DNA from: Mobula hypostoma
Lineage: Eukaryota
Length of the DNA stretch: 64,000 nt
Reading direction: 5' to 3'
Assembly (NCBI RefSeq): GCF_963921235.1
Contig: NC_086097.1
Location: forward strand, 41,232,001-41,296,000
Both the position numbers and the translations under genes were made by a program. Shown piece by piece: positions 1-64,000 of this stretch (its first letter is position 1; every line of letters starts with the position of its first letter). The notes below the pieces were generated by a model. That model was not told the origin of the DNA, did no database searches, and was given only the letters and a program-made list of their open reading frames with translations.

Positions 1-881
1 AGGCAAGACCCACAGTGCTAGTACTTGAGTTGCTTTGGCAGGAAAGGCTCCAGTTTTAATGTGGGTAGATCAGGGTAGTGCAGGAAGGCACTCGAGGTGA
101 TATGAGTGTGGTGGGCCGAGGAGCCTACTTTTGTGCTGTATGATTCTATGACACTTACACCACCTGCCTGTGGCTGTCATGTAGTCATAATGTTTATGTG
201 TCTGCTTTCTGGGAGCTATTGATAGGAAGCCCAGTGTTCAGTGTAAATCATAGGCTGGACTGTCTCAACTTGGAGATCCCTGCCTGGCATTTTTGTAGAG
301 TGTGTGTTACTGCCAACTTATTCAACTCAAGTTTAATTCTCATTTCACCATATATGAATACAGCCAGATGAGACAGTGTTACTACGGGGTCAAGGTGCAA
401 AAACAAATTATTGACAGTCACACGCAATAAGCACACACAAGATCATAATCACATCAAAAGAGTCCCGAGGTCCACCTCCCCCCATCACAATGCCATGGCT
501 TGATCCCAAGTCTTCATGCATACAAGTCAACAAACTCATATAAGACATCAGTAAAAACACAATGATGCAGAATATGCATATTTATAATACAGACCCCCTC
601 AGCCTATCGATATCATCTGTCAACCGGCCCCTGACACCTGCTGGGCAAGGCAAGGTGTGAGGCCCAGTCTTCTTCCCGACCCCTGACTCCCACTGGGTGT
701 TTCTGCAGCTTTTATCAACCCATGGTTGAACGTACTCTAGGTTACAGAGGGTCAGGGAGCAAAAGTATTAATGAAGCAGCTGGAGGTGGTTAGACCCAGA
801 ATATTGCTCTGGAATGCTGCTGTGATCCCCAGGGACGGGGCTGATCTTCGTGCATGGCCGTCTTCCTTTACATGAGGTATG

Positions 882-1392
882 CAGACATCCCACCCTGCAA
901 AAACTCATTTCAGGGAGGTAGCACCATCAATTTGCAGGAGGCTCCAGGAATTTCTGGGAAAGGTGGGATGTCTGCAATAGAGTAGCTCCTGAGCAGCTAG
1001 CCAGCCAGTGTAAAAACGTTAGCTATGCTAATGAACAAATGACGCCTGTTAAGCTCACCTCAACATGTCTTTTACAGTCTTAAACCACCATGGGCAATAG
1101 AAAAGTCACCGTTGCAAACAGTGCAGCGAGCAACACTGTCATTATTTTTGACCCCTATTAGGCAGGGGTGCACTTTAGTGCAGTCTGGGGTGAAGTAAGT
1201 TTTATATTTTTTTTGGAACACTCTGCCATGGTGCTCTCTCTCTGTCACTCGCGCTCTCTCGCTCTCTCTCTCTCTCTCGCTGGCTCCCAAAAAAATCGAT
1301 TTCTGGGATATTGTATATAATTTGCAGGCATCAGGGAGCCGCTATCAATGCGCGGGAGACTCCCAGAATTTCTGGGAGAGGTGGGATGTCTG
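882..1392 (-). mobile_element. Non-autonomous hAT-type DNA transposon (6-bp TSD) retaining a BED-like zinc-finger first exon
   Basis: 13-bp TIR CAGACATCCCACC (882) / GGTGGGATGTCTG (1380-1392); TSD GGTATG at 876-881 and 1393-1398. Minus strand 1229-1059 reads MAECSKK(fs)YKTYFTPDCTKVHPCLIGVKNNDSVARCTVCNGDFSIAHGGL(fs)DCKRHVE, then a gtgag donor. Confidence 0.8.
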
Positions 1393-1609
1393 GGTATGAC
1401 TCCTTTTACAGGAGTGTTTTCTCTTTGATGTTTTGTCAGTTTCATTGTGTATCTTGATACCGCACTCAATCAAGCTCTGCCTTGATATCAAGTGCAGTTA
1501 CTCTCACCACATCTCTGGAACTTAGCTCTTTGGTCCAAGCAACTGGTAATGTTTGAAGCTGAGTCATGCTGCCAAATTGTGGGTCAGTGAGTCAGCTATT
1601 GGTCAGTAG

Positions 1610-2135
1610 GTCATAGGGTCAAATGGTATGGAGCCAGGCCCTTTGGCCATCATGCCTGTGCTGAACATCAGGTACCAATGTACGTGAATCCTATTTATTT
1701 TAAGCACTTATCTCATGGTTTACAATGCTATTGTGTTTCAGACGCTCATCTTACAAATGTTGTGAGAGTACTTGCTGACACTATTCCTCAGGCAGCGTGC
1801 TCCAGACTCCAACCTCCCTCTGTGTGGGGGAAGAAGAATCCCTTTAAATCTCCTGCCTTGTACCTGAAACATCAATGCCCCCTAGTTTGGCACACCTCTG
1901 CTAAGGGAAAAAACGTTCCTTGCTTTCAAGCCTATAAATCCCCTTCTTGTGTATACTGTATCTTAAACAGGTCCTTTCTCAGTCTTGTGGGTTCCAAAGA
2001 AAGCAATGCCCATCCAGTCTCAAACACTCCAAAAATGGTGAATCTCCCCTGCTCCCCCTCCAGTACATTCATTTCCTTCCTATTGTGTGGCAAGCAGAAC
2101 TGCACATTGTGTGCCAGTAATACTTTTGTATCATA
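1610..2135 (-). mobile_element. Decayed CR1-like LINE 3' fragment
   Basis: Minus-strand remnants of CR1 ORF2 C-terminus (HNVQF...PH...LEGEQGRFT...LLSLE...RLRKDL) followed by a CR1-type 3' tail. Confidence 0.6.
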
Positions 2136-2194
2136 AAGAGTTGTAGAGCTGTGCAATATCATAACATGTCCCTCAGCCCACCGCATTTATGCCA

Positions 2195-2781
2195 ACTATC
2201 AGGCTTTCTCGACTCACTAATTTTTATAGATGCACCGTGGAAAGCATTCTTCTAGGGTGCATCACAACCTGGTATGGAAGTTGTCCTGTCCAAGACTGAA
2301 AGAAGCTGCAGAAGATTGTGAACACGGCGAAGCACATCACACAAACCAATCTTCTGTCCGTGGACTCACTTTACACCGCACGCTGTCGGTGCAATGCTGC
2401 CAGGATAATCAACGACACAACCCACCCAGCCAACATACTTTTCGTCCCTCTTCCCTCCGGGAGAAGGTTCAGGGGCTTGAAGACTCGTACGGCCAGATTT
2501 GGGAACAGCTTCTTTCCAACTGTGATAAGACTGCTGAACGGATCCTGACCCGGATCTGGGCCGAACCCTCCAAATATCAGGAAATGCCTCTCGTTTTTTT
2601 TGCAGTACCTTACTTCCCATTTTTCTTTTTTCTATTTATGATTTATAATTTAAAATTCTAATATTTACTAATTTTAACTATTTTATTTGTAATCCAGGGA
2701 GTGTGAAGCGCAGAATCAAATATGGCTGTGATGATTGTACATTCTAGTACCAATAGTTTGGCGACAATAAAGTATAAAGTA
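2195..2781 (+). mobile_element. Rex1/Babar-like LINE, 5'-truncated 3' end
   Basis: FYRCTVESIL..CITTWYG..NTAKHIT...HPANILFVPLPSGRRFRGLKTRTARFGNSFFPTVIRLLN C-terminal motif; AT-rich 3'UTR ending caataaagtataaagt. Confidence 0.8.
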
Positions 2782-3057
2782 ATCCCACTTGCCTGCATTG
2801 TTTCCATATCCCTCAATGCTCTGTTCATTCAAGTACCTGTCAAAATATTTGGCAAAATATATGGCAAAATCTTTACCATAATTGCTGTTTTCCAGTCACC
2901 TCCCACTTCTGAGGACAAAGAAGATTTGACAATTTCTGCAGGAGTCTCCGCAATCACTTCTCTTGTTTCCCAAATCAGTCTTGGAATTATTTCATCAGGC
3001 CCCAGGGATATTTCCACCTTTAAGGCTACTAAGATATCTAACTACTCCTGCTCAGTT

Positions 3058-4865
3058 TTATCTCCCCTGGTTCAGTCTCTTTCTACCTACATCTGTGACA
3101 CCTCACACACTCTTGATCTTTTCAATGATTTCAAGTTCCCTGGCCCTGATCATCTTAATTTTACTATGGATGTTTAGTTCCTATACACCTCCATCCACCA
3201 CTCTCAGTTTCTTTTTGGGTGCCAGAATCAACCAGCTCACCTCCATCTCACTCTCCTCTATCTAGCAGAACTTGTCCTCACTCTCAATAATTTCTTCTTC
3301 AGCTCCTCCCACTTCCTTCAAGCAAAAAGTGTAGCTCTGGGCACTCGCATGGGTCCCAGCTATGCCTGCCTTTTTGTCAGCTACATGGAAAAATCTATGT
3401 TCCAAGCCAACACTGGTATCACTCCCCAACTTTTCCTATGCTGCATCGATGACTACATTGATGCTGCTTCCTGCACACATGCAGAGCTTGTCAACTTCAT
3501 CAACTTTACCTCCAACTTCCAAATTTACCAGGTCCGTTTCCAACACCTCCCTCTCCTTTCTTGATCTTCCTCTCTCTATCTCTGGAGACAGTTTATCTAC
3601 TAATGTCAATTATAAACCCACTGACTTTCACAACTACCTGGACTATACTCCTTCCCACCCTGTTACTTGTAAAAAGACCACCCCCTTCTCTCAATTCCTC
3701 CATCTTCACCGCATCTGTTCTCAGGATGAGGCTTTTCATTCCAAAGGGAAGGAGATGTCCTCTTCTTCAAAGAAAGGGGCCTCCCTTCCTCTGCCATCAA
3801 CACTATCCTCAACCGCATCTCTTCCTTTTCGCACACATCTGTCCTCACCCCATCTTCCCACCACCTCATCCAGAATAGGGTTCTTCTTGTCCTTACCTAC
3901 CACCCCACCACCCTCCGCACCCAGCACGTACTTCTCCGTGACTTCTGCCATCTCCAGTGGGATCCCACCACCAATCACATCTTTCCCTTGTGCCCATCCC
4001 CCCCCCAACTTTCGGCTTTCCACGGGGATCGGTCCCTCCACGACTCCCTTGTCTATTCGTCCCTCCCCACTGATCTCCCTGCTGGCACTTAGCCTTGTAG
4101 CACCTCCTCTCTCACTACGATTCAGGGTCCCAAACATTCCTTCCAGGTGAGGCGACACTTCATCTGTGAGCCTGCTGGGGTCATCTACTGTATCCAGTGC
4201 TCCCAACATGGCCTCCTGTATATCGGTGAGATTTGATGTAGATTGGGAGACCGCATTGCTGAGCACCTACGCTCTGTCTACCCAAGAAAGCAGGATCTTC
4301 CAGTAACCACCCATTTTAATTCCACCCCATTCCCATTCCAACATGTCAGTCCATGGCAGCCTCTACTGTTGCAATGGGGCCACACTCAGGTTGGAGGAGC
4401 AACACCTTATATTCCGTATGGGTAGCCTCCAAAATATTGGCATGAACATCAATTTCTCGAATTTCCGGTAATGCCCCACCCTGCCCCCCTTCATCATTCT
4501 CCATTCCTATTTCCCTCTCTCACCTTATCTTCTTACCTGTACATCACCTCCCTCTGGTGCTCCTCCCCCTTTTCTGTTCTCTCCTATCAGATTCCCCTTT
4601 CTCCAGCCCTGTATCTCTTTCACAAATCAACTTCACAGCTCTTTACTTCACCCCTCCCCCTCCCAGTTTCACCTATTACCTTGTGTTGCTTCCTCCACTT
4701 CCCTCCCCCACCTTCTTATTCTGACTCTTCATCTTTTTTTCCTTCACTATTGCTGAAGAGTCTCGGCACAAAACATCGACTATACTCTTTTCCGCAGATG
4801 CTGTCTGGCCACATTCTGTGTGTGTTGCTTGGATTTCCAACATCTGCAGAGTTTCTCTTTCATGT
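3058..4865 (+). mobile_element. Penelope-like retroelement (RT + GIY-YIG endonuclease, frameshifted) with 3' pLTR
   Basis: RT motifs (GVALGTRMGPSYACLFV, CIDDYI, SFLDL, YKPTDFHNYLDY); GIY-YIG region (VIYCIQC..YIGE..RLGDRIAEHLRSV) at ~4180-4280; pyrimidine-rich pLTR with a degenerate hammerhead motif at ~4750-4782. Confidence 0.88.
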
Positions 4866-5177
4866 AACAAGTCCTGCTGTCAGTTCGTAATTAGATTTAG
4901 AATTCCACCAACCTCATCTCTCCAAAATTTTCAAGTACAAGGGCATTCTTCCAGGTGGATTCGGATGAGAAATGTTTGTTTCCAACCTTATCTTTTCTTG
5001 TCCACCTCTGTGCAGAGATTGGCAGTCTCACCTCTGATTGGTTCTACTGTTTCCCTGGTTACTTCTTGTCCTTAATATACTGACAAAATAATTTGGGTGT
5101 ATTTATTAAACTTGTCTGTCAGTGCTATCTTATGTTTCTGGTTTACTATATCCTTTTATTATATATCTCCTCTTCAT

Positions 5178-5335
5178 TTTCTATGGAGGGAAAAATGGTC
5201 AACGTTTTGGGCAGGAATCTTCACCCAAAACTACAACTGTTTATTCCCCTCCATAGATGCTGCATGACTTGCTGAATTCATACAGCACATAGTGTATAAT
5301 GTTCTAGATTTCCAGCATCCGCAGAATCTCTTCTG
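5178..5335. mobile_element. Short foldback Penelope pLTR relic
   Basis: Inverted arms ctatggagggaaaa / ttcccctccatag, followed by the pLTR tail gatgctgc...tttccagcatccgcagaatctc. Confidence 0.55.
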
Positions 5336-5494
5336 CATATTCTCTATACTCCTGTGTCCCCTGGCATTTTTAGTGTCTCCTTTTCTTGCATGCAGCACTT
5401 GATATCCCTGAAATCTATGGTTTCTTAGACCGTCTGGCCATATCTTTCATCATTATGGGAAGACAGTGATTCATTTTTGAATGCATCGCCCGGT

Positions 5495-5780
5495 TCAGAA
5501 TTGTTTATTATTACTGACATATGCCATGAAATTTGTTGTCTTATGGCAACGTGATATAAAAGTTACTGCAATTTTTAAAAACGGATAGTGCAAAAGATAA
5601 GCAGTGAGGTAGTGTCCATGGGTTCATGGACCATTCAGAAATCTGAAGGTAGAGTGGAAGAAGCTATTCCTAAAACCTTGAGTGCAAGTCTTCAGGCTCC
5701 TTTCCCTGGTGGTAGTAATGAGAAGAGGACAAGTCCTGAATAGTGAGCATCCTTAATGTTTGCCTTCTTGAGGCATCCAT
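5495..5780 (-). mobile_element. Rex1-like LINE 3' end (decayed)
   Basis: Same 3'UTR type as 14660-15200 (cagaat...tttattatcactgacat...tgaaatttgttg...gaggtagtgt). Confidence 0.6.
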
Positions 5781-5944
5781 CATTTACTTAGCTGCAGGTG
5801 AATGCTTTCAGTCCACTTCTGCAAGGTCCTGTCTAGCCCAGTGTGTCCGCACCGCAACCAAGCTCCCATTTACACTACTCCAATACCTTTCCATTAAAAT
5901 CCCTTTACAGTTCCATCTGCTCCCGCCAGAATCTACCACTCACA

Positions 5945-6125
5945 CATACGCAAGGGACAATTTTCATTAACCTCCCACTTTGGGATGTGGGAGAATACCA
6001 CAGCACTCAGGAAAAAGAGATGTTCAGAAGACAGGTATAAACTGTAGATCGACAACACCCGAGGGCAGGATTGGACCGATGCTTCTGACGCTATGGGGCA
6101 GCTGCTTTCCCACCTGTGCTACTGT
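5945..6125 (-). mobile_element. Old V-SINE (HE1-like) remnant
   Basis: Degenerate match to the SINE at 37376-37677 (tgggatgtgggag..accacagcac..gaaaa...taaact...ggattggacc). Confidence 0.45.
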
Positions 6126-6913
6126 AGTTCTCTTATAGATTTGTATCTGAACATTTGACACATCTTAAAATGTTTTCATCGATTAGCAATTAACCAAGAA
6201 ACCTCTTCACACCAAAATGTGTCAGTCAGCTGGATGAAAATATGGTGCTAACTTTGAAGAGCTCTCCCACTGACATTTCACCACCCGCCAGGGATAACTT
6301 TCAAAAGATTAGATCCAGAATTGCTCATTCTCTGGCTGGACTAGTTGTGTGCTTGTGCAATAAGCTCCTGGATTTACGTTAAAATTTCTACCCACTGCAA
6401 TGATCACAATTAATCTTGAGGAAGTTGATATCCGCAATTGGTGTTTTATTTTTTTTCACTTCTCTGTGACTTGCCTACATTTTCACTCTTCTGGTCCTGT
6501 TGACATTATGCAGGCCTGAGAAAGATTAAAGATAATCTTTATTTATTTTACACGAGAGGTTGCTTTTAAAATTTGCTGTCTAATCCCCCTTGCTTCTATC
6601 ACCATGCTGATGACTAGATTGATAAACTGATAATTAGAATGGATTTGACCTGCTTTTTGCGAACAGGACATATTTGGGTAACTTTCCATGGTGTTGTCGC
6701 GGTACTAGAACAGTTTGGCTGGCAGCACATCTGGTTCTGAAGTGCTTATCATCAGTACTATATCAAGGACTGCTTTTAGTCACTTAGCACCATAAGACCA
6801 TATAGCATTGGAACAGAATTCGGCCATTTTGTCCATCGTGACTGATCCATTTTCCTCCCAAGCCTATTCTCCTGTCTTCTCCCCATAACCTTTTACTCCC
6901 TGACTTCATCACA

Positions 6914-7052
6914 TCCAGTCCTGATGAAGGGTCTCGGCCTGAAGCGTTGACTGTACTCTTTTCCATAGATGCTGCCTGGCTTGCTGGGATGCTCCAGCTT
7001 TTTGTGTGTGTTGATCGGATTTCCAGCATTTGCAGATTTCCTCTTGTTTGTG
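6914..7052 (+). mobile_element. Penelope pLTR fragment with minimal hammerhead motif
   Basis: cagtc-CTGATGA-agggtctcggcct-GAAG-cgtt-gactg (6916-6953), then the pLTR tail gatgctgcctgg...ttccagcatttgcagatttcc. Confidence 0.75.
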
Positions 7053-8294
7053 ATTTGGATAGCGTCTAACTTCTGTGACTTTGAAGATTTCAGGAGGAAG
7101 TTAAATGACACTGCTGCCTGAATGTAGCCAAGAATGCCTTAGCTTGCATGATAGAGTTAATGTGCTGACACCTCTTTACAGATCAGAAATAAGTGATGAT
7201 ATTGGTGAAGTAGTGGAAGTATATGATGTCAATAATAATCTCATGAAGATTGGTGATACATTCGGAAAAGTTCTTGTAGGCCTGCAGTTCTCTACGTATG
7301 GTACCAGGGATATTTGTGAAAAGGATCATAAGATCAAAGGTAAATCAAGGTCTGTTTCAAGGTAAACTCACATATACTATTTCAGGCAAGACTCAAGGTG
7401 AAATATCATAACTGGGTTTAGAGATGGATGTAATGAATCTGTAAGTTCAACACTAATACCACTGCAAAGATCACTGCAAATGCAAAAATATGTGACTCAG
7501 TTAAAATAATACAACCTGTAAAGCTGTTAATTAAGTTTTTAATTATAAATATGGAAGTGCTGTCTGAAATACTGACAGCTCCTTTCCCCCACAGATGCTG
7601 TTTAACCCATCCAGCTTCTCCACCTGTTTGTATTTTGCAGCAGATTCCAGCCCTGCAGTCTCTTCTGATGACCGTATGGTTATTGCTTTGTCTCTAACAC
7701 CTTCTTAAGTACTGTGTCTTGTGACTAACTCTGTTTGGGTTTCCACAATATTTAGCAAAAATTGCAGCAAAGCATTTTATGAAGAATCCGTGAGCAAACT
7801 GTACACACATTGTTTGTGCTCTGTGTGTCTCGTACGTATGTCTCTAATAGGCCAGGTTAGAACACACATATCTGACCACATCTTTGAAGCAACAACCAAA
7901 TCCACTGAAGGAACTCAGTAGATCAAGCAACTTTTTTTCTGGATGGGGTGCAGGGAAAGTATTTGTTAACATTCTTGCTTGAAATGGAGAATTTTTATAG
8001 TTGATTTCCAACTTGACCTCTGTTGGTACTGAAGAGCGAAAACTGGATTCTTCGACCAACGTCTCACTTGTCAGCTTTCTATTTCATTGTCTGACAGGAT
8101 ATTTTATTGTTGAATAAATTATGAGACATTTAAATCTCTTCATCTTCCTCCTCTGCTTGCCCTTAATAGTTTTCTCATAACCTGTTCTAATTGGTGTTTT
8201 TTTCTTCAAATTTAAACTTTTATTTTGTACCTCAGAATCTTAGTGCTAGCTCGTTTCTGCTATCCTTTTAGGCCGAGTTTTTTTTGTAAATCAG

Positions 8295-8605
8295 TGTAAT
8301 GCCCTGTTTTGTATTTTTACTGTTATGCTGTATGTATTACATTTGGGCAGTTCTGTAAGAGCAGTCTGTTCGGTTTTCATCCTTGTTTGGGTTATTGTTG
8401 AAGATAAGAGATGAGGAGAAATATCTGCCATCCAATTAGGATGGTCGAATTAAGGGGAGGTTTCTCTGGTGAGGGACACTAAGGTTGAACTTGGGACATT
8501 TGTTCAAGAGGGGATGAAGAGAGAAGACGCTGGGGAGAGCCGGAGGGAGATCCATTTGTTCGAGATCAATTGCAAGCAACGTTCGAAAGGTGGTGTGTGC
8601 TGGAC
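8295..8605 (+). mobile_element. Probable LTR fragment (U3-like)
   Basis: Starts TGTAATG; has a CCAAT box and a purine-rich tract organised like the LTRs at 50261 and 55336. No matching end found. Confidence 0.35.
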
Positions 8606-11600
8606 TAGTTGGGTGTCATTATTTTCTACTGTATTAGATATTAGACATGGGTAAATGGCTGCCAATAAATATTGTTTGTAGTGACACTAATCTGGTCTTG
8701 AACCGGGATATATGGAATGCATCGTTTGACCTGCCATCATTTAATATCAATCCCTGACTGGGTTTTAACATTCACATTATCTTGGGGTTTAAAATATTGT
8801 GTGCAGCAGCATAGCTGACCTAGCGTGAAATCATTGCAAAACGTGGAATTATTTCTGATTATAGAAGTAAGCCGTGGGGAATATTCCTAATGAAGTGAGG
8901 GATATAGGCATTCTGCATGATGAGAGCTAATGCTGTCTTGTTAACTCATCAACAAGGGGAGAGTGCACAATGACTCTGTCCTGTTTTGATGACACTCTTG
9001 TTCTCTCCACAATTGGCCATTACACATAACTGCTTTCCACTATATTGATAGTTCCACTGATAGTAAATAAAATAAATGTTCTTGGGCTATAAAAGAAATA
9101 CCTCCTTACAAATAGATTTAGATTGACAAAATGACTAAAGGCAATCGTGTTGATATGGAGGGTAAAGCAAATGTGATGCCTGCACTTTTATAAACTGGGA
9201 ACAAAAGCTGTTTAAATGGTATTTTCTGTATTGAATCTAAATTTGTAATGTAATTCCAATGAAATACCCTGAGTGGGCCAGTTCTAACAAGTGACCCTTG
9301 AATGATCAATTTCAAGGAAGAATGCAGCACTTTCAGCTGTGTGCCATTACCCAACACAGAAAATAGCAATGCATTTTTCATACAGAAGCTACAGCATTGA
9401 ATGGGTAGCTATTCTGTTTCTCAAATGAAAGACATTCTCTACATTCCAAAATTAGTTTTCGGGGCCTTTTCTGTGCTAGCAATTATTTTCAAAAGTAATC
9501 ATAAATATACAATTGAACAACAGCTTATCGCATTTGGATCTATTTATAGCACAAATGGCTTCAATTCCTTGTGACTTTTTAATTTAGATATTATGTTACT
9601 TAATTGTTTATGCACAATATATTCATTGAAGCTTTTTTACTTCTAAAATATGTGTCTTAGTGGCAAAGTCTAATTCCAGGGACAAATATAATTTATTTCT
9701 TCTCCTTTTACACACTATGCATAACTGTAATCTATAGATATGTTTTACAATGAATTTTGTTTATAATTGCAATAATATCAGATAAAAATATGGTCTTTGA
9801 CCAATCTTAATCCTATTGAAGAGCTGAGGCCAGATGTTCGCTTATTAAAGTTATAAGATTTAGGTAACATTTTTTTGTGTGGTGGAATATTTATTATGTT
9901 TTCAGTGGATATTTATATAAAAATGCTGCCTATGCTTTTCTTTCTCCTTTTTTATTCAGTGCAAGCCTGCTCAGTGCATGAAATGAAATAGCTGAATCAG
10001 GACTTGTTTTTATTGCAAGCAATAGAATTGGCTGGTGATGTGCTGATTCAGATGGCTTAGTTTTTCCTTGAATGTTTGCGCTCAGTACTGTACCACATTG
10101 TACAGGAGTGCTGCATTTCCAAAGCTCAGCTGAGGCAGTAAATTAATTCCCCCTTCTTGCCCTCTCATTAGACATAAAGTGACCCTGGCAGTGTTTCAAG
10201 GAAGAGTAATGTCTTCCACTTCTGTTCTGGCACAATGTCCCATTTACAGCAATCAGAGCAGATCATCTTGTCATTCACTTGCGGTTGTATGACTTCATGT
10301 GGCAGTGGGCACATTAAAGAAATGTGTGGCCTCAGCATCAGAGATGGTCGAAGGATGGAGATGGACCAGCATTGCGCTGCGATAACCACAGGGAGTGACA
10401 ATGGGACGGCTGACAACTTCGTCAGCAAATGTGGTGTCATGGGATTGAGTCGATTGAATTTATGTAGTTGTAGAGGATGATTTTATTGTTAATAAGAACA
10501 GTGATGAGAAGCTCATCTTAGTACTGAGTGGAGTATCAAGCTGGTGAATCCTGTGTTTTATTTTTGGACAGTAACCAATGAGAAGAATAGAGTCAATGGC
10601 AGCAGAATGGATTTTACAGCAAAGTCAAGACAGTATCTTTACTTTCCACAGGGTCAATACTGTTCCTTCTTGTCTAGTAAGATTACAAGTTTGTGAAATA
10701 TAGCAGAAATGGAAAGGAAGGGAACAGAGGTGAGTGAATTCAGTGTTGAAACTGAATCTGAAAGAAAATCAAAAAATAACTAAAGCATCAGTTAAGTGTA
10801 AGCAAAATACACATAGATTTAAAATATTGTATTCTTAACTGCATTCACAACCTGAGAGATTGAAACTCCGTGCTTTTAATAGTTTACTTTCTGAGCAAAA
10901 GGTTTGATAGACATTGATTAACAAAAATCATGTTGTTAGAAGGATATATACTGTATGTTTTAATTATTCTTACCATTATGTGATACATTTAATGGGCAAC
11001 CAATGGACAATTAAAGTGCAAATGCACCAACTTTATGAAAATCATTGTGAGGTTAAGGGCAATGAGTTGTTTTGTAAAGCTTTGTGGGAGCTTTTTAAAT
11101 CATCCAGCCATTTATGATGGTTTGCAAATGTTTACTGACCTCTGCGTTTTGGAAGTTAAGTATTTAAATGTGTGAAGTATAACCCCTCCAGATTATAAAT
11201 TACCTCTCACTGGAGTTTGCTAGCTAATTAGCATATTGTTACCAGTATGTGTCTTCCTGGAAGACGTTACTTTGAATGTAATCTGGTTCAATACTTCTGA
11301 AATCTTTTGAGACTTGGTGCTGGGTTGAGTTGTTCTCCAATCTTGCCAATTACTTTGCAAATATTTTGTTACCATACAAGGAGGCATTATTAATGCACTG
11401 TTCATTTGTGGTGTGTCCTCCAAATGCTTGGCCTTTATATGTTGATCAATCAGCTGATTGGTCGTTATTACAGAAACTCAATTGTGATGGAGGGAGGAGA
11501 TCACATTGCTGATTGGTTGCATGGCAAACTCCGTGCGTTGTAGTATGGCATTGGCTCATAAGTAGGATTGCATTCAACTTTTCTGTTTACAGAATTGTTC

Positions 11601-11950
11601 ACGGCCTTTCTCTAATGCCCAGACGAATTTCTGTCCCTCTTGATCTTCCTGGGTAGAGACTAGGGAGAGTTGTCCTTGCCCCTTTACAGCCAGTTGATGT
11701 TCATAGATATTTTCAACAGGTTTGATAAGGTGCTGCAAAAGTTTAACTGTTCCATTCTTTCAGTTTCATTATTTATCTTACAAAACTTTGATTACTAATC
11801 CTAAATGCCTTTTTATAGATACCAGCCTTTATCTATTAAATCGTGTTTCTGAAAAGAAAGGAATGATTGATAAGTAACATTTGCAAGTTCTTTGTTTACC
11901 ATGGGGATCCAAGCCTATAAGTGACTCAATTGTGTTTGTCAATTCTGCAG

Positions 11951-12220
11951 ACCCCCCAAGCGTGGAGCCTACATTTCTGGAAATTCGTCAGGGTCAAGGC
12001 CGGACCATCACCATGACCTGCAGAGTTCTGAAAGCATATCCGACTCGTGTGCTGGACTTTGAGTGGAAACTGGGAAATAAAATTTTATTAACAGGGCGCT
12101 TCGAGTCGCAGGATTATACGCAGATCAGAGTAGACCACCTCTCCAAAGACAACTATGGAGTTTACAGCTGCAGCATCAGTAATGAGGCCGGGGCTGGTAC
12201 ATGCAGCTTCCTTGTGACAG
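11951..12220 (+). CDS. MDGA2: Internal coding exon of an MDGA2-like gene (MAM domain GPI-anchored protein), Ig-like domain 6
   Basis: Acceptor ttctgcag|AC at 11950/11951 and donor ACAG|gtaccc at 12220/12221; 270 nt, phase 1/1. Translation (Y)[43 protein letters not shown]...[23 protein letters not shown] has the Ig C-W-YxC pattern and closely resembles recalled vertebrate MDGA2 Ig6 ([31 protein letters not shown]...CSIINEAGAGRCSFLVTG). Confidence 0.92.
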
Positions 12221-12800
12221 GTACCCATTTCGAATGTTTCTATATTTCATGTTGCATATTAATTACCCTGTCATTTTGGTCTAGCAATGCAAAAATTATT
12301 CCTATACTGCTGTAGTCTGTTCTGCTGAGGATATCCACTGTGTTTTGAAGTTTTGCATTCTCTGTTTGCTAGACAGTGTGATGTTAGCTCAACATCTAAC
12401 TGCCAGTCACATGCTTTCATTTTATAGTACCATTATACATCTCACCTGCAGAAGATTAAAGGTCTTTTTGTGCTGTCTGAACTCCAAACATAAAATATGT
12501 CGGATTAATAACAATCATTAAAATTGATGATATACTTATTGTAACAGATGGCAGTGGCAAATAGAAACAGACCTCAGGCTCTGTATTGAAATAACAGTGG
12601 GAACGTTTTCAAGGTTTATGATTACTCTTCGACATAGAATTTAGGAATTAGCCATTTTGTAAAGAAAATGGTGAAGCCTTCTGGAAATGAAGATTTCCAC
12701 AGACGAAAACATAAAAGCTTGCAGTTAAATTAGAAACAAAAAGCACCTTGTCTGAATGTGGAACTCAAGGAGCTAATGATGGGACTAGAGATGCTGGTAA

Positions 12801-13769
12801 ACATAGAACATAGAATAGTACATCACATTACAGGCCCTTCGGCCCACAATGTTGTGCTGACTCTCAAACCCTGCCTCCCATATAACCCCCCACCTTAAAT
12901 TCCTCCATATACCTGTCTAGTAGTCTCTTAAACTTCACGAGTGCATCTGCCTCCACCACTGACTCAGGCAGTACATTCCACGCACCAACCACTCTCTGAG
13001 TAAAAAACCTTCCTCTAATATCCCCCTTGAACTTCCCACCCCTTACCTTAAAGCCATGTCCTCTTTTATTGAGCAGTGGTGCCCCGGGGAAGGGGCGCTG
13101 GCTATCCACTCTATCTATTCCTCTTATTATCTTGTATACCTCTATCATGTCTCCTCTCATCCTTCTTCTGTCCAAAGAGTAAAGACCTAGCTCCCTTAAT
13201 CTCTGATCATAATGCATACTCTCTAAACCAGGCAGCATCCTGGTAAATCTCCTCTGTACCCTTTCCAATACTTCCACATCCTTCTTATAGTGAGGCGACC
13301 AGAACTGGGCACAGTACTCCAAGTGTGGCCTAACCAGAGTTTTATAGAGCTGCATCATTACATCACGACTCTTAAACTCTATCCCTCCACTTATGAAAGC
13401 TAACACCCCAGAAGCTTTCTTAACTGCCCTATCTACCTGTGGAGCAACTATCAGGGATCTGTGGACATGTACCCCCAGATCCCTCTGCTCCTCCACACTA
13501 CCAAGTATCCTGCCATTTACTTTGTACTCTGCCTTGGAGTTTGTCCTTCCAAAGTGTCCCACCTCACACTTCTCCGGGTTGAACTCCATCTGCCACTTCT
13601 CAGCCCACTTCTGCATCCTATCAATGTCTCTCTGCAATCTTTGACAATCCTCTACACTATCTACAACACCACCAACCTTTGTGTTGTCTACAGACTTGCT
13701 AACCCACCCTTCTACCCCCACATCCAGGTCGTTAATAAAAATCACGAAAAGTAGAGGTCCCAGAACACT
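12801..13769 (-). mobile_element. Relatively young CR1 LINE, 5'-truncated
   Basis: Uninterrupted ~300-aa ORF (SVLGPLLFVIFINDLD...LYKTLVRPHLEYCAQFWSP...ERVQRRFTRMLPGL...FFTQRVV); 3' stem-loop and (TTCTATG)n tail at ~12801-12850. Confidence 0.92.
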
Positions 13770-13899
13770 GTTCAGTAAACCTGAACAGTGATACATCCCG
13801 GGGATCCCATGATCATTATCCCAGAGTGTTGATGGTTTTAGAGTTCGTGGTAGCTCGGAGTATAGTTTAGTAAAGTTCTTTCAATTTCAGTATAGTTCC

Positions 13900-14430
13900 T
13901 GTAGGTTAGAGGGTGGCAGTCATTGCCTCAGTCTTTAAAAAAGCATAGAGAGGTAAAACAGGGAACTACTGAGTTATTTTCTTAATGCTGATTGTTGAAA
14001 AGATGCTAGAACATTTCGTAAAAGACATAATAGAACACAGTGAAAGGATTAAAAAGAGCAAACTGAGCATGCAGAGATATAAAGGAAATCATGTTTGACT
14101 AATGTGCTGCATTCCTTTGACAATGTGACAAGTAGAATAGAGTCAGTGTATATGGTGCAATTAAATTTACAGAAGAATATTGATAAAGTCCCACACAGAA
14201 AGTTGAAAGATAAATTTAGAATACATAGAATTGGGATAATGTACCAAAACAGACTGAAAACTGGATATCAGGCTGAAACCATTGAGGGGGAAATAAGCCA
14301 ATCACTCTCAAATTGACAGACTATGACAACTACGATCAGTGCTAGGACTGTAGCTGGTCACAACCTATCTCAATGTTTTGTCGGAAGGAACCAAATGTTG
14401 TATTTCCAAGTTTCCTGGAGATATCACACT
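13900..14430 (+). mobile_element. Decayed CR1 RT fragment
   Basis: Remnants of the GNY.P.SL, KSCLTN.L, L.KAFDKVPH and SKF.DD motifs. Confidence 0.6.
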
Positions 14431-14849
14431 AGGTCAGAGTATGATGGAGACAGATGAGACTATAGCGCTGGAGAAAGCTCAATGGGCCAGGCAGAATCTG
14501 TGGAGAGAAATGAATGGTTGAAGTTTTGGCAAGACCCTTCATCTGGAGAGTATTTGTTGAGTCATTGGGTAATGGTGATATTCAGAGGGCTGTACATGTG
14601 ATTGAAGACCAATACACAAGTGCAGCAAGCAACCAGGAAGGAAAATATGTTAACTTTTACAGAATCAGAATCAGATTTATTATCACTAACATCACTGTAT
14701 GATATGAACTTTGGTGATTTGTGGCAGCAGTACAGTACAAGACATAGAAACCTATAAACTAAAAATAAATAAATAACGAGCAGAATTAAAAGAAATAATG
14801 AGGTAGTGTTTATTTGTTCACAGATGGTTTAGAAAGCTGATGGCAGAGT

Positions 14850-16011
14850 AGAATCAGAATCAGAATCAGCTTTATTATCACCGGCATGTGACGTGAAATT
14901 TGTTAACTTAGCAACAGCAGTTCAGTGCAATACATGATCTAGCAGAGAGAAAAAAATAAATGAACGTTAATGGATTACGTATATTGAATAGATTTTAAAA
15001 ACATGCAAAAACAGAAATACTGTATATTTTTTTAAAAAGTGAGGTAGTGTCCAAAGATTCAATGTCCATTTAGGAATCGGATGGCAGAGGGGAAGAAGCC
15101 GTTCCTGAATTGCTGAGTGTGTGCTTTCAGGCTTCTGAACCTCCTACCTGATGAGTGAGAAAAGGGCACGTCCTGGGTGCTGGAGGTCCTTAATAATGGA
15201 TGCTGACTTTCTGAGACACCGCTCCCTAAAGATGTCCTAGGTACTTTGCAGGCTAGTACCCAAGATGAAGCTGACTAGATTTACAACCTTCTGCAGCTTC
15301 TTTCGGTCCTATGCAGTCGCCTCTCCATACCGGGCAGTGATGCAGCCTGTCAGAACGCTCTCCATGGTACAGTTATAGAAGTTTTTTAGTGTACTTGTTG
15401 ACATGCCAAATCTCTTCAAACTCCTGATAAAGTATAGCTGCTGTCTTGCCTTCTTTATAACTACATCAATATGTTGGGACCAGGTTAGATCCTCAGACAC
15501 CCAGGAACTTGAAGCTACTCACCCTCTCTACTTCTGATCCCTCTATGAGGATTGGTATGTGTTCCTTCGCCTTACCCTTCCTGAAGTCCACATTCAGCTC
15601 TTTCGTCTTACTGACGTTGAGTACCAGGTTGTTGCTGTGGCACCACTCCACTAGTTGGCATATCTCACTCTCGTATGTCCTCTCGTCAACACCTGAGATT
15701 ATACCAACAATGGTTGTATCATCAGCAAATTTATAGATGGTATTTGAGCTATGCTTAGCCACACAGTAATGTGTATATAGAGAGTACAGCAGTGGGCTAA
15801 GCACTCATCCCTGAGGTGCACCAGTGTTGATCATCAGTGAGGAGGAGATATTATCACCAATCTGCACAGATTGTGCTCTTTCAGTTAGGAAGTCCAGGAT
15901 CAAATTGCAGAGGGAGGTACAGAGGCTCAGGTTCTACAACTTCCCAATCAGAATTGTGGGAATGAAGGTACTAAACGCTGAACTATAGTCAATGAACAGC
16001 ATCCTGACGTA
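14850..16011 (-). mobile_element. Rex1/Babar-like LINE (3' part), interrupted by the Tc1 element; continues at 17236-17405
   Basis: VRMLFIDYSSAF, GAPQG.VLSPLLYSLYT, KFADDTTIVG, LNVSKTKE..DFRK, KKARQQLYFIRSL motifs; (TTCTGA)n tail at 14850-14869. Upstream motifs ([18 protein letters not shown]) resume at 17236. Confidence 0.88.
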
Positions 16012-17235
<1,224 letters not shown>

Positions 17236-17409
17236 ATGGTCAGTCTAGTCATGACCAACCTCTCAAAGCATTTCATCACTGTCGATGTGAGTGCTACAGA
17301 GTGATAGTCATTAAGGCAGCCCACATTATTCTTCTGAGGCACTGGTATAATTGTTGCCTTTTTGAAGCATGTGGTAACTTCCGCCCATAGTAGTGAGACG
17401 TTGAAAATG

Positions 17410-17870
17410 AGAGGTTGATTGGAAGAAGATTTTCCTAAAATGTTGAGTACAGTATTCATCTTCAGTCTCCTGTACCTCCTCCCAGATAGTGGTAATAAAA
17501 AGAGGGCATGCCCCAGATGGTGAAGATCCTTATTGATAAATGCCACCTTCTTGAAGCACCACCTTTTGAAGATGTCCTTTATGGTGGGGAGGGTTGTGGA
17601 GCTGGCTAAGTGTATAACCCTCTGCAGCCACTTCTGATCCTGTACATCAGGCTGTGATTTCACCAGTCAGGATGTTCCCCACTGTACATCTGTAGAAATT
17701 AAATAGAGTCTTAGACGCCATACCAAATCTCCTCAAACTCTTCATGAAGTATAACCATTGGCTTGCCTTGTTAGTGATTGAATCTGAGATGTTGACACCC
17801 AGGAACATAAAGCTGCTCATCGTTTTCACCCCTGACCCCACAATGAAGACCGATCTGTGTTCTTACAAAC
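17410..17870 (-). mobile_element. Decayed Rex1-like LINE fragment
   Basis: FLGVNIS...KASQWLYF..LRRFGM...FYRCTV...[12 protein letters not shown]. Confidence 0.7.
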
Positions 17871-18179
17871 ATTTATTATAATTTTAACTGTGTGTCTATC
17901 TCAGGTTATGAATATATGACTTTTGAGCAGGCTGTACATACAAGCACGTATCTGGAAGTTTGGTGGGATGGACTTGCTAGCTGCTGTGGAGCTGCAGGCA
18001 TCTTCTGCTGTGTGGGAACTCAGTGTGAGGCAATATCATTCCACCTTGCAGAAAAATCTGAATGATTGAGTTAAGTACACTTGTTTGGATACCTATTGTT
18101 ATTATGTTTTAAATTTAAATATTTTGCCAGGCAGCCACATTTCTAATTTGCAAACTGTTCAAGTTATGAACAATTCTCA

Positions 18180-18760
18180 GAAATGTAAACCAGTGAGGAT
18201 TTGTATGGGAGTGAGGAAGTCTTATTGTGATTATTAAGGGACTTGGTGAGGCTGCACCAAGAGTTTTATAGTTTTACTCTCCTTTCCAACAAAAAGGATG
18301 TATTTTTCCCAGAAGGAGTTAGGCAAACTATTTCTGAAATAGGTCCAGGGATGGTAGGTTTGCCAAAAGAGGAGATTTGTGGAATGGGATTGTACTCTAT
18401 AGAACTTAGAAGAATTGCATCATTGAAACACAAAATTCTAAAAGGGCTTGAAAGGCTAGATGTGGCAAAGACAGTTTCCCAGACGGGAGAGTCTAAGGCC
18501 AGAATAAAGTTTCGGAATGAAGAATAGGCCATTTTGGATAAATTGAAGAGAAGTTCTTTCATTAGGAGAGTTTTGAACCTTTGAAATTCTCTATCCCAGA
18601 GGGCCATGGAGGATTATTTCTGGGCTTGATTGATTGATTTCTGGACATTAAAGGAATCGAGATATGAGCGTAGCATTGGGAAAACTGATGCATGTTGTAG
18701 CAGGCTCAAAGGACCTGGTGGGCAACTCCTGTTCATATTTCCTGTTTCTCATTTCTTCTG
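18180..18760 (+). mobile_element. Decayed CR1 3' fragment
   Basis: LVRLH..., GLYSIELRR, KILKGLERLD, FF..RVLNL.NSL remnants plus a CR1 tail. Confidence 0.65.
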
Positions 18761-18809
18761 TTGATTAAAACTAGATGAGCAGTGTTTGGATAAACTGACT
18801 CATCTAAAC

Positions 18810-21495
18810 CAGTGGTCCCCAACCACCGGGCTGCGAGGAAATGATATGATTTGGTGATATGAAACGATAGGAGTCAGCTGCACCTTTTCTCATTCCCTGT
18901 CATGCCCACTGTTGAACTTGAATGCGTGCAAGGTCATTACGCACGCGAGATCGTTTCCCATGTGAGGTCATCAGTCAGTCATTAAACTTCAACTTCTCGA
19001 TGAGTAAAAAACAAACGTTGCTTGAGAGTTTCTTTGGAAGAGATGGTAGGGGACATAAAAGGCATAACAATGATGATAACGCAGAGACAGCTGAGGCTGA
19101 GACTGCAAAAAAAAAAGAAAGCTTACTTCAACAGAAAATACGAGTCGTACATAAAATATGGCTTTATCGCACACTCCAAGCCCCCTGCATGTGATATGTA
19201 GAGACAAGCTGTCTAATGAGGCAATGAAGCCCTCAAAACTGCTTGGGCACCTTGAGTCCAAGCACCCTGCACTTAAAGTCAAACCCGTTGAGTTTTTTGA
19301 GCGGAAAAAAACGTGAGCAAGTGCTGAGAGCCACCACCTCCACAAATGCTGCTGCTCTGAGAGCGTCTACTTAGTGGCTAGCCGTATTGCTAAGGCTAAG
19401 AAGCCTTTCACCGGTGGTGAAGAATTCTTTCTGCCTGTTGCCCAGGACATGTGCCGTGAACTGTTGAGAGAAGCTTCAACGATGTTGAAATAATCAATCA
19501 CATCAAAGCAAAAGCCCTTAACTCATGTCTGTTTGAGCAGCTTTGCGAGGAAATGGATGCAGAGCACAAACGCCTTCTCGTATACGCTGAGGTCAGGTGG
19601 CTATCAAGGGGGAGAGCCCTGGCCAGGGATTTTCGGTTAAGAGAGCAGCTACAGAGATTTCATTCAGGAAAAAGTCACCACTGACAACGCACTTCAGTGA
19701 CGAGGAGTGGATAGCAAAACTCGCTGATCTGTGTGACATCTTCAACCTGCTCAGTGAACTCAATTTGTCACTTCAGGGGAGAATGAAAACTGTCTTCAAG
19801 TGGGCAGATAAAGTGTCTGCTTTCAAAGCCAAACTGGAACTGTGGGGATGGCGAGTGGACAGGGGCGTACTTGACATGTTCCCAACATTAGCTGGGATTT
19901 TGGGAGAGACTGAGGCTGCACCGTCCTTCTCACAGCTGGTGCGCGATCATCTATCTTCGCTGTTGATAGAATTCGAGCATTACTTTCCAACTACAAATGA
20001 CCCAAGATGTGTAAAGGAATAGGTCCATGACCCATTTGTGAATGTTCCCGGTGAATCATCCATGTCAGCACGGGAAGAAGATCAACTCCTCGAGCTTGCA
20101 GATGACGGTGGGCTGAAAAGTATGTTTGACATAACATCTCTGCCGGCATTCTGGATCAAAGTCAAGGCTGAATATCCTGAGATAGCCACAAAAGCACTGA
20201 AAACGTTGCCTCCATTTCCAACATCATATCACTGCAAAGCGGGGTTTTCTGCAATGAATGTTATGAAAACTAAATTGCAGAATAGATTGGACATAAGGAA
20301 CCCCCTTCGAGTATCACTGTCTCCCATCACCCCTCGATGGCACCGTCTTGTTGAAGGGAAACAAGCCCAGGGCTCCCACTGATTCAGCGATATTGGTGTG
20401 TTGCAATGATTTTATATGTTCATACGAGGAAAATATATGCTGTGTGTTTAATATCCAAACGTTACTTAAAATGTTGTGATGCTATTGACTCATAAGTGAC
20501 TTATAATTGACTTATCACTATATTCATGTGAGGAAAATATGCGCTGTGTGTTTAATATTAAATTCGTTAGATAAACCTTTTTAGAAATGAAGTTGAGTGT
20601 ATTAGCCACTTATAAAGCAAGGCTGCAGGTGGTAGACCTGAGGAGAGCTAAGGTACCAGTGACCCCTGTTTCCATCCAGGGGGTCAGTGTGGACATGGTG
20701 GAGGATTACAAATACCTGGGGATACGAATTGACAATAAACTCTTCTGGTCAAAGAACACTGAGGCTGTCTACAAGAAGGGTCAGAGCCGTCTCTATTTCC
20801 TGAGGAGACTGAGGTCCTTTAACATCTGCCGGATGATGCTGAGGATGTTCTACGAGTCTGTGGTGGCCAGTGCTATCATATTTGCTGTTGTGTGCTGGGG
20901 CAGCAGGCTGAGGGTAGCAGATACCAACAGAATCAACAAACTTATTCGTAAGGCCAGTGATGTTGTGGGGATGGAACTGGACTCTCTGACGGTGGTGTCT
21001 GAAAAGAGGATGCTGTCTATGTTGCATGCCATCTTGGACAATGTCTCCCATCCACTACATAATGTACTGGGTGGGCACAGGAGTACATTCAGCCAAAGAC
21101 TCATTCCTCCAAGATGCAGCACAGAGCGTCATAGGAAGTCATCCCTGCCTGTGGCCATCAAACTTTACAACTCCTCCCTGGGAGGGTCAGACACCCTGTG
21201 CCGATAGGCTGGTCCTGGACTTATTTCATAATTTACTGGTATAATTTTACATATTACTACTTAACTATTTATGGTTCTATTACTATTTATTATTTATGGT
21301 GCAACTGTAACGAAAACCAATTTCCCCCTGGGATCAAGAAAGTATGACTATGACTATGACTAAATGACTTATAGTTTACTTATCATCTATATTCTAGGCG
21401 TGATTAACACTCCTCCCCCCCCACCGTTGGCCAGTCCGCAAGATTATTATCAACATTAAACCAGTCCGCGGTGCAAAAAAGGTTGGAGAGCCCTG
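18810..21495 (+). mobile_element. hAT Charlie/Buster-type transposon (Charlie3/MER1-like ends), internally deleted, with a nested LINE
   Basis: TIRs CAGTGGTCCCCAACC / GGTTGGAGAGCCCTG; 8-bp TSD ATCTAAAC / GTCTAAAC with the central TA typical of Buster elements. Transposase pieces from MSKKQTLLESFF (19000) through EAMKPSKLL.HLESKH and VRWLSRG to FWIKVKAEYPEIA...KQAQGSH* (20382). Confidence 0.9.
20617..21360 (+). mobile_element. Rex1/Babar-like LINE 3' end nested in the hAT
   Basis: YKYLGIRIDNKL.WSKNT...KGQSRLYFLRRLRSF...FYESVVAS; (TATGAC)n tail. Same subfamily as 61573-62575. Confidence 0.88.
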
Positions 21496-22002
21496 GTCTA
21501 AACAATAGTGCAAGCTACTTTGTACCCTCACCTCACAGGAGTGACAGGAGTAGCATGGAGATGATACAATGGTTCTCCAGGGATGCCTGAGGCAAATTCC
21601 ATGTGCATAAGGAATTTGAAAGTTCCTGACACCAGAACAATAGACCTCCAGCTGAGAAATGCAGAAGGGGCCTCATTTTTCCACAACTTGATTGGGGATA
21701 GAAAGCTAGCTTAATAGAGGTGATTTTTTTTAAAAAAATTACTGTTATTACATCCTAGATTTGGCTAAAGTACAAATTGGACCAAAGAGACACATTCTTG
21801 AATGTAAACTGTTTAAAGCTCTTATAGAATCATCTGGTCCAGTTGCAAACAAGGTGGATGAAAGGTAATTGTAGCAATGGCGCTATTTAAACCTCTCCAG
21901 ACCAATCTTTTTAACTTATGCTCTACATTATCATCACTTTCTTCTTGCTAAGCAAGTTGTAGAAAGGTTCTGTGCTTGTTGTCTCAAAATTAATGTACTT
22001 TG

Positions 22003-22222
22003 TGTGGTAAACCATATATATGTTGTAACTGTCTGAACACACCCCTCTGCTGACTGCCCCTGTGGCTCCTCCCACAGATTCATGTATAAAGGTGATTTGG
22101 CCTTGCCTCTCCCCGTCAGTCCAGGGGCAGATACTCACCATGGAGGTCGTATTGTACAACGAATAAAAGCCTTTCAGTATTTTACCCAACTTCAGTCTTT
22201 TGGAGTTATTGAAGGTGCTTCA
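22003..22222 (+). repeat. 5' LTR of the Gypsy element (TATA tgtataaa ~22083, AATAAA 22162-22167)
   Basis: Direct repeat of 26242-26471; by eye about 13 substitutions and 3 indels between the copies. Confidence 0.95.
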
Positions 22223-22248
22223 ATTTTATTCGCTGTACATTTTAATAC

Positions 22249-23640
22249 ATGGAACATGCGCTGAGACCCAACAAATTAGACCTCAATCCACAAACGCCTG
22301 AAGCTGGAAATGCTTTCGAACTCTGGCTGGCCTACTTCGAAGCGTACCTAGAGGAGATTAAAGCGACCGACCCCGTAGCGAAGTGCAGAGTTCAACTCTC
22401 CAGGGTCAGTCCACGGGTCTATTCGCTGATCAGAGACCAGCCGAGCTAAGAGGGCGCAATGAGCACCCTCAAAGGACAATACCTGCAGCCGATAAACAGC
22501 GTCTATGCTCGGCACCGCTTAGCGACACGGCAACAACGCCCCGGGGAATCGAGTGCTGAGTTTGTCCGGGCCCTACAGACACTTGTGCGAGCCTGCAATT
22601 GCCAGGAGCTGACGGCGGCGCAGCATGCAGAGCTCCTAGAGAGGGACGCCTTTGTCACGGGGACCAGGTCAGTGTATGGGCGCCAGCAGCTGCTGGAAAA
22701 AGCCAATCTTACCTTAAGTTCAGTGATCGAGCTGGCCAACACACTGCAGGCCGCTCTGCATAACTCCGAGGCTCTCCAGGCACGCGATCCCCCGATGGCC
22801 TCGTGGGCGCCGCAGACCCTGCAACCCGCCGGCGAATCGACCTTGGCTGCTGCCAGTCGCGAGTCCACAAAGTGCTACTTCTGCAGACTCCAGAAGCACC
22901 CCTGGAAACGCTGCCTGGCTCGACAAGCTACCTGCTCCAGCTGTGGAAAGAATGGCCACTTCGCCAAGGTCCGTAAGTCCAAACCGCAAGCGAGATTGAG
23001 CAGCGTCACGTGCGAAACATGGGGGTCGCCATCTTGCCTGCTGCCATCTTCCCTGCACGCCGCCACCACGTGTGAGAGATGGGGGCCGCCATCTTCCCTG
23101 CACGCCGCCACCATGTGCGAGACATGGGGGCGGCCATCTTGGTCGGTGCCCCCTCCCACCACCTACGACCAACGGGTGCTCACGGGGCACCCCACCGCGC
23201 CGGACCAAGACAGCGACTCAACCCTGGCCTCCGTGACCCTTGACCAAAGCGCTGCCCACCAGCTCGCAAGGTCATTCTGGTGGAGGGGCGCAGGACAAGC
23301 TGCCTGTTTGAGACAGGCAGCACGGAGAGTTTTATCCACCCGGACACGGTGCAGCATTGCGGACTTGTGATATGGCCGGTAAGTCAGAGGGTCACCATGG
23401 CTTTCAGGTCGCATACAACAGACATTCGGGGGGGTTGTGTAGCGACGCTAGTGGTGCAGGGCACAGAATATCGAGACTTTACGTTACTGGTCATGCCTCA
23501 ACTGTGTGCCCCTGTGCTGTTGGGGCTCGACTTCCAGAGCCACCTGAAAAGCGTGACAATGAAGTATGATGGGCCCCTCCCACCAATTACTGTCGTAAAT
23601 CCCCAGTTTTGTAGGGATACGTCACATACCCCACTACTGA

Positions 23641-23681
<41 letters not shown>

Positions 23682-26147
23682 GACCCGCACATCCCACCCA
23701 ACACCATGCCAACTGTCGCACGACCGATACCACTTGCGGCCTCTCCACCCTCAAGATCCCTCCCCCACCGCTGTTCGCCAACCTGACCCCCGACTGTAAA
23801 CCTGTGGCAACTAAAAGCAGGAGGTACAGCGCGGGGGACAGAGCTTTCATTAAGTCGGAGGTGCAGCGGCTGCTCAGGGAGGGGGTCATTGAGGCAAGCA
23901 CAAGTCCTTGGAGGGCGCAGGTGGTCGTTGTTCGGAACGGGGAGAAAAATAGGATGGTCGTGGACTATAGCCAGACCATCAATAGGTTCACGCAGCTCAA
24001 CGCGTACCCTCTACCCCGCATCGCGGATGCGGTCAATCAGATAGCACAGTACAAGGTGTACTCGACCATAGACCTAAAATCCGCTTACCATCAGCTCCCC
24101 ATCTGCCGGGAGGACCACTCTTACACCGCCTTCGAGGCGGACGGTAGGCTTTATCAATTCCTGCATGTCCCCTTCGGTGTCACGAATGGTGTATCTGTCT
24201 TCCAGAGAGAAATGGACCAGATGGTGGACCAGTGCCAACTGAAGGCCACGTTCCCACATCTGGATAACATCACCATCTGCGGTCACAACCGGCAGGATCA
24301 CGACAACAACCTCCAAAAATTTCTCCAAGCGGCCAAAGCTTTCAATCTCACCTATAACAAGGACAAGTGTGTGTTCGGAACCACCTGACTTGCTATCCTT
24401 GGGTGTGTCGTGGAGAATGGAATCATTGGCCCTGACCCCGACCGTATGCGCCCCCTGTTGGAGCTCCCTCTTCCCAATACCCTCAGAGCCCTCAAAAGGT
24501 GCCTGGGCTTCCTTTCGTATTATGCCCAATGGGTTTCTAACTGCACAGACAAGGCCCGCTCCCTGGTCATGTCCACCACATTCCCCCTCTCAGCCGAGGC
24601 CTGCGCGGCCTTCAGCCCCATAAAAGGGGACATTGCCAAAGCAGCAATGCATGCGGTGGATGAGTCCATTCCCTTCCAAGTAGAGAGTGACGCCTCCGAC
24701 TTTGCGCTGGCTGCTACCCTCAACCAGGCAGGAAGACCAGTGACGTTCTTCTCCCGTACTCTTCAAGGCCCTGAAATTCGGCACTCCGCGGTGGAGAAAG
24801 AGGCCCAGGCCATAGTGGAAGCTATTAGGCACTGGAGGCACTATCTTGTCAGCAAAAGGTTCACTCTGCTAACTGACCAGCGCTCAGTCGTATTCATGTT
24901 TAATAACCAACAGTGGGGCAAAATCAAAAATGATAAAATTCTGAGGTGGAGAATCGAACTCTCTACCTACAACTATGACATCATGTACAGTCCTGGGAAG
25001 CTCAATGAGCCCTCCAATGCCCTATCCCGGGGAACGTGCGCCAGCGCGCAGATCAACCGGCTATACGCCCTACATGTAGATCTTTGCCACCTGGGAGTCA
25101 CCCAGCTTTTCCACTTCGTGAAAGCCCGGAACCTGCCTTACTCCATTGAGGAGATCAGGTTGATGACCAGGGATTGCCAAGTCTGCGCAGAGTGCAAGCT
25201 GCACTTCTACCGACCCGAAAAGGCGCAACTCATCAAGGCCACCCACCCCTTTGTGCGACTGAGTGTTGACTTTAGGGGCCCCCTTCCCTCCACTGACCGC
25301 AATGTTTACTTTCTTAATGTTTTCGACGAGTACTCGCCATCCCCTGCCCCGACACCACTACCACGTCAGTTATAAAAGCCCTGCACAAGCTCTTCACTCT
25401 GTTCGGATACCCATGCTATATCCACTGTGACAGAGGGTCCTCGTTTATGAGTGACGAGCTATGCCAATACCTACTGGCTTGGGGAATTGCAACTAGTAGG
25501 ACTACGAGCTATAATCCCCGGGGGAATAGACGGGTGGAAAAGGAGAATGCCACAGTGTGGAAAGCCACACTCTTAGCCCTCAGGTCAAAGGGACTGCCGG
25601 TCTCCCGCTGGCAGGAGGTCCTTCCCGAGGCACTCCACTCCATCCGCTCCCTGTTATGCACAGCCACAATGCCACCCCTCATGAGTGGCTCTTTTCTTTT
25701 CCCAGAAAGTCGACCACTGGGACCACCCTACCAACTTGGCTGACGTCCCCGGGGCCAGTGCTCCTCCGGAAACATGTGAGGAGCAATAAATACTCCCCGA
25801 TAGTCGAGAGGGTTCATTTACTTCATGCGAACCCTCAGTATGCCTACGTGGTTTTATCTGATGGGCGGGAGGACACAGTCTCCATCCGCGACCTGGCACC
25901 CGCAGGAGCACCGGGACCCTACCCTGAACACTCCGTGGTGACTATTGACCCCATAACCACCGATATATATACCCACAAGACACCGCGCACTCCAAGCCCC
26001 ACACAGATACCACACGACACTCCCATACCGGGCGCGACGCACACGCACGAGGGATTAACAATGCCTAACGTGCTGGCACCTGAAGTCAGGCCGGAGCCAG
26101 CACAACCGCCATCGCCGGTGGTATGTAGATCACAGCGACGGACTTGA
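22249..26147 (+). pseudogene. Gypsy gag-pol pseudogene
   Basis: Gag from ATG 22249 with an in-frame stop at 22447 and CCHC-like knuckles (CYFC...H...C; CSSCGKNGHF). Protease LFETGS (catalytic D to E). RT SPWRAQVVVV, YSTIDLKSAYHQ, PFG, HLDN. RNase H ESDASD. Integrase H..H..CQVC, VDFRGP, HCDRG, YNPRGN. Confidence 0.92.
23642..23681 (+). repeat. (CA)n microsatellite inside the Gypsy pol
   Basis: About 19-20 CA units between protease and RT. Confidence 0.95.
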
Positions 26148-26241
26148 CCGCCTGATAGACTTGACCTGTAAATATACTTCTTTTAAATATACTCAGTCAC
26201 TTCACCCCGCGGGACTCTTTTTTAAAAAAAGGAGGGGTGAA

Positions 26242-26471
26242 TGTGGTAAACCATATATATGTTGTAACTGGGTTAACTGTCTGGACACACCCCTCTGCTG
26301 ACTGCCCCTGTGGCTCCTCCCACAGATTCATGTATAAAAGTGATTTCGCCTTGCCCCTCTCCCTCAGTCTGGGGCAGACACTCACCATGGAGGTCGTATT
26401 CTACAGCGAATAAAGGCCTTTCAGTATTTTACCCAACTTCAGTCTTTTGACGTTATTGAAGGTGCACTTCA
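26242..26471 (+). repeat. 3' LTR of the Gypsy element
   Basis: Preceded by the PPT, followed by TSD CTTTG. Confidence 0.95.
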
Positions 26472-26769
26472 CTTTGAAAAGGAGAAAATCCATTGATGCA
26501 AATGTTGCACCAAGCCAGTCCTGTGCTCCTTTAAAAATATAAAGTCTTCACACAAAATAATCTGAAAAGTAGTTTCACAAGTGAGGCTAAGTATATCAAA
26601 GGAAGGAGGGCTAAAAATCTGATTGCATAGTACAACATTTTTAAAAGCAGAATGCCATTGAAAATGCACTTGGGAGGAAGCAACATGTGGTAATGAATGA
26701 CAATTTCCTTGCCACTTTGTATTGGTCTGGAAATTCAGCTGAACTCTTCACAACATGAGTCACTGAAAA

Positions 26770-27520
26770 GATGTATAAAGATACAAGCACATAATTAAGG
26801 TCAGGAGCAAAAAACCCTTGGTCCTTTGAAATTGCTGCATTCTACAGTAAGATCATGGCTGATTTGACTGCAAACTCAACTCTGCTTTGCCATTTTTCCT
26901 TAACAGCAATTTACTTCTTTGTCTGCCAAGTATCTCATCCTCCACTGACCTTTGACAAAGAGAATTCAAAAGATTAATGACCATATGAGAGAGAAAATAA
27001 CATTGCCTGAGCTCTGTCTTAAATGAGCAGTGCCTCTCTGCTGCTCCCTGTCCCAGGTTATTCCTCAATATGCAGCATCCCCTCCATGTTCACCTTGTCA
27101 ATCCCCTCATTTAAGTCATCTCTCACTTTTCTATAATCCAGTGGAGACAAGCACAGCCTGCTCAACCTTTCCAAATGAGATAACCTGCTCATTCCAGCTA
27201 TCAGTCTGATAGACCTTCTCTCAAATGTTTCCAAGGCACTTAACCTCCTTTCTAAAATAAGGAAACTCATACTCCACATTATATTCCAGATTCAGTATAT
27301 CTGTGCCCTATGGAGCTGAAGTGTAACCTCTGATTTTTACATTCAGCTCTGCTGGCAGTAAACATTAACACTCTGTTGGCTTTCCCAATTACTGTGCCAT
27401 CTCCAAGCTAACAATTTCATATTCTGCATTCCACTCACCTAATCTATTTGCAGCATTCTTATCTCTGCCTCTCAACTTCCTTTCTAGCTTAACCAAAAGT
27501 GTATCGTCTGAAAGTGTTCA
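26770..27520 (-). mobile_element. Decayed CR1 3' fragment
   Basis: ALETFERRSIRLIAGMSRLS..ERLSRL.L..L..R..R.DL remnants. Confidence 0.65.
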
Positions 27521-28714
27521 TTTGAGGACCAGTGACCTGAGTGCTTGCTGATGTCGCACTGCTGTGTCCATCTAGTAAGTTAAATGTCAAATTGAGACAC
27601 TGATATACTTTTAACTACTTTCCAAAACATGTAATGAAGTTTAACTTTTCTGCAGGATTTGTATAATTACTTTCAGTGGGCAATGTAGTGTATGTGCACG
27701 TCTTTCATGAGAGAATTGAACCAATTTTCTGTCAATTTTAGATGTAGGTTATTAAATATTCTTATGATTGTGCACTACATTGTCCTTTTTTCCATATTGT
27801 TATATGTATAAAGATCATGAATGGGACTGGACTCTTCTGGAATAAAGCATTATCTTTTGTTGAAGGCTTTGGCAGGGTGATGTGTACATGCTTGGCAATA
27901 TGTTCGGATATGAAAATGTGGAAAAGTTATATCGTGTGCTAACACACTTATTGAAACCAATGAGGTTCTACATCCTGACAAGGTGACTGAACTTGTAGTG
28001 AAATGAATACCATTCTGCAATCACATTCTGCAATTCACATTGATTTTGAAACCCACATGTAGTAGCACTCTTTGTTCTAAGTGGATTCACTTTGTTGGAA
28101 TACTCAGTTTGCCGTTGGATATGTTCTCAAGTTGGGCAGTAGTGTTTCTGACAATCATTTTGATAAAATAGATAAATAGCTCTTCCAGTGCTGATTTATT
28201 TCTTAGTGCTTCAGTTTCAGACCCTCTGGAGTCTCCTAATACTTTGCAGTCTAAAGCAGTAAAGAAAATGGGGATTTGATAATATGTATAATCAGAGGTT
28301 GCTCAAAGGATGAATAGGAAAAACCCGACTGGCTCCAGGTCTGGAGTTAAATAAATTTTGGAGAGCCTTGGTTGGGTAAGAATTGCCACTTTAATGATTG
28401 GACTTAAAAGGTCACTTGCTGAATACAAATTGAAACATGGATTGAATTGTATTCGAGATGCCCTGATTTTTTTTTTAGTGAACTCTTTTAAATGGCTCCT
28501 GCACAACTCCAGCACATCCTTAGGTTATGCTGGTTGATTGTTAATGCAAACAACGCACTTCTCTGTATGCTTCAATGTGATGAATAATTGAATCTGAATC
28601 TGAATCTTAATGCTGTGAGGAACCGCCCTTCAACATAATGCTGAGTCCAGGTACTGAGTGGGAGGTCATTTGCATCCGCAGAAGTAGCGTCAGCTGGCCA
28701 TCAGTGAATTTGAA

Positions 28715-29055
28715 TGTGGAAATAGAGAGCGTGGATGTGGAGAGGATGGTAGGGGAGTTTTGGACCGGAGGCAACAGACTCAGAATAGAAAGATATCCAT
28801 TTAGAACAGTGACCAGGAGGAATTTCTTTAGCCAGAGTGGTGAATCCATGAAATTCATAGTCACAAACAGCTGTGGAGACCAGGTCATTGGGTGAATTTA
28901 AGGTAGAGGTTGATTGTTTCTTGTTTAGTCAGGGCATGAAAGGTTATGGGGAAAAGGCAGGAGAATGGGGCTGAGAGGGGAATGGATCAGCCATGATGAA
29001 ATGGCAGAATTGGGCTGACTAGCCTAACTCTGCTCCTGTGTCTCGTGGTCTTTTA
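28715..29055 (+). mobile_element. CR1 3' end fragment
   Basis: RGNRLRI...FRT..RRNFFSQR, then a CR1 3'UTR ending in a gtctcgtggtc-type tail. Confidence 0.7.
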
Positions 29056-29239
29056 GCCTTATGGAAATCCCAGTCATGAGGAAAGGAGAATGCACTGCAG
29101 GTGCTACAATCTTCTTGGTTTCTTTTCCATATAAAGTGGATGGAAGGGAAGCCAAGCAGGCTTTATTGTGGGTCTGTGACTATTACATCTGGCTTGCCTG
29201 CATGTGCATTCCCTATAGAATCCCCATCAACCAAAAGCA

Positions 29240-29966
29240 ATCTTACTACCTAGTGTGGGGCTGGGTCAAACTAATGTGCCAGGAAGTCGATAGCATGTCC
29301 TCAAGTTCCTTGGTGTCCACATTTCCAAGGATCTCACCTGGTCCCTGAACTCCTCCATCCTGATCAAAAAGGTGCAACAGCACCTTTATTTCCTGCGGAG
29401 CATCAAGAGAGCTCACGTCTGTCCCAAGGTACTGACGGACTTTTACCACTGTACCATTGAGAGCATTCTCACCAACTGCATCTCAGTGTGGTATGGCAAT
29501 TGTCCCGTATTGGACCGCAAAACACTCCAGCGTGTGGTGAAAACTGCCCAGTGGATTATCGGCACCCAATTGGCCCACCACTGAGAACATCTACCATAAA
29601 CGCTGCCTGGGCAGGGTGAAAAGCATTACCAAGGATGCATCTCACCTTAACCATGGACTTTTTACTCTCCTCCCATCCAGTAGGCGCTACAGGAGCCTAG
29701 CTCCTGCACTAACAGGCTCAGGAAGAGCTTCTTCCCTGAGGCTATGACCGTGCTGAACCTCACATCACAGCGCTAAGCAGTATTGCACCCATATTGTACT
29801 GTCTCAGTACTTATATACTTGTGTGCTGTAGCACTTACTTTTTATTCGCAGTTATTTTGTAAATAACACTATTCTTTGCATTTCTGGTTAGATGCTAACT
29901 GCATTTCATTGGCTTTGTATCTGTACTCGGCACAAGGACAATAAAGTTGAATTTAATCTAATCTAA
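29240..29966 (+). mobile_element. Rex1-like LINE 3' end
   Basis: KFLGVHISKDLTW...QQHLYFLRSIK...FYHCTIESILTNCISVWYG...LPSSRRYRS; (AATCT)n tail. Confidence 0.85.
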
Positions 29967-30696
29967 ATGTTAAATACCCTAGCATTATTCAATGAGATAT
30001 TCTCGATTTACTTTATGATTGTAGTATGAAGTGTTGAAACTACTGAGCAACAGAAGTAGGAGGACTAGGAAAGACAGAGAGTTTACATCTTTACAAAAAG
30101 AGGTCTGTAGCTGCATGTAGCTTTACTAAGTCTACCACACTGACAACATGAATAACTTACTCCCTGTCAGAATATAATGAACATACCTAGAAATATATTC
30201 AGGGTTTCTGGGTCCCTGGTTAAAAGGTGCTTCACTTCCAAGATTGAAGATTGTTTAATGCCATTTCCAGTAAAGGAGAACAAAATTATTGTTACTCCAG
30301 ATCCGTTGCGGCACCAAATAAAACCACAATAAATTAAAGAACACACAAATAAAAACACAATAAATAAATATAAATGCATAAGATATCTATTTACTAGATT
30401 GATGTCATACCCACAAAGTGAAGCTAGACACAGGAGTGGCTATCCAATAGATGACTGACAGCAAATGATAAAGTGGGGGTGTGGAGGGGTGGATTAGTGG
30501 ATGTGGGGGGTGGCGCTTCTAGTAATCAGTTTATGTGAATAGAAGATTTTGTTCTTCTGGGGACTAGAAAGATGATGCAGTGAGATTGGATCAGTACTGA
30601 TCCCACAGGTGATGACAGATCAATACTGTATTTAACCACGGACGTTTTCAATGGCCCAGTGCGTATGATATGTCTATTGTTCAACCACTTAATAAA

Positions 30697-30950
30697 CTTA
30701 CTTTATACTTTATTGTTGCCAAACAATTGATACTAGAACGTACAATCATCACAGCGATATTTGATTCTGTGCTTCCCACTCCCTGGATTACAAATATTAA
30801 ATACTAAAAATAGTAAAAATTAGTAAATATTAAAAAATTAAATTATAAATCATAAATAGAAAATAGAAAAAAGGAAAGTAAGGTAGTGCAAAAAACCGAG
30901 AGGCATGTCCGGATATTTGGAGGGTACGGCCCAGATCCAGGTCAGGATCT
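30697..30950 (-). mobile_element. Rex1-like LINE 3'UTR, same subfamily as 2195-2781
   Basis: Reverse complement aligns by eye with 2541-2781. Confidence 0.85.
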
Positions 30951-32899
30951 AAATAACTAAAATAAATAACTTTCCATTGAGATACCCATCAGCATATGCG
31001 GAAGACTTGATATTGCTTTGGTTCATCAAACTTCAGGTAAACAGAGGCCAACTATGCTGAAAATACTGAAGTTCTGCCTTTGCAAAGGCAATCTGTACAA
31101 CTGTTTCTCTACTGGGCTCTGAGCTTCTGAATTAAATGCATTGCTCTCTGTCATTCACGTGTTGATAGTGGAGCCATTCTCCTCTTAAGCTGGTCATTGT
31201 AATTCGTGGTAGGAAAAGCAGCCATTTACAGCTTGGTCAGCATTCTATGAAGGACACAGGTATAATAACCAACAACATCACATCGCTTTAGAAAATCGTT
31301 ATGTACATAAAAGAATATGATGTTATGTCAGCACTTAGAGGATTGCACTTCTGTCCTTGAAAATGTGCTTAAAATATTTCTCAAAATCATTTGCAAACAA
31401 GTGGTATAAACATTGTGAAAGGTTGGAGTATTTGGAAGAGGTGCATTGATCAACACTACTATGTGATGGTGCAGCAGAGCTGAAGTAAAAATGGCTTGCT
31501 TTTCAGAATTGAATTAAAGCCTGCAGGAAAAATGCATGTCCCGAAACTCAAATGGAAGTGCGGTAAGAATAACCCAAGGTGATGACAGGTGCAGGCAAAG
31601 ACAATGAGATGTAAACAGAAGTGATTTATACACCATGAGCATAATAATGAGGAAAACATTGTACAGTGAGCTAGCCAGGAAGACTGAGGTTGCTATGGGA
31701 TCAACACAAAGGTAAATTGAAAAGAGTTTGATGGACAGCTGTCATAGTGATAGGACAAGTAAGTCCAAGTTACCTGCAGAATCAGAGAATCAGCAGGTTG
31801 GCCTTTGAAAAATACTGAAGCAAAGGATACTTAACATTTAGTAGGGTAATAAGTTGAATTGTATATTTTTTTCTCACTGGCCCATGGTCATATATGGTTT
31901 TGTTGAGAGAAAAATTCTTAATTAGGAAAATATATATGGTTAAAGGCTATGTTTGAAAAGACACTCAAAAATAAAATTTACCTGCCAACAGAGATGTTTA
32001 TACCCAGGTAATTAAGCGTATAATATGAGTGCTATCTCCTGGGTCATTTACAGATCAAAGATTTTGTTGGCAAGACAAACATTCATTGCCCATCACTAAT
32101 GATCATTGAGAAGATGGTGGTGAGCTTTGCTTTGAATCAAATTCCTTATAGAAAGCAGTGGGAATTAGACCCCAATCTTACAGTTGATGTTGTGATAGAA
32201 TCACTCGAACTGCTGTGCTACCATACCACCCCACTTTGCAGGGAACATACAATAAGTAGTGTCCTTCTATACCTTGTTTCCCCTCCAACTTGGTGCTGAA
32301 GCAAGATGCTGTTGCGGCAGCCTAGGCAGGTAATAGTCATGCATTTGGTACACAAGGCAGCAACAGTGTGAGAAAGAGTAATGAATTGCTTGGCGTAATG
32401 AATAAGGTGTCATTCAGCAATGTTGCCTTGACCTGAATGGTATCAGGTTTCATCCTGTAATGATGAGTGTTCGATCATACTCCCAACTTATTCCTTACAA
32501 ACAGTGGAAGGGTATTGGTGTGTCAAAACGTGAGTTATTTGCCACATTACCTGCACTTAGAGCTGCTGTAGTTACAGATGGTTGGTCTATTTAAGTTTCT
32601 GGTCAAAGATGACACTGAGGTTGTTATCGATGGGGAATCAGTAATGATAATGTCATTGCTATTTTTACTAGGTCATTGAAGCAACCATTGTTCCCTTCGG
32701 AGCGAGTTCTAATTTTCAAAATGTGATGAGACGGAACTGAATATCTCAGCAATACCATCCTTAGTCCTAGATCAGGCTGAAGCACTATAGTGTACAGGGT
32801 CTGGCAGAAAGTTATTTTTACTGTTTGAATACTAACGCACAAAAAAAGTTTTCTCAAAATGTATTGCTTTGTGGAATGTGACCATATTGTTCACATTTG

Positions 32900-33415
32900 A
32901 TTCAGTAATAAAAATGAATTGGAGACACATTTTCTTCCTGGGTAGTCTCCAACCCATTGGTATGAACATCCTATTTTCCACTTTCAGGTTACTCTCACCT
33001 CCCGTTCCAACTGCCCTTCCTGTCTCCCCCAATGGTTTCCTTTATCACCCTACTTACTTAGCCATTTCTAGTGGTGGCAGTCTTTGTGTTCCCACTTATT
33101 ACCATACCGCAGCCATCTCAACCTTCCATACTTCCCCTAACATGGCTCCATCTAGCCCTTTATACCCTCTTTATCTTCTTCTGCCGATCATCCACCTACT
33201 TCTGTCTCCAAATTCCATTCGCTACCTGCCCATCATTCATCACCCCTCTCCTTGGTGCCTCTATCGCCTAGAGGCCTTAGCTCTCCTCCTCTCTACTCTC
33301 TGATTTTCCACTACACTGTCTGTTCTGATGTACAGTCTCAACCAGAAGCATCTCTCCCCTCCCCCATAAAGATGCTACTTGACCCAGTGGGTTCCTCCAG
33401 CAATTTGCTTTGTGA
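32900..33415 (+). mobile_element. Old Penelope 3' end / pLTR
   Basis: HIFFLGSLQPIGMNILFSTFR matches the PLE C-terminus (LGSLQPDGMNIDFSNFR); pyrimidine-rich pLTR with a decayed hammerhead. Confidence 0.65.
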
Positions 33416-34371
33416 AGGAGAATGAATGACCTGATTGGTTCTCAACAGCTGAGCCTGCAGTACATCATGGCAGCCTTTAGTGATTTCCCTCATTCCTAGG
33501 AGTCTATCTTGGGTACAAGGTGAGCTACCAATGCGTTATGCCCATTTACAGACCCAGGACTTCTGCTCCTTTGTCTTATGGTCTTATGGTCTTACCATCT
33601 GAACTTCAGTGGTGGATAGCACACTGATTTAGTGGCAGTGGGCTTGTAGGTATTTTTACATATAGTCTGAACCCACTTGGGAGGGAAAAACTAGACAAGG
33701 TGCACTGAGCATACCTGTGATAATAAAAGAATATAATATAAACACGACTGATTTAGTGTGATAATAAAAGAATATAATACAAACACTAAAAGAATATAAT
33801 AAAATAATGTAATACAAACACTACTGATTTATGACAAATTACATGAAATTGCCAAAGATACTGCCAAAGATTTATGACAAATACTATTGTACAATGATGA
33901 GAGATTCTGTGTCCTGTATAACTTCAGATGTTAAATATAGCCGTGGCATACATTCATGCACACATTTCCTTGCAAGTTTTCTTTAACTTTGAATATTACT
34001 TTATTTTTAACCGTAGATGATATTGTACATAACTCATCCTGGCTTGAATTTGGAATGTGAGTCCTTTCTTTCCATGGATTCTTCAAGTTGTTTGATCTTG
34101 CCTTGAAAACTGCTTATGCCAAAAAGCACACCCATTTCAATTTGTTGGCTGCAACCTTTTCTTCTGATTTTTCTTTCTTCACACTGTTTGCTTCTAATAG
34201 GACCCTGAACTGTCCAATAGACCAGTGTTTGTGGTTCAGCCTTTGTGTAGAGGGTAAAAATAAATGAACTCAACAGCAATTACATCCACACCAGGACCAC
34301 CAAACTCAAAACCAGTTACTTCCCCAAACAGTAAGGCCGATGAACACCTCCACCCACCATCTCCACCACTA

Positions 34372-34845
34372 CGAGATGTGATTGATAAGTTTGTGGCCTA
34401 AAGTAGAAGGAGTCAATTTTAGAAAACCTAGCACATTTATTTTTCAACATAGTCCCCTCCTACATTTACATACTTAGTCCAGCGGTCATGGAGGATACAG
34501 ATCTTGTTAATTATTAATAACTCATCTCCTTCTGCCATAGGCCACGAATTTATCAATCACCCCTGGTGAGTTATTAACTTCAAACTTTCTGCATAATCAC
34601 TCAAAGAGTTGAACTGCATGTACATGTAATGAGAGCTGTATAACTCATCTCCTTCTATCTTAGGCCACAAACTTATCGATCACCCCTGCTGTGGACACTT
34701 TCTGGAGGTCCAAGATCCGTATGCTCCACGACCACTGGACTAAGTGTGTAAATGTAGGAGGGGACGATGTTGAAAAATTAATGTTCTAAGTTTTCTAAAA
34801 TTGACTCCTTCTGCTTTAGGCCACGAACTTACCAATCACCCCTGG
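34372..34845. mobile_element. Mariner-derived foldback MITE inserted in a Rex1 3'UTR (34285-35045)
   Basis: TA TSD (34370-71, 34846-47); ~135-bp inverted arms (34372-34506 / ~34711-34845), each containing the mariner C-terminus WTKCVNVGGD(Y)VEK. Confidence 0.85.
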
Positions 34846-36796
34846 TACTTTATTAGTTCCTGTCAGTCACCTTATGTACAGCCTTGTGTCACTTCATGGA
34901 CATACAGTCTATGTACATAAGCTATCTTTTGTACTTATATTTATTATGTTTTTTTGTGCTACATCAGATCTGGAGTAAAATTGTTTTGTTCTCATTTTTG
35001 CTTGTGTACTGGAAATGACAATAAACAATTATGAATTTTGAATCTTAAAAAAATATATTCTCAGGATAGTTCTGGTGTTTGTCATTTTCAAAAGCTACTG
35101 GAGACAGAAACAACCATCCTGCTACTCCTGAGTTGCCCCTCAAACCTTGGTGCCAGCCACAGTGAACAGTATGAATCGACTCTTTGAGGTTTCCTTTCAG
35201 ATCATAGCCTGGTTTCCCCATAGAATCTGCAATGGAACATCTTTGTCATATTTGGTTCATCAGGAATTAAGTGCTTCTTACTGAAGGAACTTGACTGCAG
35301 GCTGAAGCATTTTTGAGAATTGGTTCACTGCCAATAGACAATAAGTTGCTGTAAATGGATTTAATTCTACATGGGAGCCCATTATCAGTTATTTCCTGCA
35401 GTGGTTGATGCTGTGGTCTTTGTTCTGGATTATTTTCTATAATTACCCTGATCCAGATGCTAGAAAGACATTGAGGATGATCCAAAGGTATGTGCATGTT
35501 TCACAGCTGTGGAGGGTGATAAATAAATTAATGTTTTGGGAAAGGTTTGCAAAATTAAGTCAAAGTGATAAAAACATAGTGTCAGTCATGTGGTACGGTA
35601 GAATAGCAAATATACTAATACTTAAGGGAACAAAATTAAAGAATATAATGAAAGAAAAAGACATAAAGAGAAAATGATGGAAACTCAACAGGCCAGGTAG
35701 CATCAGTGGAGAAATGGAGTTAATATTTCAAGGTGAACACTTAGTTCTGATGTGAAACATCAATCTTTCTCTTTCCACGTACTGCCTGACCACTGTTTCC
35801 AACACTTCCTGCTCTTATTCCAGGTTTCCTACATCTGCGATTTTTCTGACTTTCAGAAGAAAAAAAAACTTTCCTATTACAAAGCACCACTTGCATATTC
35901 AAAGCAATGAAGCAATTGCTCGCGTAAAGAGGGATGTACATTCTAACCACAGGAGATTTCACAGTAAAGCAAAACAAGCTTGTCCTTACATTAGCTAGAT
36001 TTTATTTGGAATAATCTGTGCATCTGGGATTGGCTCTGGGGGATTCTAAGGCTCTGGATAAGGGGTAAAGGCAACAAGATTTATTTTGAATTTAATACAT
36101 CTTTGCAACCCAGATATTCACAAACATCTGGGTCCCTATATTTTGAAAACAAAACAAAAACTTGGCTCCATTTTATTAAGAATCATCAAATAATGATGTA
36201 ACCAGACTGCGTTTACATGGTTCAGTTATTTCAACCAAATTATATAAGAAGGAGCAGAGATCAAATGAGAATGCTATGTAAATGTAGAAGTAAATTGGTT
36301 ACAGCACATAATGATGATGAAATTGCTTAAGGATAGAATAAGATAAGAAATAGAAAAGAATAGAATGTAAACTCCCTCAAACTTTCTCTAGCATTCACCA
36401 AGCAGATTATATCAGGGCCACTTTCCTGCCTGATCTCCACAAATCCTTGACTCTCTCTGTTCATCTTTGAACATCGAAAAAATTCTTCCGCAGATGCTGA
36501 AAATCTGACATAAAAAAAGAATATTGGATACTCAAAGGACAAAAGGGGTGGTGTTTGTGGGAAGGAGACCAGCAAGATGATGTGACCCAAGGGTGGTAGA
36601 ACTTGATAAAGAGGACAGTGTAGGATTGTGAACAGCAAATGGCAAGTCTGGGAGGTGCTGAAAATAGGTGGAGATAACAATCAGTCCTGACTTCCACATA
36701 AACATGAGGAATTCTGCAGATGCTGGAAATTCAAGCAAAACACATCAAAGTTGCTGATGAACGCAGCAGGCCAGGCAGCATCTCTAGGAAGAGGTG

Positions 36797-36834
36797 CAGT
36801 CGACGTTTCAGGCCGAGACCCTTCGTCAGGACTG
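36797..36834 (-). ncRNA. Minimal type I hammerhead ribozyme motif (intact core)
   Basis: Minus strand reads cagtc-CUGACGA-agg gtctcgg cct-GAAA-c GUC-gactg: stem I 5 bp, stem II 3 bp, palindromic ACGU stem III of the dimer type, GUC cleavage triplet. Confidence 0.75.
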
Positions 36835-36989
36835 ACTGAAGGAAGAGCTAGTAAGAGATTTGAAAGTGGGAGGGAGAGGGTGAGATCCAAAAGGATAGAA
36901 GAAGACAGGAGGGGGAGGGTTGGAACCAAAAGTTGGATCTCCCCCTCCCCCTCCCACTTTCAAATCTCTTACTAGCTCTTCCTTCAGTT

Positions 36990-37025
36990 AGTCCTGACGA
37001 AGGGTCTCGGCCCGAAACATCGACT
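36990..37025 (+). ncRNA. Minimal hammerhead ribozyme motif (AUC variant), sense to the host pre-mRNA
   Basis: agtc-CUGACGA-a ggg tctcgg ccc-GAAA-c AUC-gact. Confidence 0.6.
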
Positions 37026-37375
37026 GTACTGACTTCACATCCCTGAATTCCCATTTCAATGAATTTTGAGCCTGTCATGACGGTGAGTTCTTCGTGAGGA
37101 AGAACTCACCGTGGTAATTCTAGTTGAGGGAAGGTTCTATAGCAATGTTGTGATTCCACTGTTTTCACTCCTGTCGTTGCTGGATAATGATAAAACACAA
37201 GTCATGATGAAAACAAGTGTTGTCCTTACTCAATGTATGCAGACAACAAACAGTGACGTTTCTTAGACCATGAGTCACCGCCCCAGCTCCCATTTTCCAC
37301 TTGCTGCCCTCTTTCAAGCCTCTTGCCTTCTAGATTTGCCATTATGATATTAACTCTCCGAGTTTTTGCACATCA

Positions 37376-37677
37376 CTTTTTAAAATTTCTTAAATTTATT
37401 GAGATATGGTACAGAATTGGCCTTCCTGGCCCTTCGAGCCACACCGCCCAGCAACCCACCTATTTAACCCTAGCCTGATCACAGGACAATTTACAATGAC
37501 CAACTAACCGACCAACTGGTACATCTTCGGACTGTGGGAGGAAACCGGAGCACCCGGAGCAAACCCACGCGGTGACAGGGAGAACGTACAAACTCCTTCC
37601 AGGCAGCAGACAAGAATCGAAGCTGGGTTGCTGGTGCTGTAAAATATTGTGCTAACCACTACGCTGCAGTGCCGCAC
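37376..37677 (-). mobile_element. tRNA-derived V-SINE (HE1-like) with CR1-type tail
   Basis: Minus strand: A-box gcgtagtggttag, B-box gcttcgattc, V-domain gagtttgtacgttctccctgt...gtgggtttgctccgggtgctccggtttcctcccacagtcc, then a gaagggcc stem-loop and A-rich tail. Confidence 0.85.
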
Positions 37678-38639
37678 ACTTCTTCGCTCTAACCTATTCT
37701 TCTCAGAACTTGGAGCAGTTTGCTCACGAAGGAACAATGCTGACACTGATCTCAAACCTGCCAGCTAGGCATTGCATTTGACTTCTGCTACTCTAGCTCT
37801 CTGACACCTCCTCATACCTTCCTCTGGACCTTTAGCCCTCCAGTGAGTTTCAGGCAATTGTAGCCCAGATAGTCACCTAGAAATAATCCTTTGAGAGCCA
37901 TTGGCCTCATTATCTCTCACTATAAACAGCCGTTCCCTACATCCTCTCTAGCATCCACAAGCCAGACTGCCCTACTTGAACCATCACTTCAGCCTTTTTT
38001 TTTATTCCTGATCTTTTCTGGTCCGACTTTGAACTTTCTCCTCATCCCATTCAGATTTCTGATTATTTCTGGCAATACCAACAATTTCTGATTTCCTGGC
38101 TCTCTGTGATGTGTCCACTGTAGATGTCAACACCCCTCAGTCCATACCAGAATGGCTTGATATCTCCGCTTCTTCTTTGAAATGAGGGCCACCATGCATT
38201 TTGGTTTTCTGACATTGAACAATCTATGCCATCACTCACTTTCTTATAGTTTTCAAAAAGATACAACAAAGAATATGTAATTAGATAAAGCTTAGCTCTA
38301 ATACTGAAGGCATGTGCTCCAGACCAAAGTTCCCTCAACACAATTGCATTGGCATCTACTCTTTAATCGGGAAGGATAAGTCTAATCTGGCTATTTACAA
38401 CCTAATGTATCTACTCTGAGTCATCAGTCAAATATCGACAAGAGCACTAACAAGGAGAACTTACTCGCCAGTACTCTTTTGATTGACCCCTGTTTTAGAT
38501 TGCACCGGATTCACTCAGATCCAGACTTAAGCTAAAGTTTGGTCAGGAGCTGAATTTCAGAGGTAGAATGAAAGTGGTTGCCCTTCCCACTAAAATAACA
38601 TGAGGGTAACATCAATGAACCCTGATAAAACTAGTCTGT

Positions 38640-39290
38640 CGAAATCAAGGGAAAATAATGTCATAATGTTCAGCTCCCCTTTGACATTCAGTGGCAATAG
38701 CATCACCCAGCACCTTACCATCAATAACTTTGTGAATCTATATTTGGATCAGCCACTGGGGCAATAAGAGCAAGTCAAAGGACCACGTATTCTTTGCTGA
38801 GTGCACCTCATAGCATCTTTTGCAGCATCTTTAAGGTTTGAGTCTGGAGCAAATGAAATATTCTTTGTTGAACAGAATAAATGCAGGTTTAATAGCACTC
38901 AAATATCTAACACCAGTCAAGTAAAAACAGTCCACATTGGCAACCCTCTCCACTCTTAACTATACATACCCTTCACCAGTGGTACAGTGTGTGCCATCTG
39001 CAAAATGCACTGCAGTTACTCACCTAGTAGTATGACATAGTGTTTGTCCCAAACTTTGTCCAACACTATGTCCTAAACTTGCAACTTCTGCCATCAAGAA
39101 GTTCAAGGGAGCAGCAATGCTGAAATGACACCATCTCTTGGTTCCTGTCAAAGTTGCATGCCATGCAAACTTGGAAATGTGCTGCTGTTCTTTCATTGTC
39201 TCTGGTTCTAGGTCTAGGATTTCTGTACCATGGAAGAACCTTCACAGGAAATATAGCAACATTCAAGAGTGGCTTTACCCAAGCCACAAA
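38640..39290 (+). mobile_element. Ancient LINE (CR1-like) 3' remnant
   Basis: Decayed motifs typical of old chondrichthyan LINE 3' ends (cagtgtgtgccatctgcaaaatgcactgcag); no clean ORF. Confidence 0.35.
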
Positions 39291-41142
39291 AAGGGAAAAA
39301 ATTAAAACAATTCCGCCGAATAGGAAGTTCATGAGCAGCATATTAGTCTTAAATGGATTCTGATCTTCAGCACACGTTTGATAGTTGAGTGTGCATGTCT
39401 AATTCCTTTGTCTTCAGCAAAAGTCTTCACCAAAATCTCTTGTTCTATATTTTGCTTGTGTCCTGATTTCCATTCACTGACATAGGATGCCATTAAATTA
39501 CCAGCATTGGCATTGTAGCAATATCCTTCACTGTCCTTCCAGTCACACTCCAGAATCTCTGCAGCAAAGAAAGTATCTGACTCTTGGGAGAGAATTTGTT
39601 GTCCAGCAGTGTGAGTTAGAAAATGGTTTTGGCAAAAATGCACTGGAACAATGAAAATCCGATTTGAATTATTATCTATTGTTTTGAGTAATTAAACAAA
39701 TACAAAATAAATGCTTAATTTGAAATCAACATTCAGGTGTTTTGTAAATGCCACCAGTGATATTCTTTTCCTGATATGATCTTTACTCTGACATAGTTAG
39801 CATTACTTACAGGTTACAAACTAAACTTTGTTCAGCAGCTTACTAAATTATAGAGGTCAAATGCACAGTTCAAAGGAAATTCCTTCTATAATGCTTTGTC
39901 AGTAATATTTGCGTGGTGGTCAAATAATGAAGTCAACAGTAACAACCAACAACCTGCCTTTCAAAGACTTTTGCTTCTCATTCAGTTAAGTAGCTGTAAA
40001 AGTTCCTTTGAGCAGGTTTGGCCGTGCCCTTGTTCAACCAATTTACCTTTTTGTTTTAATCATCATGTACAATTTGCAGTCAAAAGCTCTGTATGGTGCC
40101 CAGATCTACTCCTGAACCATTGCTTCATTCTTTTCTTTCTCAGTTATTGCTCATTAAATCTTCAACCTTTGACAGTTCAGCATAGCATGTCAAACACATG
40201 AAAGCTCTTGAAGACCCAGAACCACCCCTATTTATTATAGCTTGTCAGAAATTTGGATTAAACCTAAAAGTCTACTAGATTCAAATTCACCTTTTTTATA
40301 ATCTGGGAAATAATGCTTTTTTCAGTGAGGATGCTGAGTCAGACTTTGCATGAAATACATCACTTGGAGTCTCAAAGATAGTTCCTTTTTTGAAGATTTT
40401 AAGTGCTTGCTGTACTTTACTTAAATCCTGGGCATTATAGAATTAGCAAGGTGATGGCAGAGGATAAGTATGCAAACAGTTGTGCTGAGAGATCTACTTG
40501 AATAACCTGCTCCATGTTAGGTTTGGTACAGGGAGAGTACCCTTACTGAATATCTTCAATACAAGCCCACAATACTGTGTAGTTTAGAATTAGTATTTCT
40601 AATTATTTAATTATTCCAACAATTTGAATATCTCTTTTAATTTGAAGTGGTTAAACAGTTTGATTAATTTTTAGTATTTCTGGAACATCTCTGAATGTTC
40701 CCAAAATTATGAAACAATCAGAAATATCCAGAGTTTTTGACAGCTTTGACAGTTGACTAAGCCGGGGGATATAACCTTGCTGTCAGTCAATGTTTATTGT
40801 TTAATTGTGTTTGTGGAGGTGGCTCTGCGTCCCACCGATGCACATGTGTAATGAGATTTACAACTTGAAGACCACTCCGCTCCACTCCAAATGACCACAT
40901 TACTGAGTTGAGAGATAAGCTTGCAGTGGGCATTCTTCCAGCAAATTAGCCTCAGGAGGACCTCAAAAGGCAAGTGCAGTCATAGCTCAAGGGCCAGCGC
41001 ATGTCTTGCTGCTGACTACAAACTCTGAGCCATTGACAATTCTCTGTGTGTTGTCGAGCTCCTGAGCAAAGGTGTCTATAACGTATACCACACAGAAGCA
41101 GGTCCTTCAACCCCTCCTGTTCAAACCAACAATCAGGTAACT

Positions 41143-41325
41143 ATCACAAGCAAAGAAAATCTGCAGATGCTGGAAATCCAAACAACACACACAAAATGCT
41201 GGAGGCACTCAGCAGCTCAGGCAGCATCTATGGAAAAGAGTAAATAGTTAATGTTTCAGGCAGAGACCCTTCATCACGACTAGCTAAATGTCAACTCTTT
41301 TCCATAGATGCTGCCTGCCTTGCAT
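41143..41325. mobile_element. Short foldback Penelope pLTR relic
   Basis: Minus-strand pLTR with tail and decayed hammerhead (41245-41281); inverted arms caggcagcatctatggaaaagagt / actcttttccatagatgctgcctg. Confidence 0.7.
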
Positions 41326-41469
41326 CTATAATTTGATCTATAATAACCCAGGATGTTTCTAGTTATTCAAAGTGGCGATTGGGAATGTAACTATATCTTA
41401 GTGGAAAAGATGTTAGACTGAGCTGAGGTATGCTGAAAAAAACTTTACTTCTGTGCAGTGCTGTTTCTG

Positions 41470-41777
41470 ATTTGTTACTGGGATATACTAGTGCTCAAGA
41501 AGAGAAGGGTGAGCTGCTTCAATGACTACAGCCCAGCAACACTCACATCTGCAATAATGAAGTCCTCAAAAGATTAGTTATCACCAGAATTAACTCCTGC
41601 CTGAGCTAGGACCTGGACTTCGTGGTGTTTACCTACCACAGCAAAACATCTACAGCAGATCTAAACTTGTTGGCTTTCAAGGCTGTTTTGGAGCACCTGG
41701 ACAACCGTATAACAAACGTCAGGTTGATGTTTGATAATTACAGCTTGACATGCTATATCTTCATCCCCTCAGTACTA
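41470..41777 (+). mobile_element. Rex1-like RT fragment split by the Penelope insertion; continues at 43461-43515
   Basis: LTSAIMK...RINSCLS.DLD...LEHLDN...VRLMF..YS..IPSVL|ITKLQ.LGL. Confidence 0.65.
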
Positions 41778-43460
41778 CAATCACAAACAAGAGAACATCT
41801 GCAGATGCTGGAAATCTGAGCACCACGCACAAAACGCTGGAGGAACTCAGCAGGCCAGGCAGTATCTAGGAAAATATTACAGTCAACGTTTGGGGCCAAA
41901 ACCTTTCAGTAGGACTGGAGAAGGAAAAGCTGAGGTGTAGATATAAAAGGTGGGGGGAAGGGAGAGAGAAGCACAAGGTAATAGGTGAAACCTGGAGGGG
42001 GGAGGGAATTATGCACGTCCATCACATAGTTCTCCAAAACTTCCACCACCTCCAACGGGATCCCACCACCAGGCAGACATCTTTCTCCCCCCGCCCCCAC
42101 TTTCTGCTTGCCACAGGGATCATTCCCTACGCAACTCCCTTGTCCATTCATTTCAACCACCCCCTCCCCCAACTGATCTCTTCCTGGCACTTATCCTTGC
42201 AAGCAGAACATATACTCCAATGTCAGTATATCCTTTTTTTAGAAAGGATATACTGACATTGGAGAGGGTTCAGAGAGGATTCACGAGAATGATTCCAGGA
42301 ATTAGAGGGTTACTGTATAAGGAACATCTGGCAGCTCTTGGACTGTATTCCCTGGATGAGGGGGATCTCATAGAAACATTCCAAATATTTAAAGGCCTGA
42401 ACAGATTAGATATGGTAAAGTTATTTCCCATGGTAGGGGAGTCTAGGACAAGAGGGCACAACTTCAGGATTGACGTCCTTTTATAACTGAGATGCGGAGA
42501 AATTACTTTAGTCAGGGGTTGGTAAATCTGTGGAATTTGTTGCCACGAGTGGCTGTGGAGGCCAAGTCATTGGATGTATTTAAGGCAGAGGTAGGTAAGT
42601 TCTTGATTAGCCAGGGCATCAAAGTGTATGGGGTGAAAGCAGGGGAGTGGGGATGACTGGATGAAGTGGATCAGCCCATGATTGAATGACGGAGCAGACT
42701 CGATGAGCCAAATGGCCTACTTCTGCTCCTAAGTCTCGTGGTCTTATGGTCTTACGTGCCACACCTGCCCCTACGCCTCCTCCCTCACCACCATTCAGGG
42801 CCCTAAGCAGACCTTCCAGGTGAGGCAACACTTTACCTGTGAGCTTGTTGGGGGTCACATACTGTGTTCGGTGTCCCTGATGTGGCCTCCAGTATATCGG
42901 TGAGACCTGATGTAGATTGGGAGACCGCTTCGCCGAGCACCTGCACTCCATCTGCCAGAAAAAATTCCCATTCCCATTCCGATATGTCCATCTGTGGCCT
43001 CGTCTACTGTTGTGATGAGGCCACACTTAGGTTCGAGGAACAACACCTTGTATTCTGTCTGGGTAGCCTCCAACCTGATGGCATGAAGATTGACTTCTCA
43101 AACCTCTGGTAATCCCCCCCACCCCCCTCCTTCACCATCTCCAATCCCCGTTTCCCTCTCTCACCCCATCTCCTTGGCCACCCATCGCCTCTTTCTGGTG
43201 CCCCTCTGCCCTTTGTTTTCTTCCATGTTTCTGTTTCTTTCACCAATCAACTTCCCAGATCCTTACTTCATCCCTCCCCCTCCAGGTTTCACCTAACACC
43301 TTCTGTTTCGCTCTCTCCCCCCCCCCCCCCCACCCGCCTTTTAAATCTACTCCTCTGTTTTTTCTCCAGTCTTGCCAAAGGGTTTCGGCCCAAAACGTTG
43401 ACTGTATTCTTTTCCTAGATACTGCCTGGCCTTCTGAGTTCCTCCAGCATTTTGTGTGTG
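41778..43460. mobile_element. Penelope insertion with inverted pLTRs and a 15-bp TSD, containing a nested CR1 3' end (~42210-42755)
   Basis: TSD ATCCCCTCAGTACTA at 41763-41777 and 43461-43475. Minus-strand pLTR 41778-42008. Plus-strand GIY-YIG C-terminus (YIGET..RLGDRFAEHL...LGSLQPDGM) and pLTR to 43460. Confidence 0.88.
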
Positions 43461-43516
43461 ATCCCCTCAGTACTAATCACCAAGCTTCAAACCTGGGGCC
43501 TCTGTTTCTCCTGTAC

Positions 43517-44372
43517 CACACACACAAAATGGTGAAGGAAATCAGCAGGTCAGGCAGCATCTATAGAAATGAATAAACAGTCAAAGTCTCAGGCCAAGAC
43601 CCTTCTTCATAACTGGAAAGGGAGGGGGAAGATGCCAGAATATGAAGGTGGGGAGAGGAGAAGATGGACAAGATAGAAGGTGGTAGGTGAAGCCAGGTGG
43701 GTGGGGGAAGGAGGGGATGAAATAAGAAGGTGGGAGATGATCGGAGGAAAAGGCAAAGGGCTGGAGAACAGGAAATCTGATAGGAGAGGAGAGTGGATTA
43801 TGGGAGAAAGGGAAGGAGGAAGGACACAAGGGGGATGTGATAAGCAGGTCAGGAGAAGAGGTAAGAGGCCAGAGTGGGAGACTGAAGAAGGGAAAAGTTA
43901 CTAGAAGTTGGAGAAGTTGTTAGTCATGCCATCAGGTTGGAGGCGACTTATTTGGATTATGAGGTGTTGCTTCTCCAACCTGAGAGTGGCCTCATCGTGG
44001 CAGAACAGGAGGCCATAGACCTCAACATGTTGGAAGATGCAGGAACTGAGAAAAGAGAATGGCATTTTTACAGGAGGCAGGGTGGAAAGAGATATAGTCA
44101 AGAGAGCTGTCGGAATCAGTGGGTTTATTAAAAATATCAGCAATTAGTTTGTCTCCGGTGATGGAGACAGGGAGATTGAGAAAGGGGAGAAAAGTGTAAG
44201 AAATGGTCCAAGTGAATTTAAGAGCAGGGTGGAAGCTGGAGGCAAAGTTGATGAAATTGATGAACTCAGCATTGGTGCTTAAAGCAGCACCAATGCAGTC
44301 ACCAATGTAGAGAAGGAAGAGTTGGGGAGCATTGCCAGGAAAGGCTTGGGCAGGGACTGTTCTACATAACCA
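43517..44372 (-). mobile_element. Penelope 3' part (pLTR, C-terminus, RT fragment)
   Basis: EATLRLEKQHLI...LQPDGM..FSNF; YIGD.IG...INFINFASSFHPALKFTW; purine-rich pLTR. Confidence 0.8.
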
Positions 44373-44374
44373 GC

Positions 44375-45460
44375 TGATCTATTTCACTCCTGTAAGTTTC
44401 CTTCTCACAATCTGAAGTTCTGTCAGCAATAGTTCTGTCATGGGCAAATTTATAGATGATGTTTGAGCTGTGCCTAGCCATACAGCCATGGTTGTGTAGA
44501 GAGAATAGAGCTGTGGTCCAAACATGCATCCTTGAGGTACGCCAATGTTGATTGTCAGCAAGAAGATATAATTTCCTATCTGCACTGACTGTGGTCTCCC
44601 GATGAGAAAATCAAGTATCCATTTGCAGATGGAGGTAGTCAGTCTCCATTTTTGGCACTTGTTGATGAGATTGCATCCACTGTAGGCCTATTGTGGTGAG
44701 AGGCAAATTCCACCTGGTCCAGGTCCCTGCTTAGGCAGGAGTTGATTCTAACTATGACCAACCTCTCAAAGCACTTCACCATAGTAGATGTGAGTACAAT
44801 TCGGTGAAAGTTGCTGAGGCAGCTCTCCCTGCTCTTCTTTGGCACAGGTATGATTGTCATTTGCAGCAGGTTGGCAACTCCGACTTCAGCAGTGAGTTAT
44901 TGAGGATGTCCTTTGACACTACCACTAGTTCATTGACTCAGGTTTGCAGTGCCCCACCAGGTACAATATCTGGCCCCGACACCTTGTGAGAGTTCATCCT
45001 CTTGAAAGAAGTTCTGAGGTTGGCATCAGATGCTGTAGGGATTTGCACAGGTGTCTTTCCTTCCCTTCATAAAAAGCATTGAGCTCATCTGAGATTGAAA
45101 CATCACAGCCATTCATGATGTTAGGTTTTGCCTTGTAGGACACAATGGCCTGTAACCTCTAATAGAGCTAACGCACATCCAGTTCCATTTTTAAATTGGA
45201 ATCGTTTTTATGCTCTCAAAATAGCACTCTGTATGTTGCTGCTGGATTTTTTGTATATTCTGGATTATTGGTCTCAAATGCCTCAGATCTAGCCCTCAGC
45301 ATACTACGAATCTCCTGCTTCATCCACAGCTCCTGATTTGGTATGTTCAGTACCTTCTCAAAGGCACACACTAATCCACACAGGTCTTGATGAAGTTGGT
45401 GACATATGTGGCATATTCATTCAGACTTGAAGATGAATCCTTAGGACTATTATCCGGAAG
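44375..45460 (-). mobile_element. Decayed Rex1-like LINE (internal part)
   Basis: TIIPVPKK...LTSTMVKCFERLV, GVPQGC, KF..DRT, LNEYATYVTNFIKTCVD. Confidence 0.75.
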
Positions 45461-46189
45461 AGCTCCTCTTCCTTGACCATCAGCAACTGGGACATGCCAT
45501 CTTCTCATTACTACCATCTGAGAGGAGCTGCTGGTGCTTGAAGCCACCACTCGGTGATTCAAAAACAGCTTCTTTCCCTCCACCATCAAATTTCTGAATG
45601 GTCCATGGACCCATGAAAATCACCTCTTTAATTCTTTATGTCTGCACTATTATTTTTGTAATATATAGTAATTTTATGTCTTTTCACTGCACTGCTGCCA
45701 CAAAACAACAAATTTCACATCATATAAGTCAGTGCTGATAAATTAGTTTCTGATTCTGACATAAATAATGAAGGAGATATACTCTCTGCTTCCCTAGATT
45801 TTGTTAAGCAGTAAATTCACACTCCAAATTTCCATGCAAATTTATAGCCTCTTTCAGATTCTTAAATTTTGTCAGCCTAGAATCTATTCTTGCTTGCATG
45901 ACTGTAAGTTACAAAATCTGAGGTTTCTCTGCTCACCATTGAAATCGTGGAAATTAAAATTACCACTAAAATGGCTGCTGTTAGGTTCTCAAAGAAATAA
46001 TCAAAATATTAATATGCAATGACATGCATTCGTGCAGGGAGGTAAAACATCCCAAAATTTGACACTGAGTTGCTCGAAGAGGTATTCAGATGGAAAATGT
46101 AGGTATAAATGGAAAACCTAAAGGAGGAGAGAGGGAGCACCTCTTCAGCCTAAGCTTAGCTGGCAGAAGGGGATCAATGGTGAGTGGTT

Positions 46190-46745
46190 GTCTGTCTCGA
46201 CGGACAAAGGGTGATGATGATCATCATCACAAGCCTGGGTGGAAGGTATGGAGATCCTGAATTCCCAGTTGTCAAGATCCCCCTCTTGTCCTCACTGGCA
46301 TAGTCCAAAGAAAAGCTTATGAAGCAATACATTTGGCACCAGCTTGGCTGCAGGAGCTGCTGGAAGGATGTTCAATAATGTCCAGCTGCCTTAGGGGCTC
46401 CACTCCGGATTTGCTGTCTGGGTTTACTCTCACAGCCTTTGTCTCTCCCAAGGCTGCCCACAAGGCAGTGGGACTATTTACCCATAGATGGGGATCTGGT
46501 TCATGAGCACCAGGGAGTGTCCACACGCTGGTGGGCCTGCGTACTATGTGTGCAGGGGCCAGACTCCTCCCCACCCTCTGTAGTTCAGCCTGAGTCCGAA
46601 AGGAGTTCAGTTTCCGTGTGAAACCAGTGAGGAGGCACCACATGAGGCTTGCTTTAGGAGAGGCTATGTACTGGCAACTCTCTTTTTCGTGAAATTGCTG
46701 GCCAACGGTGGAAGCTGAAAGTGAGAGTGACAAGCACTACCCCGT
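46190..46745 (-). mobile_element. Possible RTE-clade LINE 5'UTR remnant
   Basis: GC-richer block resembling recalled fish RTE 5'UTRs (aatccggagtggagcccctaaggc...ctcctgcagccaagctggtgccaaa); no ORF support. Confidence 0.35.
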
Positions 46746-47973
46746 ATTCTGCCATGCCAGATGCAACACAACAACCATTTTGACACCATCAGGGCAATAA
46801 CTATATGATTTAGAGAGTTTTAGGACCTGAGACAGAATAGATGATTACAGCACAGGCGTAAGAATTTTTAAATCGAGATGTTTTCGACTGAAGGTTAGTG
46901 AGCAAATTGCTGAGGAGTAAGCAGAACTCAGTGGTAACTGTAACGGGCAATGGTGGAAGATGCATCCATCCAGCCTATGCCTTCTTCTCACTACTATCAC
47001 TGGGCAGGTGGCCACACAAAACCAAATTTAGGAGCAGTTATTACACTGCGAACATCAGACCACCGAACCAGAATGGGTAACTTCATTCACTATCACTCTG
47101 AACTATTTTTACAAAACGACAGACTCACTTTACAACTGATGATGCCAGTATTATTTTGATTTGCAGAGTTTGTTTTCTTTTGCCTGTTGGTTGTTTGTCA
47201 GTCTTGATGTTGTGGTCCTGATGAATGGTCCCGGTCCAAAAAGTCTGCTGTGTATTGCTCTCTGTAGATGCTGCCTGCCCTGCTGAGCTCCTCCAGCATT
47301 TTGTGTGTTTTTGTCAGTCTTTGTCTGTTTACGTGTAAGATCTCTTTGGTAAAATTCTAATGCATTTCTCTTTTTCCTGTAAATGCCTGCAAGAAAATGC
47401 ATCACAAGGTAGTAAATGGTAACATGTATGTACTTTGATAACAAATTTACTTTGAACTTTAAATTCCAAGATTAAAGAGTCTAGGAGGGTAGTGAGGAAG
47501 AAGCAAGCTTTGGATTTATGAATGTGCATATGCTTTTGACAGCTAGTGGACTGATAAAGGGGAAGGGATGTGGTGGAAGTGGCTGTGAGGAGATATTTTT
47601 ATTACTGTCACTGGAGCCACGGACAAAAAAAAATAGAAATAAGCCATTGGTATTTCAGCTGAATTCAAGACTTGTACATAATGCAAAAGTGCCAGATTGA
47701 ATTCACAACATTTCATAAATAATTTGTTTAGCAGCAATTATACATCATTGCACTGATGGAAATTGATGTTTCAGATCACTATCCAGGGTATTGAGGCTGA
47801 GGTAGGAGGCCAGCTGGAATCAGAATGGGGAAGAATAACGCCTGGGTGAAGGGATGGCTTCCGGATGAAGGGAAGGAAGGACTGGAACAAAGTTAGAGGC
47901 CTTTACGGTGTAGCTTGAATAAGCAGTTTCTGATAGTAAAACAGAACTCAGATGGAGCGATATCAGTTTAGCG

Positions 47974-48053
47974 CTAGGGCTCCCAACTTGGCGTCCATGG
48001 AGCCCTTGCTCTATGGTTTTGGTCCATGGCTTGAAAAAGGCTGGGAACCCCTG
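47974..48053. mobile_element. 80-bp hAT MITE
   Basis: Ends ctagggctcccaac / gctgggaacccctg resemble Charlie TIRs; 8-bp TSD GTTTAGCG / GTCTAGCA (6/8, central TA). Confidence 0.6.
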
Positions 48054-48214
48054 GTCTAGCATTTGCTTACAAAGGTGGGTGGATGAGGTCATGGAGAAGA
48101 TCAGAAGGCCGTGGACTTTGTCTTGTACACAGTCAACAAAGGGTCATATTAAAAGAAGGTAGGTATGGTGACAGTGACAGACAGGCTGAAGGACGTCTAC
48201 AGCACTTGGAGGGT

Positions 48215-48615
48215 TGGAAAGGAAAAGATTTAGGAGCAGGATCAGGCCATCCATCTCATTAAGTCTGCTCCGCCATTCAACAATGTCTGATTTTTTAAAA
48301 ATCTGAAACCCATTCTCCGAGTTTTAAAGGGAAGTCCTTTTATTCTGAGACTGTGCCCCCCTTTTCCTGTGCTCTCCTACTAATGGAGGCATCCGTTTCA
48401 CGTTCACTCTGATCCAGGCCTTCAGTATCCAGTAGGTCTCAATGCAATCCCCCTTCATTCTTCTTCTGAACTTGATTGATTACAGGCTCAGGGACTTCAA
48501 ACACCCCGCAGATGTTACACCTTTCATTCCTGGGATCATTCTTGTGAACCTCCTTCGAAATCTCTTCAGGGCCAGCACACCCTTCCTTAAACACAGGGCC
48601 CAATATTCACTGTGC
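48215..48615 (-). mobile_element. Decayed CR1 3' fragment
   Basis: RRFTRMIPGMKGV...RRMKGD.IETY.ILK remnants plus tail. Confidence 0.65.
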
Positions 48616-50260
48616 TGACACTCGGGCTCACAGAGAAAGCAACTGAAAGGGCATTAAAGCAATGTATTAGTGACTGGGCCAGGGTCTGTCAGCAACAAAG
48701 GAGAAGTAGATTTCAGGTTATTCATAGCATCAGGATCTAAGGATGTGATTCATTAAAGTTTGCGTCGCTTCCACTTCAGTGCACCATACACACAGCCCCT
48801 TTGTATATCGTTCTCAGCTTCTGATCTTCTGACCACAATACGTGGCCTGGGCGGCAGAATATCTTCTGGAAGAAAAGCAAAAGTCAATGCCAGACTGTAT
48901 GATCAAGAACTTAAAGCATGACAATCATTGGTGTAGAATACTGTGTCTCTTCTCCCTGTAAAATCACCCCTATCAGATGGTGTCACAAAACAGTGGCAAT
49001 GCATACTTGCCTGTTTTGAGTTACATTTTTAGCCCTTTATGTGGTGCCTGTGAGAAGAATGCATTGATGCCAAATGGCGCCTTATAGATGCAACAGCAGA
49101 TAATAGTTAAACTGCCTTTCCTTGCATGACACAATACCTATCTGTTCTCAGTTCAGTACTCTGCTTTGAATGTCAGCACTGTGCACATTGGACACTGTAC
49201 TGACGCTCAGTAATTCAGTGTGCTTGACTAAGAGGTCACTTGTTCCATACTTTAAAATTCACTAGTAGGTAAACTGGGCTTTATTCACTGAGCTGATTGT
49301 AGTGAAGAATGGGCTCTTTAATCAGTCATTTCTGACAGGGGATGCCTCACAAGTGGCAGTTTGTGTGTGATCAGCAGACTAAAGCATTGTGGTAGCTAAA
49401 CGGTCCCGATTATAACTGTACTGTACCGTAGAGTTCTCAAAGAGCTTACAGCATGCAGAATTGCAGACCATGGGCAGAATTATAATCTTGCCAATGTTGC
49501 TGGTCCTGCAGATATCTGATAAACAATTTCACTGAATGGTAGCAGTAGAGTAGAACACACCTGTTGTGGGATGATGGGAATTAAGTGTGCAATCCGTTCC
49601 AGGCATAGCTTTCATTCTGGTCCCATTCCTTACGGCTTCATTTTGGGTTATATGAAGCGGGCAAGATGATGTTTTCCATGGTGCCTGAGTCAGTGGTGAT
49701 GATTCTGCAATAGGCTGGCCATGAAACTGTCTGTGGAAGTGTTCCATTGCGGGAATGGAAGCGAGGCAGATGCCCACCAACTACATAATAGGAATTGAAT
49801 TTTATTGAGGGATGGGAGTGAGCGATTGATGTCATGGATGGTTGTGATAATGTTTGTTTATCAACAACAAAGATGAGTTTGCTAGAGAAATGGATGAATA
49901 AATATCAAACAGTACAATAGCATCCAAAAAAAAGAAAAAATTATACCATTACAAGAGTAGTAATTTCCTGTCGCAGGAAAGCAGCACCCGTTTTTAGGGA
50001 CCCCACCATCCAGAACATGCATTCTTCCTACTGCTGCCTTCATGAAGATGGTGCAGGAGCCTCAAGATTCTCACCACCAGGTTCAGGAACAGTTATTACC
50101 CCTCAACCAACAGACTCTAGAACCAAAAGGGAAAACTTTACTCAATTTGCCCTATTATTGAAGTGTTCTCACAATCTATGGGCTACCTTCAAGGTCTCTT
50201 CATCTTGTTGTCAGTGTTTACTGTTTGTTTGTTTATTTATTTATTTATATTATTTCTTTC

Positions 50261-50928
50261 TGTAACGCTCAGTTACATTGGCTCATATATGTCTAGGGGA
50301 AATCCCACCCAGCACCTGCCTCAGCGCTTCCCACGGAGTCGGTTGCTGCACCACTGTCGCCCGAATCATTCCCAAACATCAATCATCAGCCAGCACACCC
50401 AGTACGTTTTACCAAGTACACTTTATAGATATTACTAAGTCTATGAAATTAATATAAATTCAATACAGAAAAGGAAGTAATGATAAAAAAAGGTGCCAGA
50501 CTTATCAAAGTCCAAGTTCTTCGTGCGCAACCGTTGGAGCTCAATCAATTCGTGATGACCACCCGGATCCTGTCGACTCACGGGTCGGGACCACCCAAAG
50601 TGATTGACCGGAGCCTTTCTGCATGTCTGCCGTCCTCCCCGTCTCTCCTCTGACTCCCCGCCAAAAACCCCGTCCACCGTCCTCCCCGTCTCTCCTCCAA
50701 CTCCCCGCCAAAACCCCGTCCACAGTCATATGAGACAGCATTATCATCCGAAAACAAAACGATACATGAACACGCATTGGCTAATAGCACCCTGCTGTCT
50801 GTATTAACCCAAGCAAATGTCTAGCTAGAGACTTTCTCAGCATTTAACATAACAAAGAAGCATTCCCCAGTATAACATAACAAAGAAGCCATTTTAAATT
50901 TAACATGCAAAAAAGAAAGACCCTGAAA
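50261..50928 (-). mobile_element. Probable solo LTR inserted in a Rex1 3'UTR (49980-51092)
   Basis: Begins TGTAAC; shares blocks with the LTR at 55336-56030 (tttatagatattact, aagg.gcca.acttatcaaagt, accgttggagctcaa, actttctcagc.tttaaca). Other terminus degenerate and no clear TSD. Internal ~47-bp tandem duplication at 50630-50722. Confidence 0.65.
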
Positions 50929-52229
50929 TGTTTGTATTAGCACAATTAATGCCCAGTTGGTGAGGTCTTTCACTGATTCTATTATAGTTATTATTCTATT
51001 ATGGATTTACTGAGTGTGCCCACAAGAAAATGAAGCTGAGGGTTGTATACCATGGCATATATGAACTTTGATAATACATTTACTTTGAATTTTGTATAAA
51101 TGACAAGCACACAATTTTGGACTGATGACTAAGTCTACAGCATTCTCACCTAGAAATCAGATTTCACTCCTACTTGTGGTACCAATCCCATAGTTCACAT
51201 GTAGGGAGCAAACATTGTGAAATTGGGAAAATATAAAAGATTGTTAAAATGCTTGGCACGCAGATTGTTGAATTAAAATGCAATATGTGAATTCCCAACC
51301 TCTGCTGCTAGTTCCTTGCCATGAAGATCCATTGAAAGCAAATCAATGTTTAACGAGAGTAATGAGAAAAAGCAAGTGGGAGATGGGAGTTACAGGAAGA
51401 AACGTGTCTGCAGCATAAGTGACAACAGCCTCTTCCCATCCCCACCAATCATCCATGTCACCAGGAGGTGCAAATTCATTTTTCAGGAAGAGATCTCTGT
51501 ACTATGCCAATTTTGTATGACTGCAGAATGTACTGTGGGACCCATCTAATGTGTAATAAGTGCATGTATCATTGAAAGCTTGGTCAGACTGATACAGATA
51601 GTAACACATCAGTACACCAAGGGAAACTCTTTAATTCACAAATCCTTGCTGACTTGTTGCAGGGTTTGCTCCACGTTTTTCCCAAAGGCAAATCAAAGGT
51701 AATAGGTTGCATGTCATTACTCCGGTCTGTGGTGTGTTTGACGAGATCAGTAGTGTAGTTACATGTGCATAAGATACTAGAAAATTATCACGTGTGCTAG
51801 GCTGAATCAATGGACTTCCACTAGAAATGGCTGCCATTGTATTAAATCATATTTTGTTCATGATTTACACACTATAATCCCTTGCTTTATGTACATGACC
51901 AAGATAAAGAACACTTTGTGTGGATTAGGATTGTTGTACGAGTCTAATATTGAGTCCATTGACTACAAACAAAATCATTGATTTGAAAAATAGACTTTGA
52001 CTAATGTGAACAATTAATTTAGAAGCTACTTTTCACGGATGCAATTTAGTAAAGAACGCATTGCTCAGAAAGTTCTATTTTCAGTATGATGTGGGATTGG
52101 GAAAAATAAGCTCTAATTGTTACCAGTTTCTCAACTAAGAAATTAAAATGTCAGACAAGCCAATCACACACACATTGTTAATAAATAGTGAGAACTGGAA
52201 TCATGTGGTTTTGATTTCATGCATGGAAC

Positions 52230-54232
52230 CATGTGCCAGCTAAGAAGGCCAGCCTCCTCCCCTCGCCCCCTGAGGAGCAGGCATTCTGTCTGGCCACAGC
52301 TGATGTGAAAAAGACATCAGCCAAAGTCAATCCATGTGAAGCCATGTAAAGCTGTGAAGCCTGCTAAAATACCTGGTTGGATATTGAGAGACTGTGGATC
52401 CCAGTCAATAATGATTCTAACAGACATCTTCAATATCTCTCTGGAAAACTGCACTGTCCCAGTAGACTTCCAGGCAGCCACTATCATCCTGGTGCCCAGG
52501 AGGGTGATGGTAATCTGCCTTAACGACTACCAATGGTAATCTACCATAACGACTACCGAGTGGCACTGACCTCAACAATAATGAAGTGCTTTGAGCAACT
52601 CGTTATGGACCACATTCAATCCCACCTTCCTGCTACATTGGACTCTTTCCAGTTCGCTTATTATCCAAAACATCCACTCATGATGTCATAGCCTCTGCTT
52701 CCCCTCCGTCTTGACCCACTGGAAATGGCACAAGAAGGCGTATGGTGTGTTGGCCTTCATCAACTGTGGGATTGAGTTCAAGAGCCATGAGGTAATGTTA
52801 AAGCTGTATAAGACCTTAGTTAGACCCCATATGGAATACTGTGTTCAGTTCTGGACACCTCATTACAAAAAGGATGTGGATACTATAGAAAGAGTGCAGA
52901 GGAGATTTACAAGGATGTTGCCTGAATTGGAGAGCATGCTTATGAGAATAGGTTGAGTGAACTTGGCCTTTTTTCTTTGGAGTGACAGAGAATGAGAGGT
53001 GACCCGATAGAGGTGTATAAGATAATGAGAGGCATTGATCATGTGGACAGCCAGAGGCTTTTTCCCAAGGCTGAAATGGCTAACATGAGGGGGCATAGTT
53101 TTAAGGTGTTTGGAAGAAGATACAAGGGGAATATCAGAGGTAAGTTTTCACATAAAGAGTGGTGGGTGTGTGGAATGCACTGCCAGTGACAGTGTTAAAG
53201 GCAGGTACAATAGGGTCTTTTCAGAGACTCAGATACATACATGAAGCTTAGAAAAATACATGTAGAGGGCTTATGCGTTAGGGAAATTCTAGGCAGTTTC
53301 TAGAGTAGGTTACATGGTCGGCACAACGTTGTGGGTTGAAGAGGCCGTAATGTGCTGTAGATTTCTATGTTTCTATGCACTATGCTCTTTATTGACTTAA
53401 GCTCGGCATTTAATCCGATCATCCCTCAGAAGCTGGTGGGTAAACTATCCTTGTATCCTTGTTGGGTCTCAACACCTCTCTCTGTAACTGGACCTTGAAC
53501 TTCTTGACAGTCAGTCTGTGTTGGCAGCAACATCTCTCGCTCCACCACGCTGAGCACTGGCGCCCCCCCCCCCCAGCCAGTGCTAAATGCTCAGCCCCTT
53601 GCTGTTCACACTGCTAATGCATGACTGTACTGCTAAATTCCAGTTTAAACTGAACAATCAAGTTTGCTGATGACATGACGGCGGTTGGCCTCATCAACCA
53701 TGGTGACAAGACGGTGTATGGAAAGGAGATACAACAGCTTGTAGAATGGTACGTGCACAACTTAAGTCTCAACGTGGACAAGACAAAAGACATAGTTCTA
53801 GATGTAGGAGGGTACAGGCTGACCACTCCTTACTGCAGATAAATAGAGAGAGTTAGGATCACCAAATTTCTGAGAGTGCACATAATGGACGATCTCACCT
53901 GCTCCTTCAACACCACCTCTTTAGTCAAGGAAACACAGTAGTGCCTCCACTTCTGGAGGAGATTGAGGTGAACAAGGTTCTGTCCACCCCCATTATAACC
54001 AATTTTTACAGGAGCACCACTGAGAGTGTGCTGACCAACTGCATCATTGTCTGGTATGGGATTTGCAAGGCCCGACAAAGGGCTCGGAGGACTGCTGAGA
54101 GGATCATCAGGGTATCTCTTCCACCCATCCATGATATTTATCAGGATCACTGCAAATGCAGGGCTCTTAGCATTGTCAAGGATTTCTCCCATCCATCTCA
54201 CAATGTCTCTGACCCACTACCATCAGGCAGCT
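52230..54232 (+). mobile_element. Rex1-like LINE with a nested CR1 3' end (~52730-53377)
   Basis: Rex1: [50 protein letters not shown]1: LYKTLVRPHMEYCVQFWTP...(TTTCTATG)n tail. Confidence 0.82.
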
Positions 54233-54382
54233 CCACTGTAAAGTATCCTGAAAATCTTATGCTTATTTGCACAAGAACTGAATTATATGACCTTCTATAA
54301 TTAGCAGTTTATCTGTTAAAAAAGAACATATGTTCACTCCAAGTCGTCAATATGAACAATTAAATATATATGTTATTATATT

Positions 54383-57300
54383 TAGTCGGTGAGCCAGGAC
54401 CCCAAATTTGGGTGACCGGTACCATCTGGGGGGAATAATTCTTATAGTGATTTTTGGCAAGGTATATACCTCTAGTACTAGAAAATATGTGATAGCATTG
54501 CAGCGGTGGTAGCTTTCTGTGTGTCACAATGGAGAGCTATCCGCATTCTGGATATCATATATTGACATGGTAGAGAACTTAATACTTGGGCTTCTGCACA
54601 TCTCTCGTGAGGGGGACTGGGAGTTGTACCTCCATGCTGTAAGAAACATGATCCCATGGTGCTTTGCCTATGATAAGATGAATTATGCCAGGCACCTGTC
54701 CCCCTACTTTGCTCAGATGATGAACCTCCCAGAGAAGAATCCTTCTGTGTATGAGGCCTTCAAGACAGGCCAATTCTCAGTGCAGCTGTCAAGTAACTAC
54801 CCCTTTGGGCAGATCCCTGTGGATCAGGCTTTTGAAGCCACAGTGAACAAAGACACACAGACTCCTGGAGGCACATCACAGTTCAGCCTGAATGCTGGAG
54901 CTATCAAGCGTTACTACATACAGCTGAGCACCACAGTGCATTCCTGGGACTGTTAAGGGAGGTGGTGCAAGGCAACAAAACAGAGCGGCCAAGAATCCAG
55001 AAAGATGAGGAAGCCGTTTCAGCAGTGGTTAGCCTCATACATGAATGGGTCACTGAGAAGCGGGACCTCATTTGCATCTCTACAGCAAAAGCAGCCACCA
55101 GGGACATTGCCTCCAACCTGATGAAGGCATATGAAATTGGTGAGCAATGCCATGCAACCTTCAAGGATGTCCCACCAGTAAAGGAATTCCATAACCCAAT
55201 GAAAACCAACAAGCTGAAAACATTCAGTGATATGTGTAAGAAGAGAGAAGTGAAATCAAATGGCTGTTTCCTGAGATTTAAACAGGGCACCCACACAGCA
55301 TACCAGCAGAGTCAATCCCGGATGAGCCCCCACAATGGAGCCCCCCCCCGGCCACCCTCAGGGTCGCTCGGCTCGCTGTCGTCTGGGGAAACAGCCTCGG
55401 CCCCGCCAAACTGGATAATTTGTTTGTGTGGATGCTGTGTGAGGTACCCCACCCCGCCCAAATAACAGACAATACACCAGATATGATTAAATGATTTACA
55501 GTTTATAGATATTACTGGAACTATATAATTAAGAGAGAATAAAATATAAAAGGAAAATAAAAGGCGCCACACTTATCAAAGTTCAATCTCTTCATGCACA
55601 AAAACCGTTGGAGCTCAAGGACCTTCTTCTTCACCCTGCGACCCCTCGGACCACCTCGACCGGCCACCTGGGTTCAACAATGGTGGTCGACCAGACGCTC
55701 CACACGAGTCCGTCTCTGTCTCCTCGCCGAACGCCCTCCTCAGGGTCCGACCCCGCTAGCGGACATCACAGCACATCGTCCATCCTCTGTCTCGCTCTCC
55801 CGCCTTCTGCCTCACAACCTGGCGCATACAGTATCTTCAAATACACCAAAACCATAACAACTATCCCGACTGGTTAATAGCACTCTCTTATCACCCTCTA
55901 AACCAAAACAAGCCGCTAGCGCAAACTTTCTCAGCGTTTAACACAACAAAGCCGCATTCCCCACATTAACATAACAAAGATGCCATTTTAATTAGCCTCC
56001 GCAGTAACATAAAAGTCGAAACCCCCTTACACTTGTAGACATCAGGAAGGTTGCTGCCACTGTTGGCATAGAGGTTTGTAGGGCTCTCATCGGGTTGCAT
56101 GCATATACAGGATGTTACACTGTAAGGGCTTTTGCAGGCAAAGGGAAGACAAGTGCCCTAAAACTTCTGACTAGCAACAGGGAGACTAGGGACACATTCT
56201 TAGAGTTGGGTCAGGAATGGGACCTCTCCCCAGAACTGATTGAGAAACTGAAGGCATTTACATGTCTCCTGTATTCCCCAAAAGCATTGACCACCAAGGT
56301 CAATGAGCTCAGGTATCACCTTTTCTGTGCCAAAAAGGGTAAAATTGAAAGTCATCAACTCCCACCATGCAAGGACTGCTTAACAAAACATGCACAGCGA
56401 CCCAGCTACCAGGCTGGTATAAGGAGAAGATGTTTGGAGAAGGACCCACAAGTGCCAAGCCTTGTTGGCAGAGGATGGAAGATGGAGAGAGAAGAGGAAG
56501 CTGAACAGTTGGTGGTGCACTGGATGGAAGGCCAGCCAGCACCAGATGCCGTCCTGGATCTACTGGCCAGTAACTGTCCAAAAAAATGTTCACTCCCAAG
56601 ATGTATGTGTGTTGCAAATTGCCACAGATGTACTGACATGTGTAGACTGGCAGTCTGTGAGAACCAGGCATCCACCTCAGAGAGTGTGGAAAGTTCAGAT
56701 GAAGATGTGGAAGACGTGAAAGATTTGGAAAATTATTATGATTATTAATAGGTTATGAAAGTATGGAAAACAAAGTATGGAAAGCAGTCTTTGATTGAAT
56801 ATATTCATTTTACAACCAAATGGGGCCTAGATTATGGCTGTGTGGAATCCCACATTTGAATTATTGTTCTGTAGTTCTACATGTTATGACAAAAGCTTAA
56901 GATTGTTTTGATTTGATACAACAATACGGAAAATATCATGACATTGATAAAACTCCAGAAATCTCTCCAAATGAGGATTTTTACCTTTTGGGGGGTGGGG
57001 TAACATTTTCTGCTGTACTGATGTTAATGTGGAATATATACAAAAAGTGATTACTTATTTGAATTCCTGAATAAATTCTCTACAAATCCATGTGATTAGA
57101 TGTGTCCTAAGGTTTTTATTGACTTTTCCAAAATAAACAACAGACAAATATTTTTCTAAAAATGAAATGATTCGCTCTACTGAAATTGGGCTCTGTACTG
57201 CGAGTGCCACCAATGACATAGTTTTCAATGTAGAATTTCATAACGATATTTGATGAAAAGTGCATGAACTCAGCTATCACGATGACAAATTTCAATGTTG

Positions 57301-57542
57301 AGGGATCGCTGATGACCATATACCACTAGGTTGAATATATATGTTGTACTTTATATTGACCACTTTTCAGAAATGCTTATCTTAGAGTAGTGTTATAAAA
57401 TGCATGAGAGCACACATAAAGCTACCACTGTTGCAATGTTATCACATATTTTCTAACTCTAGAGATGTATATCTTGCCAAAAATCACTATGAGCATTATT
57501 CCCCTCAGATGGTACCGACCAACCCTACTAGCTCACGGACTA
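54383..57542 (+). mobile_element. Academ (AcademX-type) DNA transposon, internally deleted
   Basis: TAG...CTA termini; ~130-140-bp TIRs (54383-54523 / 57411-57542); 3-bp TSD ATT (54380-82, 57543-45). Transposase fragments SAFWISYIDMV..REGDWELYL..NYAR..DQAFE..NKD; XPG-like LHAYTGC.TV.AFAGKGK...LPPC; Cys-rich C-terminus CPKKC..RCMC...CTDMC...CEN. Confidence 0.85.
55264..56030 (-). mobile_element. Truncated LTR retroelement (5' LTR + tRNA-Pro PBS + short leader) inside the Academ
   Basis: LTR 56030-55336 (TGTAAGG...CTCCA on minus); 3 nt later TGGGGGCTCATCCGGGAT (55332-55315), 17/18 to the canonical tRNA-Pro PBS TGGGGGCTCGTCCGGGAT. Confidence 0.82.
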
Positions 57543-58379
57543 ATTCGCCTACTTTACTTAAAAAATATTTGTGTTTAAGGTTTCAGCTGCAATATTGATC
57601 ACCTGTGTGCTTTGCTTTTGTTCACCATTATTCATCCAGTTTAAAACACAATTCAGATTCCTGTTTGTACATAAGTCTTCATTAATTTGATTGGCTGGTC
57701 TGTCAGCTGTAATAATGTTGAATGCCTTGAAGCTTCTGTCTGACAGCAGCAGACATTACAGAGTCGCTGGATCTGGATGGAGATCTGGATGAATTTCTTT
57801 TGAGACTGGGAATTTGTTTTGAAATGAAGGAGAATGCAAATGCTTTATCATTTGGAAAATCTAAGCCAAAAATATTGTTGTTCTCTCAATTGTAAAAAGT
57901 AAGAAAGAAAGGATGCTGGAAACGCTCAGCAGATTAATCATCATCTGTGCAAAGAGAACCAATCTCAAGTTTTAGGTCAAAGTCCCCTTGACAGAGTGTT
58001 CCAGCTTTTTCTGTTTATCTTAGATTCCCAGAATTTGCAAATTTTTAACTTTAAGTGGAGGTAAACTGAGCTTCTTGCTAACAATATTTGGTGACCCAGA
58101 ACTTTATAAACAGTCTTTATAAACAGAAATCCTATAGGCGCCTGGGAAAAGTCAATACCGATTATTTAATTAGACTTATTTTTAATATTCAATATCATTG
58201 TGATCACAATAATGTCCACAGATCTATTTGAAGTGAGTGTTTTGCTCCTGACTTTTATAACTCTTGAGGTTTTAATTCCATTTTAAAGTTCAATATCAGC
58301 TTTGGTAGTTAAAAAGATGTAGCTACCAAGCTGATAAAACACTCATCAGACTATTATATAACCAGTCGACTTCTTTTAT

Positions 58380-60220
58380 ATTATAGTATATAACCAGACA
58401 ACTTCTGTCAAGGGCAAGTTCATCCTGGCACTGTTAACAATGGGAGCTGGAACTTTTGCTCTTATTCCAACCATTTTGGGTGGCCATGTAGTCCTGAGAC
58501 AGAGTGGGGTCTTTTCTGGTTTCACTTTGGATGATCTCTGCTGTAATAGGGAGAATATGTTTAGAGAAGTGTCCTTTTTTTTGGTAAATTGTTCAGGTAT
58601 TTTGTTTTCCAAAGGTAAATCCATCAGCATTTCCATGATTAGTTATCCTTTTGAATTCATTCTTGTAGTTGTGTTCTCCAAGAAACAGGCCATCTGTGCA
58701 TTAGTGGTTGATGATCCATAAAAGTACTGGGTTGCAATGTTTTGCACCAGAAACTAGACTCAAGACCTCTGACAATCTGTGCATAATCTTTTCCCCTGCA
58801 GCAACAAGGGAACGTGATGCAAAGACTATGGAGCATTTACTTCCAACGCTCATAACATAAAACCATAAGACCACAATATATAGGAGCAGAATTAGGCTAT
58901 TCAGCCCATTGAGTCTGCTCCACCATTCCTTCATGGCTAATCCCGGATCCCACTCAACCCCATACACCTGCCTTCTCACTATATCCTTTAAATGTATAAC
59001 ATGTGACATGGCTGCACCTAAACCATAAACTGAGGTGTGACAGACAAGCTTCACTGGATGATGTGGATTATAATGTGTGAGTACAGTGTCTGACATCATA
59101 ATTTCTTTTATCATTGTGAAAACCACCTCACACTGATTTCTCCATTGCCATTTCTTTCTGATCTGTAGTAATGAGTTCAAGGGATGGAGCACAGTTGCAA
59201 AGTCTGGCAGGAACCTGTTAAGGTAACTGACAAGTCCTAAAAAGGACCACAACTGAGATACGGCCTTTGGCTTTGCATCAACCACCACTGCTTGAATTTT
59301 CTCAGCACACGTGGAAATCTTGTACGTCAATGGTGTGCCACAGAAAGTGATGCTTAGTTTAAAGAATTCATACTTGTTGCATCATGCTCTGAGCCCATAA
59401 TCGTCTATTTTTTTTAACAACATCTTGGTATTTTAGAGAAGTTCCTTGTCATCCTTACTGGTAACAATGATGTCATCTAGGTAACATTGAGTGCCTGGGC
59501 AGCTATGTAATGCCTGGTCCTTAGCTTTTTGCAGGTGCAGATGCTTCTCAAAAAATAAGCCTATTATTGTGATAAAGCCCATTGTGAGTGTTAATGGTGT
59601 GAAACACTTTGGAATCTTCTTCCATCTCCATCTGTAGGTAGGCTTCAGCTGTCCACTTTGTTGAAATGTTTTCCTCCAGAAAGGTTTGCAAAAATGTTCT
59701 GTATCCAGGGCAAAGGGTATTAATTTACTTTCAGAACTGGGTTGATGGTGACCTTAAAATTACCACAGATCCTGACAAATCCATTGTTCTTGGCTAGTGA
59801 GACCACTAGAGTTGCCCATGGGCTCAGACAAGCATGGAAAAATTCCTTCGGCCTTTATGTGATCTAACTCATTGGCTACTTTATCGCAGATGGTTTATGG
59901 AACCGGACAGGCTTTGCAAAACTCAGGTGTGGCATTTTTATTTAAGAATATTTTATCCTTGATATGTGTGAGTTTTTCAATGCTGAGAATACTGCTGTGA
60001 CATCATCCAGTACCTTTCTTGATTTGCATTCAGTTGACTCTAATGCAGTAGATGTGGAATGCAAATGGTGGATCCAATCAAGTTGCAGTTGTCTAGACCA
60101 ATCATAAGCTTAGAATGCTAGCCCTCCTGTTTTTAGCGCATATAAGCCCAATGTGGCTTGTTGGTTGTTGTATTTCACTGTTATAAATGTCATTCCCACA
60201 GGAGTTAATTTTCTCCAGTA
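58380..60220 (-). pseudogene. Decayed Gypsy (Mag/K02A2.6-like) pol fragment with a CR1 tail inserted at ~58858-58990
   Basis: [64 protein letters not shown] motifs. No LTRs recognised. Confidence 0.8.
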
Positions 60221-60503
60221 TCTTAGAACATCAGAAAGATTTTGACAAAAACAGGCTATTTCACTCAACAAAGCTTGCCAAATTCCTACTTACACAGTGT
60301 GTTGAAATAACTATTGAGTTTAGATTTGAAAGTTTCTAAGGTACATCTCTCAACTACACAGCTAGGTAGTTTATTCCATGTGTCCAGAACTTGCTGTGTA
60401 AAGAAATACTTCCTGATGTTTGTCTGAATATTAAACCAGTCTCCACCTCACTGTTGGATTAATTTTGAAGTACCAACTGGCATCGACCTGACTTATACCC
60501 TTA

Positions 60504-61206
60504 CATGAGGAAATCTGCAGATGCTGGAATTTCAAGCAACACACGTAAAAGTTGTTGGTGAACGCAGCAGGCCAGGCAGCATCTCTAGGAAGAGGTACAG
60601 TCGACGTTTTGGGCCGAGGCCCGTCGTCAGGACTAACTGAAAGAAGAGCTAGTAAGAGATTTGAAAGTGGGAGGGGGAGGGGGAGATCCAAAATGATAGG
60701 AGAAGACAGGAGGGGGAGGGATGGAGCCAAGAGCTGGATGTTGATTGGCAAAAGGGATATGAGAGGATCATGGGACAGGAAGCCTATGGAGAAAGAAAAG
60801 GGGGAGGGGGAAGCCCAGAGGATGGGCAAGGGGTATAGTGAGAGGGACAGAGGGAGAAAAAGAGAGAGAAAAAGAAAGTGTGTATATATATATAAATAAA
60901 TAAAGAAAGAAAGAAAGGATGGAGTACGAGGGGGAGATGGGGCATTAGCGGAAGTTGAGGCCTCCTGTCCCATGATCCTCTTATATCCCTTTTGCCAATC
61001 AACTGTCCAGCTCTGGGCTCCATCCCTCCCCCTCCTGTCTTCTCCTATCATTTCAGATCTCGCCCTCCCCCTCCCACTTTCAAATCTCTTACTAGCTCTT
61101 CTTTCAGTTAGTCCTGACGAAGTGTCTCGGCCCAAAACATCGACTGTACCTCTTCCTAGAGATGCTGCCTGGTCTGCTGCGTTCACCAACAACTTTTATA
61201 TGTGTT
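60504..61206. mobile_element. Inverted Penelope pLTR pair with a 13-bp TSD
   Basis: TSD ACTTATACCCTTA at 60491-60503 and 61207-61219. Arms 60538-60784 and 60959-61206 are inverted repeats. Hammerhead motifs at 60598-60634 (-) and 61110-61146 (+), both with GAAA changed to AAAA. Confidence 0.92.
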
Positions 61207-61572
61207 ACTTATACCCTTAATTATTTTGAACACTTCTATCATATCTCCTCTCATTCTACATCTATTTGGGCAAAAAATGATTTAACTCTTTCAACCTTTC
61301 TTTATAGCTCATATCCTGCAAACCTGGAGTGAGCCTCATTGCTCTTCTCTGAACTCTTTCTAGTACCTTCACATCCCCCACAAAATAAGGAGACCGAAAT
61401 TGTACACAGTAATCAAGGTGTGGCTTCACAAGTGCATTATGCAGCTTAAGGAGAATGTCTCTGGACATGAACTCCACTGAGCATGTTATATAGCCCAACA
61501 TTCTATTAGCCTTCCTAATCACTTCTGTGCATTGTCTAGATGTTAATAATGATGAGTCTATCAGGACCTTCT

Positions 61573-62575
61573 CATAGTCATACTTTATTGACCCAGGGAG
61601 AAACTGATTTTCGTTACAGTTGCCCCAACCAAGAATAGAATATAAATATATATCAATATAAAACCATAAATAATTAAATAGTAATATGTAAATTATGCCA
61701 GGAAGTAAGTCCAAGACCAGCCTATTGGCTCAGGGTGTCTGACCCTCCAAGGGAGGAGTTGTAAAGTTTGATGGCCACAGGCAGGAATGACTTCCTATGA
61801 CGCTCTGTGTTGCATCTCGGTGGAATGAGTCTCTGGCTGAATGTACTCCTGTGCCCACCCAGTACATTATGTAGTGGATGGGAGACATTTGTCCAAGATG
61901 GCATGCAACTTAGACAGCATCCTCTTTTCAGACACCACCGTCAGAGAGTCCAGTTCTATCCCCACAACATCACTGGCCTTACGAATGAGTTTATTGATTC
62001 TGTTGGTGTCTGCTACCCTCAGCCTGCTGCCCCAGCATACAACAGCAAACATGATAGCACTGGCCACCACAGACTCGTAGAACATCCTCAGCATTGTCCG
62101 ACAGATGTTAAAGGACCTCAGTCTCCTCAGGAAATAGAGACGGCTCTGACCCTTCTTGTAGACAGCCTCAGTGTTCTTTGACCAGTCCAGTTTATTGTCA
62201 ATTCGTATCCCCAGGTATTTGTAATCCTCCACCATGTCCACACTGACCCCCTGGATGGAAACAGGGGCCACCGGTGCCTTAGCCCTCCTCAGGTCTACCA
62301 CCAGCTCCTTAGTCTTTTTCACATTAAGTTGCAGATAATTCTGCTCACACCATGTGACAGTTTTCTACCACAGCCCTGTACTCAACATCATCTCGCTTGC
62401 TGATGCATCCAACTATGGCAGAGTCATCAGAAAACTTCTGAAGATGGCAAGACTCTGTACAGTAGTTGAAGTCTAAGGTGTAAATGGTGAAGGGAAAGGG
62501 AGACAAGACAGTCCCCTGTGGAGCTCCAGTGCTGCTGATCACTCTGTCGGACACACAATGTTGCAAGCACATGTA
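61573..62575 (-). mobile_element. Rex1/Babar-like LINE 3' part nested in the CR1
   Basis: GAPQGTVLSPF.FTIYT..QKFSDDSAIVG..KTKELVVDLRR..YKYLGIRIDNKL; TATGAC tail. Closely similar to 20617-21360. Confidence 0.9.
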
Positions 62576-64000
62576 CAGTGCACTTTTGAACTCAAGACCC
62601 TCCATTGTATATTTATATCTAATATTGCTACTTCCTATGTATAATATTTTACATTTACTTACTTTAAATTTCATCTGACATTTATTTGCCCACATCTGGA
62701 TTTTGTTGAGATCTAACTATATTGATTCTGCTACCTGAATATTAGCAGCGCGTCCCACTAATTTTGTGTCATCTGCAAACTTTACTAATTTATTTGTGAT
62801 GTATTTATCCAAATCATTAATGTAAATTAAAAACAGAAGCAGCCCCAAAACTGATTCCAGCAAAACGCATTTTTAACATCTTCCAGGTGTGAAAATAATC
62901 CTCTCATCATAACTCGTTGTCTTCTGCTTTTGAGCGAATTCTGTACCCATTTTCACTCCTTTACCTGAATCCCTACCTCCTGTAATTTGATTAAAAACCT
63001 CTCATGAGGTCCCTTGTCAAAAACCTTCTGAAAGTCCAAGTAAGTGATATCAACCGCTCTACTGTTATCATGCCCTATTGTTATTTGCCTCTTCATCAAA
63101 CTTCAGCATATTGGTAAAACATGATTTCCCCTTTCTGGGCCCATATTGGCTTTCTGCTAACATGCCTGTTCTTATCTTCTGTTTTTCCATCTCATTCTTT
63201 ATTAATGTTTCCATTATCTTCCCTATGATTCACATTAAGCTTACAGGTCTATAGCTATCAGGGTCAGTGCAGATACCTTTCTTATACACCAGGACATTAG
63301 CCTATTTCCAGTCCTTAGGTATTTCACCAGTCTTCATTGACTTCTGAAAAATGCATATTGGAGGTTTGTATATATAATCACAGACCTCTTTAAGTACCCT
63401 TGGATATATGTTGTCTGGCCCTGGAGATTTATTAACTTTCAGCCTTTTCAACTGAAGCAGAACCCTCACCTTCTAAGTCACTTAAAACAACCTCTACCCT
63501 TACTGGCTTATTGCTAACACCTTTGCAAGTGAATACGTTAGCAAAATATGAGTTAAGAGTATCTGTCACGTCCTTATCTGCAAAACATATCACCCCACTA
63601 TTATTCCTAATACACTCAACTTTCTCCTTGACTTCTCTTTTACTACTAAAGTATTGAAAACATCTCTGGGGGTCAGTCTTAGCTTTATCAGTAATTTCTT
63701 TCTCAACCTGACTTTGGGAATCAAAATTTCTCTCTTGACTATAGATTTCATATTTTCATATGCCCCATGGTTATCATCATTACTATATTTTCTGTATTCT
63801 GTATGTAGCTGTGTTTTCTTCAGTAATTTTTATGTATACCTTTATTCATCCATGTAGTTCATCTATTGTTTTTACTGCTTTTGCCAACCTTGGGTATGAA
63901 CCTTTCCTGCACTGTGCGTATTACCTCTTTAAATCTTTCCCATTGTTCCTCAACTGATTCAACATCAAGCAGTTCCTTACGGTTTAACTTCTGAAGTCTT

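Follow-up and report, generated by a model that had tools for sequence, protein, structure and literature searches.

The decayed Ty3/Gypsy element in the window analyzed here (the whole 64-kb stretch of ray DNA under study) probably primes minus-strand DNA synthesis with a piece of RNA from its own long terminal repeat (LTR), as Tf1 does. At the edge of the 5′ LTR, where a minus-strand primer must anneal, the only conserved complement is a segment of the element's own LTR, which points to a self-priming site of the Tf1 type.

The element is an LTR retrotransposon of 4,469 bp (4.47 kb) on the forward strand at 22003–26471, and all parts named below lie on that strand. It is bounded by a target-site duplication, CTTTG, whose left copy (21998–22002) and right copy (26472–26476) read identically over all 5 bases. 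The 5′ LTR (22003–22222, 220 bp, TG...CA) is a direct repeat of the 3′ LTR (26242–26471) at 92–94% identity, and its ends are shared by 30 family copies. Within it, TATAAA at 22085–22090 and TCAGTC at 22116–22121 predict, by motif spacing only, an RNA start near 22118. The gag region (22249–23370) encodes two CCHC knuckles and is interrupted by an in-frame stop at 22447–22449, and its N-terminus is conserved in relatives from residue 1. Repeat finding placed a tandem duplication of a 45-bp unit (2.2 copies, 92% match) at 23043–23140, in the C-terminal part of gag. Remnants of pol, spread over three frames with stops and frameshifts, extend over 23244–25743 and include protease, reverse transcriptase (RT), RNase H and integrase core (Pfam PF13975, PF00078, PF17917, PF00665). 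Between the protease and reverse-transcriptase remnants sits a perfect (CA)19.5 microsatellite (23642–23680), which reads as a Thr-His run in one frame. A polypurine tract (26224–26241) stands directly 5′ of the 3′ LTR, and similar purine runs precede the 3′ LTR of relatives. Pfam searches of the window frames and of relatives recovered the order gag-PR-RT-RNase H-IN with Gypsy-type domains, and the best match to an intact family relative among solved structures is Ty3 Gag-Pol (E 1.8e-62). The window element is thus an old, dead Ty3/Gypsy (Metaviridae) copy. In contigs of four DNA-like sequencing runs, the summed depth over 21998–22237 (LTR) is about 10 times that over 22238–22650 (internal), and many different flanks follow position 22222 in the same runs; the depth excess and the varied flanks fit the presence of many solo LTRs.

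The LTR is separated by a single A (22223) from the predicted primer-binding site, which occupies 22224–22239 and is identified by sequence match, fold and covariation. Its reverse complement has one mismatch to the 5′ arm, a segment of the 5′ LTR at 22153–22168 that would be the self-primer, and two mismatches to the 3′ LTR's own copy of that arm at 26400–26415. At up to three mismatches, the site has only three matches in the 64-kb window, where 0.57 would be expected, and three were reached in 2 of 100 shuffles. The 5′ arm, which has homologs in relatives, contains AATAAA at 22162–22167 and is followed directly by GCC. The loop between the two arms (22169–22222) comprises the rest of R and U5, includes a T/GT-rich stretch at 22197–22212, and folds on itself in the minimum-energy structure. 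RNA spanning 22110–22270 folds with 22153–22168 laid on 22224–22239 at −44.6 kcal/mol (z = −3.1), and only 2 of 200 shuffles did as well. These results agree with much of what the first-pass annotation of this DNA had claimed. Its statement that a TGG-type tRNA primer site is missing is borne out by reading the interval between LTR and gag, where the first TGG past the LTR end at 22222 is the one in the ATGG of gag itself at 22249–22252. Its description of 22224–22239 as complementary to an AATAAA-bearing segment of the element's own LTR was correct in coordinates and letters, and its placement of that segment about 65 nt 3′ of a TATA box corresponds to the 68 nt that we count between TATAAA and the arm. 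The further proposal that GTATT and AATAC extend the duplex did not survive comparison among family copies, because that extension is private to this copy (1 of 30), the other 29 reading AAAGC or AAAAC.

A 318-nt family probe searched in the 3.48-Gb genome gave 3,174 first-look candidates, and the 39 other places that were scored are 89–91% identical to it; copies of the family in this genome number in the thousands. The complement begins 1 nt past the LTR's CA, both in this copy and in the family. Among the 30 copies compared, the 16-bp duplex is perfect in 11, carries one mismatch in 11 and two or more in 7, and has a deletion in 1; the 5′ arm is identical in 22 copies and the primer site in 14. 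Seven of the 30 (L006, L011, L015, L016, L026, L027 and L029) share a C-to-A change at primer-site position 14 with the arm unchanged, and 5 of these 7 also share a nearby substitution; the common change indicates a subfamily that multiplied with only 13 matched pairs. In one copy, L024, both arms have changed yet still match. We do not count this as covariation within the family, since both changes are CpG transitions and could have arisen by chance. The pattern among family copies is one of shared descent and decay and by itself cannot show function.

Comparison with distant relatives provides the deeper view. Over its RT-RNase H-integrase piece, the element is 74–87% identical to proteins of rays and sharks and 53–62% identical to gag-pol proteins, about 1,200 residues long, that come from sea anemones, corals, nematodes and many unnamed assemblies. 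Scanning metagenome contigs yielded 124 stretches encoding a relative, 80 of which were kept, the distant relatives having 40–60% pol identity. Self-comparison of the kept stretches gave 19 repeat pairs, and 17 of them are true LTR pairs of 90–310 bp that lie 3.4–7.3 kb apart and flank the pol match; the pair in L032 was rejected as an LTR, and that in L045 was left out because it belongs to an element on the opposite strand. In all 17, the terminal CA is followed by one A and then by TTTA or TTTT and 9–14 more bases, together the reverse complement of a segment of the same LTR; the exception in spacing is L077/L080, with a few bases in place of the one A, and the pairing in 3 of the 17 carries one or two mismatches or a deletion. 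In these relatives, ...TAAA forms the end of the matched LTR segment, and GCC or ACC comes next.

A blind search of 50 loci took in the 900–3,300 nt that precede pol and asked for perfect inverted repeats at least 11 nt long with a loop of 20–120 nt. Such a repeat was found in 30 of the 50 loci versus 3 of 50 coding controls of equal length, and by reading, 21 of the 30 are of the primer-site type. Three decayed copies (L097, L084 and L095) keep the layout with mismatches. The inverted repeats upstream of pol in L043, L068, L070, L092 and L093 are not of the primer-site type, nor are the top matches in L035, L049, L084 and L108. In L092 (8523–8639) and L093 (2494–2610), the inverted repeat is a perfect one of 21 nt around a 75-nt loop; it stands upstream of a decayed relative and is probably part of a different inserted element. 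Across the relatives, the duplex measures 13–17 bp, the loop between arm and primer site is 33–66 nt long, and the stem ends 0–25 nt before the gag ATG.

For the analysis of covariation we assembled 15 sequences, one for each distinct arm. Over the first 13 positions, every one of the 195 cells is paired, a fraction that is inflated by the relatedness of the sequences and by the use of a perfect-repeat search to find the arms, owing to which pairing in the first 11 positions is partly by construction. The fixed position of the site, the comparison with the control region and the variety of pair types are independent of that search. At least two Watson-Crick pair types are found at 10 of the 13 positions, and a G:T pair in just 1 of the 195 cells. 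Sliding the partner by 1–3 positions lowers pairing to 29–49% in the same 15 sequences, and dealing the partners among the sequences in 2,000 trials gives a mean of 73% and a maximum of 84%. In a MAFFT alignment, pairing holds in 94.8% of 231 cells, and both sides have changed in 11 of 16 pairs, with slid partners at 29–48%; this alignment has a covariation score of 0.568, compared with 0.139 in shuffles, and none of 500 shuffles scored as high, counts that are not probabilities since the sequences are related. RNAalifold, unaided, predicts a 13-bp helix in which 9 of 13 pairs are compensated, and single compensated steps can be followed in sister pairs (L036 versus L038, L037 versus L035). 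The first-pass annotation had proposed covariation as the test of its idea, and in the distant relatives on which we ran it, the complementarity is conserved and covarying, which makes self-priming the best reading of these elements.

These comparisons bear directly on the possibility that a host tRNA, or else a tRNA fragment or some other small RNA, is what the site binds and that the match to the LTR is coincidental. The letters of the site differ between families and each site tracks its own LTR, so a host tRNA cannot explain the match; and because records of one assembly (WLWD01) carry three different arm sequences that each match their own LTR, a single host RNA cannot be the partner. The site also contains no complement to CCA. 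The tRNA comparison suggested in the first-pass annotation came out in favor of the element itself as far as it reached: the best of 55 host tRNA genes matches 9 of 16 positions with a longest exact run of 4, versus 15 of 16 for the element's own LTR, but these genes comprise 23 distinct sequences of three types only (Lys-UUU, Cys-GCA and Thr-CGU), taken from the best-scoring matches of a tRNA-model search of the genome and from 18 further 10-kb stretches. Against the same 55 genes of three types, the bases after the LTR fit a tRNA 3′ end at no more than 6 of 12 positions. The 64-kb window itself contains no tRNA gene. Covariation weighs more heavily against a tRNA partner than this three-type comparison does. 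Many of the lysine genes come from one array, a tRNA-Lys(UUU) cluster on contig C90 at about 4.02–4.22 Mb that holds 24 of the 30 fetched loci; ARAGORN counted 35 such genes over all 30 loci. PMC6317226 describes priming by half-tRNAs in copia-type elements, and this, together with the three-type scope of the host comparison, is what can be said for a host RNA, a partner that we nonetheless regard as very improbable.

Several positions of the duplex hardly vary. Counted from its inner end, positions 1–3 are A:T in 15, 14 and 15 of the 15 families and position 4 is T:A in 13; position 10 is G:C in 14 and position 11 is A:T in 13, and the remaining positions vary freely. The junction CA-A-TTT is invariant or nearly so across the 15 aligned families. 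An AG dinucleotide at positions 11 and 10 (alignment A2, columns 11–12) is fixed in 13–14 of the 15, usually after T-rich bases (TTTAG, TTCAG, CTAG), and in this setting we take it to resemble an initiator motif. An RNA start at that A would give a primer of 11 bases, as in Tf1, though the pairing runs 2–6 bp further out. In the last 420 bases of the relative L065, an arm ends in GAAAA instead of TAAA, with an exact 11-bp duplex that starts at the conserved AG; by eye, a TATATATA run lies about 25–30 nt before that duplex.

The inner end of the arm frequently coincides with a poly(A) signal. The first-pass annotation had the paired segment cover the AATAAA, which holds for this copy but fails as a general rule, a canonical hexamer (AATAAA or ATTAAA) ending the arm in only 9 of the 15 families. 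In 8 of those 9 it is the sole such hexamer between a point 120 nt before the arm end and the primer site; the other arms end in GTTAAA, TTTAAA, CATAAA or a decayed form. Most families have T/GT-rich stretches 3′ of the arm. In L037, an AATAAA with a GT-rich run lies 32 nt beyond the stem, and in L031 an ATTAAA lies 11 nt beyond it, which indicates that the invariant is the ...TAAA end and not the poly(A) signal as such. Overlap of the duplex with the poly(A) signal is common, not universal. Where the canonical hexamer is present (9 of 15 families), its enclosure in a stem that could form only at the 5′ end is true by geometry.

This overlap raises the question of whether the duplex might be a regulatory hairpin only, one that hides the promoter-proximal hexamer, blocks scanning to the gag ATG or does both, with minus-strand synthesis primed in some other way. 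Pairing is indeed possible only in the 5′ context, because the 3′ arm, the primer site, lies outside the LTR; nine arms end in a canonical hexamer, T/GT-rich stretches lie 3′ of most arms, and the stem ends close to the gag ATG. Yet the 3′ arm always begins exactly 1 nt past the LTR end, the place of a minus-strand primer, and the interval between LTR and gag offers no second candidate for a primer site. A signal-hiding device is also hard to square with the 6 of 15 arms that lack a canonical hexamer, or with L037 and L031, in which one lies outside the stem. Poly(A) sites close to the cap are in general little used, and an RNA start near the arm would leave the 5′ hexamer close to the cap anyway. 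We consider regulation without priming improbable. A comparison is offered by the HIV-1 poly(A) hairpin, which, like similar devices, is reported to silence the 5′ copy of the retroviral poly(A) signal. As in HIV-1, the hexamer in R is placed in a stem; unlike in HIV-1, this predicted stem is formed with the primer site, which lies beyond the LTR, and is thereby 5′-specific by construction. That the duplex of the ray element would hide the 5′ poly(A) signal and close the path to gag is predicted from geometry only.

Self-priming would proceed by steps that the conserved layout predicts in some detail. The leader would fold so that the arm at 22153–22168 lies on the primer site at 22224–22239, and the element's RNase H would cut between ...TAAA and the conserved GCC or ACC. 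Synthesis from the 3′ end released in this way would run across the A spacer and U5 as far as the new 5′ end, and the resulting short strong-stop DNA would be transferred to the 3′ R by way of the bases between the cut and the poly(A) site. In the second half of the cycle, plus-strand strong-stop DNA would copy the primer, and the primer site would in this way be rewritten from the arm in each cycle; such rewriting would explain how the arms can diverge and yet remain complementary, nearly free of G:U. The duplex would incidentally also enclose the hexamer's 5′ copy, and its end lies 0–25 nt 5′ of the gag start codon. If the primer were longer than the duplex, part of it would remain as an unmatched tail at the second jump, and for this reason its 5′ end is predicted at the outer end of the duplex. 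Taken at face value, the predicted RNA start about 35 nt upstream of the arm would mean that the primer is not 5′-terminal as in Tf1 and that, unless trimmed, it would carry an unmatched tail at plus-strand transfer. It is possible, if on balance doubtful, that in this animal lineage one RNA module of 13–17 nt does four jobs, serving as the poly(A) signal at the 3′ end, as the cut-off primer at the 5′ end, as the means of hiding the 5′ signal and as the closure of the path to gag, with its match renewed in each cycle so that the pair drifts freely without mismatch.

The same complementarity could in principle act over a longer distance. The partner of the primer site might be the arm's 3′ copy, or the arm in another RNA packaged alongside, and such pairing would circularize or dimerize the genome for the first transfer; alternatively, the 3′ copy might be the source of the cut primer. 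Both LTRs contain the arm, which is hence found at both ends of the RNA, its 13–17 bp of pairing is longer than Tf1's 11 nt, and a 5′–3′ bipartite primer site has been described for Ty3. Sequence cannot by itself separate pairing in cis from pairing in trans; nevertheless, the local 5′ fold is strong on its own, and pairing with a distant arm would still require a primer and the same cut after ...TAAA. Such an arrangement therefore seems to us unlikely as an account of the site, and we retain self-priming from the local 5′ arm as the preferred reading.

The closest precedents are fungal. PMC7175516, PMC5341516 and PMC4600332 present Tf1 and Tf2 of Schizosaccharomyces pombe and Tj1 of S. japonicus as self-primed Ty3/Gypsy elements with no tRNA site, and the first two of these sources describe, for Tf1/Tf2, a self-primer from the R region that is cut off by RT and then extended. 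The ray element and its relatives resemble these elements in having a primer site just 3′ of the 5′ LTR that is complementary to a segment of their own LTR and R. They differ from Tf1 in a duplex of 13–17 bp whose arm has a 3′ end in ...TAAA followed by RCC, and in the predicted position of the ray RNA start upstream of the arm; they differ from all three in belonging to an animal lineage of elements of about 4–4.5 kb with no detectable chromodomain. Most folds of the 15 sequences contain a small stem starting at RCC, of mean length 4.3 versus 3.1 in shuffles (3 of 15 individually at or below 0.05), and this post-arm hairpin, which would parallel the U5-IR stem of Tf1, was not significant against shuffles in that set.

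Likeness in priming does not seem to extend to clade. Tf1/sushi elements are chromodomain-bearing chromoviruses, and the first-pass annotation had likened this element to the Tf1/sushi type. A chromodomain (PF00385) was absent in 6 relatives at E up to 1 and in the window frames at E up to 0.01, so the element does not fit the Tf1/sushi group as usually defined. For the vertebrate members of that group, self-priming is predicted according to PMC6317226 and PMC4600332. Similar in form is the Mag lineage (Mag, SURL and Jule), whose compact elements live in animals and lack a chromodomain; LTR lengths of about 130–310 bp are tabulated in PMC3601003. Size, LTR length and host range of the present elements resemble those of the Mag lineage. 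Jule, an element of a fish, measures 4.8 kb and has 202-bp LTRs. The point of difference is the primer: mosquito elements of the Mag lineage have primer sites for tRNA-Leu, tRNA-Ser or tRNA-Arg, according to PMC3286476, and unlike these insect members, neither the ray element nor its relatives have a tRNA-Ser or tRNA-Leu primer site.

In the searchable literature, self-priming is experimentally established only for Tf1 of fission yeast and its close relatives and is elsewhere predicted; PMC6317226, PMC4600332 and PMC7175516 extend that prediction to Tcn1-like chromoviruses and the TAR copia lineage of plants. Our full-text searches, which lie mostly outside subscription journals, returned neither a report of self-priming in the present lineage nor a link between self-priming and the poly(A) signal. 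The same signature defines a large lineage, without a detectable chromodomain, that is spread from invertebrates through to rays and is present in this genome in thousands of copies. It provides a rule for annotating elements that are currently scored as having no primer site, and its fixed junctions (...TAAA/RCC and CA-A-TTTA) yield precise predictions of where cleavage and initiation would occur. The frequent overlap with the hexamer may also offer a simple system in which to ask how LTR elements silence the 5′ copy of their poly(A) signal. If the reading is true, independence from host tRNA would be a recurrent strategy of LTR elements and not a fungal oddity.
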